64,000 nucleotides of DNA from an uncultured Bacillales bacterium (GTDB taxonomy: Bacteria > Bacillota_I > Bacilli_A > RFN20 > CAG-826): NCBI GenBank assembly GCA_946612115.1, contig CAMOEI010000006.1, forward strand, positions 11,484 to 75,483, given 5' to 3'. Position 1 is the stretch's first letter, and every line of letters begins with the position of its first letter. The position numbers and the translations under genes are program-made. Of this stretch, positions 1 to 64,000 are shown piece by piece. Below the pieces are notes generated by a model. That model searched no databases. It was given only the letters and a program-made list of their open reading frames with translations, and was not told where the DNA came from.

Positions 1-73
1 AGAGCAGGTAAAAACCTGTTCTTTTATTTTTATTTGAATAATCGCTCTTAGTTAGTTAATATATTATTCGCTT

Positions 74-149
74 GGGTCTGTAGCTCATCTGGGAGAGCGC
101 ATCGTTCGCAACGATGAGGTAGCCGGTTCGATCCCGGTCAGATCCACCA
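74..149 (+). tRNA. tRNA-Ala (anticodon CGC)
   Basis: 76-nt cloverleaf. Acceptor stem GGGTCTG/CAGATCC with the G3:U70 Ala identity pair. D-arm GCTC...GAGC, anticodon stem CATCG/CGATG with loop TTCGCAA (anticodon CGC at 107-109), T-arm GCCGG-TTCGATC-CCGGT, discriminator A and encoded CCA. Confidence 0.9.
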
Positions 150-253
150 GAATGAAATAAATTTGTAATTATCTAAATCTAATTATTCTAAATAGAACAA
201 AACCTTCTATCCCCAATAATTAATCCCTAGATAACTACAGCCAACAATAAAAT

Positions 254-280
254 AGATCTACTAACCATAGATCTTTTTTT
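254..280 (+). terminator. weak intrinsic terminator after the tRNA
   Basis: AGATCTA-ctaacca-TAGATCT hairpin followed by TTTTTTT. Confidence 0.45.
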
Positions 281-284
281 ATAC

Positions 285-575
285 CTTCTCACCTATACTA
301 ACCCACCTGCCCAGCCTGCCTAATATAGCTTTCATACTATCTTCAACCTGCACCTGCCACACCAGCCTTCCACCTATATCCTTATATATATAATATATAG
401 CCACCTCACCAGCCGCCCTCGCACCAGACTCATTTCAGCAAGCCAAACAAGCTCACCAGCCAGCCATTCCAGCCAGCCTAAGCAAATGCCTGCCGCCCAG
501 CTCAACTCGCCCCAGATTGGCTCCCGCAAAAAAGCTCAATTCGCCCGCTCGCAAACTCAGCCCGCCGCTGCATAA
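285..575 (+). other. CA-rich, G-poor strand-skewed non-coding tract (possible ncRNA or decayed element)
   Basis: About 290 bp made of ccagcc/caccag/ccacc motifs with almost no G on the + strand, in a ~30% GC genome. No ORF of 60 aa or more on either strand. A (TA)n stretch lies at ~383-405. Confidence 0.4.
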
Positions 576-692
576 TAATGAATGGAAGCTTTTGGCCAAA
601 ACAGAATAAATGCATCTGGCCAGGCACAAAATTGTCGATGGATAAACTCATTCATTCGACTTTGCATAAAAGACATCATCCAGTAAGATTAG

Positions 693-719
693 CAGCCTTC
701 GGGTTGCTTTTCTTTTGGT
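693..719 (+). terminator. intrinsic terminator-like hairpin
   Basis: GCAGCC-TTCG-GGTTGC (UUCG tetraloop, one G-U pair) followed by TTTTCTTTTGG. Confidence 0.45.
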
Positions 720-773
720 CCACGGGGTACTTTCGGGCGAGCTGTGGCTGTATTTGTCACTTGTGGAGAGACG

Positions 774-936
774 TATAATGCATGGGCCGTATTGTATAGT
801 ATTGGCGTAAGGTGCGAAGCCATTACTTTGTAAAACTTCTACTTAACTCTTCAACTTTCTAAAAAACTCGCACCTTATAAACATCTACGAAGGCCGTCTG
901 TTCATTCTGTTCTCAGGCGGTTTTCTTTTTTTGTGT
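774..936 (+). ncRNA. candidate small RNA (about 150 nt)
   Basis: Perfect TATAAT at 774-779 (weak -35). Long-range 9-bp stem AAGGTGCGA (809-817) / TCGCACCTT (868-876). Intrinsic terminator CCGTCTG-loop-CAGGCGG plus a T-run at 892-936. No coding potential with an RBS. Confidence 0.3.
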
Positions 937-999
937 TTTTTTGTTCGATCATCAGCGTGAACACGACATAATACGAATAGAGACTTTTATGCAAAACAA

Positions 1000-1112
1000 G
1001 ATGGATGAGTTTGTGTAACTACATAAATTGTCGTTGTCCAAAGTCACTTATTCAAAATTGGACAAAAAGACTTATCCAGAATAGATTAGGCCTCTTTAGA
1101 GGTCTTTCTTGT
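1000..1112 (+). repeat. repeated ~115-bp element, copy A (palindrome plus terminator)
   Basis: Near-identical to 3073-3187. Contains the inverted repeat TTGTCCAA (1034-1041) / TTGGACAA (1058-1065) and a terminator AGGCCUC-UUUA-GAGGUCU with a U-tract (1088-1112). Confidence 0.7.
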
Positions 1113-1195
1113 AATTGAGTGCATAAAAACTGTGAGAAGCATTTGATTTACTGCATATAAAACGATAAAATATATGCAGAAAGTGAATTGATGTT

Positions 1196-2251
1196 ATGCA
1201 TAAATATACTTACGAATTTTTAAAAGATAAAACAATTACTTCCAATCTTTTTTCTTTATCAAATATCATTACGGATTTAAAAAGCAAAACAGATGAAAAA
1301 AAAGATTCAAACAAATCACTTTTTTCTAAGTTAGAAACGATCGCTATTAAAGAATCCGTTGAAGGCAGCAACGCTATTGAAGGTATTTTTACGACTGATC
1401 AAAGAATCAAGGAGATTATTGAAAATAATAGTGAACCATTAACTCATAATGAAGAAGAGATTGCTGGCTACCACGACGCTATTAAATTTGTAAAAGAGAA
1501 TTATGAGCATCTTTCCTTTAATGAAGAGACAATTAAAAGAATACACGCCATGCTTGTTTCTAGACATATTGGATACGATAGAGGCGGACAATATAAAACT
1601 AGTGACAACGTAATTGCTGAAAAGAATAATAATGGAACAATTAAACGTGTTATTTTTGTTCCAACCAAAGCAAGTGAAACCGAAAAAGCGATGAGTGATT
1701 TGTGTTTAGCTTATCAAGTTTATAGAGACGATTATGATATTCCTGCGCTTTTATTAATCCCGTGTGTAATTGTGGATTTCCTTTCCATTCACCCATTTAG
1801 CGATGGTAATGGTCGTGTTTCTAGACTCTTAACGTTATTGCTCCTTTATAAAGAAGGCTATGATATTGGCAAATATATATCATTTGAAAATCAAATCAAT
1901 AAATACAAAAGTAATTATTATGATGTTTTAGAAAGAAGCCAAAATCATTGGCATGAATCTAAAAACACATATTACCCATTCATAGAATTTACATTTCAGA
2001 TTCTTTATCAATGTTATAAAGAGATTAATAGAAGATTTATTAAAACCAAAAGTGGAAAAGATAAAAAGAACGAGCGAATTGAGGCTATTGTTTTAGATAG
2101 TATAGTTCCAATTTCTAAAGCCGATATTCAAGAGTTACTACCTGATGTTTCAGTGACCACAATTGAGGCTGTTTTAGCAAAGTTAATCAAAGAAAACAAA
2201 ATATATAAAATTGGAACTTTTAAAAACGCTAAATATTTAAAGAATAAATAG
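1196..2251 (+). CDS. Fic family protein (class II, putative AMP-transferase)
   Basis: Canonical Fic motif HPFSDGNGRVSRLL. N-terminal inhibitory-helix motif SNAIEG matches (S/T)xxxE(G/N). C-terminal winged-helix-like tail. Confidence 0.9.
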   Translation: MHKYTYEFLKDKTITSNLFSLSNIITDLKSKTDEKKDSNKSLFSKLETIAIKESVEGSNAIEGIFTTDQRIKEIIENNSEPLTHNEEEIAGYHDAIKFVKENYEHLSFNEETIKRIHAMLVSRHIGYDRGGQYKTSDNVIAEKNNNGTIKRVIFVPTKASETEKAMSDLCLAYQVYRDDYDIPALLLIPCVIVDFLSIHPFSDGNGRVSRLLTLLLLYKEGYDIGKYISFENQINKYKSNYYDVLERSQNHWHESKNTYYPFIEFTFQILYQCYKEINRRFIKTKSGKDKKNERIEAIVLDSIVPISKADIQELLPDVSVTTIEAVLAKLIKENKIYKIGTFKNAKYLKNK

Positions 2252-2360
2252 AATAAATTTCTACTTTTAGTTGGTTTTGTTTCTCCCTAGGCAACTCAAC
2301 TAACGGTATGTATATTTTCTAATTACTAAATTCTAAAGTATAAGCGAAGGAGGAAAGATT

Positions 2361-2981
2361 ATGGACTCAATCAAAATTGGAAAGTTTATTGCTGAGAAAA
2401 GAAAAGCGAAAAACTTAACGCAACTACAATTAGCGGAACGCTTATACGTCACTGATCGCGCAGTATCTAAATGGGAATGTGGTAGAAGTTTACCAGACTC
2501 ATCAATCATGTTAGAACTATGCGAAGCGCTTGATATCAGCGTTAATGAATTATTAACTGGGGAGGTATTAGAAATGGAAACATATAACAAACAAGCAGAA
2601 GAAAACCTAATTCAAATGATTAAAGAAAAAGAAGAATCAGACAAAAGACTTCTTAATCTAAAAATAGTGTTAGGCATCACTGGAACTTTGTTCTTATTAG
2701 CGATGCTGTTTACTGGAATATTAGGTTATCAATATTTAGGATTACCATTATGGGCGATGATTCTAATGGTGTCAGTGGGTTTTGTTGTCTTTATGGTTGC
2801 AATATTATTCTGTGTGCTTATTGAGCAAAAAGCCGGATATTATGAATGCAAAGAATGCCATCAAACATTTGTTCCTACTTATTTACAAGTATTATTCGCT
2901 CCACACATCAATAGAACAAGATATATGAAATGCCCACATTGTGGCAAAAGAGCGTACCAAAAGAAAGTGATATCAAAATAG
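2361..2981 (+). CDS. XRE-family HTH regulator fused to a transmembrane region and a C-terminal Cys4 zinc ribbon
   Basis: N-terminal HTH (LTQLQLAERLYVTDRAVSKWECGRSLP), two or three hydrophobic helices, and a C-terminal CKECH...CPHCG motif. RBS GGAGGAAAG precedes the ATG. Confidence 0.8.
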   Translation: MDSIKIGKFIAEKRKAKNLTQLQLAERLYVTDRAVSKWECGRSLPDSSIMLELCEALDISVNELLTGEVLEMETYNKQAEENLIQMIKEKEESDKRLLNLKIVLGITGTLFLLAMLFTGILGYQYLGLPLWAMILMVSVGFVVFMVAILFCVLIEQKAGYYECKECHQTFVPTYLQVLFAPHINRTRYMKCPHCGKRAYQKKVISK

Positions 2982-2985
2982 AAAA

Positions 2986-3013
2986 CAGCCGAGTGAAATA
3001 TCTCGGTTTTTTC
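2986..3013 (+). terminator. intrinsic terminator of the XRE gene
   Basis: AGCCGAG-loop-CTCGGTT hairpin plus a T-run. Confidence 0.6.
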
Positions 3014-3072
3014 TTATTCGCGAATAGGCTTTAACACGACAAAATATGGATAGGTAGATTTAGACAAAAGTG

Positions 3073-3187
3073 GATGGATGAGTTTGTACAACTACAAAAA
3101 ATGTCGTTGTCCAAAGTCACTTATTCAAAATTGGACAAAATGACTTATCCAGCATAGATTAGGCCTCTACGGAGGTCTTTTCTTGTG
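3073..3187 (+). repeat. repeated ~115-bp element, copy B
   Basis: Matches 1000-1112 apart from a few substitutions. Palindrome TTGTCCAA (3107-3114) / TTGGACAA (3131-3138). Terminator AGGCCUC-UACG-GAGGUCU plus a U-tract at 3161-3187. Confidence 0.7.
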
Positions 3188-3189
3188 TC

Positions 3190-3239
3190 TCGAACTCGCT
3201 ACCCCCTCGTGCGAACGAAGCTTCTCCCAACTGAGCTAA
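3190..3239 (-). pseudogene. truncated tRNA-like fragment (D-arm and anticodon-arm region)
   Basis: The reverse complement TTAGCTCAGTTGGGAGAAGCTTCGTTCGCACGAGGGGGTAGCGAGTTCGAG aligns with the tRNA-Ala at 74-149 (TAGCTCA..TGGGAGA, TCGTTCGCA anticodon-loop region, GGTAGC..GTTCGA T-arm start). It lacks an acceptor stem and a proper T-stem. Confidence 0.5.
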
Positions 3240-3312
3240 TGTCTCTTCGGTGGGGACAAAAGTTAGTAAAAAAAGTTCCATAATAAGCCTGCAAAAATCA
3301 AAGGAGCACATT

Positions 3313-3525
3313 ATGGCAAACTACTTACAACTTAAACAACAATTCAACTCAAACAAAAAATTCATTAAACAAGTTTTAAATGATCAAAAATGTCAACTCA
3401 GATTACAAGCTGAAGGTCTTTCAACATTAAATAATTTAATTAATCAAACTACTCAAAAACTTACTTCACTTCCAAAGTATGACAACTGTGAATATTCCTA
3501 TATCTTCTTTAATAATAAAACATAA
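3313..3525 (+). CDS. small hypothetical protein (70 aa, Q/N/K-rich)
   Basis: RBS AAGGAG (3301-3306) 6 nt before the ATG at 3313. Followed by a strong hairpin terminator at 3540-3566. In the same frame as the longer 3250 ORF in the track. Confidence 0.4.
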   Translation: MANYLQLKQQFNSNKKFIKQVLNDQKCQLRLQAEGLSTLNNLINQTTQKLTSLPKYDNCEYSYIFFNNKT

Positions 3526-3539
3526 ACACGAACAAAAAA

Positions 3540-3566
3540 GAACCGGATAATCGGTTCTCTACTTTT
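3540..3566. terminator. bidirectional intrinsic terminator
   Basis: GAACCG-gataat-CGGTTC hairpin flanked by an A-run upstream and a T-rich stretch downstream. Serves the convergent genes at 3313-3525 and 3591-3884. Confidence 0.55.
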
Positions 3567-3590
3567 GACGTTAAATATATTTAATGACGA

Positions 3591-3884
3591 TTATTTAGCA
3601 TCAACACTCCATTGGTATCCACATTTTCTGCATGTATTGTGGTACCAATTTTTATCATTGCTTTGATAATATCTGCTTTCAATATCATTGCTTTTACATT
3701 GTGGGCAAATAAAGTCTGATGTGATTGTGCAAGCACCACCACTAACCGCAGCTAATTGTTCATCGGAAAGTTCAATACCTTCAGACTTAGCTAAAGATAA
3801 GAGTTCTTCACTGTTTTTGCAGGCTTTAACTTTTCTAACTTGTTCTTCAGTTAATCCTTTAAGCAAATCTTTTTTCATATTCAA
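3591..3884 (-). CDS. Nif11-type double-glycine leader peptide precursor with Cys-rich zinc-ribbon-like core (paralogue 1)
   Basis: Leader MNMKKDLLKGLTEEQVRKVKACKNSEELLSLAKSEGIELSDEQLAAVSGG. Core ACTITSDFICPQCKSNDIESRYYQSNDKNWYHNTCRKCGYQWSVDAK. RBS AAAGGAGAA. Conserved operator at 3919-3938. Confidence 0.8.
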   Translation of the reverse strand: MNMKKDLLKGLTEEQVRKVKACKNSEELLSLAKSEGIELSDEQLAAVSGGACTITSDFICPQCKSNDIESRYYQSNDKNWYHNTCRKCGYQWSVDAK

Positions 3885-3918
3885 AGTTCTCCTTTGTTGT
3901 CTTTAATTTATCATAACG

Positions 3919-3938
3919 GTTGTCACAAATGTGCCACA
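3919..3938 (-). promoter_or_regulatory. conserved direct-repeat operator TGTGGCACA-TT-TGTGACAAC (copy 1)
   Basis: Identical to the element upstream of 54220. Lies ~40 bp upstream of the start codon. Confidence 0.6.
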
Positions 3939-4127
3939 GGCACTTAGAGAGAAAGCTAGTAAGCCAATGAGTGGTAATAATAATCTTTTTTTTCATAATA
4001 ATAAACCCTGTTTTTTTCTTTCTAACATTATATTTTATTTACTAATAAAAACCTAACATTTAAGAAATTAACTATAGTTTTCCTATTTATAACTTAGATT
4101 GTACAAATAGTTATGAATAAATATGTA

Positions 4128-4206
4128 AGGACAATGATATCAATATCATAGTTTGTGAAGAAAATATATTTGAACAAGCTAACGTGAGATTATAAAAAAT
4201 AATTGC
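4128..4206 (+). pseudogene. duplicated 3'-end fragment of the acyltransferase gene 6960-8204
   Basis: ~78 bp are nearly identical to 8138-8216. Both encode ...NI(K/I)VCEENIFEQANVRL* followed by the same AAAAATAATTGC tail. Confidence 0.6.
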
Positions 4207-4355
4207 GGTTGGACAATCACAAAATATTTACTTCGCAAATCAAAAAGTATAGTTTCTTGTGTTTTTTATTGAATATAGTCATTTTAAAAATTATGGTTAA
4301 AGTAATGAACATATTCTAAATATGTAAAACAATCTATTTAAAGGTGGTATTTGCA

Positions 4356-6833
4356 ATGAAAAAAACAATTGTTAAAAATGCTTCGTTATCCCTTGTTTGC
4401 TTACTAGGCGTAGGTGGACTTGTTGGACTTTCAAAATATTCTAGAAATATTGCCCAAGTTCGTGCGATAGGTGAAATTGATCTCTCCACATTAGACAGTG
4501 ACTACACTGCACATGATGGTGAAACATTAACAGGCACCATGACTGAGCATCATAAGATTTCTATTGAAGATGGAGCGACAGTTACACTACAAGATGTAAA
4601 CATAAATCTATATAGTTATAGTGACAATGATCACGAATATGCCGGAATAGAATTATTAGGAGACGGAAAACTTATTTTAAGTGGCAATAATGTTGTTTCG
4701 ACACATCATTCTAATTATGCCGCCATTTTCGTACCTAACAATAAGACAATTACAATTGATGCAGTTGATGATACTGCATCTTTAGAGTTAAACGCCACAG
4801 ATTCTCCTTACGAACACGCTTACGGCTCATGCGGTGCAGGCATTGGCGCTAATGCTACAACACCTTGCGGAAATATTATCATTGAAAAAGGCATCATTAA
4901 TGCTTATACCTGCCATGGAGCAGGGATAGGTGCCGGTGGGTTTTATGGCGGCGATTGTGGTTCTATAACCATTAACGGAGGAACTATAACATCTTATGGT
5001 GATGCTGGTGGCGGAATTGGTGGCACCGATACAGCTTCTGTCGGTAATATTACTATTAATGGAGGAAATGTCACCGCTATCAGTAACCATTATTCAGCCG
5101 GTATTGGCGGAGGAAAAGGTAATAATTGCGGAGATATTCTTATCACAGGTGGTATTGTAACCGCCACTGGTAATGGAGCATTTCCTGGCATTGGTGGTGG
5201 CGCATCTTGTGGAAACATCACCATTATGGACACTGTTGCTCTAGTTACCGCAACTAAGGGTCAAACTTCCATGTATAGTGTTGGGCCATCCGTAATGACT
5301 GACGATACTTGCGGAACCATTACTATTGGAGGAGAGGTTACAGAACCTATAACTACAAATCCTTTTGTTTACCCAATACATCACACTCATGATTGGTCGT
5401 ATACTGCAAGCGGCGCTTCTATTACTGCTGAATGTGCTAGCGCAGATTGTCCAGTTACTTCTGGTTTAACACTCACTTTAGTGGCACCTACTAATTTAGT
5501 TTATGATGGAACAGCAAAAACCGCTTCCTTCCAAACAGGTTATGATGCATCTGCTTTTAAAGATGCAACTATTGTTTATAAGAAAGACGGCGTTTCTGTC
5601 TCTCAATGTATTGACGCAGGAACTTATGAAGCTAGTGTAACTGTTGGAGGAGCAACCGCAAAACTTCAATTTGAAATTACTCAAGCTACTCCAACTGGAT
5701 ATGATGTCCCTACTGGTTTAGTGGCAACTTATGGAAATACTCTTTCTAGTGTTACTCTACCAGAACACTGGTCTTGGAAAAACCCTACTGATAAAGTCGG
5801 TAATGCAGGTGAAAGAACTCATGTAGCAATCTATACTCCAACCAATCCTAACTATCATTCAGTAGAAGAAAATGTAACCATTGATGTTGCAAAAGCAAAT
5901 CCAACTTATGAAGCACCAACCATTGATGCACCTTATAATGTTGATTTATCAACAGTTGGACTTCCAGAAGGATTCTCCTGGATGGATGGAAGCCAAAAGA
6001 CATCAACTTGGGGAGAAAACACCTTTAAAGCTAAATATACTCCAAGCGATACAGTTAACTACAACATAGTTGACAACATTGACATCAAAGTTAATGTTAA
6101 ATGGATTTTAGTAGATCCAACTGAAGGTGATGTTAGTGTTACTATTAGTGGTAGTGATAGTGAATTTACAGTTGATATCTCTGTTAAGGTTGAAGTTAAC
6201 ACTGAAGTTACTGTTGAACAAAAACGTAGTGAATACTCGGATATCGGTCGTAGATATATCAAACCAGATGAAGATATTAGCGAAATCTATTCTGTTAAGT
6301 TAATTAAGAAAGTTGGAACAACTGAAACTGAAATTCAACCTTCTGATATCAAAGAAGGAACAAAGATTATTGTTTCTATGCCTGTTCCTACCGAACTTGT
6401 TGGTCAACAATTTAGGTTACTTGAAATATTTAACTCTTCCGAGGCTAAAGAATTCAGTAATACTGAATATGCGATTACTGGTGACGGCAAAACCTTAATG
6501 GTAGAAATTGATCGTATGGGTGAATTTGCCTTTATCATTCACACTGACAGTGATAATGGATTCGTCTATACAACACCTGGGGGAGGAATTCCTGCAGTCG
6601 CGGTTGTCTTCATTGTCTTAGGTGCTATCCTTTTAGTCCTTGTTGGCGCATGGGCATTAATGATGTTTGTCTTCAATAAATGGATTAGAAGAGAAGATAA
6701 GGCTATTAGAGTATTCAAACTCTTTGGTATTAAGAAAGATGATAAATTCTTAGTTGTTTCATTCCCAGTTAAGTTTGAATACAAACTAGATAATGAAATC
6801 TTCAACACCAAGGAAGAAGCTCTTAAAGAATAA
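4356..6833 (+). CDS. surface-anchored beta-helix repeat protein (signal peptide, Gly-rich GxGAGIGG / GNITINGG repeats, C-terminal TM anchor)
   Basis: RBS AAAGGTGG precedes the ATG at 4356 (the track starts at a GTG at 4344). N-terminal signal peptide. Repeated xGxITINGGxVTA beta-helix-like units. C-terminal hydrophobic helix followed by a basic tail. Confidence 0.65.
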   Translation: MKKTIVKNASLSLVCLLGVGGLVGLSKYSRNIAQVRAIGEIDLSTLDSDYTAHDGETLTGTMTEHHKISIEDGATVTLQDVNINLYSYSDNDHEYAGIELLGDGKLILSGNNVVSTHHSNYAAIFVPNNKTITIDAVDDTASLELNATDSPYEHAYGSCGAGIGANATTPCGNIIIEKGIINAYTCHGAGIGAGGFYGGDCGSITINGGTITSYGDAGGGIGGTDTASVGNITINGGNVTAISNHYSAGIGGGKGNNCGDILITGGIVTATGNGAFPGIGGGASCGNITIMDTVALVTATKGQTSMYSVGPSVMTDDTCGTITIGGEVTEPITTNPFVYPIHHTHDWSYTASGASITAECASADCPVTSGLTLTLVAPTNLVYDGTAKTASFQTGYDASAFKDATIVYKKDGVSVSQCIDAGTYEASVTVGGATAKLQFEITQATPTGYDVPTGLVATYGNTLSSVTLPEHWSWKNPTDKVGNAGERTHVAIYTPTNPNYHSVEENVTIDVAKANPTYEAPTIDAPYNVDLSTVGLPEGFSWMDGSQKTSTWGENTFKAKYTPSDTVNYNIVDNIDIKVNVKWILVDPTEGDVSVTISGSDSEFTVDISVKVEVNTEVTVEQKRSEYSDIGRRYIKPDEDISEIYSVKLIKKVGTTETEIQPSDIKEGTKIIVSMPVPTELVGQQFRLLEIFNSSEAKEFSNTEYAITGDGKTLMVEIDRMGEFAFIIHTDSDNGFVYTTPGGGIPAVAVVFIVLGAILLVLVGAWALMMFVFNKWIRREDKAIRVFKLFGIKKDDKFLVVSFPVKFEYKLDNEIFNTKEEALKE

Positions 6834-6959
6834 ATAAATCTACCAAAATAATGGGCGTGGAAGAGATTCTGCGCCTTTTTAATGTCAATTTAATGTTATT
6901 AATTTATTGAAGAAATAGTTGGTAATTTAGATAATAAAGTAGTAACTATTGTTAAATAT

Positions 6960-8204
6960 ATGAGATATGAATTAGGTAACATGGACAAATATCCTCTTGC
7001 GGTCATGGAGACAGTGATGGAAAACGCCTCTTTTTTTAAAGCAAGTTTAGATGAAGACGTCGATGAACAAAGATTATATCAAGCAATTAAAATTGCTTTA
7101 GAATATCACCCTCTATTTAAATGCAAATTGGGCTATTACAAACAATATTATTTAGAAGATAACGATGCCGGTGAATTAAAGATATTTAATGTCGATACTT
7201 ATAATAGACCTAAAGAATTTGGTAAGAACACTAATGGATATCTATTTCAAGTTTGTTATTTTAAAAACACGATATCTTTGGAGTGGTGCCACGCAGTAAC
7301 TGATGGAAGAGGGGCCATTAGATTTTTATCGACAATATTAGATGCCTATTTTCATGTTGATTTACCAGAGATTCCAAAGGAATTTCCTCTTAAATTAGGC
7401 TTTGAAAGTATCTATGATGAATCAGTTAAATCATTTGGACAAATCAAACAACCAAAAGGATTTAACGCCAAAGATCTAAAAGTCATTAAAAATGGATATA
7501 AATGCACAAGCCATGTTTTAAAAGTTCAAACCGCAGACATCATGAAAGTGGCCAAGAAATTTGATACCACTCCTTCAGCAATCGTAGTCCCATTATTTTC
7601 TCGAGCGATTAGAGAGCATTTACCTAAGAATATTAAAAATAGAAATGTCTCATGCGGAATAGTTGTAGATTGTCGCGCTCCAATGAAAATGGACACGATG
7701 CATAATTTCATCAACACTAAAGTAATTACATACCAAGATAAATTTGATGAATTTGATTTGCAAAAAATAAGTACGATATATCGTGGGATACTCGATTTAT
7801 ATGTACTACCAGAAAACATCATTTCATCTTGTACTGAGATGAAAAAATCCACTGACTTCTTATACGACATGCGTCCGAGATTCTTTCAAAAATTGTTGAT
7901 GAAGATTGTTGGAAAGATTGTTAAAAGAACTATGGATAATATCGGGTTCACATATTTAGGAAGAGTTCCTTTTTCGGAAAAGGTAAAAAGTCATCTCATT
8001 GATTTTAATTTCCGTTCCTGGCCAGATATTGGGGACTGCGTTATTGCTGCGGTAGATTTAAACGGAACTTTAATTATCGATATATGTGAAAACTATTACG
8101 ATAAAGGTATCATCGATTCATTCATTAATATATGTAAAGACAATGGTATTAATATCAAAGTTTGTGAAGAAAATATATTTGAACAAGCTAACGTGAGATT
8201 ATAA
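6960..8204 (+). CDS. HxxxDG-motif acyltransferase (condensation / WS-DGAT / PapA5-like superfamily)
   Basis: Motif WCHAVTDGRG (HxxxDG). ~410-aa stand-alone cytoplasmic protein. Confidence 0.5.
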   Translation: MRYELGNMDKYPLAVMETVMENASFFKASLDEDVDEQRLYQAIKIALEYHPLFKCKLGYYKQYYLEDNDAGELKIFNVDTYNRPKEFGKNTNGYLFQVCYFKNTISLEWCHAVTDGRGAIRFLSTILDAYFHVDLPEIPKEFPLKLGFESIYDESVKSFGQIKQPKGFNAKDLKVIKNGYKCTSHVLKVQTADIMKVAKKFDTTPSAIVVPLFSRAIREHLPKNIKNRNVSCGIVVDCRAPMKMDTMHNFINTKVITYQDKFDEFDLQKISTIYRGILDLYVLPENIISSCTEMKKSTDFLYDMRPRFFQKLLMKIVGKIVKRTMDNIGFTYLGRVPFSEKVKSHLIDFNFRSWPDIGDCVIAAVDLNGTLIIDICENYYDKGIIDSFINICKDNGINIKVCEENIFEQANVRL

Positions 8205-8227
8205 AAAAATAATTGCAAAAAGCACAA

Positions 8228-8265
8228 AAAAACCTGACCAAGTGAAACATCTTGGTTTTTCCTTC
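8228..8265 (+). terminator. intrinsic terminator
   Basis: AAAAACC...CCAAG-loop-CTTGGTTTTT hairpin plus a T-run after the gene 6960-8204. Confidence 0.5.
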
Positions 8266-8542
8266 GCGAAAAAAAGCTGGTGTGATTGCAACCATCGTTA
8301 AAGAGACTAAAACAACTGAGATTGAGATAAATCTTTTCATGAAGGTCTCTATTATACTTTATAAATCCTATATAAAAATAAATAAAAAAATTTAACGAAT
8401 TAAAAATGCCTTTCTCTAAAGAGAAAATGATTTTGGAAAAAAATAAAAAAATTAGTTTTTTTAGACTATAAAAAAATTAACTATCAAAAGCAGAGAAACT
8501 AGTTTATTATTTAAATAGAAATAATATTTTGGAGGTAATCCA

Positions 8543-11248
8543 ATGAAAAAAATCTCAATATTATCTATTTCGTTTTTACTTGCCTTTGGATTAGGCGCTG
8601 GGCTTGCTAGTGCGAACGCTTCTGAAGCAAAAGAAGCAAAGGCATTAGATGCCACTAATTTTGAGTGGTTTGACAAATCAATTACTACAAACCATAACAC
8701 TTCAGGAAGATTGTTCGATGGCGATTTAAATACTGGTGTCACTTTCTCTAAGGACGTTTCTTCTCAAAAATATTGTCAGTTTAGAAAAAAATCGAAAGAA
8801 AGATTTAATATAAGCAGCATTGATATATATTTCCCGAAAACCTCAAACGTTTGGGAAAACGGTAGTGTTGCTGCAAAATACAAAGTAGACGATGCAACAT
8901 TTAACAATTATTTATCAAATTGGACAGTTAAGTCTGAAGTTACTGAGGATTACAAAATTGTCACAATTAATGTTCAAGGATTCGGCGTTTTTGCTGATTC
9001 ATTTACCTTATATTTTGATGGTGATGCTGGTGCTTCTGGAGAAATTTTAGAGATTGTTGTTCACGAAGAAGCTCGCGCGACATTGCCCACCTATCATGTA
9101 AATGCACAACAGTTTTCAAATAGTAGTGAATACAAATTAGCTAATTTTTATGATGGTGACGATGAAACTGAAGCGCAGTTTTGTACATATGCTAGTTCAA
9201 GCGAAGATGAAACTAATTTTATTGTTGATTTGCCAGAAGCAACAACTATCAGAGATGTAAAACTTGGATGGGCTACTGGTTATAGCAGAAGATGTCCAGG
9301 CAGCCCAGGAGTTGTTGTTTACTATTCTACCGATAATGGAGCAAATTATACTTCGATTGAAGAAAGTACAGAGTATTTTAGAGGCTATGAAGATGATTCT
9401 TCAACCACAAATCACAATAGACTAATTTATCAACTTCAAACCCCTTTGACTGGAGTTACAAATTTAAAACTTTGGTACAAAAACATTGAATCAGGTGGCT
9501 GGTATAAGTTCAGCGAATTTGCATATAACGTTACTTCCGAAGATGATCCAATTGTAAGTGCTACATTAAGCAGAGCAGAGACACAAATGAAAAATAACGC
9601 TGGACAGCTCTACAGCATTATTGATGACGATGATACAACACAATGTTGGTTTAATGGCAGATTAGGTCAATACGACTATATTAGTCTTAAATATCCTAAT
9701 ACCGTTAACGCAAACGGATGCTACATTAGAACAGGAAACATTAGCGATGGCGATCATTTTGCTGGCGATGTTAAAGGATATATTACTAGCTTGGGTGACT
9801 GGAGAAATTTAGCAACTTTCAAAAGCACTTCCAATTTATTGAAACTCCGTTTCACTCAAGTTTGGGATGTTGAAGAAATTAGAATATTTGCAGAATGGGG
9901 GCCAACAAACTGGACTGCCGTTAGACATTTTAAATTATTTAATGAATCAATCCCATGCACTGTAACACTTGGCGGCGGATATTCCACCGACTCAGATGCT
10001 CTTATTGATCCGGTTGATAACAGTGGAGGATACGATCCAGTTCACTTAGCAGATTTGGTGGATAATGATAGTTCGTCTGTTGTTTTCCTTGGCAATCCTA
10101 ACAAGGATGGATATGGACAATCCGGTAGATTATTTTTCCAATTTTCCTCTGCACAAACATTCACATCTTTAGCAATTGAATCAGTTCAACCAGAGAGCCC
10201 ATATTACTCATCTGGCGACTACGTTGCTGCAATTACACTTTTGTATTGGAACGGCGCGCAATATGTTTCATATGGAACTTTTGCTGCAAATAATAGTACA
10301 CATATTTTGACTGCATCATTAATGAACAATCCTACTATTATTACAACTGGCCTTTGTATGATTTTTGAATGGTCTTCTCACTGGATTAGAATTCAAGATA
10401 TTAAATTCAATGTACCTTTAGAATCTTATTTTGTTGGTAATTGGGATATCCCATATTTAAACGTTAATCAGAATCTTTCTCACATGACTGATGGCAATTA
10501 TTCTACTGGTGTTTGGTTTGATAGTGGAATCGCACAAAATGCTTATATCGTTATTGATTTGGGCGAATCTAAGAGAATTAATGATGTCGTATTATTCCAA
10601 CAAGGAAATGTAGCTGATGGAAATGGCGACGCGGCGACATCAAGATTCAGCACAGATTATCTTAAGCACTGCAAACTTCAATATTCTCCCGATGCAAGTG
10701 TATGGAATGATTTTGCTGATGGCGCAGAATTTGTTGAGGAAATAAATATTTTCTATAAGCCAGACGAACTTGTTAATGCGAGATATATTAGAGTTGTTAA
10801 TCTTATTGACAACACAAGTATTGGTGCGGTCATCCGTGAATTTAGAGTCAACACCACCGACGATTTAATCGATGCGATTATGAATTCTGTCACTTGTGAT
10901 GACACAGGTAAAACAGCACCATCTGGTTGGTCAAGCATCGAAGCACCTTATACTGCTTTAGATGAAGGCATTCAAAATGCATTAAAGAACGCTGTGACAG
11001 TGAAAAATGGCGCTAATCTTTTAGATAATGCTTTAGAGAAATATGATTATGTCATGTCTAAATATGGAAGTGGAACATACTCTAACTATTTAGATAGAGC
11101 AATTAGTCCATTACATTCTGGTTACTTCTTCAACACCATCTTTGGAAGTAAAGAAAGTAACAGTGTGATACTAGTTATTGTAATCTCAGCGGTTGCATTG
11201 TCTGGTATCGCAGTCTTCTTCTTATTAAGAAGAAAAAGAGAAAACTAA
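8543..11248 (+). CDS. surface-anchored carbohydrate-binding protein with F5/8 type C (CBM32-like) domains
   Basis: Signal peptide. Recurrent FDGD..T / W..F motifs typical of discoidin/CBM32 domains. C-terminal TM anchor with RRKREN tail. RBS GGAGG. Confidence 0.65.
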   Translation: MKKISILSISFLLAFGLGAGLASANASEAKEAKALDATNFEWFDKSITTNHNTSGRLFDGDLNTGVTFSKDVSSQKYCQFRKKSKERFNISSIDIYFPKTSNVWENGSVAAKYKVDDATFNNYLSNWTVKSEVTEDYKIVTINVQGFGVFADSFTLYFDGDAGASGEILEIVVHEEARATLPTYHVNAQQFSNSSEYKLANFYDGDDETEAQFCTYASSSEDETNFIVDLPEATTIRDVKLGWATGYSRRCPGSPGVVVYYSTDNGANYTSIEESTEYFRGYEDDSSTTNHNRLIYQLQTPLTGVTNLKLWYKNIESGGWYKFSEFAYNVTSEDDPIVSATLSRAETQMKNNAGQLYSIIDDDDTTQCWFNGRLGQYDYISLKYPNTVNANGCYIRTGNISDGDHFAGDVKGYITSLGDWRNLATFKSTSNLLKLRFTQVWDVEEIRIFAEWGPTNWTAVRHFKLFNESIPCTVTLGGGYSTDSDALIDPVDNSGGYDPVHLADLVDNDSSSVVFLGNPNKDGYGQSGRLFFQFSSAQTFTSLAIESVQPESPYYSSGDYVAAITLLYWNGAQYVSYGTFAANNSTHILTASLMNNPTIITTGLCMIFEWSSHWIRIQDIKFNVPLESYFVGNWDIPYLNVNQNLSHMTDGNYSTGVWFDSGIAQNAYIVIDLGESKRINDVVLFQQGNVADGNGDAATSRFSTDYLKHCKLQYSPDASVWNDFADGAEFVEEINIFYKPDELVNARYIRVVNLIDNTSIGAVIREFRVNTTDDLIDAIMNSVTCDDTGKTAPSGWSSIEAPYTALDEGIQNALKNAVTVKNGANLLDNALEKYDYVMSKYGSGTYSNYLDRAISPLHSGYFFNTIFGSKESNSVILVIVISAVALSGIAVFFLLRRKREN

Positions 11249-11272
11249 TATAAATATATAGAGATAGAAATT

Positions 11273-12715
11273 ATGGGTAAGAAAATTGAATTTGGTACAG
11301 GTGGTTTTAGAGGAGTCATCTCAGACAACTTTAATAAAGAAAACATTCAATTAATCGCTCAAGCTCTCGCCAACATCATTCATGAGAGAAATCAAGAAGA
11401 TCGTCCTATTATTGTAGGCTATGACAATCGTTTCATGAGTGATTTTGCTGCGAAATGGTTTTGCGAAGTCTTGAATGGAAACGGAATCAAAACATACCTA
11501 TACACTCACGTTGTTCCAACTCCAACCGTGATGTCAACAACAAGAGATATGTGTAACTATTATGGAGTGATGATTACCGCTAGTCACAACCCTTACTATT
11601 TTAATGGAATTAAAATCTTCACTAAGGGTGGCTATGATGCGGATGTTGAATTCACATCACTCTTAGAACAAAAGATCCAAGAAGTTGGAGAAGTTAAAAC
11701 TTTACTTGAAAGACCTGCGAGAAGAAAAGAACTTTTAGAGGATTATGAAAACCTTGGTAGTTATCTCTCTCACATCAAATCATTTATCGACCCAACAGTT
11801 ACTAAGAATAAATTAAGAGTTTTATACAATAACATGCACGGAGTGGGTGTTATTGGTCTGAAACCATTATCAGAAAAATTACACATTCATCAATTCACCA
11901 TTATTAATGAAGAGCATGATGCTTTCTTTGGATTTAATTTACCAAACCCAACTAAAGAAGCTTTACTCGGTGAATTCTCCGAAACAGTTGTGAACCAAGG
12001 CTATGACTTAGGTATTGCCACTGACAGTGATGGAGATAGATTAGGTGTTATTGATGAAAGAGGAAACTATGTTTCCGCCAATGAAATCCTTGCAGCGATT
12101 TATTATTACTTAATCACTGAAAGAGGATATAAAGGTGACATCGTTAAAAACTGTGCAACATCAGTCTTAGTGGACCTTGTTGCGGAAGACCTTGGCTATA
12201 AATGTCACGAGGTGGATGTCGGTTTTAAAAACATTACTCATGGTATTAATGAATTCGACGCTTTACTCGGTGGAGAAAGTAGTGGTGGTCTGACCATGAA
12301 AGGCTATATCTATGGTAAAGATGCAACATTCTCAGGAGCGTTATTCCTTGAGATGGTTATCAAACTAGATAAACCTGTTAGTAGAATCATTAGAGAACTC
12401 AAACAAAGAGTGGGCTATCATTACAATTGTAGTGAAGATAACATCGTTCTCGATGTCGACGCCAAGAAAGTTCTCGATTATATGGTTAATCATTTACCAG
12501 AACTTTCAATGAAACATGAAGATGTTCATATCTTTGGTAGAAATATCAAATTCTTGTTCAACGATAGACAGTGGTTACTCCTTAGATTAAGTGGAACCGA
12601 GCCAGCGTTTAGAATCTTCGCAGAATTTGAAGATGAAGAAGTCTGTGAAAAACTTACCAAAGAATTAAAGAAATATATCGATGAAGTTCAAACATTATTA
12701 ATCAAAGAAAAATAA
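11273..12715 (+). CDS. phosphoglucomutase/phosphomannomutase family (alpha-D-phosphohexomutase)
   Basis: Active-site TASHNP (ITASHNPYYFNG), metal-binding DSDGDR and sugar-binding GGESSGG motifs. Confidence 0.9.
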   Translation: MGKKIEFGTGGFRGVISDNFNKENIQLIAQALANIIHERNQEDRPIIVGYDNRFMSDFAAKWFCEVLNGNGIKTYLYTHVVPTPTVMSTTRDMCNYYGVMITASHNPYYFNGIKIFTKGGYDADVEFTSLLEQKIQEVGEVKTLLERPARRKELLEDYENLGSYLSHIKSFIDPTVTKNKLRVLYNNMHGVGVIGLKPLSEKLHIHQFTIINEEHDAFFGFNLPNPTKEALLGEFSETVVNQGYDLGIATDSDGDRLGVIDERGNYVSANEILAAIYYYLITERGYKGDIVKNCATSVLVDLVAEDLGYKCHEVDVGFKNITHGINEFDALLGGESSGGLTMKGYIYGKDATFSGALFLEMVIKLDKPVSRIIRELKQRVGYHYNCSEDNIVLDVDAKKVLDYMVNHLPELSMKHEDVHIFGRNIKFLFNDRQWLLLRLSGTEPAFRIFAEFEDEEVCEKLTKELKKYIDEVQTLLIKEK

Positions 12716-12716
12716 T

Positions 12717-14606
12717 ATGAAGAAACTAGTACTACCTGTTTGTTTGTTATTTGCTTTAACTGGGTGTGTGAGAAATTCACCATCAAAACCAGATGATCCA
12801 GACGTTCCTGTCGTGGATGACACTCAGATTGTCTTTAATAAGGACACCTTAAGTGCAGATGATCTAGCAAGAGGTAGTTTTCTTTATTCCTTTGAAGGAC
12901 TAGAGTACACCTTTAAATTTAGTGGTCTTAGTCTATCAAATGATACATTTACTTTAACTGGTGATTTTTATAATGAAACCAAAATATATGGAATGACTGA
13001 ACTCAAACTAGTGGACACAAATAGTGCATCATATCACATCTCGTATGGTTATGAGTTTAATGACTATGACTTTACAAGTAAGACATTACAAGGAGATCAC
13101 TCCTACGTCTTTAATAATGATGGACCTTCATTCTTTTCTTTAGAACCAACAGAGTCAATTACATTTAAATCCTTATACATCTATTTCTCTGGTGTAGAAA
13201 AAGTTAATCCATTCTCTAAACTTCCTGAAACTCCAAAAGTGGAAATGGAGTCACATCAATATCATCAAAAAGAATATGTTGATTTCCCATCTTTTGGTGA
13301 ACCAACCCCAGGACTTTCTTATCACCTAAGTGATGATGGAACTTATTACATTGTTGATAACTATTTTGGAACGATGGAGATGGGAGATAATCATTATGTG
13401 ATTTTCCCAAGTGAATATAACAATCTCCCTGTTAAAGAAATCGGTTCAAAAGGTTTTGCAGAGAAATGGTATATCTTTGGATTATATATTCCTTCCACGA
13501 TTGAAAAGATCGCTAATGAAGCTTTCTATATGTGTGGACTTGAAAAGATTTATTTCGATGCGATTAACTGTGAAGACTTTATTCCAAGAAACGCGATCTT
13601 TGGACCAGTTGATACCAATAATCATCAAAACATTGATTTGGTCATTGGACCAAACGTTAAACATATCCCAGCCTATCTCTTAATGCCTAATATGATGACT
13701 CCTAATGTTCATCCAAACGTGAAGAGTATTTCCTTTGATAAGAACTGTAAACTTGAATCCATTGGTGAGTATGCATTCTATGGCTTGAATCGAATTACTA
13801 GAGTAGATTTACCAGATACAGTCACTGACATTGGCGACTACGCTTTTTATGAAACAGGTTTAGAAGAGATTCAATTAGAAAAAGTTGAATCTATCGGCGA
13901 TGGAGCGTTTAGATTCTGTTCTAAGCTTGAATACATCTCATTACCAAATACATTAGAGTCTCTTGGCGATTACGCTTTTAACGCGGATAATAAACTTGTT
14001 CAAATAGATTTAAGTCAGACCAAGGTTACTGAGGTTGGCTTTGCCACTTTTAAAGATTGTTCATCTTTGAAACATTTCAAATTATCTAATGAAACAGTTA
14101 AAGTCGGAGAGTCTGCTTTTGAAGGATGTTCTTCTTTAGAAGAAGTAGTGCTTCCTGAAGATGTTGAAGTATTAGATGTAAGAACATTTAAAGACTGCGT
14201 AGCGGTTAATTATGTTGAACTTAATGAAAGTCTTAAGACTCTTGGTAATTCTGCTTTTGAAGGCTGTTTAGGTGTTAATGATTTAGTCATTAAATCAACT
14301 AACATCCATAACTTGGAATTAAATAATAAAGTCTTTATGAATTTTGGTAGTAATAAACTGAATGTTTATGTTGCTAAAACAGTTAACTACTTACCAAATA
14401 ATCTTTTCTATTCCACCTCAGTAGTGGATCGATTAGCAAAGATTAAAACATTGAGTTTCTTCTCACCAGTTAATATCGGAGACAATGCATTTTTTGGACA
14501 AGAAAATGTTGAAGTTAAATTTTGTGGATTTAAAACAGACGTTGTTAATTTCAACATCGGAATCAACAATGATGTTTTAAACGACATTCAAGGAAGGGAT
14601 GAATAA
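12717..14606 (+). CDS. lipoprotein with BspA-type leucine-rich repeats
   Basis: Lipobox LTGC. Repeated ~23-aa units of the form IGDYAF...L.L (BspA-like LRR). Confidence 0.7.
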   Translation: MKKLVLPVCLLFALTGCVRNSPSKPDDPDVPVVDDTQIVFNKDTLSADDLARGSFLYSFEGLEYTFKFSGLSLSNDTFTLTGDFYNETKIYGMTELKLVDTNSASYHISYGYEFNDYDFTSKTLQGDHSYVFNNDGPSFFSLEPTESITFKSLYIYFSGVEKVNPFSKLPETPKVEMESHQYHQKEYVDFPSFGEPTPGLSYHLSDDGTYYIVDNYFGTMEMGDNHYVIFPSEYNNLPVKEIGSKGFAEKWYIFGLYIPSTIEKIANEAFYMCGLEKIYFDAINCEDFIPRNAIFGPVDTNNHQNIDLVIGPNVKHIPAYLLMPNMMTPNVHPNVKSISFDKNCKLESIGEYAFYGLNRITRVDLPDTVTDIGDYAFYETGLEEIQLEKVESIGDGAFRFCSKLEYISLPNTLESLGDYAFNADNKLVQIDLSQTKVTEVGFATFKDCSSLKHFKLSNETVKVGESAFEGCSSLEEVVLPEDVEVLDVRTFKDCVAVNYVELNESLKTLGNSAFEGCLGVNDLVIKSTNIHNLELNNKVFMNFGSNKLNVYVAKTVNYLPNNLFYSTSVVDRLAKIKTLSFFSPVNIGDNAFFGQENVEVKFCGFKTDVVNFNIGINNDVLNDIQGRDE

Positions 14607-17600
14607 TGATGATTAGACTAGTATCTAAAATCTTAGTGTTCCTCGCTTTAGTGTTCGGAGGAGTTGGCAGAGCCAACACCAATTCATATCGAGGAAAGAA
14701 TATGACTGAGACTTATGAGATTTATCCTCTTCCTCAAAATATTGAGTATGAAGAAGAGACTTTAACTATTACCAAGAACGTCAATCTTATCACTATGGGT
14801 GAGATTGATGAAGCAACAGTAAATAAAGCCTATGATGTCATCTCTCTTAAACCTGTTTTAACAAAGAAGACTGATACAATTAGTGATGTGAACACTAATG
14901 TTGTTTTAGCGGTTTATGGAAGTAGCTATTCTTCCTTAATTAATGATGATGTCTCTTACATCCCAGATAAGATTGATGCTTACTACTTAGAGATTAATAA
15001 CAAGAACATCGTTGTTGTTGGTAAAGACACTGACGCAGTGTTCTATGGACTTGCAAGTTTACAGTTTATCTTCGAACAAACTAATAATGTAGTTAGAACT
15101 TTAAAAATCAAAGATTACTCTCAAAGCGCCCTCCGTGGATTCATCGAAGGATACTATGGTATCCCTTGGACGGCGGAAGAAAGAAAAGAGTTAATGCACT
15201 TTGGTAGTAGGGTAAAGACAAATATTTATATTTACGCTCCAAAAGATGATGTTTATCACAGCACTTCTTGGAGAAGCTTATATAGCAAAAACGATTACAA
15301 AGTCTTAAAAGATCAAGTTCAAGCTGGTATTGAATCTAAGACAAGACTTGCCTGGGCAATTCACCCATTTATGAATAAACCATTAAAAAGAGCGACATTT
15401 GCAGATGATTTACACATTATTAAAGAAAAATTTGAACAAGTCTACGCAGCAGGCGTAAGACAATTTGTTGTCTCTGCGGATGACGTTAATATGTTCGCGC
15501 CTGGAAAAGAAGCCGAACAAATTGAAGATGTACCACATCACGCAGTGCTTCATAGAGATTTACTCAATGAATTATCACAATGGGTTAAATCAAAAGGCGA
15601 TTGTTATCAATTAGTGTTCGTTCCAACTTGCTATAACAACACTGATGATCATTGTGCTTTGTATTATCAATACTTAATGCCTGGATTAGACGAATCCATT
15701 CAAATTATGTGGACTGGCCAAAAGGTCTGTTCATCGATGAATAATATGGCTTATCAAGCATTCCATAATTATTCACAATCAGAAAAGAAACCATTCATTT
15801 GGATGAACTGGCCTGTTAATGACTATGCGATTAATTACTTATTGCTTGGTGAAGGCGAAGTATTTAATAAGCAATATCAAGAAGATGACGATGTAGAGTT
15901 TGCTGGATTAGTTGTTAATCCTCTCCAATTAGCGGAAGCTTCTAAGATGTCAATCTGGGCTTGTGGGGATTATGCTTGGAACAGCAAGTCATTTGATATG
16001 CATAAGAGTTATCTCGATTCCTTAAAGTACATTGAGGATGAAGAAACTGAAGCATTTAGACAAGCTGCAGAGCATTTAACCAATGCCTCTCAATTTGAAG
16101 ATGGCTATTTCAAAGAAGCAGAATCCTTAAAACCATTAATTAAAAACTTCAAAGAAGCAGAAGATAAGACTCAGGCTACTGATGATTTACTTGCATATTT
16201 CGATAATCTTGTTAAAGCTTGTGAAAATTTCTTGGATAACGCAAGTAATAGAAAACTCGTTGTTAATATTGAACCTTGGGTTAAAGCGGAAAAATACACC
16301 GCCTTGGCAGCGATGTGGTATTTAAAGACCGCGAAAGAATTTACGGAGCACCCAGATCCATCGATTAGAACGTCTTATGACAAAGCGATGGGTTATAGAG
16401 AAGCAAGCTTATCTCAAGTTGCTCCTAACTTAATAGGCGCGCATTATGCGATTGAAGACCGACCAGCCTATGCTTGTAAGACCGTCTTAACTCCATTCGT
16501 GGAATATCTTGAAGACAACTTTATTGATGAAATCAGTATTTATCTTGGAGAAGACACTGGTGTAAAGACCAAAGGTATGGGAAGTGTTTATAGGGGTCAA
16601 ATCGGCAACATGTTTGATGGAAACCTCGAGACTTTCTGCTGGTTTGGTGATAGTTCACAAACTGATGACTACATCAGAATTGATTTAGTGACTTTAACAG
16701 AATTAAGAGATATCGAAGTTATCTTCGGAAACGAAGATCCAAATTCATTAGATAGAATGACTGGCGTTATCGAAGTGAGCAATAACGCGAAAGATTGGAC
16801 TACTGTTGGTAGTTTCACATCTAATTACAATGTTGTTGATTTAAGAAATGATCCAGTATCAACTAGATTTATTAGATTGAGATGTACTCAAGATGATACC
16901 CACTGGGTTTCAATTAGAGAGATTCAATGGAATAAGTTATCTAGTGATATTCCAACAATCACTTATAGTGGTTTGGGTGATATCGACACAGGTACTCCAA
17001 TCTTTATGTCAGATAATGACTTAAGTACTTATTGCTTATTTAACACTCCACCTCAAGTCGGAGGATATATCCTCTTTGATTATCATGAGGTAAAGGAAAT
17101 TAATGATTTATTAATTACTTTTGGTACAGGTGTTGAAAAAGGCTTAAATGATAGGTTTAGAGGTTTACTCCAATATTCATTAGATGGAGAAAACTGGACA
17201 ACACTTTATCAAATGGAATCTCTTACTGTTCAACTGGATTTAAGAAGTTCGCCTATCTCTTTGAGATATTTAAGAATGTTCGCTGATCACGAGACAACTG
17301 GGTGGACTGCGGTGAGAGATGTTCAATTTAATGTCTTAACTCCAGACACCCCACTTGTCACTTATAGTGGTTTTAATGGAATTGATGAAGGAACACCTTT
17401 AGATATGATTGATAACGATTTATCAACATATTGTTGGTTCAACTCCGCTCCTGCGGTTAATGGATATATTCTTGTTGATTATTTAGACACTAAAGAAACT
17501 AACGATTTAAAGATTACCTTTGGTACTGGTAAGTCAGTTGGAGAAAATGACCGCTTCAAAGGAAGATTACAATATTCTCTTAACGGAACAGATTGGACCG

Positions 17601-18142
17601 ATCTTGGAAAAATGGATGATTTAGTCTATCAATTAGACTTCAGAAGTTCCCCATTAACTCTTAGATATCTAAGAATGTTCGCTAACGAAGAGACTAGTGG
17701 TTGGGTTGCAGTAAGAGAAATAGAACTCAATGTTTTAGATGATAATACACCAATTGTTACTTATAGTAACATCGGAAACATTTATAAAGGCGCATTACTC
17801 AATATCGTTGATAACGACGATGATTCATTCTGCTTCTTTGACACTAATGTCACTGAAGGGAGTTGCATCCAAATTGATTACTTAACTTCTAATACAGTTA
17901 AAGGAATTAACATTCTCTTTGGAACAGGAGTTACCGAAGGATTAAACGACAAGTTTGTCGGAGAACTTCAATATTCATTAGATGGAGAAAACTGGACCAA
18001 GATTGCGGATATGAACGATCTTGAGATTCATATAGATTTAACGAGCGACCCATTATCTTTTAGATATTTAAGGATGTACGCTCCAAATTATCAGCCTGGT
18101 TGGGTTGCAGTGAGAACTGTAGCTCTAGTAATAGATAACTAA
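14606..18142 (+). CDS. GH84 beta-N-acetylglucosaminidase (O-GlcNAcase/NagJ-like) with four C-terminal CBM32 domains
   Basis: Signal peptide. GH84 catalytic region GFIEGYYGIPWT...KTNIYIYAPKDDVYH. Four repeats containing DNDLSTYCWFN-type F5/8 type C motifs. Confidence 0.85.
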   Translation: MMIRLVSKILVFLALVFGGVGRANTNSYRGKNMTETYEIYPLPQNIEYEEETLTITKNVNLITMGEIDEATVNKAYDVISLKPVLTKKTDTISDVNTNVVLAVYGSSYSSLINDDVSYIPDKIDAYYLEINNKNIVVVGKDTDAVFYGLASLQFIFEQTNNVVRTLKIKDYSQSALRGFIEGYYGIPWTAEERKELMHFGSRVKTNIYIYAPKDDVYHSTSWRSLYSKNDYKVLKDQVQAGIESKTRLAWAIHPFMNKPLKRATFADDLHIIKEKFEQVYAAGVRQFVVSADDVNMFAPGKEAEQIEDVPHHAVLHRDLLNELSQWVKSKGDCYQLVFVPTCYNNTDDHCALYYQYLMPGLDESIQIMWTGQKVCSSMNNMAYQAFHNYSQSEKKPFIWMNWPVNDYAINYLLLGEGEVFNKQYQEDDDVEFAGLVVNPLQLAEASKMSIWACGDYAWNSKSFDMHKSYLDSLKYIEDEETEAFRQAAEHLTNASQFEDGYFKEAESLKPLIKNFKEAEDKTQATDDLLAYFDNLVKACENFLDNASNRKLVVNIEPWVKAEKYTALAAMWYLKTAKEFTEHPDPSIRTSYDKAMGYREASLSQVAPNLIGAHYAIEDRPAYACKTVLTPFVEYLEDNFIDEISIYLGEDTGVKTKGMGSVYRGQIGNMFDGNLETFCWFGDSSQTDDYIRIDLVTLTELRDIEVIFGNEDPNSLDRMTGVIEVSNNAKDWTTVGSFTSNYNVVDLRNDPVSTRFIRLRCTQDDTHWVSIREIQWNKLSSDIPTITYSGLGDIDTGTPIFMSDNDLSTYCLFNTPPQVGGYILFDYHEVKEINDLLITFGTGVEKGLNDRFRGLLQYSLDGENWTTLYQMESLTVQLDLRSSPISLRYLRMFADHETTGWTAVRDVQFNVLTPDTPLVTYSGFNGIDEGTPLDMIDNDLSTYCWFNSAPAVNGYILVDYLDTKETNDLKITFGTGKSVGENDRFKGRLQYSLNGTDWTDLGKMDDLVYQLDFRSSPLTLRYLRMFANEETSGWVAVREIELNVLDDNTPIVTYSNIGNIYKGALLNIVDNDDDSFCFFDTNVTEGSCIQIDYLTSNTVKGINILFGTGVTEGLNDKFVGELQYSLDGENWTKIADMNDLEIHIDLTSDPLSFRYLRMYAPNYQPGWVAVRTVALVIDN

Positions 18143-18153
18143 AGGAGGCATTT

Positions 18154-20169
18154 ATGAGAAAAAGATTTCTTAGTGTTATTACTATTATCTCCATGTTAGG
18201 ACTTAGCTCTTGTGCCGGTGCATCAGGCCCAAAGTATTACTCAGTCCGATGGGTGGACCACGATGGAACTCTATTAGAGTTAGATGAAAAGGTCAAAGAA
18301 GGAGAAATGCCTTCTTATGATAGCGCCACCCCAACACGAGCGGCGGATGCGCAATATTCCTACGTATTTGAAGGTTGGAGTCCAGAAGTTGCAGCAGTTA
18401 GTAAAGATGTTACTTACACTGCGACTTACACTCAAACCACACGAATGTATACGGTGAGATGGGTCAACTATAATGACGTAGAACTCGAAGTTAAAACTAA
18501 TGTTCTTTATGGAACAGTTCCAGTTTATCCAGGAACAACAGATCCTAGTAAACCATCAACAACCGAAAAATCCTATAACTTTACAGGTTGGGAACCAACC
18601 CCTGAGGCAATCACAGGCGATGTGACCTATAAAGCTCAATTTGAAGAGGTTGCAAGAAAATACACCATCACGTGGGTTGATGAAAACGAAGAACCTCTTG
18701 AAACAAGCCAAGTTGCCTATGGCACTGTCCCAGAATATCCAGGTGATTATGATCCAAGCAAAGCTTCAACAGAAGACTACAATTACTACTTTGCTGGTTG
18801 GAATCCAGTTCCAGTGGCGGTTACTGGTGACGCAACTTACACCGCAACCTATACTGCTAAGAGAAAATACACCATCACTTGGAATGATGATGAAGGTCAT
18901 CTTTTAGAAACATCTAAGGCTGAAGAAGGAACAATTCCAACTTATCCTGGTACACAAGATCCTTCTAAAGAATCAACTGCACAATATACCTACACATTTA
19001 CTGGCTGGAATCCAACACCTGTCGCAGTTACTGGTGACGCAATCTATGCTGCAACATTCAGCAGCGAAGTCAACAAATACACCATTAGATGGGTTGATGA
19101 CGAGGGCGCAGAACTCGAAGTTGATGAGAATGTCGAATACGGAACGACTCCTTCATTTGAAGGCTCAACTGATAAATCAGATAGTGAACTTTATCACTAC
19201 ACATTTACTGGCTGGGATCCAGCAGTGGAAGATGTAACTGGAAATCAAACTTACACCGCTACATATGACAAGACCAGTCTTTATGAAAATTCTTCTGCAG
19301 CGTTATTAACTGATAACGGAAGAATCAATGAAACTTACACAGCAGCAAAGACTTATCAAAAGAATACATCAACTAAAGTTGACTACTTCTCTCAAGTCGG
19401 ATGGACAGTTTCTTATGGCGCAAAGAGTGATGCTGATGCAACCAAATTCCAAATTGGTAACTGCATACATCCTGATTATGGATATCACGGTGATTTAACT
19501 CCTGAACAGTCCACAATGGCAGCAGAAACTGATCAAACAACAGATACTTATAAGATTGCTGCAGCAGTCGGATCTGCTGAGACAACTCACTTAGTGTCCG
19601 CTATTTGGTCTGATACATATTTTGAAGGACTAAATGATATTCACTTCTATTGGAGAGATTGTGAAACCCCTGGTTATGTCAGAATGGTTTATCAAATCAA
19701 AGGTGAAGATGAATGGAAAGTCTTAGAACGTGACAATGGCAATAACGCTGCCGATGCTTTAAGTGGATATGCTCCTGATGGCAAGAACACCGCTAGTGGA
19801 ACCAGTGGAGATTTTAACCGCTATTCTTATGAAAACTATTTAACAAATGGTTCAAGTTTAAAGAATAGAGCGGTTAGAATTGGGTTTGTCTACACTGTTT
19901 ACAACAGTCAAAGTAAGACTTACTACATGAACCTTGGTGGTATCGTCATTAATGCTGCTCAAGAAGCAATTAACTTCGCTAATAGAATTGGCGCTAATTA
20001 TGCTGATTACAGTGCTAACTGGCAATACAAGAACACCTTAAAAATTATCTATAACTCAATCGCTCCATTTGAGGATGAATTAAAAAATACTGAAATCACA
20101 GCGTTTGATGTTGAAGATACTAATTACTACGATTTCTTAACCACAGTGAAAGCTGCTTGGAATATTTAA
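18154..20169 (+). CDS. lipoprotein with six Listeria-Bacteroides (Flg_new) repeats and a C-terminal domain
   Basis: Lipobox LSSC. Six ~75-aa repeats of the form YT(I/V)RWVD..G..LE....YGT.P.YPG..DPSK...YTF.GW.P.P.AVTGD.TY.A.Y. Confidence 0.75.
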   Translation: MRKRFLSVITIISMLGLSSCAGASGPKYYSVRWVDHDGTLLELDEKVKEGEMPSYDSATPTRAADAQYSYVFEGWSPEVAAVSKDVTYTATYTQTTRMYTVRWVNYNDVELEVKTNVLYGTVPVYPGTTDPSKPSTTEKSYNFTGWEPTPEAITGDVTYKAQFEEVARKYTITWVDENEEPLETSQVAYGTVPEYPGDYDPSKASTEDYNYYFAGWNPVPVAVTGDATYTATYTAKRKYTITWNDDEGHLLETSKAEEGTIPTYPGTQDPSKESTAQYTYTFTGWNPTPVAVTGDAIYAATFSSEVNKYTIRWVDDEGAELEVDENVEYGTTPSFEGSTDKSDSELYHYTFTGWDPAVEDVTGNQTYTATYDKTSLYENSSAALLTDNGRINETYTAAKTYQKNTSTKVDYFSQVGWTVSYGAKSDADATKFQIGNCIHPDYGYHGDLTPEQSTMAAETDQTTDTYKIAAAVGSAETTHLVSAIWSDTYFEGLNDIHFYWRDCETPGYVRMVYQIKGEDEWKVLERDNGNNAADALSGYAPDGKNTASGTSGDFNRYSYENYLTNGSSLKNRAVRIGFVYTVYNSQSKTYYMNLGGIVINAAQEAINFANRIGANYADYSANWQYKNTLKIIYNSIAPFEDELKNTEITAFDVEDTNYYDFLTTVKAAWNI

Positions 20170-20236
20170 GAAGCAAAGCAAACTATTAAAACTATTAAAA
20201 CACTTAAAAAAAGATGTCTTAAGACATCTTTTTTGC

Positions 20237-22660
20237 TTAATCAATTACTTCAATTGTTATCTTCTTAGGATAATCAGAGACATCAAATTTGTTGCTCTCT
20301 AATTTATTTCCGTTAGCTAGAATTGTTCTCTTTCCTTTACCTTTATTTCGGTAGTGAAGATCAACTCTCTTTCCTTTGATTGTTAGAGAGATGTTTGCTT
20401 CCTTAGAAGGCATTTCTCTAACTGGATTGATCTCTACTTCATCACCAATTTTTGGCTTAATACCAAACATATCAAAGATAATTGCTTTTAATAATGTATT
20501 ACTGCTACCGGTATACCAGTCGTTCATACTTTCTCCATCGATACCAAGTTCTTTGTTATAACCATAGGAGTTAGGCATTACAAACGGAGAGACAGAAATC
20601 TTATTGTGAGTAAGAGGAATTAATTTTGAAATTTGTTCAAACGCTTTCTTTCCTTCATTCATCAATAAGAGGGAACGGACCGCAAACATCGCTCCATGGA
20701 TATATGTTGCTGCGTTTTCTGCAGTTCCTTTAGGAAGATTAACAATTCTTCCAACTTTATAAGCGTCTTCTCGGTCAAAATATTCATTAAAGGTCTTGTA
20801 GCCATATTTGCTATCTAAAGCTTCATACGCTTCAAGAATAGATTCTTTTAATTCTGGATGTTTCTTATACATCTTCGAGATGACATAGAAAGCGTGAGAT
20901 GTTACAGAGTAACGGTCTTTGTTATCAACATCACATTTACTTCCGACATAGAATGATTTATCTTCACCCCAGCCGTGAACGATACGATTATCTTTAACAG
21001 CGTATTTCATAAATCCTCTAAGGACCTGTTCTGCTGTTTCTAGATAAATAGTTTCTTCACGCATAAAGTCTGCGATATCATCCATCTCTAAAAGATTGAG
21101 ATATAGGTGCTCGGTGGCCATAACGGATACACCGTTACCGTATTCTTTTCCTTTATTTGATGCGCCTAGACCATCGACTGCGTCATTCCAGTCTCCATAT
21201 AGAGTTCTAAGACAATGTGTATCTTCATCAATGTTAGAAATGAGATAGTGGATGATTCGGCATAAATGTTCATACACTGTTTCTTGTTTATCTATTAAAG
21301 TTGCTTGTTTCTTTGATTTGAGTTCCACATAGCCACATTTCTCGTTAAGAATTGAGTAGTCATTAGTGAAAGCGAGGTATTTCCAAATAGTGGAGATGAT
21401 CCATTGTCCTTGATCAATGAATTCTCTGCTATCAACAAGTGCGTCTTTTCCAGTGCTTGGAGCAGCGTATTGTCTCATCGCTCTTCCTTCGAGTGTGATG
21501 TAGTTAAGAGACTCTAGGATTTTCTTTTTGGCGTTTTCCTTGTTCCAAAGTAAAGACACCTCTAACATTTGATAGAGATCTCTAATACCTAAAAGCATTA
21601 AAGAAGAGTTCTTTGCATTAGCGCAATAATCGACTTGGTCGACTACTGACGCAATGAATTTATTAAAGAGTTCATTATTGATTTCTGAATCAGTGAATTT
21701 TCCGAAAGAAATAGCGATTTTTTCGTTTTTATTTGGTTTTTGAATGGAATTTACATCATTTTTGCTATTTTCTCCAAACCTTAATTCAAGCTCATAACTA
21801 ACTTTATAGGACTCGTTTGGTTGAAGAGTTATTTTGTTCAAATCACCATAAGCTGCCATATTAGTGAAAGTGGAAACTTGCTTGCTATTTTCAAAAGATC
21901 CTTCTCTTAAAAATCTTGATTGGGAAATGGAGTAATTCTTATTTCCAACATAATCTTTTCTAGATGAGACTGCGGAGTAATCTTTTGCTTTATTTTGAAC
22001 TTTTACATCTAGATAACTATGGAGATGTTCCTCTCTAGATAAGTCTTCAACAGAGTGGAATTCTGCTCCATTAGCTTTTAATGAGCAAGTTCTAAACCAT
22101 TTTGTTTCTTCTGTCTCAAACGCTCCGTGAGTAAGGAGTGGATTGAAATAAGAAGATAATAATACTTCTTGAAGTTTCTTTGATTTGTTGATGACTTCAA
22201 GTTCAAAAGAAGCAGCACGTTTACTATCGACCTTTCCTTTTAAACAGAAGATTACTTTCTTGTATTCTCTAATGTATTTGAATTCTTCTTTATTAAAGAT
22301 CACATAGACATCGAATTCTCTACCAAGTTCCGTATCAGCGGATCCGGACAAAGAGAAGACATCAAATCTATCTTTGTTTTTAATTCCTCCGAAGAAAGAG
22401 ACATATGGTTCTTTTCCTTCAAGTTCAGGAGGAAAGATGAAGAAGTTAGATTCATTTAATGTGATGTTTCCTGAAGAATAGGCCCATAAGGTAAACCCAT
22501 CAAGAGAATAAGGATATCGAGCGTCTCCATCAGGATTTGGCAATGCCAAAATGTTGCCGCCTTTTAAAAAGTAGCAACCACTTGGTAAAGAAGCATCTTG
22601 TGGATGCTCCTTAATTATTCTTTTAGATTCTTTTAGTAATTTGATTGCTTCGTTTTCCAT
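20237..22660 (-). CDS. cytoplasmic (alpha/alpha)6-type glycoside phosphorylase/hydrolase, GH94-like (candidate chitobiose/cellobiose-type phosphorylase)
   Basis: 807 aa, no signal peptide. GDWNDAVDGLG motif resembling the GH94 catalytic region. Located in a sugar-uptake locus. Confidence 0.5.
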   Translation of the reverse strand: MENEAIKLLKESKRIIKEHPQDASLPSGCYFLKGGNILALPNPDGDARYPYSLDGFTLWAYSSGNITLNESNFFIFPPELEGKEPYVSFFGGIKNKDRFDVFSLSGSADTELGREFDVYVIFNKEEFKYIREYKKVIFCLKGKVDSKRAASFELEVINKSKKLQEVLLSSYFNPLLTHGAFETEETKWFRTCSLKANGAEFHSVEDLSREEHLHSYLDVKVQNKAKDYSAVSSRKDYVGNKNYSISQSRFLREGSFENSKQVSTFTNMAAYGDLNKITLQPNESYKVSYELELRFGENSKNDVNSIQKPNKNEKIAISFGKFTDSEINNELFNKFIASVVDQVDYCANAKNSSLMLLGIRDLYQMLEVSLLWNKENAKKKILESLNYITLEGRAMRQYAAPSTGKDALVDSREFIDQGQWIISTIWKYLAFTNDYSILNEKCGYVELKSKKQATLIDKQETVYEHLCRIIHYLISNIDEDTHCLRTLYGDWNDAVDGLGASNKGKEYGNGVSVMATEHLYLNLLEMDDIADFMREETIYLETAEQVLRGFMKYAVKDNRIVHGWGEDKSFYVGSKCDVDNKDRYSVTSHAFYVISKMYKKHPELKESILEAYEALDSKYGYKTFNEYFDREDAYKVGRIVNLPKGTAENAATYIHGAMFAVRSLLLMNEGKKAFEQISKLIPLTHNKISVSPFVMPNSYGYNKELGIDGESMNDWYTGSSNTLLKAIIFDMFGIKPKIGDEVEINPVREMPSKEANISLTIKGKRVDLHYRNKGKGKRTILANGNKLESNKFDVSDYPKKITIEVID

Positions 22661-22666
22661 GAACGA

Positions 22667-24079
22667 TTAATATTGCCAATCATTCCAACCTGTTCTTGCA
22701 GTGTTGTAAATGGTGCTAAATAAACCATCAATTCCTGCTCCATCAATGATGTCATCATATGGTCTTAATCCAGATTGGCACCAGACATCAACGTTTCCGT
22801 TTAAGTAGCATCTAGCGCTTGAGTTGTTTGTGAAAGCGTATGTTAATGAATTTCTATAGGAAATGATTGATTCCATACAGGTGTTTTCAGCTTCATATGT
22901 TCCTTCAGAAAGGTCATATGCCATAAAGCCTTGAGCTTTTTGATTGAAAATCTTTAAGACTTGGTCCGAAACCAAAGTCTTGATAAAGGATTTGGCTAGA
23001 TCAGCCTTAATTGTTGATTTAGGAACAACGATGAATTGATCTTCACCAATAATATATCCAGCGTGTGGGTTTGTTGCACCAGTAACAGTAGGCGCACCCA
23101 TAAGCTTCATTTCAAATGTATCAGCGTAATCAGCGTAGGATTTCCCAGCAGAGGCTAAGAAGTCTCCAATTTCCTTATAGATCCAGTCACAGTTGATCAT
23201 CATTGCGGCGTGGCCTTCTAAGAAATCTGATTGAGCGTATTTCGCAGCGGTTTGTTTATGATAGTTTGCTGAGTTATTGAAAATGCTAGCCCAGAGTTGA
23301 GTAGCTTGTTTTAAGCCAGCGTATGCTGGGTGAGTAGTGCTTGCAGTGTTAAAGACATCTGAATCTTGGTAGTTGAAGAAATCAGTAATCGCCTCTTGTC
23401 CAGAGATTTGTCCCCACCATGAGAAGACTAAATAATCGAAATAGTCCGGGTTTTTTGATGTGATGACAAATGGTTTGATGACTGCGTCATCTTCGTCATC
23501 ATATTTCTTGTGGTCAGTTCTAATCTTGTTAACAGTTTCTATTAATTTTTCATAAGTGGTTGGGATTTCCCATCCATTCTTATCGAAGAGTTTTTTATTG
23601 TAATAAATACCACCGGTACCGGAGACGAATGGTAAGCGGTAAACATGAGATCCTCTTCCACCAGATAAGGTGTAATTGATGTGACCACGGTATTCTTTTG
23701 TTAACTTATCTTTGATAGCGACTCCATCTACTTCTTCATCGACAAAAGTATCGAGTTCAAGAAGTTTGCCATCATCAGCGTAGGATTTCCACGCGGCATC
23801 CGTACAGATGTATAAATCATCTATATTATTTTTACTGTAAATGTGTTTTTGAATTAAGGCACCAGCTTTGGCGTCGAGAGTTAAATTGATGGAATAACCA
23901 GGATTAGCGGCTTCCCAAATGGACTTCGCGCTTTTAATCCAATCTTCACCATAACCTCTATTTAAAACGATGACGTTTAACTTGGTCTTGTCGTTCTTTT
24001 TCTTTGTACAACCCGCTAAAGTTGAAACAGCAGCTAAAGCCACCGCAACAAAAGATAGTTTTCTTAAAACGCGCTTCAT
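22667..24079 (-). CDS. ABC transporter sugar-binding lipoprotein (SBP family 1)
   Basis: Lipobox LAGC. Size and composition typical of oligosaccharide-binding proteins. Adjacent to the phosphorylase and divergent from the permease genes. Confidence 0.8.
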   Translation of the reverse strand: MKRVLRKLSFVAVALAAVSTLAGCTKKKNDKTKLNVIVLNRGYGEDWIKSAKSIWEAANPGYSINLTLDAKAGALIQKHIYSKNNIDDLYICTDAAWKSYADDGKLLELDTFVDEEVDGVAIKDKLTKEYRGHINYTLSGGRGSHVYRLPFVSGTGGIYYNKKLFDKNGWEIPTTYEKLIETVNKIRTDHKKYDDEDDAVIKPFVITSKNPDYFDYLVFSWWGQISGQEAITDFFNYQDSDVFNTASTTHPAYAGLKQATQLWASIFNNSANYHKQTAAKYAQSDFLEGHAAMMINCDWIYKEIGDFLASAGKSYADYADTFEMKLMGAPTVTGATNPHAGYIIGEDQFIVVPKSTIKADLAKSFIKTLVSDQVLKIFNQKAQGFMAYDLSEGTYEAENTCMESIISYRNSLTYAFTNNSSARCYLNGNVDVWCQSGLRPYDDIIDGAGIDGLFSTIYNTARTGWNDWQY

Positions 24080-24243
24080 AAAGTTCTCCTTAGTTTTTTT
24101 AGAAACTGAAAAAATGATTCATCTTGATTATAATTAATTATTTTCGTAATTAAAAGAGTGAAATTTCAAAATAGTGCTAATTTTTTCACAAAATAAAAAA
24201 ATGTTAATGAATTTTACAATACTCATTCTATAATTGAGATATA

Positions 24244-25671
24244 ATGAGAACTTCTGGTAAGCGTGTAGTTTCGTTTATTTTGATGTCTTTGATGTCTTTT
24301 ACTATGACCTCATGTGTAAAAGAAGAAAAGGTTAAGAATGTTTTAAGTATGGGGGACGAAATTATTACCCTTGACGATGTCAAACTAGATTACTCCAAAG
24401 CAATCTTTGATGATTTCTCTAATGGTGTTGATTATTCAAGATGGATCATCGGTAATGGCGCGTGGGGAGAAAAAAATGGTGGAGTTGTTCCTGATAATGT
24501 CTCTTATACAGAAGATGGTGTCGTTCTTTTAGCGGGCAATGGTAACTATTACGCGAAAGAAGAGATTAAAGGTGTTGGAGAACTTAAAGATGGTCGCTCT
24601 ACAGGCGCATGCTTAGTTTCCAAATTTATTACCGGACCTGGACATTACGAAATCAGAATGAAACCTCTTCCAAGAAAAGGTGCATGTACAGCATTCTGGA
24701 CATATAACAATAGATTAGTCCCAGGACAAAAAGACCGTGACAATCACGAGATTGATATCGAACTTCCTGGTGGAAAAGAAAGCAGTGATATTTCTTTTAG
24801 AAATGTTTTGAATACTAATTATACAACAGAACTATTAAATGAATCTCAAGACGTTTCTTTAGCGGAAGCCACTAATGGAAAAACCATTTTCCTAAATGAC
24901 GGTAAGTTCCATACCTTTGGATTTGAGTGGTACACCAATCCTAAGAGAGTGGTTTATTTCGTTGATGGTTATGTTACCGCCTATAGCGATGGTGAATACT
25001 ATGTTCCTACTTATCAAACTAGAGTCTGGATTGGTAACTGGTTCCCTTCAAATGAAGCTTTTGTTGGCAATGCTGAGTTTGAAAGAGATTACTTGGAACT
25101 CGATTGGTTTAAATACATCCCATTTGATGAGAGCCAACCATCCGATAATGTCTATCCAGAAGTCACAATTAATCAAGCTCTAGAAATCCAATACCCAAAA
25201 ACACCGGTTTCTTATCCAAAGGTTAATTTATTAGCTAATGGTGATTTTGAATATATCAATAAAAAAGGAACTCAAAATGGTTTTGGCTGGAACTTTTCTG
25301 AAAACGCTCATATCGAATTAACTGGTGGACCTGATGGTAGTTCTGCCGCTTTAATTAACGGAGAAGGGAGCTTATCCACAAACATCGACTCCACATATGA
25401 TGGATTTAAATACAAGTTATCTCTCGACTATTTTTCTAGTGGCTCTGCTCCATTTGTCGAAGTTAGATTTAAAGATTTAGGAAATCACATTGTAAGTCTT
25501 AAAACCATTAAATATAATCTTCCAAACACTGGTGGTTGGACTCATTTTGAACAAGAGTTTGAAGTCCCAGAAGAGATTAACTCTTTAAATATTAGATTAA
25601 GAAGTACTGACCCAAGCACAAAGCTTTGTGTTGATAATGTTGATTTAGCGAGGATTTATGGAGAATCTTAG
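24244..25671 (+). CDS. GH16 beta-glucanase-like lipoprotein with a C-terminal carbohydrate-binding module
   Basis: Lipobox MTSC. GH16 catalytic motif EIDIE (ExDxE). C-terminal CBM4/9-like beta-sandwich. Confidence 0.8.
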   Translation: MRTSGKRVVSFILMSLMSFTMTSCVKEEKVKNVLSMGDEIITLDDVKLDYSKAIFDDFSNGVDYSRWIIGNGAWGEKNGGVVPDNVSYTEDGVVLLAGNGNYYAKEEIKGVGELKDGRSTGACLVSKFITGPGHYEIRMKPLPRKGACTAFWTYNNRLVPGQKDRDNHEIDIELPGGKESSDISFRNVLNTNYTTELLNESQDVSLAEATNGKTIFLNDGKFHTFGFEWYTNPKRVVYFVDGYVTAYSDGEYYVPTYQTRVWIGNWFPSNEAFVGNAEFERDYLELDWFKYIPFDESQPSDNVYPEVTINQALEIQYPKTPVSYPKVNLLANGDFEYINKKGTQNGFGWNFSENAHIELTGGPDGSSAALINGEGSLSTNIDSTYDGFKYKLSLDYFSSGSAPFVEVRFKDLGNHIVSLKTIKYNLPNTGGWTHFEQEFEVPEEINSLNIRLRSTDPSTKLCVDNVDLARIYGES

Positions 25672-26644
25672 AAACGTCGGAATCGATAGTGTTGTAGCGG
25701 AAAAGCCACAATACGTGAAGCATCACATCTCTAAGAAAACTAGAGACGCGATTTTCATTATTATCATGCTCGCTTATCCAATCCTTCAATTCGTTATTAC
25801 ATGGTCTTTTGTGAACATCAATTCCATTATTATGGCGTTCCAGGATGTCCAAGGAGAATTCACTTTTAACAACTTTAAAGTGATTTTTGACGATATTTTC
25901 AATGTTAATGGCACAGTTCAAAACCACACTGGAGTGTCATTCTTAAATGATCGAACAGTCATTCTTCTTAACTCCTTTGGTTTTGCGTTAGTGACTATTT
26001 TCATCTCATTACCTCTTTCACTGTTATTTGCGTATTTCTTACATAAAAAGATGCCAGCAGCGAATGTCTTTAGATTCATTTTCTTCTTACCTAACATCAT
26101 TCCTGTTGTTGCTTTAACATTCGCATTCGTTACTGGATTTAATACTGACTTTGGTGGATACTTTGCTAAGATCTTTGGAATTGATCAAGATTTATTAACT
26201 CATTACCCAACAAACCAAATCCTTGTTTATGGTTATTGTGTTTGGGCCGGCTTAGGATATAACATCATCCTCATTTCTGGAGCGATTGGAAGAATTCCTA
26301 AAGAACTCTTTGAATCCGCTGAACTCGATCACGCTGGATATTTCAAAGAATTCATCCACGTTGTCATTCCTTGCATCTGGCCAACAATCGTTACTCTCGT
26401 CGTTTTAGGAATGACCAATGTCTTAACTCTTTACTTACAACCTTACATGCTTGATTCTTTTGGAATCGGAAGATATGGAACAGGAACGATTGCCTGGAAT
26501 ATCTTTGACGCAGCACAGCATCAAAACAAACTCAATCTCCGACGCGCTAGTGCGTATGGATTATTCTTCTCGCTATTATGGGCACCAATGATTATGCTCG
26601 TTAGACACTTCTTATCAAAGAAGTTCGAAGGAGTCGACTACTAA
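25658..26644 (+). CDS. sugar ABC transporter permease (MalF/UgpA type)
   Basis: Six TM helices and an EAA-like loop (ELFESAELDHAG). Confidence 0.9.
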   Translation: MENLRNVGIDSVVAEKPQYVKHHISKKTRDAIFIIIMLAYPILQFVITWSFVNINSIIMAFQDVQGEFTFNNFKVIFDDIFNVNGTVQNHTGVSFLNDRTVILLNSFGFALVTIFISLPLSLLFAYFLHKKMPAANVFRFIFFLPNIIPVVALTFAFVTGFNTDFGGYFAKIFGIDQDLLTHYPTNQILVYGYCVWAGLGYNIILISGAIGRIPKELFESAELDHAGYFKEFIHVVIPCIWPTIVTLVVLGMTNVLTLYLQPYMLDSFGIGRYGTGTIAWNIFDAAQHQNKLNLRRASAYGLFFSLLWAPMIMLVRHFLSKKFEGVDY

Positions 26645-27534
26645 TGGAAGATTTATCAAGAGCCTATCGCGGTGAGAAATACATCACCAAAAAGAAAGAT
26701 GTCGGATATCACACTACTAAGTGGGTCGTTTTTCTTATCTTTGTTCTTTATGGCGCGACCTTATTATTCCCATTCTTATGGATGCTTCTCAACTCCTTTA
26801 AAAATGGTGTTGAATTCATCGGAAATATGTTTGGATTGCCACAAGAATTCGACGGTCTCAATTTTATTGAGGTCTTAGAATACGAGATGCCTTCAGGACA
26901 AACTATTGGTTCAATGGTTTTGATGTCGTTCTTAGTAACAATCTTAGGTACCACAATTAACATCTTCTTCTCGGCGTGTACCGCTTATATCTTAGCGAAA
27001 TACCGCTTCCCTGGAAGAAATGTGATTTACGCTATTGCCATCTTTACAATGATTGTTCCTATCGTTGGAACTCTTCCAAGCCAAATCAAGATGATGGACT
27101 TATTCTTCCCAGATAAATCGATTCTTGGAGTCTTATTCCTTTATTCCGGATGTTTCGGATTTAACTTCATCCTTCTTTATAGTGCGTTCTCTAGTGTCTC
27201 TAATTCTTATATTGAAGCTGCATCTATTGACGGAGCAGGAAGATTTAAGACCTTCTTTGGTGTTATTCTTCCACAAGTTAAAGGTTCAATCATTGCTTGT
27301 TCAGTTCTTCAAGCGATTGCCTTATGGAACGATTACACAACCCCAATGTTATTCCTTCCTGATGATCAACAAACCTTAGCGGTTGGATTGATGTCACTTC
27401 AAACGGAGTTTGATGGAGATTATCCAAAACTCTTTGCCTCAATGCTTATCGCCGTTTTACCAATTCTAATTATTTACATGATCTTCCAAAAGAAAATCAT
27501 CGAATCCACTAATGCGGGAGGTCTTAAAGGATAA
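26644..27534 (+). CDS. sugar ABC transporter permease (MalG/UgpE type)
   Basis: Six TM helices and an EAA motif (IEAASIDGAGRF). Start overlaps the upstream stop (TAATG). Confidence 0.9.
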   Translation: MEDLSRAYRGEKYITKKKDVGYHTTKWVVFLIFVLYGATLLFPFLWMLLNSFKNGVEFIGNMFGLPQEFDGLNFIEVLEYEMPSGQTIGSMVLMSFLVTILGTTINIFFSACTAYILAKYRFPGRNVIYAIAIFTMIVPIVGTLPSQIKMMDLFFPDKSILGVLFLYSGCFGFNFILLYSAFSSVSNSYIEAASIDGAGRFKTFFGVILPQVKGSIIACSVLQAIALWNDYTTPMLFLPDDQQTLAVGLMSLQTEFDGDYPKLFASMLIAVLPILIIYMIFQKKIIESTNAGGLKG

Positions 27535-30500
27535 TGAAAATCAAGACCCTTTTCGTTACTTCTTTACTAACCCTTCCTCTTTTAACTGCGTGTGTTCAGA
27601 AAGGACATATTTCATTTGCCAAGGACAGCTATCAAATACATAGCGGTGACAAAGTCAAAGTTAAACAAAACTATTCTAATGTTTCTTATTCTATTGAAGG
27701 AAATAAACCTGCTAGTTTAAGAGTCAATAGTAAAAGTGGAGTTATCACCTTTGGTGATGATGTAAATAATTATTCACAGTTTATTTATAAAGCAGCGTTT
27801 GAGAAATGGTCTTGTTCCACTGTTATCACACTTCTCAGAAGTGACCCAGTACCAGAATTAGAATTTGTTTCCCCAACAAATTATATTTGTGATGGAGATT
27901 TGGTCTTAGCTAAATCAAGCAATGATAAACTCTCAATCACTTATTCAATCACTTCAAATAATAGTGGTGTTTCAATCGATTCCTCTAGCGGAAGAGTGAA
28001 TTACACTGCAGCGGCAACAGATGGAGAAGAATTCACAGTTAAGATTTCCTCTAATGGGGCAAATAAAACTCATACCTTTATCGTGGCGAAATCTAACTTA
28101 GCAAAAGTTTATGATGTCAACCAAGTCATTGAAAAGGATGGAAGTCCCGCTGCGTTTGAACTTGATTTCAGCGAAGTCTCTCCAAGCTTTAGTCACACAG
28201 TTATGGGAATCTCTAAAGGCAATAGCATTTTAGATAACTCATATTATACATATGATTCAACTAGACAAGTTTTAGTTATCAACTCTTCTATTAATGAAAT
28301 CCTTATTCCTGGAGAAAATGAATTATCGATCATTACTCCTAGAAATAACATTAAAATTAATGTTATCAGTGCGACTAAATTAATTAGAACCCCAGAAGAT
28401 TTAGCAAGTATCAATTCCTCTCGTAGTGCGTTACAGGGTTATTACATCTTGGCTAATAACATCGACTTAACTGATTACTTAAGTAAAGGCCATGCTGGAT
28501 ATAATGACGGCAAAGGATGGGCGCCTATTGGTGTTTATCACGATGTCACCGATGGTACAGCGATGTATGACATTTTCAATGGAACATTCGATGGTAATGG
28601 TTACACGATCAGTGGACTTTATTTCAATAGATCAACTTCAGAAGAAACTAGCTTCAACTGCGGTTTATTTGGATACGCTGGTAACTTATCAATCATTAAA
28701 AACTTAGGTGTTGTTGGAGCAGATGAAACTTGCTTTGGCAAGAGTTACATTGGTGGCTTCATTGGTGTTAATGAAGGCATCATCTCTAACTGCTGGGCAG
28801 ATGTCGATATTTCAAATAACTACGAAGGTTTAGACCACAAGATGTGTGGTGGATTTGTTGGAAGAAACATTGGCACGATTGAAAATTGTTATTCATTAGG
28901 TAAAGTCGATGGAGAACTTAACTTTGGAGCGTTCATCGGAAAAAATGACAAAGGTGTTATCAAGAACTGTTTTGCAAATAAAGAATCCAGTGACCAATAT
29001 TCTGGTGATTATATCGATCCTGAAATTGAAGCTCATTGTTTCTTTAAAACATTAGACCTTATGAAGGCTCACGATTACTCTGATGATTTCTCCAGCGAGT
29101 ACTGGGATTTAAGCAAGTCTCTTCCAGAATTAAAGACACACTTGCATTCCTTCTATGCTGATCGAATTGTCTTTGATCCAATTGAAGCGGAATACACCAA
29201 AGGTGACACGATTCATTTCAATTACCATATCATTCCTTATGAATTAGAGTCTCAATACATCGACCAAGTTGAAGTGACAGTCAATGATTCACATTCAACT
29301 GCCTATCAATTTAGTGTTGTGACCACTGATGATTCTTTAAACGATATCGAAATCACTCTCTCTTTAGAGATTTATGGAATATTAATCCAAACCAAAGCCT
29401 CAGTCCATCTCTTTGATAAACCAACTGAGATCGTCTTCAGTGAAGATTTACCTCAATATGTTGAACCAGGAAAGAGATATCGTCTTAACTCTTCAGTCAA
29501 TCCAGACACCGCGTCTCAACAAGTTGTTTGGTCGCTTAAATCAACCAAAGTTCTTGGTGTTTCAATTGAAGATAATATTTTGACAGTGGGTGAGCTCGTT
29601 CAAAAATATCACAATGAAACATTTACAATTCAAGCCAAGACTCTTTCCAATAACATCACTTTTGAAAAGGTCTTAACTCTAAATCAACCTAAGTATCTCG
29701 ATAATGGTTACACCCTCTTTAAAGATGACACTAATGACTTAGTCATTGAGATGCCAAACGAAGAGAATTTAACTAACGCTCAAGTCTATCGCTATAACAA
29801 AGCGACCTCCTTCTCCGTTAGCGAACATACCATTACAATTCCTCGAAGTGTCTTAATCGAAATCCCAGATACGACAATTACGTTTAATGTTAGACTCGTA
29901 AATGGAACATATTATCGAGTCTATGGTACATATATCTCTCACGATAGGATTACTTCTGTTGAGGGAGAAGTTATTCACTTATCTTCTAAAGAAAAATTCT
30001 ATCAATATTTCAATCAAAAAGACTTCGACGAAAATAGATTTGCTAATTATGACAAAGTCTTTGTCTTAGATAACGACATTAACTTTGAAAATGAAAAACT
30101 TTACGGTATTGGCTTTACTGATGATGAAAAACACATTGAACATCAATTCACAGGAAAAATCTATGGAATGGGTCACAAGATTAAAAACGCGAGAGTGGAA
30201 GAAAGTGAAAGATACTTTGCTTTAACTCCAGAAGAAAGGGAAGAAGATCCAACTCATTATAAATACCGTTCAAGTAAATTCGTCGTTGGTTTCTTTGGCA
30301 AGTTCAATGGACAAATCTATGATGTAGTTTTTGAAAACATCAAAGTTATCGGAAGAAATTACTGTGGTGTATTCGCTGGTACTTGTGGACCTAATTCTAG
30401 AATTGAAAATGTCATCTTCAATGGTTGTTCTGTTCAAAACGCTTACAAAGTTGATTACACGGTTATCGAAGGTACATCAGTTATTAGAACGGGTGATGTT

Positions 30501-30569
30501 ACCGCGAGAAATGAAGGCGTTATCGTTGCCACAACATTTAATGGCGAAATTTATAACTTGGAGGGTTGA
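27534..30569 (+). CDS. large surface lipoprotein with GLUG-motif repeats
   Basis: Lipobox LTAC. GLUG-like repeats (GGFIGVNEGIISNCWA..., GGFVGRNIGTIENCYS..., GAFIGKNDKGVIKNCFA). Confidence 0.65.
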   Translation: MKIKTLFVTSLLTLPLLTACVQKGHISFAKDSYQIHSGDKVKVKQNYSNVSYSIEGNKPASLRVNSKSGVITFGDDVNNYSQFIYKAAFEKWSCSTVITLLRSDPVPELEFVSPTNYICDGDLVLAKSSNDKLSITYSITSNNSGVSIDSSSGRVNYTAAATDGEEFTVKISSNGANKTHTFIVAKSNLAKVYDVNQVIEKDGSPAAFELDFSEVSPSFSHTVMGISKGNSILDNSYYTYDSTRQVLVINSSINEILIPGENELSIITPRNNIKINVISATKLIRTPEDLASINSSRSALQGYYILANNIDLTDYLSKGHAGYNDGKGWAPIGVYHDVTDGTAMYDIFNGTFDGNGYTISGLYFNRSTSEETSFNCGLFGYAGNLSIIKNLGVVGADETCFGKSYIGGFIGVNEGIISNCWADVDISNNYEGLDHKMCGGFVGRNIGTIENCYSLGKVDGELNFGAFIGKNDKGVIKNCFANKESSDQYSGDYIDPEIEAHCFFKTLDLMKAHDYSDDFSSEYWDLSKSLPELKTHLHSFYADRIVFDPIEAEYTKGDTIHFNYHIIPYELESQYIDQVEVTVNDSHSTAYQFSVVTTDDSLNDIEITLSLEIYGILIQTKASVHLFDKPTEIVFSEDLPQYVEPGKRYRLNSSVNPDTASQQVVWSLKSTKVLGVSIEDNILTVGELVQKYHNETFTIQAKTLSNNITFEKVLTLNQPKYLDNGYTLFKDDTNDLVIEMPNEENLTNAQVYRYNKATSFSVSEHTITIPRSVLIEIPDTTITFNVRLVNGTYYRVYGTYISHDRITSVEGEVIHLSSKEKFYQYFNQKDFDENRFANYDKVFVLDNDINFENEKLYGIGFTDDEKHIEHQFTGKIYGMGHKIKNARVEESERYFALTPEEREEDPTHYKYRSSKFVVGFFGKFNGQIYDVVFENIKVIGRNYCGVFAGTCGPNSRIENVIFNGCSVQNAYKVDYTVIEGTSVIRTGDVTARNEGVIVATTFNGEIYNLEG

Positions 30570-30571
30570 TT

Positions 30572-31735
30572 ATGGAAAGATTAGGCAAGAATCAAAGCTT
30601 CTCAAGAGAATATAATAATTTGCTCGTTTTAAGAATGATTCAAAAAGATTCTTTAGCGGCCACTGAGATGTCTGAAAGACTATCTCTTTCTAATGCAACA
30701 TTATCATCGATTCTCCGTTCATTCTTAAAGCTTGGTGTTATCAAAATTGGAAACACTGCATCCTTAAAGGGAATTGGTAGAAAAAGAGTGTATTACGAAC
30801 TCAATGAAAACTATGGATTAGTTCTTTGTGTTAATATCTCTAACTTCCACGTTGTCATCTCTTTAAGTAACATCAAACAAGAGGTCATTAAGAGTATCGA
30901 TATTGAAATCGAGAAATACGATAGTAAATCAATCTATAAGATTATTTTAGAGGCCACGAAACTCCTTTATGGTGACAACCAATCAGGAGCGCCTTTAAAA
31001 CAAATCATCGTTTCTCTTCCTGGAAGAGTTAACACGAAGACCGGAGACTTAGTCTTATCAAAACAATTTGAAAAAGAATTATTCTCCAAGAGCCACTTTA
31101 TTCAAAGCGCTTTTGCTCAACAGTTCCCTGATGTTCCAATCATTATTACTAATGATATCAACATCTCTGCTTTAGCAGAACAACAAAATGGCTATCTTAA
31201 AAATATTCAAAATGCTTGCTATGTTTCTGTTGATTACGGTATTGGCGGATCGTTTATCATTAATAACGAAGTCTTTGGAGGAAACCAAGGCTATGCTGGA
31301 GAGTTTGGTCTTATTAAATTCTATGATGGAGAAAAATATGAATACATAGATGAATTCATTTCTCTCCGCTCTTTAGCGTGCTCCTTATTCGGAGTTAATA
31401 ATCCATCAAAGGATGATATTGAAAAGGTCTTCGAACTTTATAACAACGATAAAGAAGTTAAGGACAAAATCTTAAAGACTGCTTCTATTTTAGGAAGAAG
31501 CTTAAGAAATGTTATGGATGTCTGTGACATTTCAACCTTTATCATCAGAGGAAGAGTGAAGAGATTTGGCAAAGACTATCTCGACACGATTAATAAACAA
31601 TTTGAAGGAATGATCTATTCTCCAACGATTAAGTTTGCCTCATTAGATTCTCGTTCAGAGATTATTGGTGCGACTTATTTTGGAGTTGAAAACATTATTT
31701 TAGATGCGGCAAGGAGGGCAACAAGTGAAGAATAA
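30572..31735 (+). CDS. ROK-family transcriptional regulator (NagC/XylR type)
   Basis: N-terminal wHTH plus ROK sugar-kinase-like fold. ATG at 30572 with RBS GGAGGG (the track starts at a TTG at 30566). Confidence 0.8.
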   Translation: MERLGKNQSFSREYNNLLVLRMIQKDSLAATEMSERLSLSNATLSSILRSFLKLGVIKIGNTASLKGIGRKRVYYELNENYGLVLCVNISNFHVVISLSNIKQEVIKSIDIEIEKYDSKSIYKIILEATKLLYGDNQSGAPLKQIIVSLPGRVNTKTGDLVLSKQFEKELFSKSHFIQSAFAQQFPDVPIIITNDINISALAEQQNGYLKNIQNACYVSVDYGIGGSFIINNEVFGGNQGYAGEFGLIKFYDGEKYEYIDEFISLRSLACSLFGVNNPSKDDIEKVFELYNNDKEVKDKILKTASILGRSLRNVMDVCDISTFIIRGRVKRFGKDYLDTINKQFEGMIYSPTIKFASLDSRSEIIGATYFGVENIILDAARRATSEE

Positions 31736-33278
31736 AAAAGTATTTCTTTCTCTTGGTGTTTTTACTCTTACTGCGGTTGTCAGTATTCCTTTTATTACGG
31801 CAAAAAAGAAAATTAATTTGGTTTTTGCTGAAGAATTACCAGATATTAATGACTCTGTAAGAATGCCTTCGATGACTTTCTATGGCAATACCTCATCTCA
31901 AATGGCGTTCACTTGGAACACGACAAATTACACCGACAGTGATCTTCAAGTTGTTGCTAAATCAATTGGTGATTTTGCAGATCCTAGTGTCATTAATTTC
32001 AGAGGGACAATTGAAAAGTCTAAGGTCCTTGATGATGGATATATTCATCGTGTTGTTGCTACTGAGTTAACTCCTAACACTGAATATATGTATCGTATTG
32101 GTGACATTGAACTTAACACCTTTGCGGAATCTGGTGAATTTAAAACTACTTCTAACACAAATAGAGATTTCAAATTTGTTCATATTTCTGATCCTCAAGG
32201 GCATAATGCCCAACACTATGAGCAATATCACTCGTTATTAGAACAAACCTCGACAGTGGAACCTGAGTTCTACGCTTTAACTGGTGATATCGTTGATTAT
32301 TCCTGGATTAACTATAACCCAACCCTTCAACAATGGGAGTGGGCGTTAACCGATCAATGGAGCATCTTTAAAAACGCTCCTGTTATGCCCGTCGCTGGTA
32401 ATCACGAAGAAGCAAACTATGATTTCCATTCTAGATTTTCTTTAAATCATCCAGAGGGAAGCGACTATATGTCTGGTGAATATTATTCAGTTGATTATGA
32501 AGGCGTCCACTTCACTTGTATTAACACTAACGATTCATCTGGTAGAAAGTCAGCAGAAACAGCGGTTGGTCTTTCAGATGAACAATTGACTTGGATTAGA
32601 AATGATTTAAATAGTCATAAGGACGATAGATTCAAAATCGTTTTAATGCATAAAGGGATCTTTGATAGTGGAGCGCATTGCGCTAACGTTGATGGAAACG
32701 ATTACGACATTGCAATTATTAGAAATCAATTAGCCCCATTATTTACAATGTATGGTGTCGACCTTGTATTGCAAGGTCATGACCATCTCTATTCCTTGTC
32801 TTATCCAGTTGTTGCGAATGAACAAGGACATCAGATAGATCCAACTTACACGATGAAGGAAGTTGATTATAATGGTCAGTCAATTAGAACGTTCTATAAT
32901 CTAAATGGAACCTTCTATTTAAACAGCGGAACTTCTAGTGGCAGTAAGTACTATGTTCCTGTTGGACAAGAAACAACTTATCACATTATGGAAACTGAAA
33001 ATCCTAGCTCTCCAATGTTTAGTGAAGTCGAAGTGAAGGACATGGTCCTTGTGGTGAAAACTTATACACTCGTTAATGGAATTAAATCTTTAATACATTC
33101 ATTCGCAATTGATAAGAATCCATATACTCCAGAACCTACCCCTGAGCCTGAGCCAGATCCAGACCCAACGATTAGAACTGGATGTAATGGTAATATTATG
33201 GTTTGTTCATTAACCATCTCACTTTTATCACTTGTTGGTGTCTCATTAATCTTATTTAGAAGAAAGAAGAAAAACTAA
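31725..33278 (+). CDS. membrane-anchored calcineurin-like metallophosphoesterase
   Basis: GNHE motif (PVAGNHE) and GHDH motif. Signal peptide. C-terminal PEPTPEPEPDPDP linker plus TM anchor. Probable GTG start at 31725 (the track ORF starts at 31704 and overlaps the ROK gene). Confidence 0.75.
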   Translation: MKNKKVFLSLGVFTLTAVVSIPFITAKKKINLVFAEELPDINDSVRMPSMTFYGNTSSQMAFTWNTTNYTDSDLQVVAKSIGDFADPSVINFRGTIEKSKVLDDGYIHRVVATELTPNTEYMYRIGDIELNTFAESGEFKTTSNTNRDFKFVHISDPQGHNAQHYEQYHSLLEQTSTVEPEFYALTGDIVDYSWINYNPTLQQWEWALTDQWSIFKNAPVMPVAGNHEEANYDFHSRFSLNHPEGSDYMSGEYYSVDYEGVHFTCINTNDSSGRKSAETAVGLSDEQLTWIRNDLNSHKDDRFKIVLMHKGIFDSGAHCANVDGNDYDIAIIRNQLAPLFTMYGVDLVLQGHDHLYSLSYPVVANEQGHQIDPTYTMKEVDYNGQSIRTFYNLNGTFYLNSGTSSGSKYYVPVGQETTYHIMETENPSSPMFSEVEVKDMVLVVKTYTLVNGIKSLIHSFAIDKNPYTPEPTPEPEPDPDPTIRTGCNGNIMVCSLTISLLSLVGVSLILFRRKKKN

Positions 33279-33279
33279 T

Positions 33280-34740
33280 ATGTCCATCTTAAAACTTGAA
33301 AACGTTACAAAAGTCTATCCTGGTAGCAAAAGAAAAGAACCAGACGTTTTAGCGGTTGATAATTTCTCTTTGGATGTCAAAGAAAAAGAATTCATCGTCT
33401 TCGTTGGTCCTTCTGGATGTGGTAAATCCACAACTTTAAGAATGATCGCAGGATTAGAAGAGATTACCAAAGGTAAATTATACATTCACGATGAGTTGGT
33501 TAATTCAATCGAACCTAAATATCGTAATATCGCGATGGTCTTCCAAAACTACGCTTTGTACCCACATATGACCGCTTATCAAAATATGGCATTCGGACTT
33601 AAAAACATGAAAGTTCCAACTCCTAAATTAGATAAGGAAGGAAAACAAGTTGTAGGAATTAACAAAAAGATGGTTTCCGCAATTAACGATGAAATCAGAA
33701 GAATCAACAAACAACTTCGTAAATTGGATGAAGGAGATAAGAAACTTGAAAAGTTAAAAGCTGAAGAACAAAACGATCAAGTCAAACTCCAAATTGAAAA
33801 GGTTAATAACCGTTATGACTTTGCGATGAGACCAATTCTTCTTTCTAAACTAGATGAAGCAAAGAAAGATTTAGAGTATTTCTCTACCACTCAAGTTCCA
33901 CTTATGGTGGATAAACACCTTCCAAAAGAAGAGATTGATAAGAAGATTAAAGATGCTTCTAAGGTTTTATGTATTGAAGAACTTCTTTATAAAAAACCAA
34001 AGAATATGTCTGGTGGACAAAGACAAAGAGTGGCCCTTGGAAGAGCAATTGTCAGGACCCCTAAATTATTCCTATTGGATGAACCATTATCTAACCTCGA
34101 CGCTAAACTTCGTGCTCAAATGAGAGTGGAAATAACTAATTTATACAATAAATTAAATACGACATTTGTCTATGTCACTCACGATCAAGTCGAAGCGATG
34201 ACGATGGGAACTAGAATCGTTGTTATGAGAAAAGGCGTTGTCCAACAAATTGATACACCAACAAACTTATACGACTATCCTGCTAATAGATTTGTCGCTG
34301 GATTCTTAGGAACTCCTCAAATGAATTTCTTTGAAGCTGAGATGAAATCATCCAAAGATAAAGTCAATGTGAAATTTGCTAATCAAGATGTTGATTTCAA
34401 ACTTAAAGATCTCAGAAAAATCAAGGATGAATTCTTAGATGAAAAAGAACATAAAGTCATCATTGGTATTAGAAGTGAAGACATCTCTCTTGATCTAAAA
34501 GGCAGTTACAAAGCTTATGTCAAGTTGGTGGAACCATTAGGTTCAGAAACATTAATTTATGCGGATTTTGCTAAGGAAAATATTGAAAATGCTGAATCTT
34601 CCACGATGATTGTTATCAAGTGTCAAGAAAGAGCGTCATACAAAATTGGCGATGAGATTTCCTTCTCATTTAACAATAGCAAGATTCATTTATTTGAAGA
34701 CTCCGAAGAAAAAGGTGAGCCTTCCATTATGGAGAATTAA
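33280..34740 (+). CDS. sugar ABC transporter ATP-binding protein (MalK/MsmK type) with a ~105-aa coiled-coil insertion
   Basis: Walker A GPSGCGKST, Q-loop MVFQNYALYP, signature MSGGQRQR, Walker B LLDEP, and a C-terminal TOBE domain. A Lys/Glu-rich insertion lies between the Q-loop and the signature motif. Confidence 0.9.
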   Translation: MSILKLENVTKVYPGSKRKEPDVLAVDNFSLDVKEKEFIVFVGPSGCGKSTTLRMIAGLEEITKGKLYIHDELVNSIEPKYRNIAMVFQNYALYPHMTAYQNMAFGLKNMKVPTPKLDKEGKQVVGINKKMVSAINDEIRRINKQLRKLDEGDKKLEKLKAEEQNDQVKLQIEKVNNRYDFAMRPILLSKLDEAKKDLEYFSTTQVPLMVDKHLPKEEIDKKIKDASKVLCIEELLYKKPKNMSGGQRQRVALGRAIVRTPKLFLLDEPLSNLDAKLRAQMRVEITNLYNKLNTTFVYVTHDQVEAMTMGTRIVVMRKGVVQQIDTPTNLYDYPANRFVAGFLGTPQMNFFEAEMKSSKDKVNVKFANQDVDFKLKDLRKIKDEFLDEKEHKVIIGIRSEDISLDLKGSYKAYVKLVEPLGSETLIYADFAKENIENAESSTMIVIKCQERASYKIGDEISFSFNNSKIHLFEDSEEKGEPSIMEN

Positions 34741-34741
34741 T

Positions 34742-35554
34742 ATGGCAAACAAAATCTTATATCTACCAAAGAATAGAAATCCAAACAAAGTTGAATATCT
34801 TTGCATCTGTGCCCACCAAGACGACAACGAAATTATGGCGATGGATGGAGTGCTTAAAGGATATGATTCTAAAGATTTCTCTTTCGCTTTAGCGGTTACC
34901 GCTGATGGAGGAGGAAGTGCTCGGACAGGTAAATTTAAAGACTTTACTGACGAGATGATGAAAGAGATCCGTATCAAGGAGCAGGAAAAGGCTGCAGAGA
35001 TTGGTAGATACAATAAATTGTATTTACTTGGGTATCCTTCAAAAGAAATCAAAGATAAAAATAACGAAGAAATCGTTAATGATTACATCGAGATTATTAA
35101 AGAGCTAAGGCCAAAAGTGATTTACACTCACTCAATCTTAGATAAGCATCCAACACATATTGGAGTTGCTCTTAAAGTTATCGAAGCTCTTAGAAGATTA
35201 TCTAAAGAATATATGCCAGAAGAGTTCTATGGATGTGAAGTTTGGAGAGGTCTTGACTGGATTAGCGATGATAAGAAAGTTGGATTTGATATGTCGAACC
35301 ACTTAGATTTACAAAAGGACATTCTCAATGTCTTTGAATCTCAAATCGCTGGCGGAAAGTCTTACACCGAAGCATCGATTGGTAGAAGATACGCAAATGC
35401 GACATATTTCCAAAGCCATTCAGTTGATTCTTATAAATTAGTTAATTACGGCATTGATATGAAAGAGTTATTAACAAACAAAAAATTAAGCGTTAAAGCT
35501 TTTGCCTTATCGTTTGTTGATGATTTGAAAAAAGAAATTGAATCCAATTTATAA
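34742..35554 (+). CDS. PIG-L/LmbE-family N-acetylglucosaminyl deacetylase
   Basis: Motif CAHQDDNEIM (AHxDDE). ATG at 34742 immediately after the upstream stop (the track ORF at 34610 is an upstream extension). Confidence 0.75.
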   Translation: MANKILYLPKNRNPNKVEYLCICAHQDDNEIMAMDGVLKGYDSKDFSFALAVTADGGGSARTGKFKDFTDEMMKEIRIKEQEKAAEIGRYNKLYLLGYPSKEIKDKNNEEIVNDYIEIIKELRPKVIYTHSILDKHPTHIGVALKVIEALRRLSKEYMPEEFYGCEVWRGLDWISDDKKVGFDMSNHLDLQKDILNVFESQIAGGKSYTEASIGRRYANATYFQSHSVDSYKLVNYGIDMKELLTNKKLSVKAFALSFVDDLKKEIESNL

Positions 35555-35644
35555 AAAATAATTGATTTTATTTGGCCTAATCACAAAATGACTTACCCAA
35601 AATAGATGACAGCCTTGGTCTGTGGATTTTGATATAATAGTTGC

Positions 35645-36247
35645 ATGGACGAAAAAGAAAAAATGCTTAAAGGGCAAATATACGACCCTGCAAATGAAGA
35701 ATTGGTTAAACTAAGAGTAAAGGCTCATAAACTTTGTTTAAAATATAACAACACAGTAGAAGAAGAAACTGAACAGAGACAAGAGATACTTAAAGAATTA
35801 GGAATAAAACTCGGCTCAAATATCTATTTACAAGGTCCAATTTATTTTGATTATGGGTGTTTTATTGAGATTGGAGATAATTCTTATGCTAATTTCAATC
35901 TAACTATTTTGGATACATGCCCTGTAAAAATTGGAAATAATGTATTTATTGGTACAGGAGTGAGTATCGTAACACCTTTACATCCTCTTAGATATCAAGA
36001 AAGAAATATTTTCCTAAGTGATAAAGGCTACTACACAGACAATGAGTATGGCAAACCAATTACAATTGAAGATAATTGTTGGATTGCATCTAATGTCACA
36101 ATTTGTGGTGGAGTAACAATTGGCGAAGGCTCAGTTATTGGAGCAGGATCTGTAGTTGTTAAATCAATTCCAAAAAATTCTTTCGCAGCAGGTAATCCTT
36201 GTCATGTTATCCGTGAAATAACTGAAAAAGATTCAATTTATAAGTAG
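35645..36247 (+). CDS. maa: maltose/galactoside O-acetyltransferase (hexapeptide-repeat family)
   Basis: Typical Maa/LacA N-terminus and left-handed beta-helix hexapeptide repeats. Confidence 0.85.
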   Translation: MDEKEKMLKGQIYDPANEELVKLRVKAHKLCLKYNNTVEEETEQRQEILKELGIKLGSNIYLQGPIYFDYGCFIEIGDNSYANFNLTILDTCPVKIGNNVFIGTGVSIVTPLHPLRYQERNIFLSDKGYYTDNEYGKPITIEDNCWIASNVTICGGVTIGEGSVIGAGSVVVKSIPKNSFAAGNPCHVIREITEKDSIYK

Positions 36248-36393
36248 CAAAATCAATGAATCCAACAAGAAAGTGATATCAAAATAGAAAATATCCGGGT
36301 GTAAAAGCCCGATTTTTTTGTTTTGATATATCAAGTTGTAAGAAAATAATATAAATATTACAATATTATGCGTTTAAGAAATGGAGCACGATT

Positions 36394-37905
36394 ATGATTG
36401 TTAGCTTATTGGGTTCTAGTGGTCACATGGGAATTAAAACTTTGGAAGAGTTTTTGAAAATTCCTGAAATAGATAAAATCAAAGTACTATTAGAAAGAAA
36501 CGAAAAACGTAATAAATTAGTAAAGAAACTCGCTAAAGAAAATAAAGGTAGAGTGGAAATATTATTTGGTGACATCTCTAATAAAGAGGATTGCGAAAAA
36601 TTGGTGGAAGGAGCCACTTATGTTTTTAATTTAGCTGCTGTTATTCCACCTAAAAGTGATAAGCATCCTGATTTAGCGACATTAGCGAATGAAGTCGGTC
36701 CAAAAAACCTCGTGGAAGTTATCGAGAAGAAACCGGATATTAAGTTTATTGATATTACTTCTGTTGCTTTATACGGACATAGAAATGAAAAACATCCTTA
36801 TGAAAGAGTGGGAGATCCACTTCTTCCTAGTGTGTTTGATGTTTACGCGGCTAACAAATTAAGAAGTGAATATCATATTTTGGAAAGCGATATTGATAAC
36901 TTTGTTATCATTAGACAAACTGCGATGATTTATTTAGAAATGTTAAATGCTAATATGTCAGATGGTTTGATGTTTCATACTTGTTTTAATGACCCACTTG
37001 AATGGTCAACTGCCGAAGATAGTGGACTATTAATGGCCAACATCATTAAAGAAGATTTAAAAGGTAATTTAAATAAAGATAATTTCTGGAGAAAAGTATT
37101 TAATCTAGGTGCTATAAAAGAAAACCGTGTATCTGGATATGAAACCATTAACGCAGGCTTTAGACTTATGGGCGGGAGCACTGATAAGTTTTTTGATCCA
37201 AACTATAACGTTACTAGAAACTTCCATGGTGGTTTCTATTATGATGGTGATGAATTAGATAAATTGTTCCATTATCAGCATGATAATCTTGATGATTATT
37301 GGGCAAAAATTGGTAAGAAATATCCTTATATCAAAATGGGGAGAATTTGCCCAAAAGGACTTATTAAGTCTTTAGCGATTAAGCGCTTATTTAAAGATAA
37401 CAATTCTCCTGCTTATTGGTATAAACATAATGATGTCGCTAGAATTACTGCCTTCTTTGGTAGTATGGAAGCATATGAAAACCAACCTAAAAAGTGGGAA
37501 GATTTTAAATTTTGGGACTATTTGCCATATCAAGATTTAAGTAAATACGAGCCAATCGACTATGGCTTTGATATTGAAAAGAGTGATCGCGATATCACTA
37601 TTGAAGATTTGAAAAACGTCGCTAAATTACATGGTGGTAAACTCCTTTCAAAAGAGTTTAAAAAAGGCGATGTTTATACAAAACTTGAATGGGAAAATAG
37701 CGATGGAGAAAAGTTTATTGCTAGACCATACACTGTTATTAGAGGCGGTCACTGGTGGAACCCATTATATGTTTCTAACACTTGGGATTTTGATCGATTA
37801 GCGAAAAAGGACGCTTTATTTGCAGCGTATTGGTATGATTCCCACAAAGAAGATGAAGACCATTGTTATTATATGAATGATGAATATGAGGCTTTCATAA
37901 AATGA
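36394..37905 (+). CDS. NAD(P)-binding Rossmann (atypical SDR/NmrA-like) protein with a large C-terminal domain of unknown function
   Basis: N-terminal LGSSGHMG glycine motif. ~250-aa W/Y-rich C-terminal extension. Confidence 0.55.
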   Translation: MIVSLLGSSGHMGIKTLEEFLKIPEIDKIKVLLERNEKRNKLVKKLAKENKGRVEILFGDISNKEDCEKLVEGATYVFNLAAVIPPKSDKHPDLATLANEVGPKNLVEVIEKKPDIKFIDITSVALYGHRNEKHPYERVGDPLLPSVFDVYAANKLRSEYHILESDIDNFVIIRQTAMIYLEMLNANMSDGLMFHTCFNDPLEWSTAEDSGLLMANIIKEDLKGNLNKDNFWRKVFNLGAIKENRVSGYETINAGFRLMGGSTDKFFDPNYNVTRNFHGGFYYDGDELDKLFHYQHDNLDDYWAKIGKKYPYIKMGRICPKGLIKSLAIKRLFKDNNSPAYWYKHNDVARITAFFGSMEAYENQPKKWEDFKFWDYLPYQDLSKYEPIDYGFDIEKSDRDITIEDLKNVAKLHGGKLLSKEFKKGDVYTKLEWENSDGEKFIARPYTVIRGGHWWNPLYVSNTWDFDRLAKKDALFAAYWYDSHKEDEDHCYYMNDEYEAFIK

Positions 37906-38771
37906 AATTCTTAGGGATTTACTTCACAGGAACTGGTAATAGTAAAAAGACGATGGAGGTTATAAATAATAACCTTCTTAGTTTAGGTCATTCCCTAGAT
38001 ATGGTGGATGTAATCTCAAATGATATTAGAGATTTAAAAGAATATGACGCCTTAATTATTGTCTATCCGATTTATGGCTTTAACGCGCCTAAACCAATCA
38101 TTCAATATGTGAAGAAACTTAGTAAGTTAGATACTCAAAAACCATGTTTAATCATGAAACAATCTGGTGAGCATTTATTCTGGAACAATGCTTCAAGTTT
38201 GTATCTCACATCTTTGTTAAAAAGAAAAAATATTAGAGTAACAAATGAATACCATTATTTGATGCCATACTCATTTATCTTTAGGCATACAGACTTTATG
38301 GCCTTTCGCATGTATCGCGTTATGCAAGAGTTAATTCCGTTAGACTTAAAGAATTTCTTGGATGGTAAAGAAAGTCATTTAAAGAGGTTCTTCCTTGATC
38401 GATTATTCGCATGGGTATTACGTATCCAGTGGTGGGGTGGAAGATTTAACGGACTATTCTACAAAGTAGAAAAGAACAAGTGTGTTAAATGTATGAAGTG
38501 CGTTAATGATTGTCCTTCTCATAACATTAGATATGACAAAGAAAAGGGCAAATTTATATTTGGCTATCAATGCTTAATGTGCCAAAGATGTGTGATGTAT
38601 TGTCCAAAACACGCGATTAAGGTTGGACTATTTAACTCCTGGAGAGTGGATGTTCCTTATACATTTAAGGAAGCTTCTTATCAAAAAGAAAAACATCCTA
38701 ATTACTGCAAAAAGAATTATATTAAATACTTTGAAACAAGCGAAAAAAGGATTAAAGAAAGTAAGGTATAA
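37902..38771 (+). CDS. flavodoxin-like protein with two C-terminal 4Fe-4S ferredoxin motifs
   Basis: N-terminal GIYFTGTGNS flavodoxin loop. CVKCMKCVNDCP and CLMCQRCVMYCP cysteine clusters. Overlaps the upstream gene by 4 bp (same operon). Confidence 0.65.
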   Translation: MKFLGIYFTGTGNSKKTMEVINNNLLSLGHSLDMVDVISNDIRDLKEYDALIIVYPIYGFNAPKPIIQYVKKLSKLDTQKPCLIMKQSGEHLFWNNASSLYLTSLLKRKNIRVTNEYHYLMPYSFIFRHTDFMAFRMYRVMQELIPLDLKNFLDGKESHLKRFFLDRLFAWVLRIQWWGGRFNGLFYKVEKNKCVKCMKCVNDCPSHNIRYDKEKGKFIFGYQCLMCQRCVMYCPKHAIKVGLFNSWRVDVPYTFKEASYQKEKHPNYCKKNYIKYFETSEKRIKESKV

Positions 38772-38809
38772 TACCTTACTTTTTTCTGGTCTGAACTTCG
38801 TAACAATGT

Positions 38810-39388
38810 TTATTCAATAGACACAACAGCCTTCGCTAATAAGCGACATAGTTTTCTATTGTCTTCCTTTACTTTCTTCTTATTCTTTTTGTTTTTTAGC
38901 TGTTGAGCGTAATATAAGCTAGTTTCATATAATCCTTCAAAACAAAAGATGGATATATAATCACTAGGAATGTCGTATCCACCAATACTAATCAATTCAG
39001 TTATGTATCTACTATAGTTATCGAATAACGCTCTTTTAAATATTTGCAAAGGAAGAGTTTCACCTTTGTAAGTGAGATTAATGATTTGATTATAATGTTT
39101 CGCTACCAAATCATATGTTGCGATTAATGAAAGATATTCAATCTCTTCTAAGTCAGTAACTTCGCTTACTATCTTGTCATATTCAGCATTAAATTCAGTA
39201 TTGATTAAGTTAATAGATGCGATTGCTAATAAAGCGTCCTTGTCTTTGTAGTAATGATAAAACGTCATCTTAGTCTTATTAGCTAAAGCAGAGATTTCGT
39301 TAATAGTGATATCGTGATAGTTCTTCTTTTCTAATAAAGTGAACAACGCTTTTTCAAACTCTTTTGTTGTTTTAGTGTTATCTCTCAT
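38810..39388 (-). CDS. TetR-family transcriptional regulator
   Basis: N-terminal TetR HTH (YHDITINEISALANKTKMTFYHYY). Confidence 0.85.
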   Translation of the reverse strand: MRDNTKTTKEFEKALFTLLEKKNYHDITINEISALANKTKMTFYHYYKDKDALLAIASINLINTEFNAEYDKIVSEVTDLEEIEYLSLIATYDLVAKHYNQIINLTYKGETLPLQIFKRALFDNYSRYITELISIGGYDIPSDYISIFCFEGLYETSLYYAQQLKNKKNKKKVKEDNRKLCRLLAKAVVSIE

Positions 39389-39547
39389 ACATAAAAAGTA
39401 ATCCCATTCTTACTGTAAGTAAACAAAAAACTTTACTTTGAATACTTGGAAGTATAGTTTTGGCATGTTTCTTTTGATTGCGCCTATGTGCGATGTTATT
39501 CTTTACTTGAATTTTGATATTTTGTCTAACAAAAGGGGTAATTTGTT

Positions 39548-42500
39548 ATGAAAAAATCAGTTATTAAAAATATATCGTTACCTATTGCTGGTTTATTAGG
39601 TCTTGGCGTTATAACATTTGGCGCTGTTTCATATAGTGAATATAAAAAAGATAACATTAATGTCGCTTTAGCAGATGAAGGAACTGAATTACCTTCCTCA
39701 GGAGGTGCGTTATCTTCGGGCACTTATTATATAAATACAAATACAACTTTAACTAATTACATAACAGTCGCTAGTGGTAAAAATATTGTTATTAATCTTA
39801 ATGGTTGTTCATTAAGTGCCAACCCTAATTCTACTCAACCTATTGTATATGTTAATGGTGGAACATTAACGGTTAATGGTGATAATGGCAAATTAACTGG
39901 GGGAACGGGTTACTCTAGCAACTTTAAAAGAGGTGGCGCATTTCATCTTGCTTCTGGCAATGTAACAGTTAATAGTTGTAATTTTGAAAATAACACAGCT
40001 GAATATGGCGGAGCCATATATCTAGGTGGAGGCACTATTACTCTTAATGATTGTAAACTATATAACAATACAGCAACTAGTCAATGGGGAGATTATGGCG
40101 CTATCTTTGCTGAAGGCGCAAATTCTAACGCAAGTGTAATTGTTAATGGTGGTGAAATATATTCTAATGATTCAGGAATAATGCTAGCGGGTTGGAAAGA
40201 TAATACATCAAGCGCTCAGCTAAATGGAGTCAATATCCACAACAACCCTAAATATGGTGTTGATGTTAGAGGCGACAATGCTGGTCGCGCTGCTGTAAGT
40301 GTATCTGGCAATACTATTATAGAAAGCAATACATTAGGAAATTTACGTCTACAGGGCAATAGCGCTAGCACCCAACCTAAGTTTAGTGTTGCATCTGAGT
40401 TAGGTGATAATGCATCAATTGGTATCTCTATGGCTCATAAAGGTGTTTTCACCAAAAGCACAGACACATCATTAAATGATGCTAGCAAATTTTTTAGTGA
40501 TGATAGTGGTTATGCAGTCGGCAAGAACGATGATGGGCAATTGTTTTTAGACTCTCCTAAAACAGTTACCTATAGCACCGAACATGGTACTGCACCTGAT
40601 CCTGTAAAAGTTGCCACTGGCTCTACCATTCCTAGCGAACCAATTTCCCCAACTGCGGAAGGATATGATTTCGTTGGTTGGTATAAAGAGAGTACTTTTG
40701 ACAATGCCTGGGATTTTGCTACTGATGTAGTGACATCAGATATAACTTTATATGCAAAATGGCTCACACTACCAACCGCATCTATTACGAAAGGCACAGA
40801 TGTTACATATTATGATAGTTTTGGTGAGGCGTTATCTCACTGGGAAGTTGACTCAATTTTAACCTTGCATAAAGATGTTACAACATCAACCACTATTACA
40901 ATCAATAATAATGTTATTCTTGACCTTAATGGTCATGGTATTAGAATGACTAACACCAACACTAGATTGTTCTATATCAATAGTGGTAAAACATTAACTG
41001 TTAATGATAGTAACTCAACCCACGCTCACGCAGTAACTCTTTCAGGCTGGCGTGGTACAGCTGTCACTGATGGAACTGGAACAAGTTCTGTGAATAATGG
41101 TAGTGGTACAGCTTATATCACTGGCGGATATATCACTGGTGGGTATTCAACTAGTAGTTCTGTAAAAGAAGGTTTAGCTTTCTATATCAATGGTGGCACC
41201 CTCGTTTTAAATGGCGGAAATATTATTGGTAACTATGTTAAGGTTACAAACAATTCTGGTGCCGGTGTTTATATGACAGGCGGAGCTCATCTAAGCATGT
41301 ATGACGGAGCAGCGCTTATATATAACTATGCTCAAAATTCGGCCGCTGCAATTGAAGCAGTTAACTCTTATGTCGAAATTTATGGCGGCACTATCGCACA
41401 TAATAGAAATGACTGGGGAGATGGAGTTGCAATTTCTGCCGCTGGAGCCACTTCAATCAAATTATATGGTGGTGTCATTGAGGACAATAGCACTAAAAAT
41501 AATGGAGCTATTAGCCTTGCCCGTTATAGCTTGTCGGCTGATCAATACTTCGGAATTAAAGGATCACCGACTGTCACTAATAATTATTCTTGGAATAATA
41601 ACAATAATCCTGCAAACATCAATCTCTATACAAAAGCTCATATTGAAGGAGCATTAACCAATACAGAAAAGATTGGCATTAATCTCCATAGTAAAGGCGC
41701 TGGCAATATATGGAATAACGGTACTGGCTGTTTTACTATCGGTTGGTCGACTTATATGGAGGGGAAAGATCCTAGAGATTATTTCTTTAGTGATAAATCA
41801 GATTACATTATTGGATTAAATGCAGAAGGAGAAGTAGTTTTAGACTCTCCTAAAACAGTTACCTATATCACTGAACATGGTACCGCTCCTGATTCAGCTA
41901 CAGTTGCGTCTGGTTCTATTATTCTAGATGAACCAACTGAACCAACTGAAGGAGACTATGTTTTCGGTGGTTGGTATAAAGAGAGTACCTTTGAAAATGC
42001 CTGGGATTTCACCACTGATGTAGTGACATCAGATATAACTTTATATGCTAAATGGTATGATCCCGCGACTCTCAATGTTATTAAATTAATTAATGATATT
42101 GGTGAAATTACATATGATGGCGGAGTCGATGACTCTCAAAACGATATCATTGCAGCAAAAACCGCTTACGATGCTTTAACTCCAGGACAACAAGCAGATG
42201 TCGGTGGAACTAATAAAGATATTTTGGATCACGATATTGTGACTTATAACCATGTTGATAATGCTGGAGATTTAATTAAAGCTATTCCTGAGGCTAGTGA
42301 TTCTCAAGAATATTATGATGCAGTTGTTGCTGCTGAAGCAGCATATAAAGCTTTAACCGATGAAGAAAAAGCTATTTTAAATGCTGATCCTAACTTTGAT
42401 TATTTAAAGGCATTAAATGATAATGTCACCGCTAAAGAAGTTATCGAACTCATCAAAGATATTGGAGAAGTAACTTACAAAGGTGGTCAAGATGATTCTA

Positions 42501-45325
42501 AAGATGATATTAATAATGCCTTAAATGCGTATAACAATTTAACTGACGATCAAAAGGCAATCGTTGATAACGTTAATAAAGATGATTTAGATGACGCAAA
42601 AGAAACATATGATGATGTTGATGATGCAATTAAACTAATTGAATCTATCGGTGATGTCTCTCATGGTGGAGCATCTGATTCTCAAGAAGCGATTGAAGCC
42701 GCTAGAGAAGCATATGATTCTTTATCTGATGAACAAAAAGCTTTAGTGGATTCATATAATGATTCTGGTAAGACCTTACAAGATGATGAAGCTGTCTATG
42801 AAGCGATGGAAGCAATTGACGCTATTGGTGATGTCAGTTATGACTCAGATAGCGAAGAAACTGTCGCTCACGCTAGAGAAGTCTATGATTCATTAACCGA
42901 TGATCAAAAAGCTCAACTTGGTGAAGCTTATGTCAAGATTCTCACCGATGCTGAAAGCAAATATTCTTCTTTAGGACAAAAAGGTGACATCTTATTTATC
43001 ATTTTGATTATTGTTGCTTCACTTGCTCTTATCGGTGGCTTAGTCTTCTTATTCTTCCTCATTAAAAAGAAAAAGAATAAAGATGACGATGACCAAAATA
43101 ATGGAAACCTTAAAAAAGGACAACCAGCAAAAGCTTATTCCTTTGGTGGTTTACTCCCATTAGTGGTTTTAGTGAGTCACTATCTAGATACCAAATACAT
43201 CATCCTTTATGTTGTTGCAGGACTTGCGGTGCTCGTTTGGATTTCTTGCCTTGTTCTTTTCTTAACTAAAAAGAAGGCTAAAGCCGCTATACAAGTTAAA
43301 GATGATGTAAAAGTGGAGGAGAATGCATTACCACAAAATGAAGATGAAGAAGAAGTGGTGACAGTCACTGATGAAAAAGGAAACATCTTCCAAATCAGAT
43401 TCATTAAATCATTCACTGCAAAACTTATTCAATCTCCTAAAGAAACTAAAAAGTATTATGAAGAACTTAAAAATGAAGTTCTCTCTTATAAAAAGACTAA
43501 TACGAGAGTTAGTTGGCATTATGATGCGATTAACTCTGGTAGAAATTATGTTCTTAAATTTGCAGTTAGAGGAAAAACACTTTGTGTTTATTTCCCTCTT
43601 AATGCAGATGATTACGTTGATTCTAAATATAAAGTCGAAAAGTCCGAAAGCAAGAGATACGAAGATGTTCCTTGCTTATATCGAATCAAAAACGATCGAA
43701 GACTTGGCTATGCAAAAGAACTTATTGCGGTGGTCGCTAATAAGCTTGGCCTAGAAAAAGGCGAAGAACAACATGAAGTTTACTCTAATCTTCCTTATGA
43801 GCCGAATAAACCACTTATTGCTAGAGGTTTAATCAAAGAACTTAAGATTCAAGTCAATAAACCAATAGAGCAAGTTCTTGAAACTAAAGTCAATAGCGAG
43901 GGCGATGAGATTGTTGTCAGTAAGGACGAAAAAGGAAATATCTTTGAGATTAGATTTGTGAAGTCGTTCACTGCGAAGCTCATCCAGTCACCAGAAGAAA
44001 CGAAGAAATATTACGAAGAGCTTAAGAATTATGTTCTCTCATATAAGAAAACAACTTCTAGAGTTTCTTGGCATTATGATTCAATTAATTCTGGTAGAAA
44101 CCAAGTCTTGAAGTTTGCGGTTAGAGGTAAAACACTTTGTGTTTATTACCCACTTAATGCGGATAGTTACTCCGAAAGTAAATATAAAGTTGAAAAAGTG
44201 GAGTCTAAGAAGTTCGAAGATGTTCCTTGCCTTTATAGGATTAAGAATGATCGAAGACTTGGCTACGCAAAAGAATTGATCGATGTTGTTTGTGAATCTC
44301 TCGGCTTAGTTAGAGGTGAAGAGCAACATGAAAGTTACGCCAATCTTCCATATGAACCAAATAGACCATTAATCGCTAGGGGTTTAATCAAAGAACTAAA
44401 AGTTCAGGTTAATAGACCAAGCGAACCAGAAGTGTTAGAAAGTAAGACTAACATAGAAGGCGATGAAATTGTGGTCACTAAAGATGCATCTGGCAACATC
44501 TTTGAAATCAGATACATCAAATCGTTTACTGCTAAACTATCTCAATCCAGTGATGAAGTTAAAGACTACTACACCGAGCTTAAAAATTACGCGCTTTCAT
44601 ATAAAAAAGCTAATTCTAGAGTAAGCTGGCACTATGACTCAGTTAATGTTGGTAGGAACCAAGTTCTTAAATTCTCTATTAGAGGAAAGACTTTATGTCT
44701 CTATTATGCATTAGACGCTGAGAGATATGCGGACAGCAAATACAAGGTAGAGAAAGTCGAATCTAAGAAGTTTGAAGATGTCCCTTGCTTATATCGAATC
44801 AAAAACGATCGAAGAAGAGACTACGCAAAAGAACTCATCGATGTGGTGATGGAGAGAGTTGGAGCGGTTAAAGGTGAGGAGCCAAACGAAGATTATCGCA
44901 TTCCATATGAAAAGACTAATGTTCTCTTAGGAAAAGGTCTCATCAAAGAAGTGAAAACTAAAGTTAATAATCCTGAACCAAAGTCTGTAGAAGTTCATGA
45001 ATCAATCACTGCGATAGAAGCAGACATTAAAATGTCTGATGAAAAAGCTGAATCTTTGATTGAAGAGAGTAATGAAACTTCTAGTAGAGGTGGTAAAAAA
45101 GAGATTATTAATATCGACACACTCTCAGAGCATTATCAAGATGGTGATGAAGTCACCTTAGATTCATTGATAAAAAAGAAACTCGTGTCTAATAAAGCCG
45201 GATATATCAAGGTTTTAGCAAGAGGCACATTAGATAAAAAACTAACAGTGGTTTTAAATGATTTCTCACTCCAAGCTGTTAAGATGATCGTTCTTGTCGG
45301 CGGAAAAGTGAAGAAAGTCAGATAA
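39548..45325 (+). CDS. giant surface protein: beta-helix, Listeria-Bacteroides repeats, ~45-aa repeats, 3 TM segments, cytoplasmic tail with three ~187-aa repeats and a uL15-like C-terminal domain
   Basis: Signal/anchor sequence. Parallel beta-helix-like Gly/Asn-rich repeats. Two Flg_new repeats (GWYKESTF.NAWDF.TDVVTSDITLYAKW). Six DIGEVTY.GG.DDS... repeats. Hydrophobic segments at aa ~1150-1250. Three repeats beginning DEKGNIF(E/Q)IRF(I/V)KSFTAKL. The last ~75 aa align with the C-terminal half of bacterial RplO (INID..GDEVT...AGYIKVLARGTLDKKLTV...FS..A......GG). Confidence 0.8.
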   Translation: MKKSVIKNISLPIAGLLGLGVITFGAVSYSEYKKDNINVALADEGTELPSSGGALSSGTYYINTNTTLTNYITVASGKNIVINLNGCSLSANPNSTQPIVYVNGGTLTVNGDNGKLTGGTGYSSNFKRGGAFHLASGNVTVNSCNFENNTAEYGGAIYLGGGTITLNDCKLYNNTATSQWGDYGAIFAEGANSNASVIVNGGEIYSNDSGIMLAGWKDNTSSAQLNGVNIHNNPKYGVDVRGDNAGRAAVSVSGNTIIESNTLGNLRLQGNSASTQPKFSVASELGDNASIGISMAHKGVFTKSTDTSLNDASKFFSDDSGYAVGKNDDGQLFLDSPKTVTYSTEHGTAPDPVKVATGSTIPSEPISPTAEGYDFVGWYKESTFDNAWDFATDVVTSDITLYAKWLTLPTASITKGTDVTYYDSFGEALSHWEVDSILTLHKDVTTSTTITINNNVILDLNGHGIRMTNTNTRLFYINSGKTLTVNDSNSTHAHAVTLSGWRGTAVTDGTGTSSVNNGSGTAYITGGYITGGYSTSSSVKEGLAFYINGGTLVLNGGNIIGNYVKVTNNSGAGVYMTGGAHLSMYDGAALIYNYAQNSAAAIEAVNSYVEIYGGTIAHNRNDWGDGVAISAAGATSIKLYGGVIEDNSTKNNGAISLARYSLSADQYFGIKGSPTVTNNYSWNNNNNPANINLYTKAHIEGALTNTEKIGINLHSKGAGNIWNNGTGCFTIGWSTYMEGKDPRDYFFSDKSDYIIGLNAEGEVVLDSPKTVTYITEHGTAPDSATVASGSIILDEPTEPTEGDYVFGGWYKESTFENAWDFTTDVVTSDITLYAKWYDPATLNVIKLINDIGEITYDGGVDDSQNDIIAAKTAYDALTPGQQADVGGTNKDILDHDIVTYNHVDNAGDLIKAIPEASDSQEYYDAVVAAEAAYKALTDEEKAILNADPNFDYLKALNDNVTAKEVIELIKDIGEVTYKGGQDDSKDDINNALNAYNNLTDDQKAIVDNVNKDDLDDAKETYDDVDDAIKLIESIGDVSHGGASDSQEAIEAAREAYDSLSDEQKALVDSYNDSGKTLQDDEAVYEAMEAIDAIGDVSYDSDSEETVAHAREVYDSLTDDQKAQLGEAYVKILTDAESKYSSLGQKGDILFIILIIVASLALIGGLVFLFFLIKKKKNKDDDDQNNGNLKKGQPAKAYSFGGLLPLVVLVSHYLDTKYIILYVVAGLAVLVWISCLVLFLTKKKAKAAIQVKDDVKVEENALPQNEDEEEVVTVTDEKGNIFQIRFIKSFTAKLIQSPKETKKYYEELKNEVLSYKKTNTRVSWHYDAINSGRNYVLKFAVRGKTLCVYFPLNADDYVDSKYKVEKSESKRYEDVPCLYRIKNDRRLGYAKELIAVVANKLGLEKGEEQHEVYSNLPYEPNKPLIARGLIKELKIQVNKPIEQVLETKVNSEGDEIVVSKDEKGNIFEIRFVKSFTAKLIQSPEETKKYYEELKNYVLSYKKTTSRVSWHYDSINSGRNQVLKFAVRGKTLCVYYPLNADSYSESKYKVEKVESKKFEDVPCLYRIKNDRRLGYAKELIDVVCESLGLVRGEEQHESYANLPYEPNRPLIARGLIKELKVQVNRPSEPEVLESKTNIEGDEIVVTKDASGNIFEIRYIKSFTAKLSQSSDEVKDYYTELKNYALSYKKANSRVSWHYDSVNVGRNQVLKFSIRGKTLCLYYALDAERYADSKYKVEKVESKKFEDVPCLYRIKNDRRRDYAKELIDVVMERVGAVKGEEPNEDYRIPYEKTNVLLGKGLIKEVKTKVNNPEPKSVEVHESITAIEADIKMSDEKAESLIEESNETSSRGGKKEIINIDTLSEHYQDGDEVTLDSLIKKKLVSNKAGYIKVLARGTLDKKLTVVLNDFSLQAVKMIVLVGGKVKKVR

Positions 45326-45345
45326 AAATATAAAGGAGAAATTTT

Positions 45346-46374
45346 ATGAAAAGTAAAAACAAAAAAGTATCACTATTTGAAAAGATCTTTGGCTATGTCT
45401 TTTTAGGCCTACTCGTAGTCTATGTGGTCTTATTCGCTTTTGGAAAGTGGATTTTCCCTGCAAATAGCAGTTTCTATCGCAGCTTAAATCTATTCTCAGG
45501 AGCAGGAGATCCAAATGTCTTTGTAAGAATTTTAAGTTATTCATTCTTTATCTTTGGCATTAGCTTTGTCCTACGAATGTTATTAGGCTTTTGCTTACCA
45601 TTATTAAAGAAAACCAGAGGTTTATTAACAATTCTTATCTCTGTTATCAAATACGCTGCTGTATTAGTCTGGCTATTCTTTGTTTTATCTAGCTTTGGAG
45701 TTAATACCACAGTTATCTTAGCAGGTATTGGAATCGTTTCCTTAATTGTTGGCTTAGCCATTCAACCATTACTCTCAGATATTATTGCTGGTTTATTCAT
45801 CGTCTTTGAAGATGTCTTCAACGTTGGCGATGTTATCGTCGCTGATGGATTTAGAGGCGAAGTTATTGAAATCGGTATGAGACACACTCAACTCAAAGAC
45901 GCTGGCGGAAATATCAAAGTTATTAATAACTCTGATATCCGTAGCATGGTTAACTTAACTGACCAATTATCTTTAGTTTCCATCGATATGTCGATTGAAT
46001 ATGGTGAATCACTTGAAAGAGTGGAAGCTATCATCGCTCAAAACATTGATGAAATTAAGAAATCCATTCCAAAAATTGTTGAAGGACCTTTCTATAAAGG
46101 CGTTTCTTCTTTAGGAGATTCTTCTGTTAACTTAAGATTCTTTGCAACGTGTGAAGAAAACGATCGCTTCCAAGTTGAAAGAGACTTAAATAGAGCCTTT
46201 AAACTCTTATTTGATAAGAACAATATCAATATTCCATTCCCACAAGTGGTGGTCAATCAACCAGTTTCTTTTGAGAATGCAACTTCTAAAGATAAGAAAA
46301 TCGCTGAAGCGTTTGTTAACGAACAAAAAGAAGTTTCTGGCAATTTAGAAGAAGTAAATACAGATATTAAATAA
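45346..46374 (+). CDS. MscS-family mechanosensitive channel
   Basis: Three N-terminal TM helices plus the conserved MscS beta-domain (GDVIVADGFRGEVIEIGMRHTQLKDAGGNIKVINNSDI). Confidence 0.85.
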   Translation: MKSKNKKVSLFEKIFGYVFLGLLVVYVVLFAFGKWIFPANSSFYRSLNLFSGAGDPNVFVRILSYSFFIFGISFVLRMLLGFCLPLLKKTRGLLTILISVIKYAAVLVWLFFVLSSFGVNTTVILAGIGIVSLIVGLAIQPLLSDIIAGLFIVFEDVFNVGDVIVADGFRGEVIEIGMRHTQLKDAGGNIKVINNSDIRSMVNLTDQLSLVSIDMSIEYGESLERVEAIIAQNIDEIKKSIPKIVEGPFYKGVSSLGDSSVNLRFFATCEENDRFQVERDLNRAFKLLFDKNNINIPFPQVVVNQPVSFENATSKDKKIAEAFVNEQKEVSGNLEEVNTDIK

Positions 46375-46376
46375 TC

Positions 46377-48029
46377 ATGAATCAAGAAAAAAACGTTTTT
46401 AAAATTGATAATGAAGGCGGAATCTATAAGGCTGAAGAGATAAACAAGATTCAGCAAGGTAGAGAATATTTTCATCATGACCAAGAACGTTTCTCTTCAT
46501 CCGAAAAATTTGATAATTCTAAAGAATTAAATGATTTCTCTTCTGATATTGAGAAAAAAGAGGAGAAAGAGATTAAACATCAAAACACTAACGCCTCTAG
46601 TGGCGCTAGCGGAGCAAGTAGTGCTGGAAGTGCTGCTGGAGCGGTTTCTGGAGTTGGAGCAACTGTTGCTCTTCCTGGAATTGTTGTCTCTTTAGTTGGC
46701 GCGGTCGCGGTTATTGGAGTGACTACTGGAATTATTCCTACCCCTCCAACCAATCACGTCTCCGTCTTTATGTCTAGAAGCACAGAGTTAGGATTTGAAA
46801 TTGATCGCGATCCGAATAAGAGCTATGTGATGTATCTTTACAATGAAGAAAACTCTTATTTTGAGGCTGTTGATTTTATCGACCAAATCGTCTTTACTGA
46901 TTTACTTCCTAACACTGTTTATAACTTGACTGTTTACGATACAAGCGTTGATCCAAATGCTCTAGTGTATTCTGGTAATTATTTAACTGCTTCACACGAT
47001 GATTGTTCTTCTAGTGTCACTGCTAGTGAGGTAGAAGATGGTTATTTAACATTAAATGTTGAATATGAAGGTGAAAACATCGAATTCGTTACAATCTACG
47101 TTATCGGTGATGACAATGAAGTTATCTATACATATGAAGGCGCTCCTGTGAGTGAATTAACCGTCAATGTTGAGGGTTATCAAAATGTCACCTGCCAGAT
47201 TTCCGTTAACGGACAAGTAACTGAATTTGAACACCTTGTTTCCCCTGGTGAAATCGTTCATGTTCAAAGTGTTAATTTAAGTGAAGCTTCTTTAGAATTA
47301 GGAGTTGGCGAAACAAAAACTGTTACCGCAACCGTGTTACCGGAAAATGCGACGAATAAGGAACTTATTTGGTCTAGTAGTAATAATTCCGTTGCCACAG
47401 TGGAAAACGGGCTTATTACCGCCTTAAAAGAAGGAAAAACCACTATTACAGTTAAATCAAAAGATGGTTATAAATCATCTTCGTTAGAATTAACTGTTAA
47501 TAAGAAACCTTCTATCATCCATGTTGAATCTATTTCATTAGATGAAACAGAACTTAATATGCTAACTGGTGATAGAGCCACTCTTTCTGCGACTGTCCTA
47601 CCAGATAACGCAAAAAATAAATCTGTTACCTGGAGTAGTAGTGATGAAAGTGTTGCCACTGTTAATAATAAAGGAAGAGTAACCGCAGTTGGAGCAGGAA
47701 CAGCGACAATTACTGCTACTAGTGTAGATGGTGGGTTTACCGCCATATGTACTATTAATGTTACTCAAAAGAATGTTCCAGTCGTTGGCGTGAGCTTAAA
47801 CGTTGATGAATTAGAAATTAATGTTGGTGAAACCAGTTCATTAGTGGCGTCAGTCTTACCAGTTAACGCTACTAATAAAGGAGTGATTTGGTCTATCGCT
47901 GATGAGGAAGTCGCTAGTGTTGACGAAAACGGAAAAGTAACTGCGCTTAAAGTCGGTGAAACTGTGATCACTGTTACAACTCTTGATGGCGGTTATAAAG
48001 ACTACTGTATAATCAAAGTAACTGCTTAA
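46377..48029 (+). CDS. membrane protein with four extracellular Big_2 (bacterial Ig-like) domains
   Basis: Cytoplasmic N-terminus, one Gly/Ala-rich TM segment, and four repeats with the Big_2 signature (A.VLP.NATNK...WSSS...VATV...G.VTA...G.ATITA). Confidence 0.7.
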   Translation: MNQEKNVFKIDNEGGIYKAEEINKIQQGREYFHHDQERFSSSEKFDNSKELNDFSSDIEKKEEKEIKHQNTNASSGASGASSAGSAAGAVSGVGATVALPGIVVSLVGAVAVIGVTTGIIPTPPTNHVSVFMSRSTELGFEIDRDPNKSYVMYLYNEENSYFEAVDFIDQIVFTDLLPNTVYNLTVYDTSVDPNALVYSGNYLTASHDDCSSSVTASEVEDGYLTLNVEYEGENIEFVTIYVIGDDNEVIYTYEGAPVSELTVNVEGYQNVTCQISVNGQVTEFEHLVSPGEIVHVQSVNLSEASLELGVGETKTVTATVLPENATNKELIWSSSNNSVATVENGLITALKEGKTTITVKSKDGYKSSSLELTVNKKPSIIHVESISLDETELNMLTGDRATLSATVLPDNAKNKSVTWSSSDESVATVNNKGRVTAVGAGTATITATSVDGGFTAICTINVTQKNVPVVGVSLNVDELEINVGETSSLVASVLPVNATNKGVIWSIADEEVASVDENGKVTALKVGETVITVTTLDGGYKDYCIIKVTA

Positions 48030-48052
48030 TAAATTTATTATTAAAGCAATCA

Positions 48053-48080
48053 GGCCTCTTCGGAGGTCTTTTCTTGTACC
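48053..48080 (+). terminator. intrinsic terminator (third copy of the AGGCCUC-loop-GAGGUCU terminator module)
   Basis: caGGCCTCTTCGGAGGTCTTTTCTTGT matches 26 of 27 positions with the terminators of the repeated elements at 1088-1112 and 3161-3187. Confidence 0.6.
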
Positions 48081-48188
48081 TCAAACAAGATTAAAACAAA
48101 AAACTGAAAATTTTTAATATTAACTAATTCTTTGAATTAAAAAATATTAATAAAAATTATTTTTAAAAAAATCAAAAAAATACCCTAT

Positions 48189-48209
48189 GGAAAATACATA
48201 GTATTTTCC
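48189..48209 (+). promoter_or_regulatory. perfect 9-bp inverted repeat operator GGAAAATAC-ata-GTATTTTCC abutting a TATAAT -10
   Basis: The palindrome lies immediately upstream of TATAAT (48214-48219) and the RBS AGGAGG of the KilA-N gene. Confidence 0.45.
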
Positions 48210-48230
48210 TAAATATAATAGGAGGTATTT

Positions 48231-49055
48231 ATGAAAAATATTAAAGTCAAAAACATTGTTATCAGCATCACTGGAATTGGTGACGATGATTTTGTCAATC
48301 TTACTGATATAGCGAGAATTGTTAACCCAGAGTTTCCTTCTTATGTGGTTAGAAACTGGATGAGATTAAGAGCCACTATTGAATTTTTAGGAATTTGGGA
48401 GAAATTAAACAATGAATATTTTAATTTGACCGAATTCGATCAAATAAAAAATGCTTCAGGATCTAACGCATTTGTTATGACTGCTACAAAATGGGTAAAA
48501 GAAACTAACGCAATCGGAATAAAACCAAGACGTGGTAAATATAGTGAAGGCACTTTTGCTCATCGTGATATTGCGTTAGAATTTGCGTCTTGGATTTCTG
48601 CTGAAGTAAAGCTTTATATTATCAAAGAGTTCCAAAGACTAAAGATTCAAGAATCAGAACAACTTGAATGGCAAGGGAAGAGGTTGTTAACGAAGTTAAA
48701 TTATCTGATTCATACGGATGCCGTTAAGGAATATTTGGTTCCTGTTGAATTATCAAATGAACAAAAGAATTTTATTTATGCTAGTGAAGCAGATCTTTTG
48801 AATGTTGCCCTGTTTGGTAGAACTGCAAAAGAGTGGAGAGATACGAACATAGGCAAAGAAGGCAATATACGAGATTACGCAAATACTATTGAATTAGCGA
48901 TTCTTAGTAACCTTGAATATTTGAATTCAATGCTAATTACGCAAAAACTATCACAACAAGAAAGGCTAGTTATTCTTAATAAAGAAGCAAATAGAGAAAA
49001 AGAACTATTCAATAAGAATAGTGTTAAACCAATTAAGATGATTGAAAAGAAGTAA
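48231..49055 (+). CDS. KilA-N domain protein (phage-associated DNA-binding family)
   Basis: FVNLTDIARIVNPEFPSYVVRNWMRLRATIEFLGIWEKLNN matches the KilA-N signature (...NW.R...T.EFLG.WE..NN). Confidence 0.5.
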   Translation: MKNIKVKNIVISITGIGDDDFVNLTDIARIVNPEFPSYVVRNWMRLRATIEFLGIWEKLNNEYFNLTEFDQIKNASGSNAFVMTATKWVKETNAIGIKPRRGKYSEGTFAHRDIALEFASWISAEVKLYIIKEFQRLKIQESEQLEWQGKRLLTKLNYLIHTDAVKEYLVPVELSNEQKNFIYASEADLLNVALFGRTAKEWRDTNIGKEGNIRDYANTIELAILSNLEYLNSMLITQKLSQQERLVILNKEANREKELFNKNSVKPIKMIEKK

Positions 49056-49184
49056 ACCCCTCGATATTGGTAGGTTTAAATTGATCGATTTCTATCAAAT
49101 TGATAAAGGGGTCGAATTCGACCCCCTATTATCGGAGTCAGGCAGGAATTCATTTACAATGTCGCCGACAAGGTGGATTAATGA

Positions 49185-49226
49185 TTTTAACGCAATCGGA
49201 ATCAGAACAACTTGAATGGCAAGGGA
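49185..49226 (+). pseudogene. mosaic fragment of the KilA-N gene
   Basis: TAACGCAATCGGAAT (matching 48507-48521) fused to CAGAACAACTTGAATGGCAAGGGAA (matching 48656-48680). Sits inside the short ORFs at 49095-49301. Confidence 0.5.
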
Positions 49227-49278
49227 AAATGATGCCCTGCTTGTGTAGAATAACTGAGCAAAATAGAACCTATTTTTT

Positions 49279-49298
49279 TGTGGCACATTTGTGACAAC
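49279..49298 (+). promoter_or_regulatory. conserved direct-repeat operator TGTGGCACA-TT-TGTGACAAC (copy 2)
   Basis: ~35 bp upstream of the 49333 start. Same element as at 3919, 53782, 54166, 55018 and 62893. Confidence 0.6.
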
Positions 49299-49332
49299 CA
49301 ATGTGTTAGGATTTATTTAGCAAAGGAGAACT

Positions 49333-49626
49333 TTGACAATGAGAAAAGATTTACTAAAAGGTTTAACTGAAGAACAAGTTAAAAAAGTTGAATCATGCAA
49401 AAACCAAGATGAAATTTTAGCGTTAGCAAAAGCCGAAGGCGTTGAATTAACCGAAGAACAATTAAACGCGATTAATGGTGGATGCGGAAAAAGCAAAGAA
49501 TGGTATGAAATCGATGAGATGCAATGCCCAGAATGTTTAAATAGACACTGCATGGAAAAAGTTTCTGATGCTTGGTATAGATGCAAGTGGTGTAACAAAA
49601 TCACGGTCAACAAAAATCTCGAATAA
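49333..49626 (+). CDS. Nif11-type double-glycine leader peptide precursor with Cys-rich core (paralogue 2)
   Basis: Leader MTMRKDLLKGLTEEQVKKVESCKNQDEILALAKAEGVELTEEQLNAINGG. Core CGKSKEWYEIDEMQCPECLNRHCMEKVSDAWYRCKWCNKITVNKNLE. RBS AAAGGAGAA. Terminator at 49641-49666. Confidence 0.8.
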   Translation: MTMRKDLLKGLTEEQVKKVESCKNQDEILALAKAEGVELTEEQLNAINGGCGKSKEWYEIDEMQCPECLNRHCMEKVSDAWYRCKWCNKITVNKNLE

Positions 49627-49698
49627 TCAAAATGACGAAACAACCGAGTGAATGGCTCGGTTTTTCTTATACAAGAAAAGTGTGTTATAATATCATAG

Positions 49699-51006
49699 AT
49701 GAGAAGAAGTAATTTATTTAGTTTAGTTTCTTTATCAATTGTCACTATATTAACGAGTTGTCAATCCGCTTCTGCGATTAAAGTCCCTTTTGATACTGGA
49801 GAGAATATTAAAGTTAATGGCTACACATTAAGACAGGCTGTTGTTTTAAGCAGACACAACATCCGTTCTCCATTAAGTGAACCAGGATCTATTTTAAATA
49901 GATTAACTCCACATTCTTGGTATCCATGGTCTTCTAAAGCTGGAGAACTATCCTTAAAAGGTGGGGCGTTAGAAACTGAAATGGGCCATTATTTTAGAAA
50001 GTGGCTTGAAGATAGTAAATTATTTCCACTTAACTATCATCCAAGCGGAGAAGAAGTAAGAATCTATGCGAATGCGAAACAAAGAACCATCGCTACTGCG
50101 AATTATTTTTCTACCGCTTTACTTCCTAGCGCGGACATCGATGTTGAAGTAAAAGTTCCTTACGATACGATGGATCCAGTTTTTAACCCGCAGATGACTT
50201 TTTTAAGCGATTCATATATCAAAGCTGCTAAAGATGAAATCTTTGCTAATTATGGAGATGATATCGAAGGGCTTAAAGATGAATATGCTTTATTAAAAGA
50301 TGTTCTTTCTTTTAAGAAATCTGAAGCATATTTAAGTGGAGAATTTACTGATTTTAGATTAGATGACACTGAATTAGAATACGTGATGAATAGAGAACCA
50401 ATTATGAGCGGTTCATTAAGTATTGGAGTTCTCGCTAGCGATGCTTTAGTGCTTCAACATTATGAAGAAATAGATAACGCCAAATCAGCGTTTGGTAAAA
50501 ATCTTTCCTTTAAGCAGTGGCAAGATATTTGTCGTATTAAAGACACATATATGAAAGTTAATTTCTTCTCCCCTTTAGTGTCTTTAATGGTTGCTCATCC
50601 ATTATTAGAAGAAATTGAAAAAGAATTAACTAATGATGAACGTAAATTCTCTTTCTTATGTGGTCATGATTCTAATTTAGGTACATTACTTACATCTTTA
50701 GATGTTAAGGAATATGAATTAGTTGGTTCAGTGGAAAGCGAAACTCCAATTGGTTCAAAGGTAGTATTCTCTACTTTCTCTAATATTCATGATGAAGAGT
50801 TTGTTCGCGCTGATCTGGTATATCAAAATGTTGATTATTTAAGAAATGTCACCTTACTTGATTTAGACACTCATCCAAGTGTCACTCCTTTATATTTCAA
50901 TGGATTAACCATGAATGAAGATGGGTTATATAGAAAAGATGAGTTTGTTTCCCATCTCCATAATAGTGTCCTTGAATACGATAGAATCGTAGAAAGGTAC
51001 TCATAA
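49699..51006 (+). CDS. histidine acid phosphatase family lipoprotein (glucose-1-phosphatase/phytase-like)
   Basis: Lipobox LTSC. RHNIRSP (RHGxRxP) catalytic motif and CGHDSN (HD) motif. Own promoter with an extended -10 (TGTGTTATAAT). Confidence 0.8.
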   Translation: MRRSNLFSLVSLSIVTILTSCQSASAIKVPFDTGENIKVNGYTLRQAVVLSRHNIRSPLSEPGSILNRLTPHSWYPWSSKAGELSLKGGALETEMGHYFRKWLEDSKLFPLNYHPSGEEVRIYANAKQRTIATANYFSTALLPSADIDVEVKVPYDTMDPVFNPQMTFLSDSYIKAAKDEIFANYGDDIEGLKDEYALLKDVLSFKKSEAYLSGEFTDFRLDDTELEYVMNREPIMSGSLSIGVLASDALVLQHYEEIDNAKSAFGKNLSFKQWQDICRIKDTYMKVNFFSPLVSLMVAHPLLEEIEKELTNDERKFSFLCGHDSNLGTLLTSLDVKEYELVGSVESETPIGSKVVFSTFSNIHDEEFVRADLVYQNVDYLRNVTLLDLDTHPSVTPLYFNGLTMNEDGLYRKDEFVSHLHNSVLEYDRIVERYS

Positions 51007-51130
51007 AATAATTTATATAGACTTCCTAGTGTCTTTTCTTTTTACGTCATAAGACGTCATATTTTCATATAACTAGAAAAGTTATGAGATAAATATTAAA
51101 ATATTTCTTGCAAAATAAGAGGTAAAAATT

Positions 51131-53728
51131 ATGAGCGATGTCAAATCAACAATTGACTTAATGGTTAAAAAAGGACTTAAGGCCCTTGATGTTTTATCAA
51201 CATTTGACCAAGAAAAAATTGACTATATCGTCGCTAAAATGTCGGTCGCTGGATTAGACCATCACGGCGATTTAGCAAAGCTCGCGGTTGAAGAAACTGG
51301 AAGAGGTGTTTTTGAAGACAAAGCGACAAAAAACTTATTCGCGTGTGAATATGTTGTTAACAACATGAGACACTTAAAAACCGCTGGAATTATTGATGAA
51401 AATCCAGTTACCGGTATTTCTGTAGTTGCAGAACCAGTTGGAGTTATCTGCGGAGTGACACCTGTCACTAACCCAACTTCAACAGTGATCTTTAAATCAT
51501 TAATCGCGATTAAAACAAGAAACCCAATTATCTTTGGTTTCCATCCAAAAGCCCAACAATGTTCTAAAGAAGCCGCTAAAGTGATGCTTGAAGCCGCTAT
51601 TAAAGCTGGTGCACCAGAAAACTGCATTCAATGGATTGAAGAACCATCAATTGATGCGACTAGAGAATTAATGAATCACCCTGATGTGGCGACTATTTTA
51701 GCTACTGGTGGACCAGGAATGGTTAAAGCTGCTTATACATCTGGTAAACCAGCCATGGGTGTTGGCCCTGGTAATGTTCCAGTTTATGTTGATAAAACCG
51801 CGAATATTGAAAGGGCGGTCAATGATATTTATATCTCTAAGTCATTTGATAATGGAATGATTTGTGCTTCTGAATCAGTGGCATTTGTTCATAAAGATAT
51901 CTACGATGAATTCGTTAAGAAATTAAAAGAATATACAGTCTATTTCGCTAGTAAAGAAGAGCAGCAAAAACTAAGCGATTACATGTTTAAAACTCATAAG
52001 GGCGATAAAGATGTCAAACTTGCCGCACTTAACGCGGATGTCGCTGGAATGGATGTTGTAAAAATCGCTAAAAATTCTGGATTTGAAGTTCCAGAAAACA
52101 CCAAAATCATCGCTGTGAAATTAGATGAAATTGGAGAAAACGAACCTCTTTCTAGAGAAAAATTATGTTCAGTATTAGGAATATACAAAGTCAAAGATGA
52201 AGAAGAGGGGCTAGAGCTCAGTGAAAAACTCCTTGAGTTTGGAGGATTAGGACACTCTGCAGCGATTCATTCTCAAAACGAAGAACTTGTTAAAAAGTTC
52301 GGAGATAAGATGAAAGCTATTAGAATCATTTGGAATTCTCCTTCCACATTTGGAGGAATTGGTAATATTTATAACTCATTCCTTCCATCACTAACCCTAG
52401 GATGTGGAACATACGGAGGAAACTCAGTCGGAGGAAATGTTTCCGCGGTCAACTTAATCAACTATAAACAAATCGGAAAAAGGAGAAACACCATGCAATG
52501 GTTCAAAGTACCACAAAAGATCTATTTTGAAAGAAATTGTATCCAATACTTACGTTCATGTAAGACTGTTGGTAAAGTTTTCATCGTTACTGATAAGAGC
52601 ATGGTGGAATTAGGTTTCTTAAAGAAAATCATTGATGAATTAGAAGCTAGAAGAAATCCAGTGACTTATCAACTCTTCTCTGATGTTGAACCAGATCCAG
52701 ACATCAAAACAGTCATGAAGGGTGTTGAACTAATGAATCAATTCAAACCTGATACGATTATCGCTTTAGGTGGTGGTTCTCCAATGGACGCTGCTAAGGG
52801 AATGTGGATTTTCTATGAACATCCAGAAATCAACTTTGATGATTTAAAACAAAAGTTTATGGATATTCGTAAAAGAGCGTTTAAGTATCCTGAATTAGGA
52901 AGAAAGACCAAATTAATTTGTATTCCAACGACTTCAGGTACTGGTAGTGAAGTCACTCCATTTGCGGTTATCTCTGATAAGGAGAATAAAAAGAAATATC
53001 CTCTCGCGGATTATTCTTTAACTCCATCAATTGCAATTATCGATGCAGAATTCACCACCAATATTCCTCCAAAAGCTACTGCTCAAACAGGATTAGATGT
53101 CTTAACTCACGCTATTGAAGCTTATACTTCCGTTATGGCGAGCGACTATACTGATGGCTTAGCGTTACAAGCTATCTCATTAGTTTTTGAATATCTACCA
53201 CGCGCTGTTAAAGATGGTAGAAATGATTTAGAAGCTAGAGAAAAGATGCATAACGCTGCTACTATTGCGGGTATGGCGTTTGCAAATGCTTTCTTAGGTA
53301 TTGTTCACTCTCTTGCTCATAAAGTAGGGGCGGAGTTCCATACAGTGCACGGAGAAACCTGTGGAATCTTATTACCACATGTCATTAGATATAACGGCAC
53401 TCAACCTTCTAAACTCGCTGTCTGGCCAAAATATGAAACATATTGCTGCGATAAGAAATATCAAAAGATTTGTCAGACTATTGGATTAAAATGCGATAAG
53501 AAAGAAGACGCGAAAGATGTCTTATCTAATGCAGTACTTAAACTTGGAAAAGACATTGGCATTGATATGAATTTGTGTGCGATTATTCCAAACGAAGAAG
53601 AATTCATGTCCAAGATTGAAGAATTATCTTATCTTGCTTATGAAGATCAATGTACCCCTGCTAATCCTAGAGAACCACTTGTTTCTGACATGATGGAAAT
53701 CTTAAAAAAAGCTTATAAAGGAAACTAA
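51131..53728 (+). CDS. adhE: bifunctional acetaldehyde-CoA / alcohol dehydrogenase
   Basis: 865 aa. N-terminal aldehyde dehydrogenase domain plus C-terminal iron-containing alcohol dehydrogenase domain (GGGSPMDAAK, HSLAHKVG). Confidence 0.95.
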   Translation: MSDVKSTIDLMVKKGLKALDVLSTFDQEKIDYIVAKMSVAGLDHHGDLAKLAVEETGRGVFEDKATKNLFACEYVVNNMRHLKTAGIIDENPVTGISVVAEPVGVICGVTPVTNPTSTVIFKSLIAIKTRNPIIFGFHPKAQQCSKEAAKVMLEAAIKAGAPENCIQWIEEPSIDATRELMNHPDVATILATGGPGMVKAAYTSGKPAMGVGPGNVPVYVDKTANIERAVNDIYISKSFDNGMICASESVAFVHKDIYDEFVKKLKEYTVYFASKEEQQKLSDYMFKTHKGDKDVKLAALNADVAGMDVVKIAKNSGFEVPENTKIIAVKLDEIGENEPLSREKLCSVLGIYKVKDEEEGLELSEKLLEFGGLGHSAAIHSQNEELVKKFGDKMKAIRIIWNSPSTFGGIGNIYNSFLPSLTLGCGTYGGNSVGGNVSAVNLINYKQIGKRRNTMQWFKVPQKIYFERNCIQYLRSCKTVGKVFIVTDKSMVELGFLKKIIDELEARRNPVTYQLFSDVEPDPDIKTVMKGVELMNQFKPDTIIALGGGSPMDAAKGMWIFYEHPEINFDDLKQKFMDIRKRAFKYPELGRKTKLICIPTTSGTGSEVTPFAVISDKENKKKYPLADYSLTPSIAIIDAEFTTNIPPKATAQTGLDVLTHAIEAYTSVMASDYTDGLALQAISLVFEYLPRAVKDGRNDLEAREKMHNAATIAGMAFANAFLGIVHSLAHKVGAEFHTVHGETCGILLPHVIRYNGTQPSKLAVWPKYETYCCDKKYQKICQTIGLKCDKKEDAKDVLSNAVLKLGKDIGIDMNLCAIIPNEEEFMSKIEELSYLAYEDQCTPANPREPLVSDMMEILKKAYKGN

Positions 53729-53781
53729 GATAAGTAATATCAAGAATATATCGTTACATATAATGTAACGATTTTTCTTTT

Positions 53782-53800
53782 TGTGACACATTTGTGGCAA
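53782..53800 (+). promoter_or_regulatory. conserved direct-repeat operator TGTGACACA-TT-TGTGGCAA (copy 3)
   Basis: ~40 bp upstream of the ATG at 53842. Confidence 0.6.
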
Positions 53801-53841
53801 TAAAGATGTTAAATTATGTTTACCAAAGGAGAACTTTGAAT

Positions 53842-54123
53842 ATGAAACAAGAATTATTAAAAGGATTAAGCGAAGAACAAATCGCTAAAATTAAATCGTG
53901 TAAGAACAGTGAAGATTTACTTTCCTTAGCAAAAGTTGAAGGAGTAGAACTTACTGATGAACAACTTTCCGCGATCAGTGGAGGAGGATGTTTCTCGACG
54001 ATTAAATGTCCAAAATGTGGATGTACAAAGCATTATAAAGAAGAAAAGTATGTTGGAACAGCTGGAGCCTCTACAATAACAACTTATACTTGTAAAGATT
54101 GCGGATATAAGTGGATCGAATAA
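53842..54123 (+). CDS. Nif11-type double-glycine leader peptide precursor with Cys-rich core (paralogue 3)
   Basis: Start at the internal ATG 53842, which has RBS AAAGGAGAA (the track ORF starts at 53794). Leader MKQELLKGLSEEQIAKIKSCKNSEDLLSLAKVEGVELTDEQLSAISGGG. Core CFSTIKCPKCGCTKHYKEEKYVGTAGASTITTYTCKDCGYKWIE. Terminator at 54143-54165. Confidence 0.8.
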   Translation: MKQELLKGLSEEQIAKIKSCKNSEDLLSLAKVEGVELTDEQLSAISGGGCFSTIKCPKCGCTKHYKEEKYVGTAGASTITTYTCKDCGYKWIE

Positions 54124-54165
54124 ACTCGTTTATAGTATTAAGAAGCCCTTTGGGCTTTTTATTTT

Positions 54166-54185
54166 TGTGGCACATTTGTGACAAC
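54166..54185 (+). promoter_or_regulatory. conserved direct-repeat operator TGTGGCACA-TT-TGTGACAAC (copy 4)
   Basis: The 70 bp upstream of 54220 are identical to the region upstream of paralogue 1. Confidence 0.6.
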
Positions 54186-54219
54186 CGTTATGATAAATTA
54201 AAGACAACAAAGGAGAACT

Positions 54220-54513
54220 TTGAATATGAAAAAAGAATTACTTAAAGGATTAACTGAAGAACAAGTTAGAAAAGTTAAGGCCTGCAAAAATAGTGAAGAA
54301 TTATTATCTTTAGCAAAGAGCGAAGGTATTGAATTAACCGATGAACAACTCGCTGCGGTCAGTGGTGGAGGATATTGTAGAAGCACTCCAACATTCGTCT
54401 GCCCAAAATGTGGCTCAGGAAAAATCAAAACCAAATATAACGAAAACTCCATTAATGAGTGGTATAACAATACCTGCCAAGATTGTGGATTCGTTTGGAT
54501 TGTTGACGCTTAG
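54220..54513 (+). CDS. Nif11-type double-glycine leader peptide precursor with Cys-rich core (paralogue 4)
   Basis: Leader is identical to paralogue 1 except S/T and K/E changes. Core GYCRSTPTFVCPKCGSGKIKTKYNENSINEWYNNTCQDCGFVWIVDA. Terminator at 54538-54563. Confidence 0.8.
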   Translation: MNMKKELLKGLTEEQVRKVKACKNSEELLSLAKSEGIELTDEQLAAVSGGGYCRSTPTFVCPKCGSGKIKTKYNENSINEWYNNTCQDCGFVWIVDA

Positions 54514-54614
54514 TATTTAATAAAATAACTTAGAATCGCCACTAAAAAAGTGGCTTTTCTTTTGCAATAAAAAATGAGATGAAATCTCACCTCATTTATT
54601 TTCAATAAAACTTA

Positions 54615-54947
54615 TTAGTCGTTACCGGCGATTAAACCGAATAATCCGCCTAAGAAATAGAAGATGTTCGCTCCAATAATGCCACAAATAAGGAAGAAAA
54701 CATCCCATCCTTTGCTGGTTCCTTTTTTCTTCGCTCTTCTAACCATGGAAATTGTGATGATTCCAACTAAGAAGATGATGATGAAGTACACTAAGGTGCC
54801 AACAGTGAATTGTGACATATCAATATTTGGAATTTGAACATGTGCAATGTTAAGACTGCAGAAGACAATACCAGCAATACTAACTAAGACTAGTAACCAG
54901 GTAAAGAAGTTTGCAATGCTATACATTACCGCAGAAGCTTTATGCAT
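54615..54947 (-). CDS. small polytopic membrane protein (110 aa, 3-4 TM)
   Basis: Hydrophobic helices and a basic loop (RRAKKKGTSKG). Convergent with the peptide gene pair. Confidence 0.5.
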   Translation of the reverse strand: MHKASAVMYSIANFFTWLLVLVSIAGIVFCSLNIAHVQIPNIDMSQFTVGTLVYFIIIFLVGIITISMVRRAKKKGTSKGWDVFFLICGIIGANIFYFLGGLFGLIAGND

Positions 54948-55017
54948 AATTATCTCTCCTTTTAAATACTTTATAAGTATATATCAAAATCTATGAATGT
55001 TTACACTTTTTCAAAAG

Positions 55018-55034
55018 TGTGGCACTTTTGTGCG
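55018..55034 (+). promoter_or_regulatory. variant direct-repeat operator TGTGGCAC-TTT-TGTGCG (copy 5)
   Basis: ~45 bp upstream of the ATG at 55078. Confidence 0.45.
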
Positions 55035-55077
55035 TTATATTTGTTAGAATAGTTCGACCTTCATGGAGGAAGTATCA

Positions 55078-55740
55078 ATGTTTTCAAAGAAAATAATAAT
55101 TACAACAGCCTTAGTTGGCACCTCACTTGCCTTAGTTGGCACATTAATCGGTACAAATACGTTTGCATTTACTATTTCAAGAGCCGCTGCAACAGATAAA
55201 GATTTTACTTTTAACCAAAGTGTTGCAAGCAAAGTTACATATAGCGGTAGTCCAACAAATCCTGTAGTAAGCAATGTGACCACTGATGTTAGCACTCCTA
55301 TATCTGTAAAATTCTATAGAGAATCCGCGCCTAGTGGTGCATACAGTCCTGGTCCTGGCGAAAACGGCTCTTTTCTTTATGATAAATTTTCATGCGAGAA
55401 GACTTATGCATTTGAAGCCGGGATTAATAATCTAACTAAATTTGAGATACAATTTAAATACATTTATAGCAGCGAAATTTACGATGATTTCGACGATCAC
55501 TTTAATTATAATGTGCAGTTGACTTTCTATAATGGTAACACAGTTGTCGATACTGCATATTATTCATCTGATAGAACTACTAAGGGAGTAATTTATACCC
55601 ATACTTGGGATAAGAGCGGCGAAGTTAGTCAGAAGATTGATTATTTTAAATGTACGTTATATAGCGGAGGCGGCGGAGGAGGAAGAGATACATTTAGAGA
55701 ACTGTTCCTCTATTACTATAAAGTTTGGTGGAGCTGCTAA
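55078..55740 (+). CDS. secreted hypothetical protein (220 aa)
   Basis: ATG at 55078 with RBS GGAGGAAG (the track start at 55063 falls in the RBS region). N-terminal signal peptide MFSKKIIITTALVGTSLALVGTLIGTNTFA. Gly-run near the C-terminus. Confidence 0.5.
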   Translation: MFSKKIIITTALVGTSLALVGTLIGTNTFAFTISRAAATDKDFTFNQSVASKVTYSGSPTNPVVSNVTTDVSTPISVKFYRESAPSGAYSPGPGENGSFLYDKFSCEKTYAFEAGINNLTKFEIQFKYIYSSEIYDDFDDHFNYNVQLTFYNGNTVVDTAYYSSDRTTKGVIYTHTWDKSGEVSQKIDYFKCTLYSGGGGGGRDTFRELFLYYYKVWWSC

Positions 55741-55776
55741 CTCTTAAAATAGAACCCTTCAATCTAGGGTTCTTTT

Positions 55777-56724
55777 TTGTTATTATGTTTTAAGAATATG
55801 AAAGCGGACGACAAAAAGACAAAAGCTTTTTATATCGTTGGATTAACTAGTGGAATTTTAGCGATTGTTTTCTGCTTGATTTCTATTGGTCTATCAGTGG
55901 TTAATAACTATGTTGGGATTTATACGTTGTCAACCGCGTTAACGATGTTAGGTGTTAACCGTATTGGTTTCCACGTTAGCAATGTTAAGGAGAATATGTT
56001 CGAGAATATCTTCTTAACTGTTTTCATCTTTATATTGGCAGTATTAGTTGGATTAACCAAATATGGAATATACTTCCTTATTTCTTCTATGTTCTTATAT
56101 TCTCTTACAGTCATCGCAGCGAGAATGTTAAAGATTAAAGAAGATCATTCTACTCAATCGATTGTTTTTAATGTTTTAAGTTCAGCGTTTTGTTTCTTAT
56201 TTTCTTTTGTGTTTTTCTTCCCTGAGATTTACGCAAAACACGCGACCAGTGTTAGCAATTCAAACTTCATCGTTTTCTGCTTCTCAATAATGATTATTAT
56301 TTCTAGTAGCAAAAACGTTTTATTCCCATATCACAAAACTTTGAAGATTAATGTCATTACTAAAGTTATTAAGAAGTCTCTTGTTTATGAAATCATCTTA
56401 GCGTTATTAATTCTTGTTATTTTGTGCTCCATATATTTCACTCTTGTGGAACCAAATATGACAAGCTATGTTGACGCCTTATGGTATTCGTTCTCAGTTA
56501 TCACAACGATTGGATTCGGAGATGTTGCAGTCACCACAACTTTAGGAAGAATTCTATCAATTATTTTAGGTGTCTGTGGAATCGTAGTGGTGGCCTTATT
56601 CACCTCGGTTATTGTTAACTTCTACAATGAGATGAACAAGAAAAGAGAACTAAAAGAAATTGAAAAGGCTGTTGAGAAAGCCGGACAAAAAGAAGAAGAT
56701 AAAGAGCAAGAAAAATCGAAATAA
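55777..56724 (+). CDS. potassium channel (Ion_trans_2 family)
   Basis: Selectivity filter TTIGFGDV, multiple TM helices, charged C-terminal tail. Exact start is uncertain (MKADD at 55798 is also possible). Confidence 0.75.
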   Translation: MLLCFKNMKADDKKTKAFYIVGLTSGILAIVFCLISIGLSVVNNYVGIYTLSTALTMLGVNRIGFHVSNVKENMFENIFLTVFIFILAVLVGLTKYGIYFLISSMFLYSLTVIAARMLKIKEDHSTQSIVFNVLSSAFCFLFSFVFFFPEIYAKHATSVSNSNFIVFCFSIMIIISSSKNVLFPYHKTLKINVITKVIKKSLVYEIILALLILVILCSIYFTLVEPNMTSYVDALWYSFSVITTIGFGDVAVTTTLGRILSIILGVCGIVVVALFTSVIVNFYNEMNKKRELKEIEKAVEKAGQKEEDKEQEKSK

Positions 56725-56865
56725 TCAGTATTTTTTCGCTCAAAACGCCATTTATTTGTAAATTTTTTGAATTTTGACGAATTAGTGAACAACATTTTAT
56801 ATGTTTAACAATTCAATTTTTATAGTAAAATTTATTTCGTTAGATTATAGAGGTTAGTTATTAAT

Positions 56866-58044
56866 ATGGAAAAACATCGTACTAGAGCGCAAGACATTGC
56901 AAAGGGAATGATGATTATCGCTGTTGTCTTTTTTCACTGTCATTTAGTGACTTTTGATCCACCAGTTGCAGCCTTATCTCAATTCAATATTTTATCGGCG
57001 ATTTTTCCGTTTTTATTAAGTTCATTCTTTTTCTATTCTGGATATAATTACAATTCTCACGAGAGAACATTTAAAGAAAAGCTCATAAGAAGAGTCAAAC
57101 AATTGCTTATTCCTTTAGTTATTGCTTTTGTGACATCGACGATTTTAATCACTGCGATGGAACTAGCTTATAACCATAATGATGTAGGTGGTACTTTCTT
57201 AGCGGTTGGTAATACCATTTTATATAGTTTGATGTCTGAACCATTTGCCTTGCTACTTCAATACCCAACTGGTCCATTTGTGTTTGAACTTGTCGTCGCT
57301 TTAGGCTTACTTTGGTTCTTATATTCTCTATTTATTTGTTCGATTTTCTTCTATTTGTTAGTGGATCACACGAATAAGAGTCCGAAGACTTTGGTCTCTG
57401 TAGTAGTGGGTCTACTCCTTATAGCATTTGCGTTAGGACAATTTGTTGGAGTGTATCTTCCATATACAGTTCAATGTTATCCAGTTATTTTAGCGATTAT
57501 GCTTACTGCCTCATATTTAAGACAATCTCATTTCTTAAATAGAAGAACAGTTAGTAAAAAAGATGTCCTCGTTAGAGGAATTAACGTTGTCATTGCTGAA
57601 GGAGTTATTATTGGAACTTGTTTCCTTTGCTATTACTTATTTGGAGCGACCACAACTGGTAATTTGCCAGGAGGAAGATTTGATCCAATCCTTAAAGGAT
57701 TTGATGCATTTATTGCTTACGCCTTTGGCATTTTAGGAACATATTTCTTACATTCTTTATGTCGATTAATCAAACATGTCCCAGTTGTTGGTAAGTGCTT
57801 GCAGTGGGTTGGTAATCATTCGGCGATGTTTTATTTATTCCATCCAATCTTTTTAGATTTAGCGGCGATAGTTATTTTCCAAAAGAAAATCATTTGGGGA
57901 CAAGGACAAGCTTATTTCTATGTCTTTGTTGTTGTTGGCTTACTCACTATTACATGTTTATTAATGGATTTCATCATTAAGAAAGTTCACAAAAAAGAAA
58001 TTACTGATGAAGTTAGAAATAGAGAAGCTCCAGAAGATATTTAA
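56866..58044 (+). CDS. acyltransferase family 3 (OatA/OafA-like) integral membrane protein
   Basis: About ten TM helices. N-terminal motif AKGMMIIAVVFFHC typical of AT3 O-acyltransferases. Confidence 0.75.
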   Translation: MEKHRTRAQDIAKGMMIIAVVFFHCHLVTFDPPVAALSQFNILSAIFPFLLSSFFFYSGYNYNSHERTFKEKLIRRVKQLLIPLVIAFVTSTILITAMELAYNHNDVGGTFLAVGNTILYSLMSEPFALLLQYPTGPFVFELVVALGLLWFLYSLFICSIFFYLLVDHTNKSPKTLVSVVVGLLLIAFALGQFVGVYLPYTVQCYPVILAIMLTASYLRQSHFLNRRTVSKKDVLVRGINVVIAEGVIIGTCFLCYYLFGATTTGNLPGGRFDPILKGFDAFIAYAFGILGTYFLHSLCRLIKHVPVVGKCLQWVGNHSAMFYLFHPIFLDLAAIVIFQKKIIWGQGQAYFYVFVVVGLLTITCLLMDFIIKKVHKKEITDEVRNREAPEDI

Positions 58045-58045
58045 G

Positions 58046-59704
58046 ATGAGTGAAGAAAGAAAAATAGATTATTATCTATTTGAAGATATCTATAATGTGG
58101 ATGAATCCGATTCTAATAAGATCGCGATTCATTTTAAAGATGCTTCTTATTCTTTTTTAGAAGTTAGAAAAAGCGTTGATTATTACTGTCATTACTTAAA
58201 TAGTAAAGGTGTTAAAAAAGACGACCATGTCGCGATTATTTCGATGAATAGTTTTAATGATTTAATCGCCTTTTATTCAGTAATCAAACTAGGTGCGGTG
58301 GCGGTCTTGTTTAACTATATGGCTAGACATGACACCTTAGTGAAACTAGTGAAACATACAGACTGTAAATATCTATGTTATGGTTCATATAACGCTTCGA
58401 TTAAAGATGAAAAAGAATTAGATGCTTTATTAGAAGAAACCGAAATTAAAAAGGAAAATGCTTTTTCTATTCGAAATAGAGAATTAAATTTCAAAGAAAT
58501 TTTATCTAAAGAAATTGAGATTCCTTCATTTACTTCCCCATATTCTAGAGAAGAGGATAGTAAAAGAACTTCTTATATCATTTTCACGACCGGCACAACT
58601 GCAGATCCTAAAGCAGCGATGTTATCTCAATATAGTTTGATGAATATCATCTATCTTAACTTTGCAAAGTTAGACCCAATCTTCCCTCAAAAGTTTATGT
58701 GTCTACTTCCAATGTTTCACTGCTTTGGCTTATTAGTGGTTAATGCTTATTTAGCCTTTAAAAGGACAGTTTATCTCAATTCATTAGAAGACAAAGTTCA
58801 AATCTATAAAGAATTTATCAAACATAAATGTGGAGATTACGCTTCAGTAGCGATTATCTTTGATAAATTAGCGAAAGCTCCTTTCTGGTGGCTTCATAGA
58901 GGAAGTTTTGTTAGACACTGTATCGTTGGAGGAGGATTTACCTCTGAACAAGAATTTAAATTCTTGGAAAGAAAATACGGCAAAGGTAAGTTCATGAACG
59001 GATATGGTCAAACTGAATGCTCTCCAATGATTTCTTTGGTCTATCCTGATTCTCCAAAAGAAAAACAAATGACCACAGTGGGAACAGTGATGAAAGATAT
59101 TGAAATTGCTTTTATGGATCCTGGTAGTAAAAAGATTTTACCAAAAGGACAAGTTGGAGAAATTTTAATTAAAGGATATAACGTTTTTAATGGCTACTAT
59201 AAAATGCCTAAAGAAAAACAACCATTTGATAAAGATGGCTATTTACACACTGGAGATCTTGGCTATTTAGATAAAGATGGTTATCTCGTATTAAATGGGA
59301 GAATTAAAGATACGATTATTCGATATGGAGAAAATATTTCTCCAAAAGAAATTGAAGCGGAGCTAGAGAAGTTTCCTGAATTCGGTCATGTAAGAGTGTT
59401 AGGTTTCCCTTCAATTGATGAAGGAGAATATATCATCGCTTGTGTTGAATTAAAAAAGAAACCACCTCACTTTATCGAAGAGAAGTATTTCGAAGAAATG
59501 CATAAGACTCTCCCTTCAGTAAAGATTCCTTCTCACATCATTTATATGAAGAAGTTCCCATTAACTGCAAGTGGAAAACTTGATGAAATCAAGCTTAGAG
59601 AAATATGTATGACTAAACTAGCTTTATATCTAGATGAAGAAATGCTTGCGATTAAAACAAAAAAATTAATGTACAAACAAAATGAAAAGAAGCGTCGTAA
59701 ATAG
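58046..59704 (+). CDS. AMP-binding enzyme (acyl-CoA synthetase / adenylate-forming ligase)
   Basis: Motifs IIFTTGTTADPKAAMLS (AMP-binding A3), YGQTE, GDLGYLDKDGYLVLNGRIKD. The ATG at 58046 directly follows the upstream stop. Confidence 0.9.
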   Translation: MSEERKIDYYLFEDIYNVDESDSNKIAIHFKDASYSFLEVRKSVDYYCHYLNSKGVKKDDHVAIISMNSFNDLIAFYSVIKLGAVAVLFNYMARHDTLVKLVKHTDCKYLCYGSYNASIKDEKELDALLEETEIKKENAFSIRNRELNFKEILSKEIEIPSFTSPYSREEDSKRTSYIIFTTGTTADPKAAMLSQYSLMNIIYLNFAKLDPIFPQKFMCLLPMFHCFGLLVVNAYLAFKRTVYLNSLEDKVQIYKEFIKHKCGDYASVAIIFDKLAKAPFWWLHRGSFVRHCIVGGGFTSEQEFKFLERKYGKGKFMNGYGQTECSPMISLVYPDSPKEKQMTTVGTVMKDIEIAFMDPGSKKILPKGQVGEILIKGYNVFNGYYKMPKEKQPFDKDGYLHTGDLGYLDKDGYLVLNGRIKDTIIRYGENISPKEIEAELEKFPEFGHVRVLGFPSIDEGEYIIACVELKKKPPHFIEEKYFEEMHKTLPSVKIPSHIIYMKKFPLTASGKLDEIKLREICMTKLALYLDEEMLAIKTKKLMYKQNEKKRRK

Positions 59705-59729
59705 ATGCTTCTTTCTTATATATAAGAAG

Positions 59730-62099
59730 CTATTCTCTTTCTTTAACTGATTCTGGTAAGTTCCATTTCCTCATTGAACTCATTACTATAAAGTGAGAGA
59801 TGAGTAAGAACACTAGAACAAGCACTGTTGTAGCGACATACATCACCCAACTTTTTGGGAATGGATGAATTTGACTTGGCACTGAAATAGAATGTAATAG
59901 TCCTTTAGAGAGCAATATTCCTATTGGAATCGCAAAAACCATCGCAATGAGATATTGGAACAAACTAACAAATAAGTTAGCGTTAGAAATCGAACTTCTT
60001 TGATAACCTAACGTTCTCATTGTAGCGAAGGTTCTTTTTTGCTCTTTTAGGTTTGTCTGCATCATATTAAAGACAATCATAAAGCCGATGACAATCGCCA
60101 TGACGGTTAATAATCTACTCGAGATTTCAAACGCTGCGAGTCGATCATTAAATTCACCTTTAATCACATTAGTGTAGGCGATATAAGTCACGTGATTAGT
60201 GTCTTTATATTTATTAAAGAATTCGTTTTGGTTATTTACTTTTACTAGTAAAGACCCTCGAGAATATTCAGGAGAATAGTCCTCATAATTAGTGTAACTA
60301 ACTTGAAATAAGTATTGATTAGAAATACATGACACGGTTAAAGAAACATCATTAGCCTTAATGACATCTCCAACCTTCGCGTCTAATAGATGCGCGTGAT
60401 AACTAGATAAAACAATTGAGTTTTCTGGAATAGTGATCGTGTGTTGGTAGTCATCAACTACACGGATTAGGTTTTGTTCGCTTTTAATCCCGTTGATTAA
60501 CGCGGTGGTCTTTTTGTTATTTGAAGTATTGACTATCTCACTAGGGAGATATTTGATCAATGTCTTTGATTTAATGTTTTTGTCACTGCTAGGGAAATAG
60601 GTTTCTATATCAGAATCACTTGGTAAATTATCAAAATAGACTTGAACATCATAGTTGAGTCTCGTCTCAAATAATTGAGACATCATTGTGACTTTACTCT
60701 CGCCTATAGACATCGCAATAAAGATTAACATTCCACTGGCTAATAAGCAGATTCCAGAAAGGATATATCTTCTAAAATTTCTTAATGTTTGAGAAATAGT
60801 TACTTTTAAAGTAATTGGAGATTTTTTAAAGACGGTTCTAGTTAATAAAGGAGTTTCATTATTACTAGGAGGTAAAGCTTTCATTGCCTCCACTGGCTTA
60901 ATTCTTGAGATGTTAAGTGAGGCCAAGAAAGAAGTTAATAAAGTGACAATGACAATTATTCCTAAAGAAATAAACATCGCGCCTGGATGCATAACAAATG
61001 GTTGAGGGAAAAGCTTTAACGCACTTCCATAGGCGATGTTTGCAATCGCGGTGAAAGCGGAACCGATTCCAATACCTAATATCCAGGCTAAAACACCCAC
61101 CACAAGTCCTAGTGACATGTAGACTAGAGAAATACTTTTGGTGCTTTCTCCTAACGCTCTCATAACTCCGATATCTTTACGGCACTGTTTTACGATTTGA
61201 GATAAGAATAAAGCGGTGACGATTAAAACAACGATAAAGAAGACTCCAGGAGCGAGCAAGGTAATTAAATTAACTGCGTTTAAGGCATTATTATAATAAT
61301 CCATGACTTCAGAATCATCATAAGTAGTCGCGTAGGAGATGTTTTTTCTCATCTGAGCGACCATTTCTTCAGTGATTTCAATTCCAGTTTTTTCATGGAT
61401 ATATTCTTTTAATTTATCAATAGTCTGGTCAATGTTCATTTCTTGACCATCTTTAAAGTTATATAAAACTTCATTGAAATAAGCTTTATCTGAATGATTA
61501 ATAATTGTTTCTTTTGGAACATATAAATAGGCGAAGTCTCTATTAGAGGCAATAGAATATGGATCCGCTTTAACCATTGAGGCTTCAGGAGAAACAATAG
61601 TAGAGTTAATCGTATATTCTAATAAATCTCCATTAGGCATCTTCGCGGAGACAACATCTCCAACTTTTAATCCGTTAGAGGTAGCAAAATAATATTCTAA
61701 TAAGTTAGAATCTTCTTCGATTTTTCCTGTTACTGAATGATGTTTTAAAATACTAGTTTCATCATAACCAATTAATTTGACTGAATATGATTTTTTACCT
61801 CTAGTAAATGTAGTGGTGTAAGCGGTGCGATATTCCGCTTTTTCAATCCCCATATAGTCGTTATAATCACTAGGTAAATAATCTAAATAAGAAGATTCCA
61901 CCCCTTCGATAGTTTGAGCGTATAAATCTGGATATCCACATTCTTGAATTAAAGAATGGATGTTTGTGTCTATCGAATGATAGGCATTTCTTAATCCAAT
62001 TAGGATTCCACAGCCAAACGCTCCAACGAGGATGACGCTAAGAAGCATCAACCAGAAACGCTTAAAATATGGTAATAAAAGCGATTTTACTAATCTCAT
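59730..62099 (-). CDS. BceB/MacB-type ABC transporter permease with duplicated FtsX domains and two large extracellular domains
   Basis: 789 aa. Two 4-TM FtsX bundles, each preceded by a ~200-aa extracytoplasmic domain. Immediately downstream of its ATPase gene. Confidence 0.8.
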   Translation of the reverse strand: MRLVKSLLLPYFKRFWLMLLSVILVGAFGCGILIGLRNAYHSIDTNIHSLIQECGYPDLYAQTIEGVESSYLDYLPSDYNDYMGIEKAEYRTAYTTTFTRGKKSYSVKLIGYDETSILKHHSVTGKIEEDSNLLEYYFATSNGLKVGDVVSAKMPNGDLLEYTINSTIVSPEASMVKADPYSIASNRDFAYLYVPKETIINHSDKAYFNEVLYNFKDGQEMNIDQTIDKLKEYIHEKTGIEITEEMVAQMRKNISYATTYDDSEVMDYYNNALNAVNLITLLAPGVFFIVVLIVTALFLSQIVKQCRKDIGVMRALGESTKSISLVYMSLGLVVGVLAWILGIGIGSAFTAIANIAYGSALKLFPQPFVMHPGAMFISLGIIVIVTLLTSFLASLNISRIKPVEAMKALPPSNNETPLLTRTVFKKSPITLKVTISQTLRNFRRYILSGICLLASGMLIFIAMSIGESKVTMMSQLFETRLNYDVQVYFDNLPSDSDIETYFPSSDKNIKSKTLIKYLPSEIVNTSNNKKTTALINGIKSEQNLIRVVDDYQHTITIPENSIVLSSYHAHLLDAKVGDVIKANDVSLTVSCISNQYLFQVSYTNYEDYSPEYSRGSLLVKVNNQNEFFNKYKDTNHVTYIAYTNVIKGEFNDRLAAFEISSRLLTVMAIVIGFMIVFNMMQTNLKEQKRTFATMRTLGYQRSSISNANLFVSLFQYLIAMVFAIPIGILLSKGLLHSISVPSQIHPFPKSWVMYVATTVLVLVFLLISHFIVMSSMRKWNLPESVKERE

Positions 62100-62105
62100 T
62101 ATTTT

Positions 62106-62816
62106 TTACCAGTCGATATCTTTTGCGTCTATTGGATTATCATTAACTTTTTCTTTGATAATCTTTCCGTTTTTTAAAGTGATGATACGATTTGCCATTC
62201 CAGCGATTGGAGTGGTGTGAGTGACAATGATCATTGTTTGACCTTGTTTTCTAACGATATCTTGAAGTAACTCAAGAATCTTTCTGCCAGTTTTATCATC
62301 GAGCGCTCCTGTAGGTTCATCACATAGGATGATATCCGCTCCTTTAACAAGCGCGCGAGCGATAGAGACTCTTTGCTGCTCTCCTCCACTCATTTGGGAA
62401 GGATATTGCTTCATTTTTTGGTCTCCCAAACCTACTAATTCAAGAGTCTTTTCACTGAGATGATTCTCATCTTTTTTATTGAGGCTCATCCTGACATTTT
62501 CTAAAGCGGTTAAATCAGGTAAGAGGTTGTAGAATTGGAAAATAAAGCCGATTTTTTCTTTACGATATTTGGTTAAAGCTTTGTCTTTATATTGAGTGAT
62601 GTCCACTCCGTTAAGAAGGACCTGTCCTTCTGTTGGAGAGTCCATTCCTCCAATGATGTTTAATAAAGTGGATTTTCCACATCCAGAATTACCAAGTAAA
62701 ACGAGCATTTCTCCTTTATAGACATCAAAAGAGACGTCATCAAGAGCTTTGACTTGGGAATCACCTTTACCGTAGTATTTTTTTAAGTTTTTAATCTCTA
62801 ATAATTTTTCCGCCAT
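62106..62816 (-). CDS. ABC transporter ATP-binding protein (MacB/BceA/FtsE type)
   Basis: Walker A GNSGCGKST, signature MSGGEQQRVSIARA, Walker B ILCDEPTGALD. Confidence 0.9.
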   Translation of the reverse strand: MAEKLLEIKNLKKYYGKGDSQVKALDDVSFDVYKGEMLVLLGNSGCGKSTLLNIIGGMDSPTEGQVLLNGVDITQYKDKALTKYRKEKIGFIFQFYNLLPDLTALENVRMSLNKKDENHLSEKTLELVGLGDQKMKQYPSQMSGGEQQRVSIARALVKGADIILCDEPTGALDDKTGRKILELLQDIVRKQGQTMIIVTHTTPIAGMANRIITLKNGKIIKEKVNDNPIDAKDIDW

Positions 62817-62892
62817 AAGTTAACCTCTTAGTCATTAACCATTTTATAACTACTTACTCTTTTTTTTGAGAGAAATTTCTACCTTTTTTACT

Positions 62893-62910
62893 GTGACACT
62901 TTTGTGGCAG
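62893..62910 (+). promoter_or_regulatory. direct-repeat operator TGTGACAC-TTT-TGTGGCAG (copy 6) in the divergent intergenic region
   Basis: ~50 bp upstream of the lipoprotein ATG at 62962, and divergent from the ABC ATPase gene. Confidence 0.5.
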
Positions 62911-62961
62911 TAAGAGTGATAACATATATTTGTTAATATATTAAAGGAAGGATGGTAAATT

Positions 62962-64000
62962 ATGAAAAATAAACTATTACCTTTATTACTAGTTGGAGCG
63001 TTTGTCTTAACTGGATGTACGATTAAATTGGAAGGACGTGGTTCATCTAATCCAGTTGATCCCGCTCACGAAGAAGAGGAAGAAGAAATCTATCCAGAAC
63101 ACAACCATTATTGGGAAGCCCCTATTTGGTCTTGGAGTGAAGACAATCAAACCGCTAGAGCGAAGTTCAGATGTTCAGTTTATAACCATTACCACATTGA
63201 AACCGCAACAGTGGAAGATGAACAAATTGAAATCGAAAACATTAAAGAAGCCGACCACTATGAAGATGGCTTAGACAAATATGTCGCTACTGTGACCTTT
63301 AGTGGAGCGACATATACTTCTCCAGATCATTTCGTAGTCATCAATCAAGGTCAACACGAATTTAATGAATATGGAATCTGTTTAGCGGATGGAGAATTCC
63401 TCTATAAGGAAACCAATGAACTTGATTACGACTTTGAATGGATGCAAATGTATGGCGAATATAAAGCTGAAGTCAATGTCGATAGTGAAGACTATGTCGC
63501 TGTTGGAGATAAGATCATCTTCAAATTTCATCTTGATCATAAAGGGCACGAGATTAAACTTAGAGATTTAGTGAACATTACAGTTGATGATATAACCATT
63601 GGTTATGTTTGGTATGAAGATTTCTATGAAGTCAAATATACAGAATATTATGAACATACCTTTGAAGACTTCCCATCAAATAACGTTTTTGCGATTGTTG
63701 ATAAGAATTCCGAACAGACAAATCGTAGTTTCTCAATTGTTGAATGCCACACATGTAACAAAATAGGAATTTGTGAAGATTGTGAAAGATACTTTGGCGC
63801 ATATTTTGGTACAACTCAAGCAATTACCTTCAGCTTTACTGCTGGAAAAGTAATTAACTTCCGTTTCCAAGCTTGGCCAGGAAGAAAATATTATGTATTC
63901 TTCCAAAGAGACTTAGAGGGTCATGAAGATGAATTTGAAATCTATACGGTTGATCAATATTTCAATCCAGTCCCTTATGATTTAAATGATCCATTCCCAG
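62962..64000 (+). CDS. lipoprotein of unknown function (partial, runs off the window end)
   Basis: ATG at 62962 with RBS AAAGGAAGGATGG. Lipobox LTGC. The frame stays open to position 64000. Acidic, His/Tyr-rich. Confidence 0.6.
   Translation, partial: MKNKLLPLLLVGAFVLTGCTIKLEGRGSSNPVDPAHEEEEEEIYPEHNHYWEAPIWSWSEDNQTARAKFRCSVYNHYHIETATVEDEQIEIENIKEADHYEDGLDKYVATVTFSGATYTSPDHFVVINQGQHEFNEYGICLADGEFLYKETNELDYDFEWMQMYGEYKAEVNVDSEDYVAVGDKIIFKFHLDHKGHEIKLRDLVNITVDDITIGYVWYEDFYEVKYTEYYEHTFEDFPSNNVFAIVDKNSEQTNRSFSIVECHTCNKIGICEDCERYFGAYFGTTQAITFSFTAGKVINFRFQAWPGRKYYVFFQRDLEGHEDEFEIYTVDQYFNPVPYDLNDPFP

Follow-up and report, generated by a model that had tools for sequence, protein, structure and literature searches.

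PhoB pho boxes and CiaR repeats lie 10 bp from the -10 element, in place of a -35 element. The sites known are TTTAAG-N5-TTTAAG for CiaR, TGTWAH-N5-TGTWAH for WalR and TCT-N8-TCT for NisR/SpaR. LytTR-regulated bacteriocin promoters carry 9-bp direct repeats at a 21-bp period, and their regulator has a LytTR domain. Promoters with an extended -10 (TGn) are able to work without a -35, and sigma-54 promoters are marked by a GG at -24 and a GC at -12 that hardly vary and are spaced by 10 nt. The NHLP/Nif11-class RiPP or bacteriocin systems (TIGR03798, TIGR03796 and TIGR03794) were reportedly described by Haft in 2010; no regulator or promoter motif for this class is described in the literature searched. 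In the promoters of SARP activators, direct repeats follow one another at 11 or 22 bp, and 8 bp separate the 3' repeat from the -10 (PMC10936776). In the afs box of AfsR the two 11-bp repeats are centred at -29.5 and the upstream repeat occupies -40 to -30; two SARP protomers side by side on this box offer an alternative surface on which sigma region 4 can dock (PMC10936776).

The stretch of DNA analysed here (the window) has a length of 64,000 nucleotides (64 kb) and belongs to a 77-kb contig from sheep rumen. It contains a repeated 18-bp element with the consensus TGTGRCAC-WTT-TGTGRCA, which is a real, conserved promoter box of many rumen bacteria. Each box consists of two 11-bp direct-repeat units, TGTGRCAC-WTT and then TGTGRCA-NNNN. 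The pattern TGTGRCACN{3,4}TGTGRCA gave five exact matches in the window (0.00 expected from shuffles), and one more copy, 55018-55035, was found with up to three mismatches allowed, for a total of six against 0.33 expected. The six copies listed by an earlier, sequence-only reading of this DNA were thus recovered, with coordinates that were correct within 1-2 nt (Table 1). The same reading had each box oriented with the downstream gene, and this holds for all six, which are intergenic (the intergenic share of the window is 7.9%) and face the next gene. Between the motif and the ATG lie 42 nt in five copies and 52 nt in the 62892 copy. In 6/6 window sites and, among the matches listed, in 156 unique sites elsewhere, the repeat period is exactly 11 bp; three tandem repeat units are present in two of the related genome stretches (L050 and L084).

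Two of the boxes, at 3938 (-) and 54166 (+), share a single sequence that extends to the end of the start codon; they are taken as paralogous duplicates, which leaves an independent count of five. Together with the conserved RBS region common to the four peptide genes, this identity would fit a relic of duplication, in which paralogous peptide cassettes carry the box along without a regulatory role. Such an origin is barely credible, because 55078, 62962 and many more genes, unrelated in themselves and in their leaders, also have the box, which is kept even though the sequence between it and the -10 diverges and which persists across bacterial classes.

Table 1. Boxes, terminators and box-linked genes of the window
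Feature	Coordinates	Strand	Remarks
Box TGTGGCACATTTGTGACA	3921..3938	-	-10 TAAATT at 3905-3910; TG at 3912-3913
Box TGTGGCACATTTGTGACA	49279..49296	+	-10 TAGGAT at 49307-49312; TG at 49304-49305
Box TGTGACACATTTGTGGCA	53782..53799	+	-10 TAAATT at 53810-53815
Box TGTGGCACATTTGTGACA, copy flagged by the sequence-only reading	54166..54183	+	-10 TAAATT at 54194-54199; TG at 54191-54192
Variant box TGTGGCACTTTTGTGCGT	55018..55035	+	-10 TAGAAT at 55045-55050; 9-nt spacer
Box TGTGACACTTTTGTGGCA	62892..62909	+	-10 TAACAT at 62920-62925; TG at 62917-62918
Intrinsic terminator upstream of the 53782 box	53750-53772		Supplies T-run
Intrinsic terminator upstream of the 54166 box	54139-54161		Supplies T-run
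Terminator after peptide gene 49339..49623	49642-49662
Terminator after peptide gene 54226..54510	54538-54554
Peptide gene, 95 aa	3594..3878	-	Nif11-like leader ending in GG, then four-cysteine (CxxC...CxxC) core
Peptide gene, 95 aa	49339..49623	+	Nif11-like GG-leader, four-cysteine core
Peptide gene, 93 aa	53842..54120	+	Nif11-like GG-leader, zinc-ribbon-like core (Zn_ribbon_TFIIS, E 6e-6)
Peptide gene, 95 aa	54226..54510	+	Nif11-like GG-leader, four-cysteine core; 602 homologues
Protein gene, 220 aa	55078..55737	+	N-terminal signal peptide
Lipoprotein gene	62962..64000, past window end	+	Lipobox LTGC; product of 382 aa in the related stretch L001

An extended -10, TGnTAnnnT, lies 3' of every box of the window, 10 nt away in five cases and 9 nt in one, and TAnnnT is likewise found 10 nt past the four boxes of a related genome stretch (L003). 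A consensus scan 16-18 nt upstream of the conserved -10 found no -35 hexamer; the sequence there is CACWTT. As there is no -35 at a usable spacing and the -10 adjoins, the box is placed at about -40 to -19, with the -10 assumed at -12 to -7 and the transcription start deduced from the -10 alone. Reading repeat 1 as a -35 (GTGGCA, 16 nt, TATGAT at 54167-54194) was rejected: among the matches listed, TAnnnT occurs at that offset in 23/114 sites, against 107 at +11.

This arrangement resembles the SARP boxes of Streptomyces (the AfsR afs box, ActII-ORF4 and DnrI), where 11-bp tandem direct repeats overlap or replace the -35 and the 3' repeat is near the -10; given the start deduced above, the 22-bp box would also have the span of the afs box, about -40 to -19. 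It departs from them in the repeat word, which is TGTGRCA and not of the TCGAGXX type, in an extended -10 and in the spacing: the gap to the -10 is 10 nt counted from the heptamer and 6 nt from the 11-mer, near but not equal to the 8 bp of the SARP rule. The hosts are low-GC rumen Firmicutes, whereas the SARP hosts are actinomycetes. With the class II sites of OmpR/PhoB regulators the box shares direct repeats spaced by 11 bp that stand 10 bp before the -10 and replace the -35, and its TGT-N8-TGT core resembles the WalR site. The repeats of LytTR systems differ, being 9 bp at a 21-bp period in place of 7 bp at an 11-bp period.

Repeats in this position could also act negatively. A protein binding in tandem at -40 to -19, the same regulator as proposed below or another, would then block polymerase at constitutive extended -10 promoters until a signal arrives. 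The position overlaps the polymerase footprint, and all sites carry the TGn with which such promoters can dispense with a -35, in a scan whose query required the TG. A repressor operator is nevertheless unlikely, since repeats that take the place of the -35 beside a -10 typify activators, both of the SARP (PMC10936776) and of the OmpR/PhoB/CiaR type. The -10 hexamers are often weak (TAGGAT, TAACAT), and a box directly 3' of the regulator gene, driving a maturase and exporter cluster (see below), fits positive feedback.

The sequence-only reading had described a T-run as usually preceding the element. A T-run is indeed common, with at least 50% T per position at -8 to -1 in 114 related sites among the matches listed, but it is largely the tail of an upstream terminator: at 53782 and 54166 it is the U-tract with which the intrinsic terminator of the preceding gene ends. 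Since neither the box at 3938 nor boxes that begin 3 nt past a stop codon have one, a T-run is dispensable. With terminators before boxes and after peptide genes, each cassette is complete in itself, running from terminator through box, -10, RBS and gene to terminator. An Rfam scan of the window gave a tRNA as sole match, with no known RNA element at the boxes.

The conservation of the box was followed in 185,579 species genomes with the query box-N7-TG, which biases the matches to sites with TG at +8/+9. The box occurs in at least 117 genome stretches, at least 103 of them from rumen or gut Firmicutes: at least 76 come from MAGs of the rumen that bear the labels Erysipelotrichaceae, Bacilli or Bacillales, and at least 27 are from Clostridia, some of these Lachnospiraceae. 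The cultured Clostridia with the box include Butyrivibrio VCD2006, XPD2002 and LC3010, Oribacterium C9, WCC10 and P6A1, and Lachnospiraceae AC2029 and JC7. Fourteen stretches from stray taxa among the matches listed are at about chance level. TAnnnT was not part of the scan query, and its occurrence is hence independent of the search. Among the matches listed it stands at +11 to +16 in 107/114 unique sites of the Bacilli group, where no other offset exceeds 30, and likewise in 22/28 sites of Clostridia and in 3/14 of the stray taxa.

Downstream genes in the Bacilli group comprise at least 76 for Nif11-type peptides (69 long and 7 short) and at least 21 for signal-peptide proteins or lipoproteins; the others encode STAS anti-sigma-antagonists, a protein of about 400 aa without assigned function and a few more. 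The median distance from box to start codon in this group is 41 nt among the matches listed. In the relative L003, whose peptide is 74% identical, four exact boxes precede peptide operons and a lipase gene. That dozens of related genomes have the box before genes of these kinds agrees with the earlier proposal that peptides, secreted protein and lipoprotein form one regulon. That regulon had been called small, which does not hold for the relatives, where single MAGs have at least 13-14 boxes (RUG14810 and RUG12224). In Lachnospiraceae, boxes also precede candidate small RNAs, a likeness to the RNAIII and VR-RNA of LytTR systems.

Partner-switching genes (STAS, RsbW-like and SpoIIE) among the regulon members could speak for a promoter read by an alternative sigma factor that partner switching controls. 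Sigma-54 was considered as well, with TGGCAC as -24 and TGGCA as -12, since TGGCAC-N5-TGGCA has the GG-N10-GC spacing and is one base off TGGCAC-N5-TTGCA. A sigma-54 promoter had been dismissed before on account of the spacing; the dismissal stands, but the argument was wrong, as the spacing fits. What tells against sigma-54 is the variable G/A and an extended -10 of the sigma-A type. Among the matches listed, the purine positions of repeats 1 and 2 in 114 sites are G/A in 66, A/A in 20, G/G in 18 and A/G in 10. GG and GC are therefore both present in only 18/114 sites, and neither is present in 20/114, nor in 19/28 sites of Clostridia. The TGnTAnnnT found at a fixed distance in 107/114 sites, again among the matches listed, would not be needed by a -24/-12 promoter. 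The two halves are one word repeated 11 bp apart, unlike pairs of -35 and -10 or of -24 and -12, and no sigma gene is present in the box-linked clusters. An alternative sigma promoter of either kind is thus very improbable. An ECF sigma gene lies near the boxes of L003 but is not recurrent, and a phmmer search for SigB among 1,485 ORFs of box loci returned nothing.

The leaders of the four peptides of the window share an invariant GG at their end, and the cores, of about 45 aa with CxxC...CxxC, are variable. Likeness of the leaders to Nif11 is a remote resemblance only, with 20.7-21.2 bits on TIGR03798 (cut-off 32.3) and 17-22.5 bits on PF07862 (cut-off 23.8). The family is large, with 602 homologues from rumen metagenomes and up to 6 genes per 8 kb. 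NHLP/Nif11-class systems are approached by these Nif11-like leaders ending in GG and by a TIGR03796-like exporter in box-linked clusters of related genomes; the differences are leader scores below the curated cut-offs and cores that are four-cysteine, zinc-ribbon-like modules of about 45 aa. Direct-repeat boxes before many dispersed genes for GG-leader peptides are also a feature of LytTR bacteriocin regulons, and exported peptides are also controlled by the NisR-type systems. The Cys4 cores, and in L003 a neighbouring CobW, raised the question of regulation by zinc through Zur, which was rejected, as the box is a direct repeat and not a palindrome and is followed by many genes unrelated to zinc.

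No family match was obtained for the 55078 protein and the 62962 lipoprotein. Homologues of the two were not found among the box-driven genes elsewhere, where only the class (signal peptide or lipoprotein) recurs. A link of the box to a divergent BceAB-like transporter, which had been thought possible, is not borne out: box and -10 face the lipoprotein gene, the permease of the divergent ABC transporter, 789 aa long with two FtsX domains, is of a generic kind, and the window has no BceRS-like system.

No response regulator, kinase, sigma factor or peptidase-exporter is encoded in the 64-kb window or in the rest of the 77-kb contig. A phmmer screen of the ORFs of box loci identified a receiver-domain protein of about 253 aa, with the signature NELNAVLWEEDH...YRGEYMxQY, that adjoins boxes in five MAGs of Bacilli; a 260-aa homologue is encoded near a box in Lachnospiraceae AC2029. 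The box starts 3-15 nt past the stop codon of the regulator gene in six loci (L018, L064, L087, L084, L050 and L124) and 226 nt past it in L017. The variant seen at 55018, with TGTGCG as second repeat and a 9-nt spacer, is also present 3' of regulator genes in L129, L130 and L140. A metagenome scan with a profile of the regulator gave 80 loci, 73 of which have room after the gene. A box with a correctly spaced -10 was found within 220 nt of the regulator stop codon in 41 of these 73 loci, compared with 2% of random 220-nt windows; the other 32/73 have no box downstream, L122, with a regulator 75% identical to the query, included.

The usual gene order is a LytS-type histidine kinase (PF06580), the regulator, a box, the protein of about 400 aa, a second box, a short Nif11 peptide (example core CDSSNKDNKKRKIES), a radical-SAM/SPASM enzyme, a small membrane protein and a C39-peptidase ABC exporter, which scores 836 bits on TIGR03796 and has a TIGR03794-like partner. 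Regulator cluster and dispersed boxes are present in the same MAGs in C4 bin12, ruminal_MAG_116, RUG13318 and RGIG9687. Partner-switching genes often flank the cluster. The content of the cluster suggests a secreted-peptide signal, quorum-sensing-like, for which the short peptide modified by the radical-SAM enzyme would be a speculative candidate. Kinase and regulator beside a small exported peptide and a C39-peptidase ABC exporter are known from LytTR peptide quorum sensing (AgrCA, ComDE, BlpRH, PlnBCD and VirSR), from which the Nif11-type leader of the candidate signal peptide and its radical-SAM maturase set the present cluster apart.

The half-sites downstream of the regulator genes vary together: 19 loci have a pair of TGTG, 14 a pair of TGTT and 2 a pair of TGTA, and in 6 the half-sites are mixed; both TGTA loci have N186V in the predicted recognition helix. 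Joint change of this kind suggests that one protein species may read both units, in a pattern confounded by phylogeny. It was also weighed whether a different transcription factor binds the box in tandem, the COG3947-type regulator being a target and not the binder. This would agree with the absence of the regulator from the window, with the 32/73 regulator loci that lack a downstream box and with the co-occurring partner-switching proteins, which could control another factor. It is distinctly unlikely, as no other DNA-binding protein recurs near the boxes (the 1,485 ORFs contain no SigB-like sigma factor, and the ECF sigma is confined to L003), the half-site variants track the clades of the regulator, and 11-bp direct repeats are just what an OmpR/SARP-type winged helix binds.

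Pfam recognizes in the regulator a receiver domain only (E 4e-24); Trans_reg_C and BTAD were not detected at E <= 0.1. In NCBIfam the receiver is nearest to BtsR and LytR, and one member bears the JGI name 'two-component SAPR family response regulator'. The AlphaFold2 model (pLDDT 78) places after the receiver a small beta-sheet, three helices and a beta-hairpin wing, followed by about 45 residues of which the last 16 have pLDDT <50; modelled alone, the C-terminal domain reached pLDDT 55, a confidence too low for searching by fold. The best PDB matches in Foldseek were full-length OmpR/PhoB regulators (DrrB, VanR, PrrA, PhoP, MtrA, KdpE and RpaA) over about 225 columns. With hhalign the regulator aligned to the AfsR winged helix (E 7e-5, probability 63%) and gave no match to the PhoB C-terminal domain; PDB sequence matches to AfsR and EmbR were marginal (E 0.08-1.1).

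On this evidence the regulator is best described as SARP-like, neither a canonical SARP nor a canonical OmpR. It is not a canonical SARP because no BTAD was detected and only about 45 residues follow the wing. The alignment of its DNA-binding domain with the AfsR winged helix, and the proposed control of sets of secondary-metabolite or peptide genes, are shared with the SARPs, from which it differs by an N-terminal receiver and a stub after the wing, without Pfam BTAD, NOD or TPR. A two-component receiver joined to a winged helix is also the build of OmpR/PhoB regulators, which the predicted fold resembles; Pfam Trans_reg_C and an hhalign match to the PhoB C-terminal domain were not detected, and receiver and kinase are of the LytR/LytS (PF06580) type, not of the EnvZ/PhoR type. 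A LytTR regulator was tried on account of the LytS/LytR-like kinase and receiver and rejected, since the output domain, made of helices and a wing, gave no LytTR match; LytTR systems thus differ in the output domain too. To our knowledge, no member of the COG3947 response regulators (receiver plus SARP-like) has been characterized, and none came up in the literature searched.

The box is probably a class-II-type activator site for a COG3947-type response regulator and would form the upstream half of an activator-dependent promoter. The regulator, with its LytR-like receiver and SARP/OmpR-like winged helix, would be partnered with a LytS-type membrane histidine kinase, and two phosphorylated copies would bind both units head to tail. 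The bound regulator would replace the missing -35 contact and recruit RNA polymerase with the housekeeping sigma factor (sigma-A), as SARP activators do; the good extended -10 without a -35 and the SARP-like geometry of the box are the grounds on which this recruitment by two phosphorylated regulators is proposed. Its gene would lie elsewhere in the genome, in a cluster with the kinase, the short Nif11 peptide, the radical-SAM/SPASM maturase and the C39-peptidase ABC exporter; as regulator, kinase and exporter are absent from the 77-kb contig, their presence in this genome is assumed. The six promoters of the window, for four Cys4 peptides, one secreted protein and one lipoprotein, would be induced together. 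From the patterns in the DNA we infer activation rather than repression, the binding, the transcription start and the occurrence of the regulator in this genome.

The sequence-only reading had compared direct repeats at helical-turn spacing with sites of OmpR/PhoB-type regulators or activators, and had proposed a search for a co-occurring two-component system. The comparison holds up in its core: the box has a fixed -10 partner and is genetically linked to a receiver-domain regulator with a SARP/OmpR-like winged helix, whose cluster includes a LytS-type kinase. The word operator, used for what is indeed a shared element, would be wrong if the box is, as is likely, an activator site.

The literature searched, on the motif, COG3947, response regulators of the SARP type in Clostridia and rumen Nif11 peptides, describes neither the box nor the target of the family nor the peptides. 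The general type, a direct-repeat activator box of a winged-helix response regulator that controls exported peptides, is already known; this example of it is new. A wider picture can be offered tentatively, as possible but on balance doubtful: rumen Firmicutes of two classes might share, probably by horizontal transfer, an undescribed circuit in which a LytS-type kinase senses a radical-SAM-modified Nif11-leader peptide and a receiver-SARP hybrid activates TGTGRCA boxes that replace the -35 contact, co-inducing at least a dozen secreted zinc-ribbon mini-proteins per genome along with surface proteins and partner-switching modules, joined by small RNAs in Lachnospiraceae. We know of the sigma-adaptation mechanism so far only from actinomycete SARPs.

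With the box as their probable site, the COG3947 regulators gain a concrete DNA target and a testable regulon, and a promoter geometry like that of SARPs is seen outside the actinomycetes. A regulatory logic would become available for a very large and unstudied family of four-cysteine peptides with GG-leaders. The box is also present in cultured strains of the Hungate collection (Butyrivibrio, Oribacterium, Lachnospiraceae AC2029 and JC7), so that the hypothesis is open to experiment now. The hosts of the peptides are abundant, mostly uncultured rumen bacteria, among which bacteriocin-like competition and cell-cell signalling affect fermentation.

In cultured rumen Lachnospiraceae (Butyrivibrio, Oribacterium and strain JC7), the box with its -10 element occurs at several sites without an open reading frame downstream (see the table; L-numbers denote sequence stretches from other genomes or metagenomes). 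Conserved non-coding DNA of approximately 100-130 nt follows these boxes, with an intrinsic terminator at its end. The non-coding stretches fall into two or three sequence families, gave no match in Rfam, and look like small RNAs under control of the box. In Oribacterium sp. C9 a Clostridiales-1 RNA (RF01699, 82.7 bits) is located convergent to one such stretch, just past its terminator.

Directly 3' of the regulator gene, two loci (L050 and L084) carry three 11-bp units in tandem, TGTGGCATTTC TGTGGCACTTC TGTGGCA, an arrangement which suggests the binding of more than two protomers. The first gene under the box that comes after the regulator gene encodes a conserved protein of approximately 390-400 aa (N-terminus MSKK.IYILMYKDYEVLSF...), for which no match was found in Pfam or NCBIfam. 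The kinase-regulator cluster is bordered by partner-switching genes, among them genes of the STAS, STAS-APH kinase fusion, SpoIIE-HATPase_c_2 and MatE-HATPase_c_2 types. In several genomes these genes carry a box of their own, i.e., they are box-driven. No sigma factor gene was identified close to them at the loci in the table.

Several other features were observed in the window. A surface protein of 1,925 aa contains Listeria-Bacteroides (Flg_new) repeats and, as an odd domain at its C-terminus, a Pfam Ribosomal_L27A match (residues 1853-1921, E 1.4e-12). The gene that adjoins the peptide gene at 3594-3878 encodes a protein of 206 aa with an XRE-type HTH, a membrane segment and, at the C-terminus, a zinc-ribbon-like motif. 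Next to a KilA-N domain gene, on its downstream side, a short ORF encodes a second version of part of the KilA-N protein sequence; this ORF is a degenerate duplicate, and the box at 49279 lies a short distance downstream of it.

Coordinates of the features, by sequence stretch
Feature	Location	Remark
Box and -10 without ORF	L016:175(+), L099:4659(-), L119:1179(-), L091:2751(+), L092:5112(+), L010:1935(-), L076:6275(+), L073:1529(-), L118:3573(+)	
Clostridiales-1 RNA	L073:1172-1328(+)	
Triple 11-bp units	L050:1499-1527; L084:2214 region	
MSKK protein gene	L064:4497-5690; L018:3363-4574; L124:10834-11994; L021:1819 region	
Partner-switching genes	L124:4488-10004 and 18816-20759; L100:1125-4455; L065:6984-7277; L041:5843-7865; L122:11062-14373	
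CobW/COG0523 gene	L003:8626-9888	
Cys4 peptide gene	L003:10001-10285	box-driven
tRNA gene	window 74-146	window start; Rfam, 59.3 bits
206-aa protein gene	window 2361-2981	
Surface protein gene	window 39548-45325	
KilA-N domain gene	window 48231-49055	
Short ORF	window 49042-49215	

In L003, a gene for a CobW/COG0523 metallochaperone-type GTPase is located directly upstream of a box-driven gene for a four-cysteine (Cys4) peptide, a neighborhood that may hint at a zinc connection of the zinc-ribbon-like peptides.
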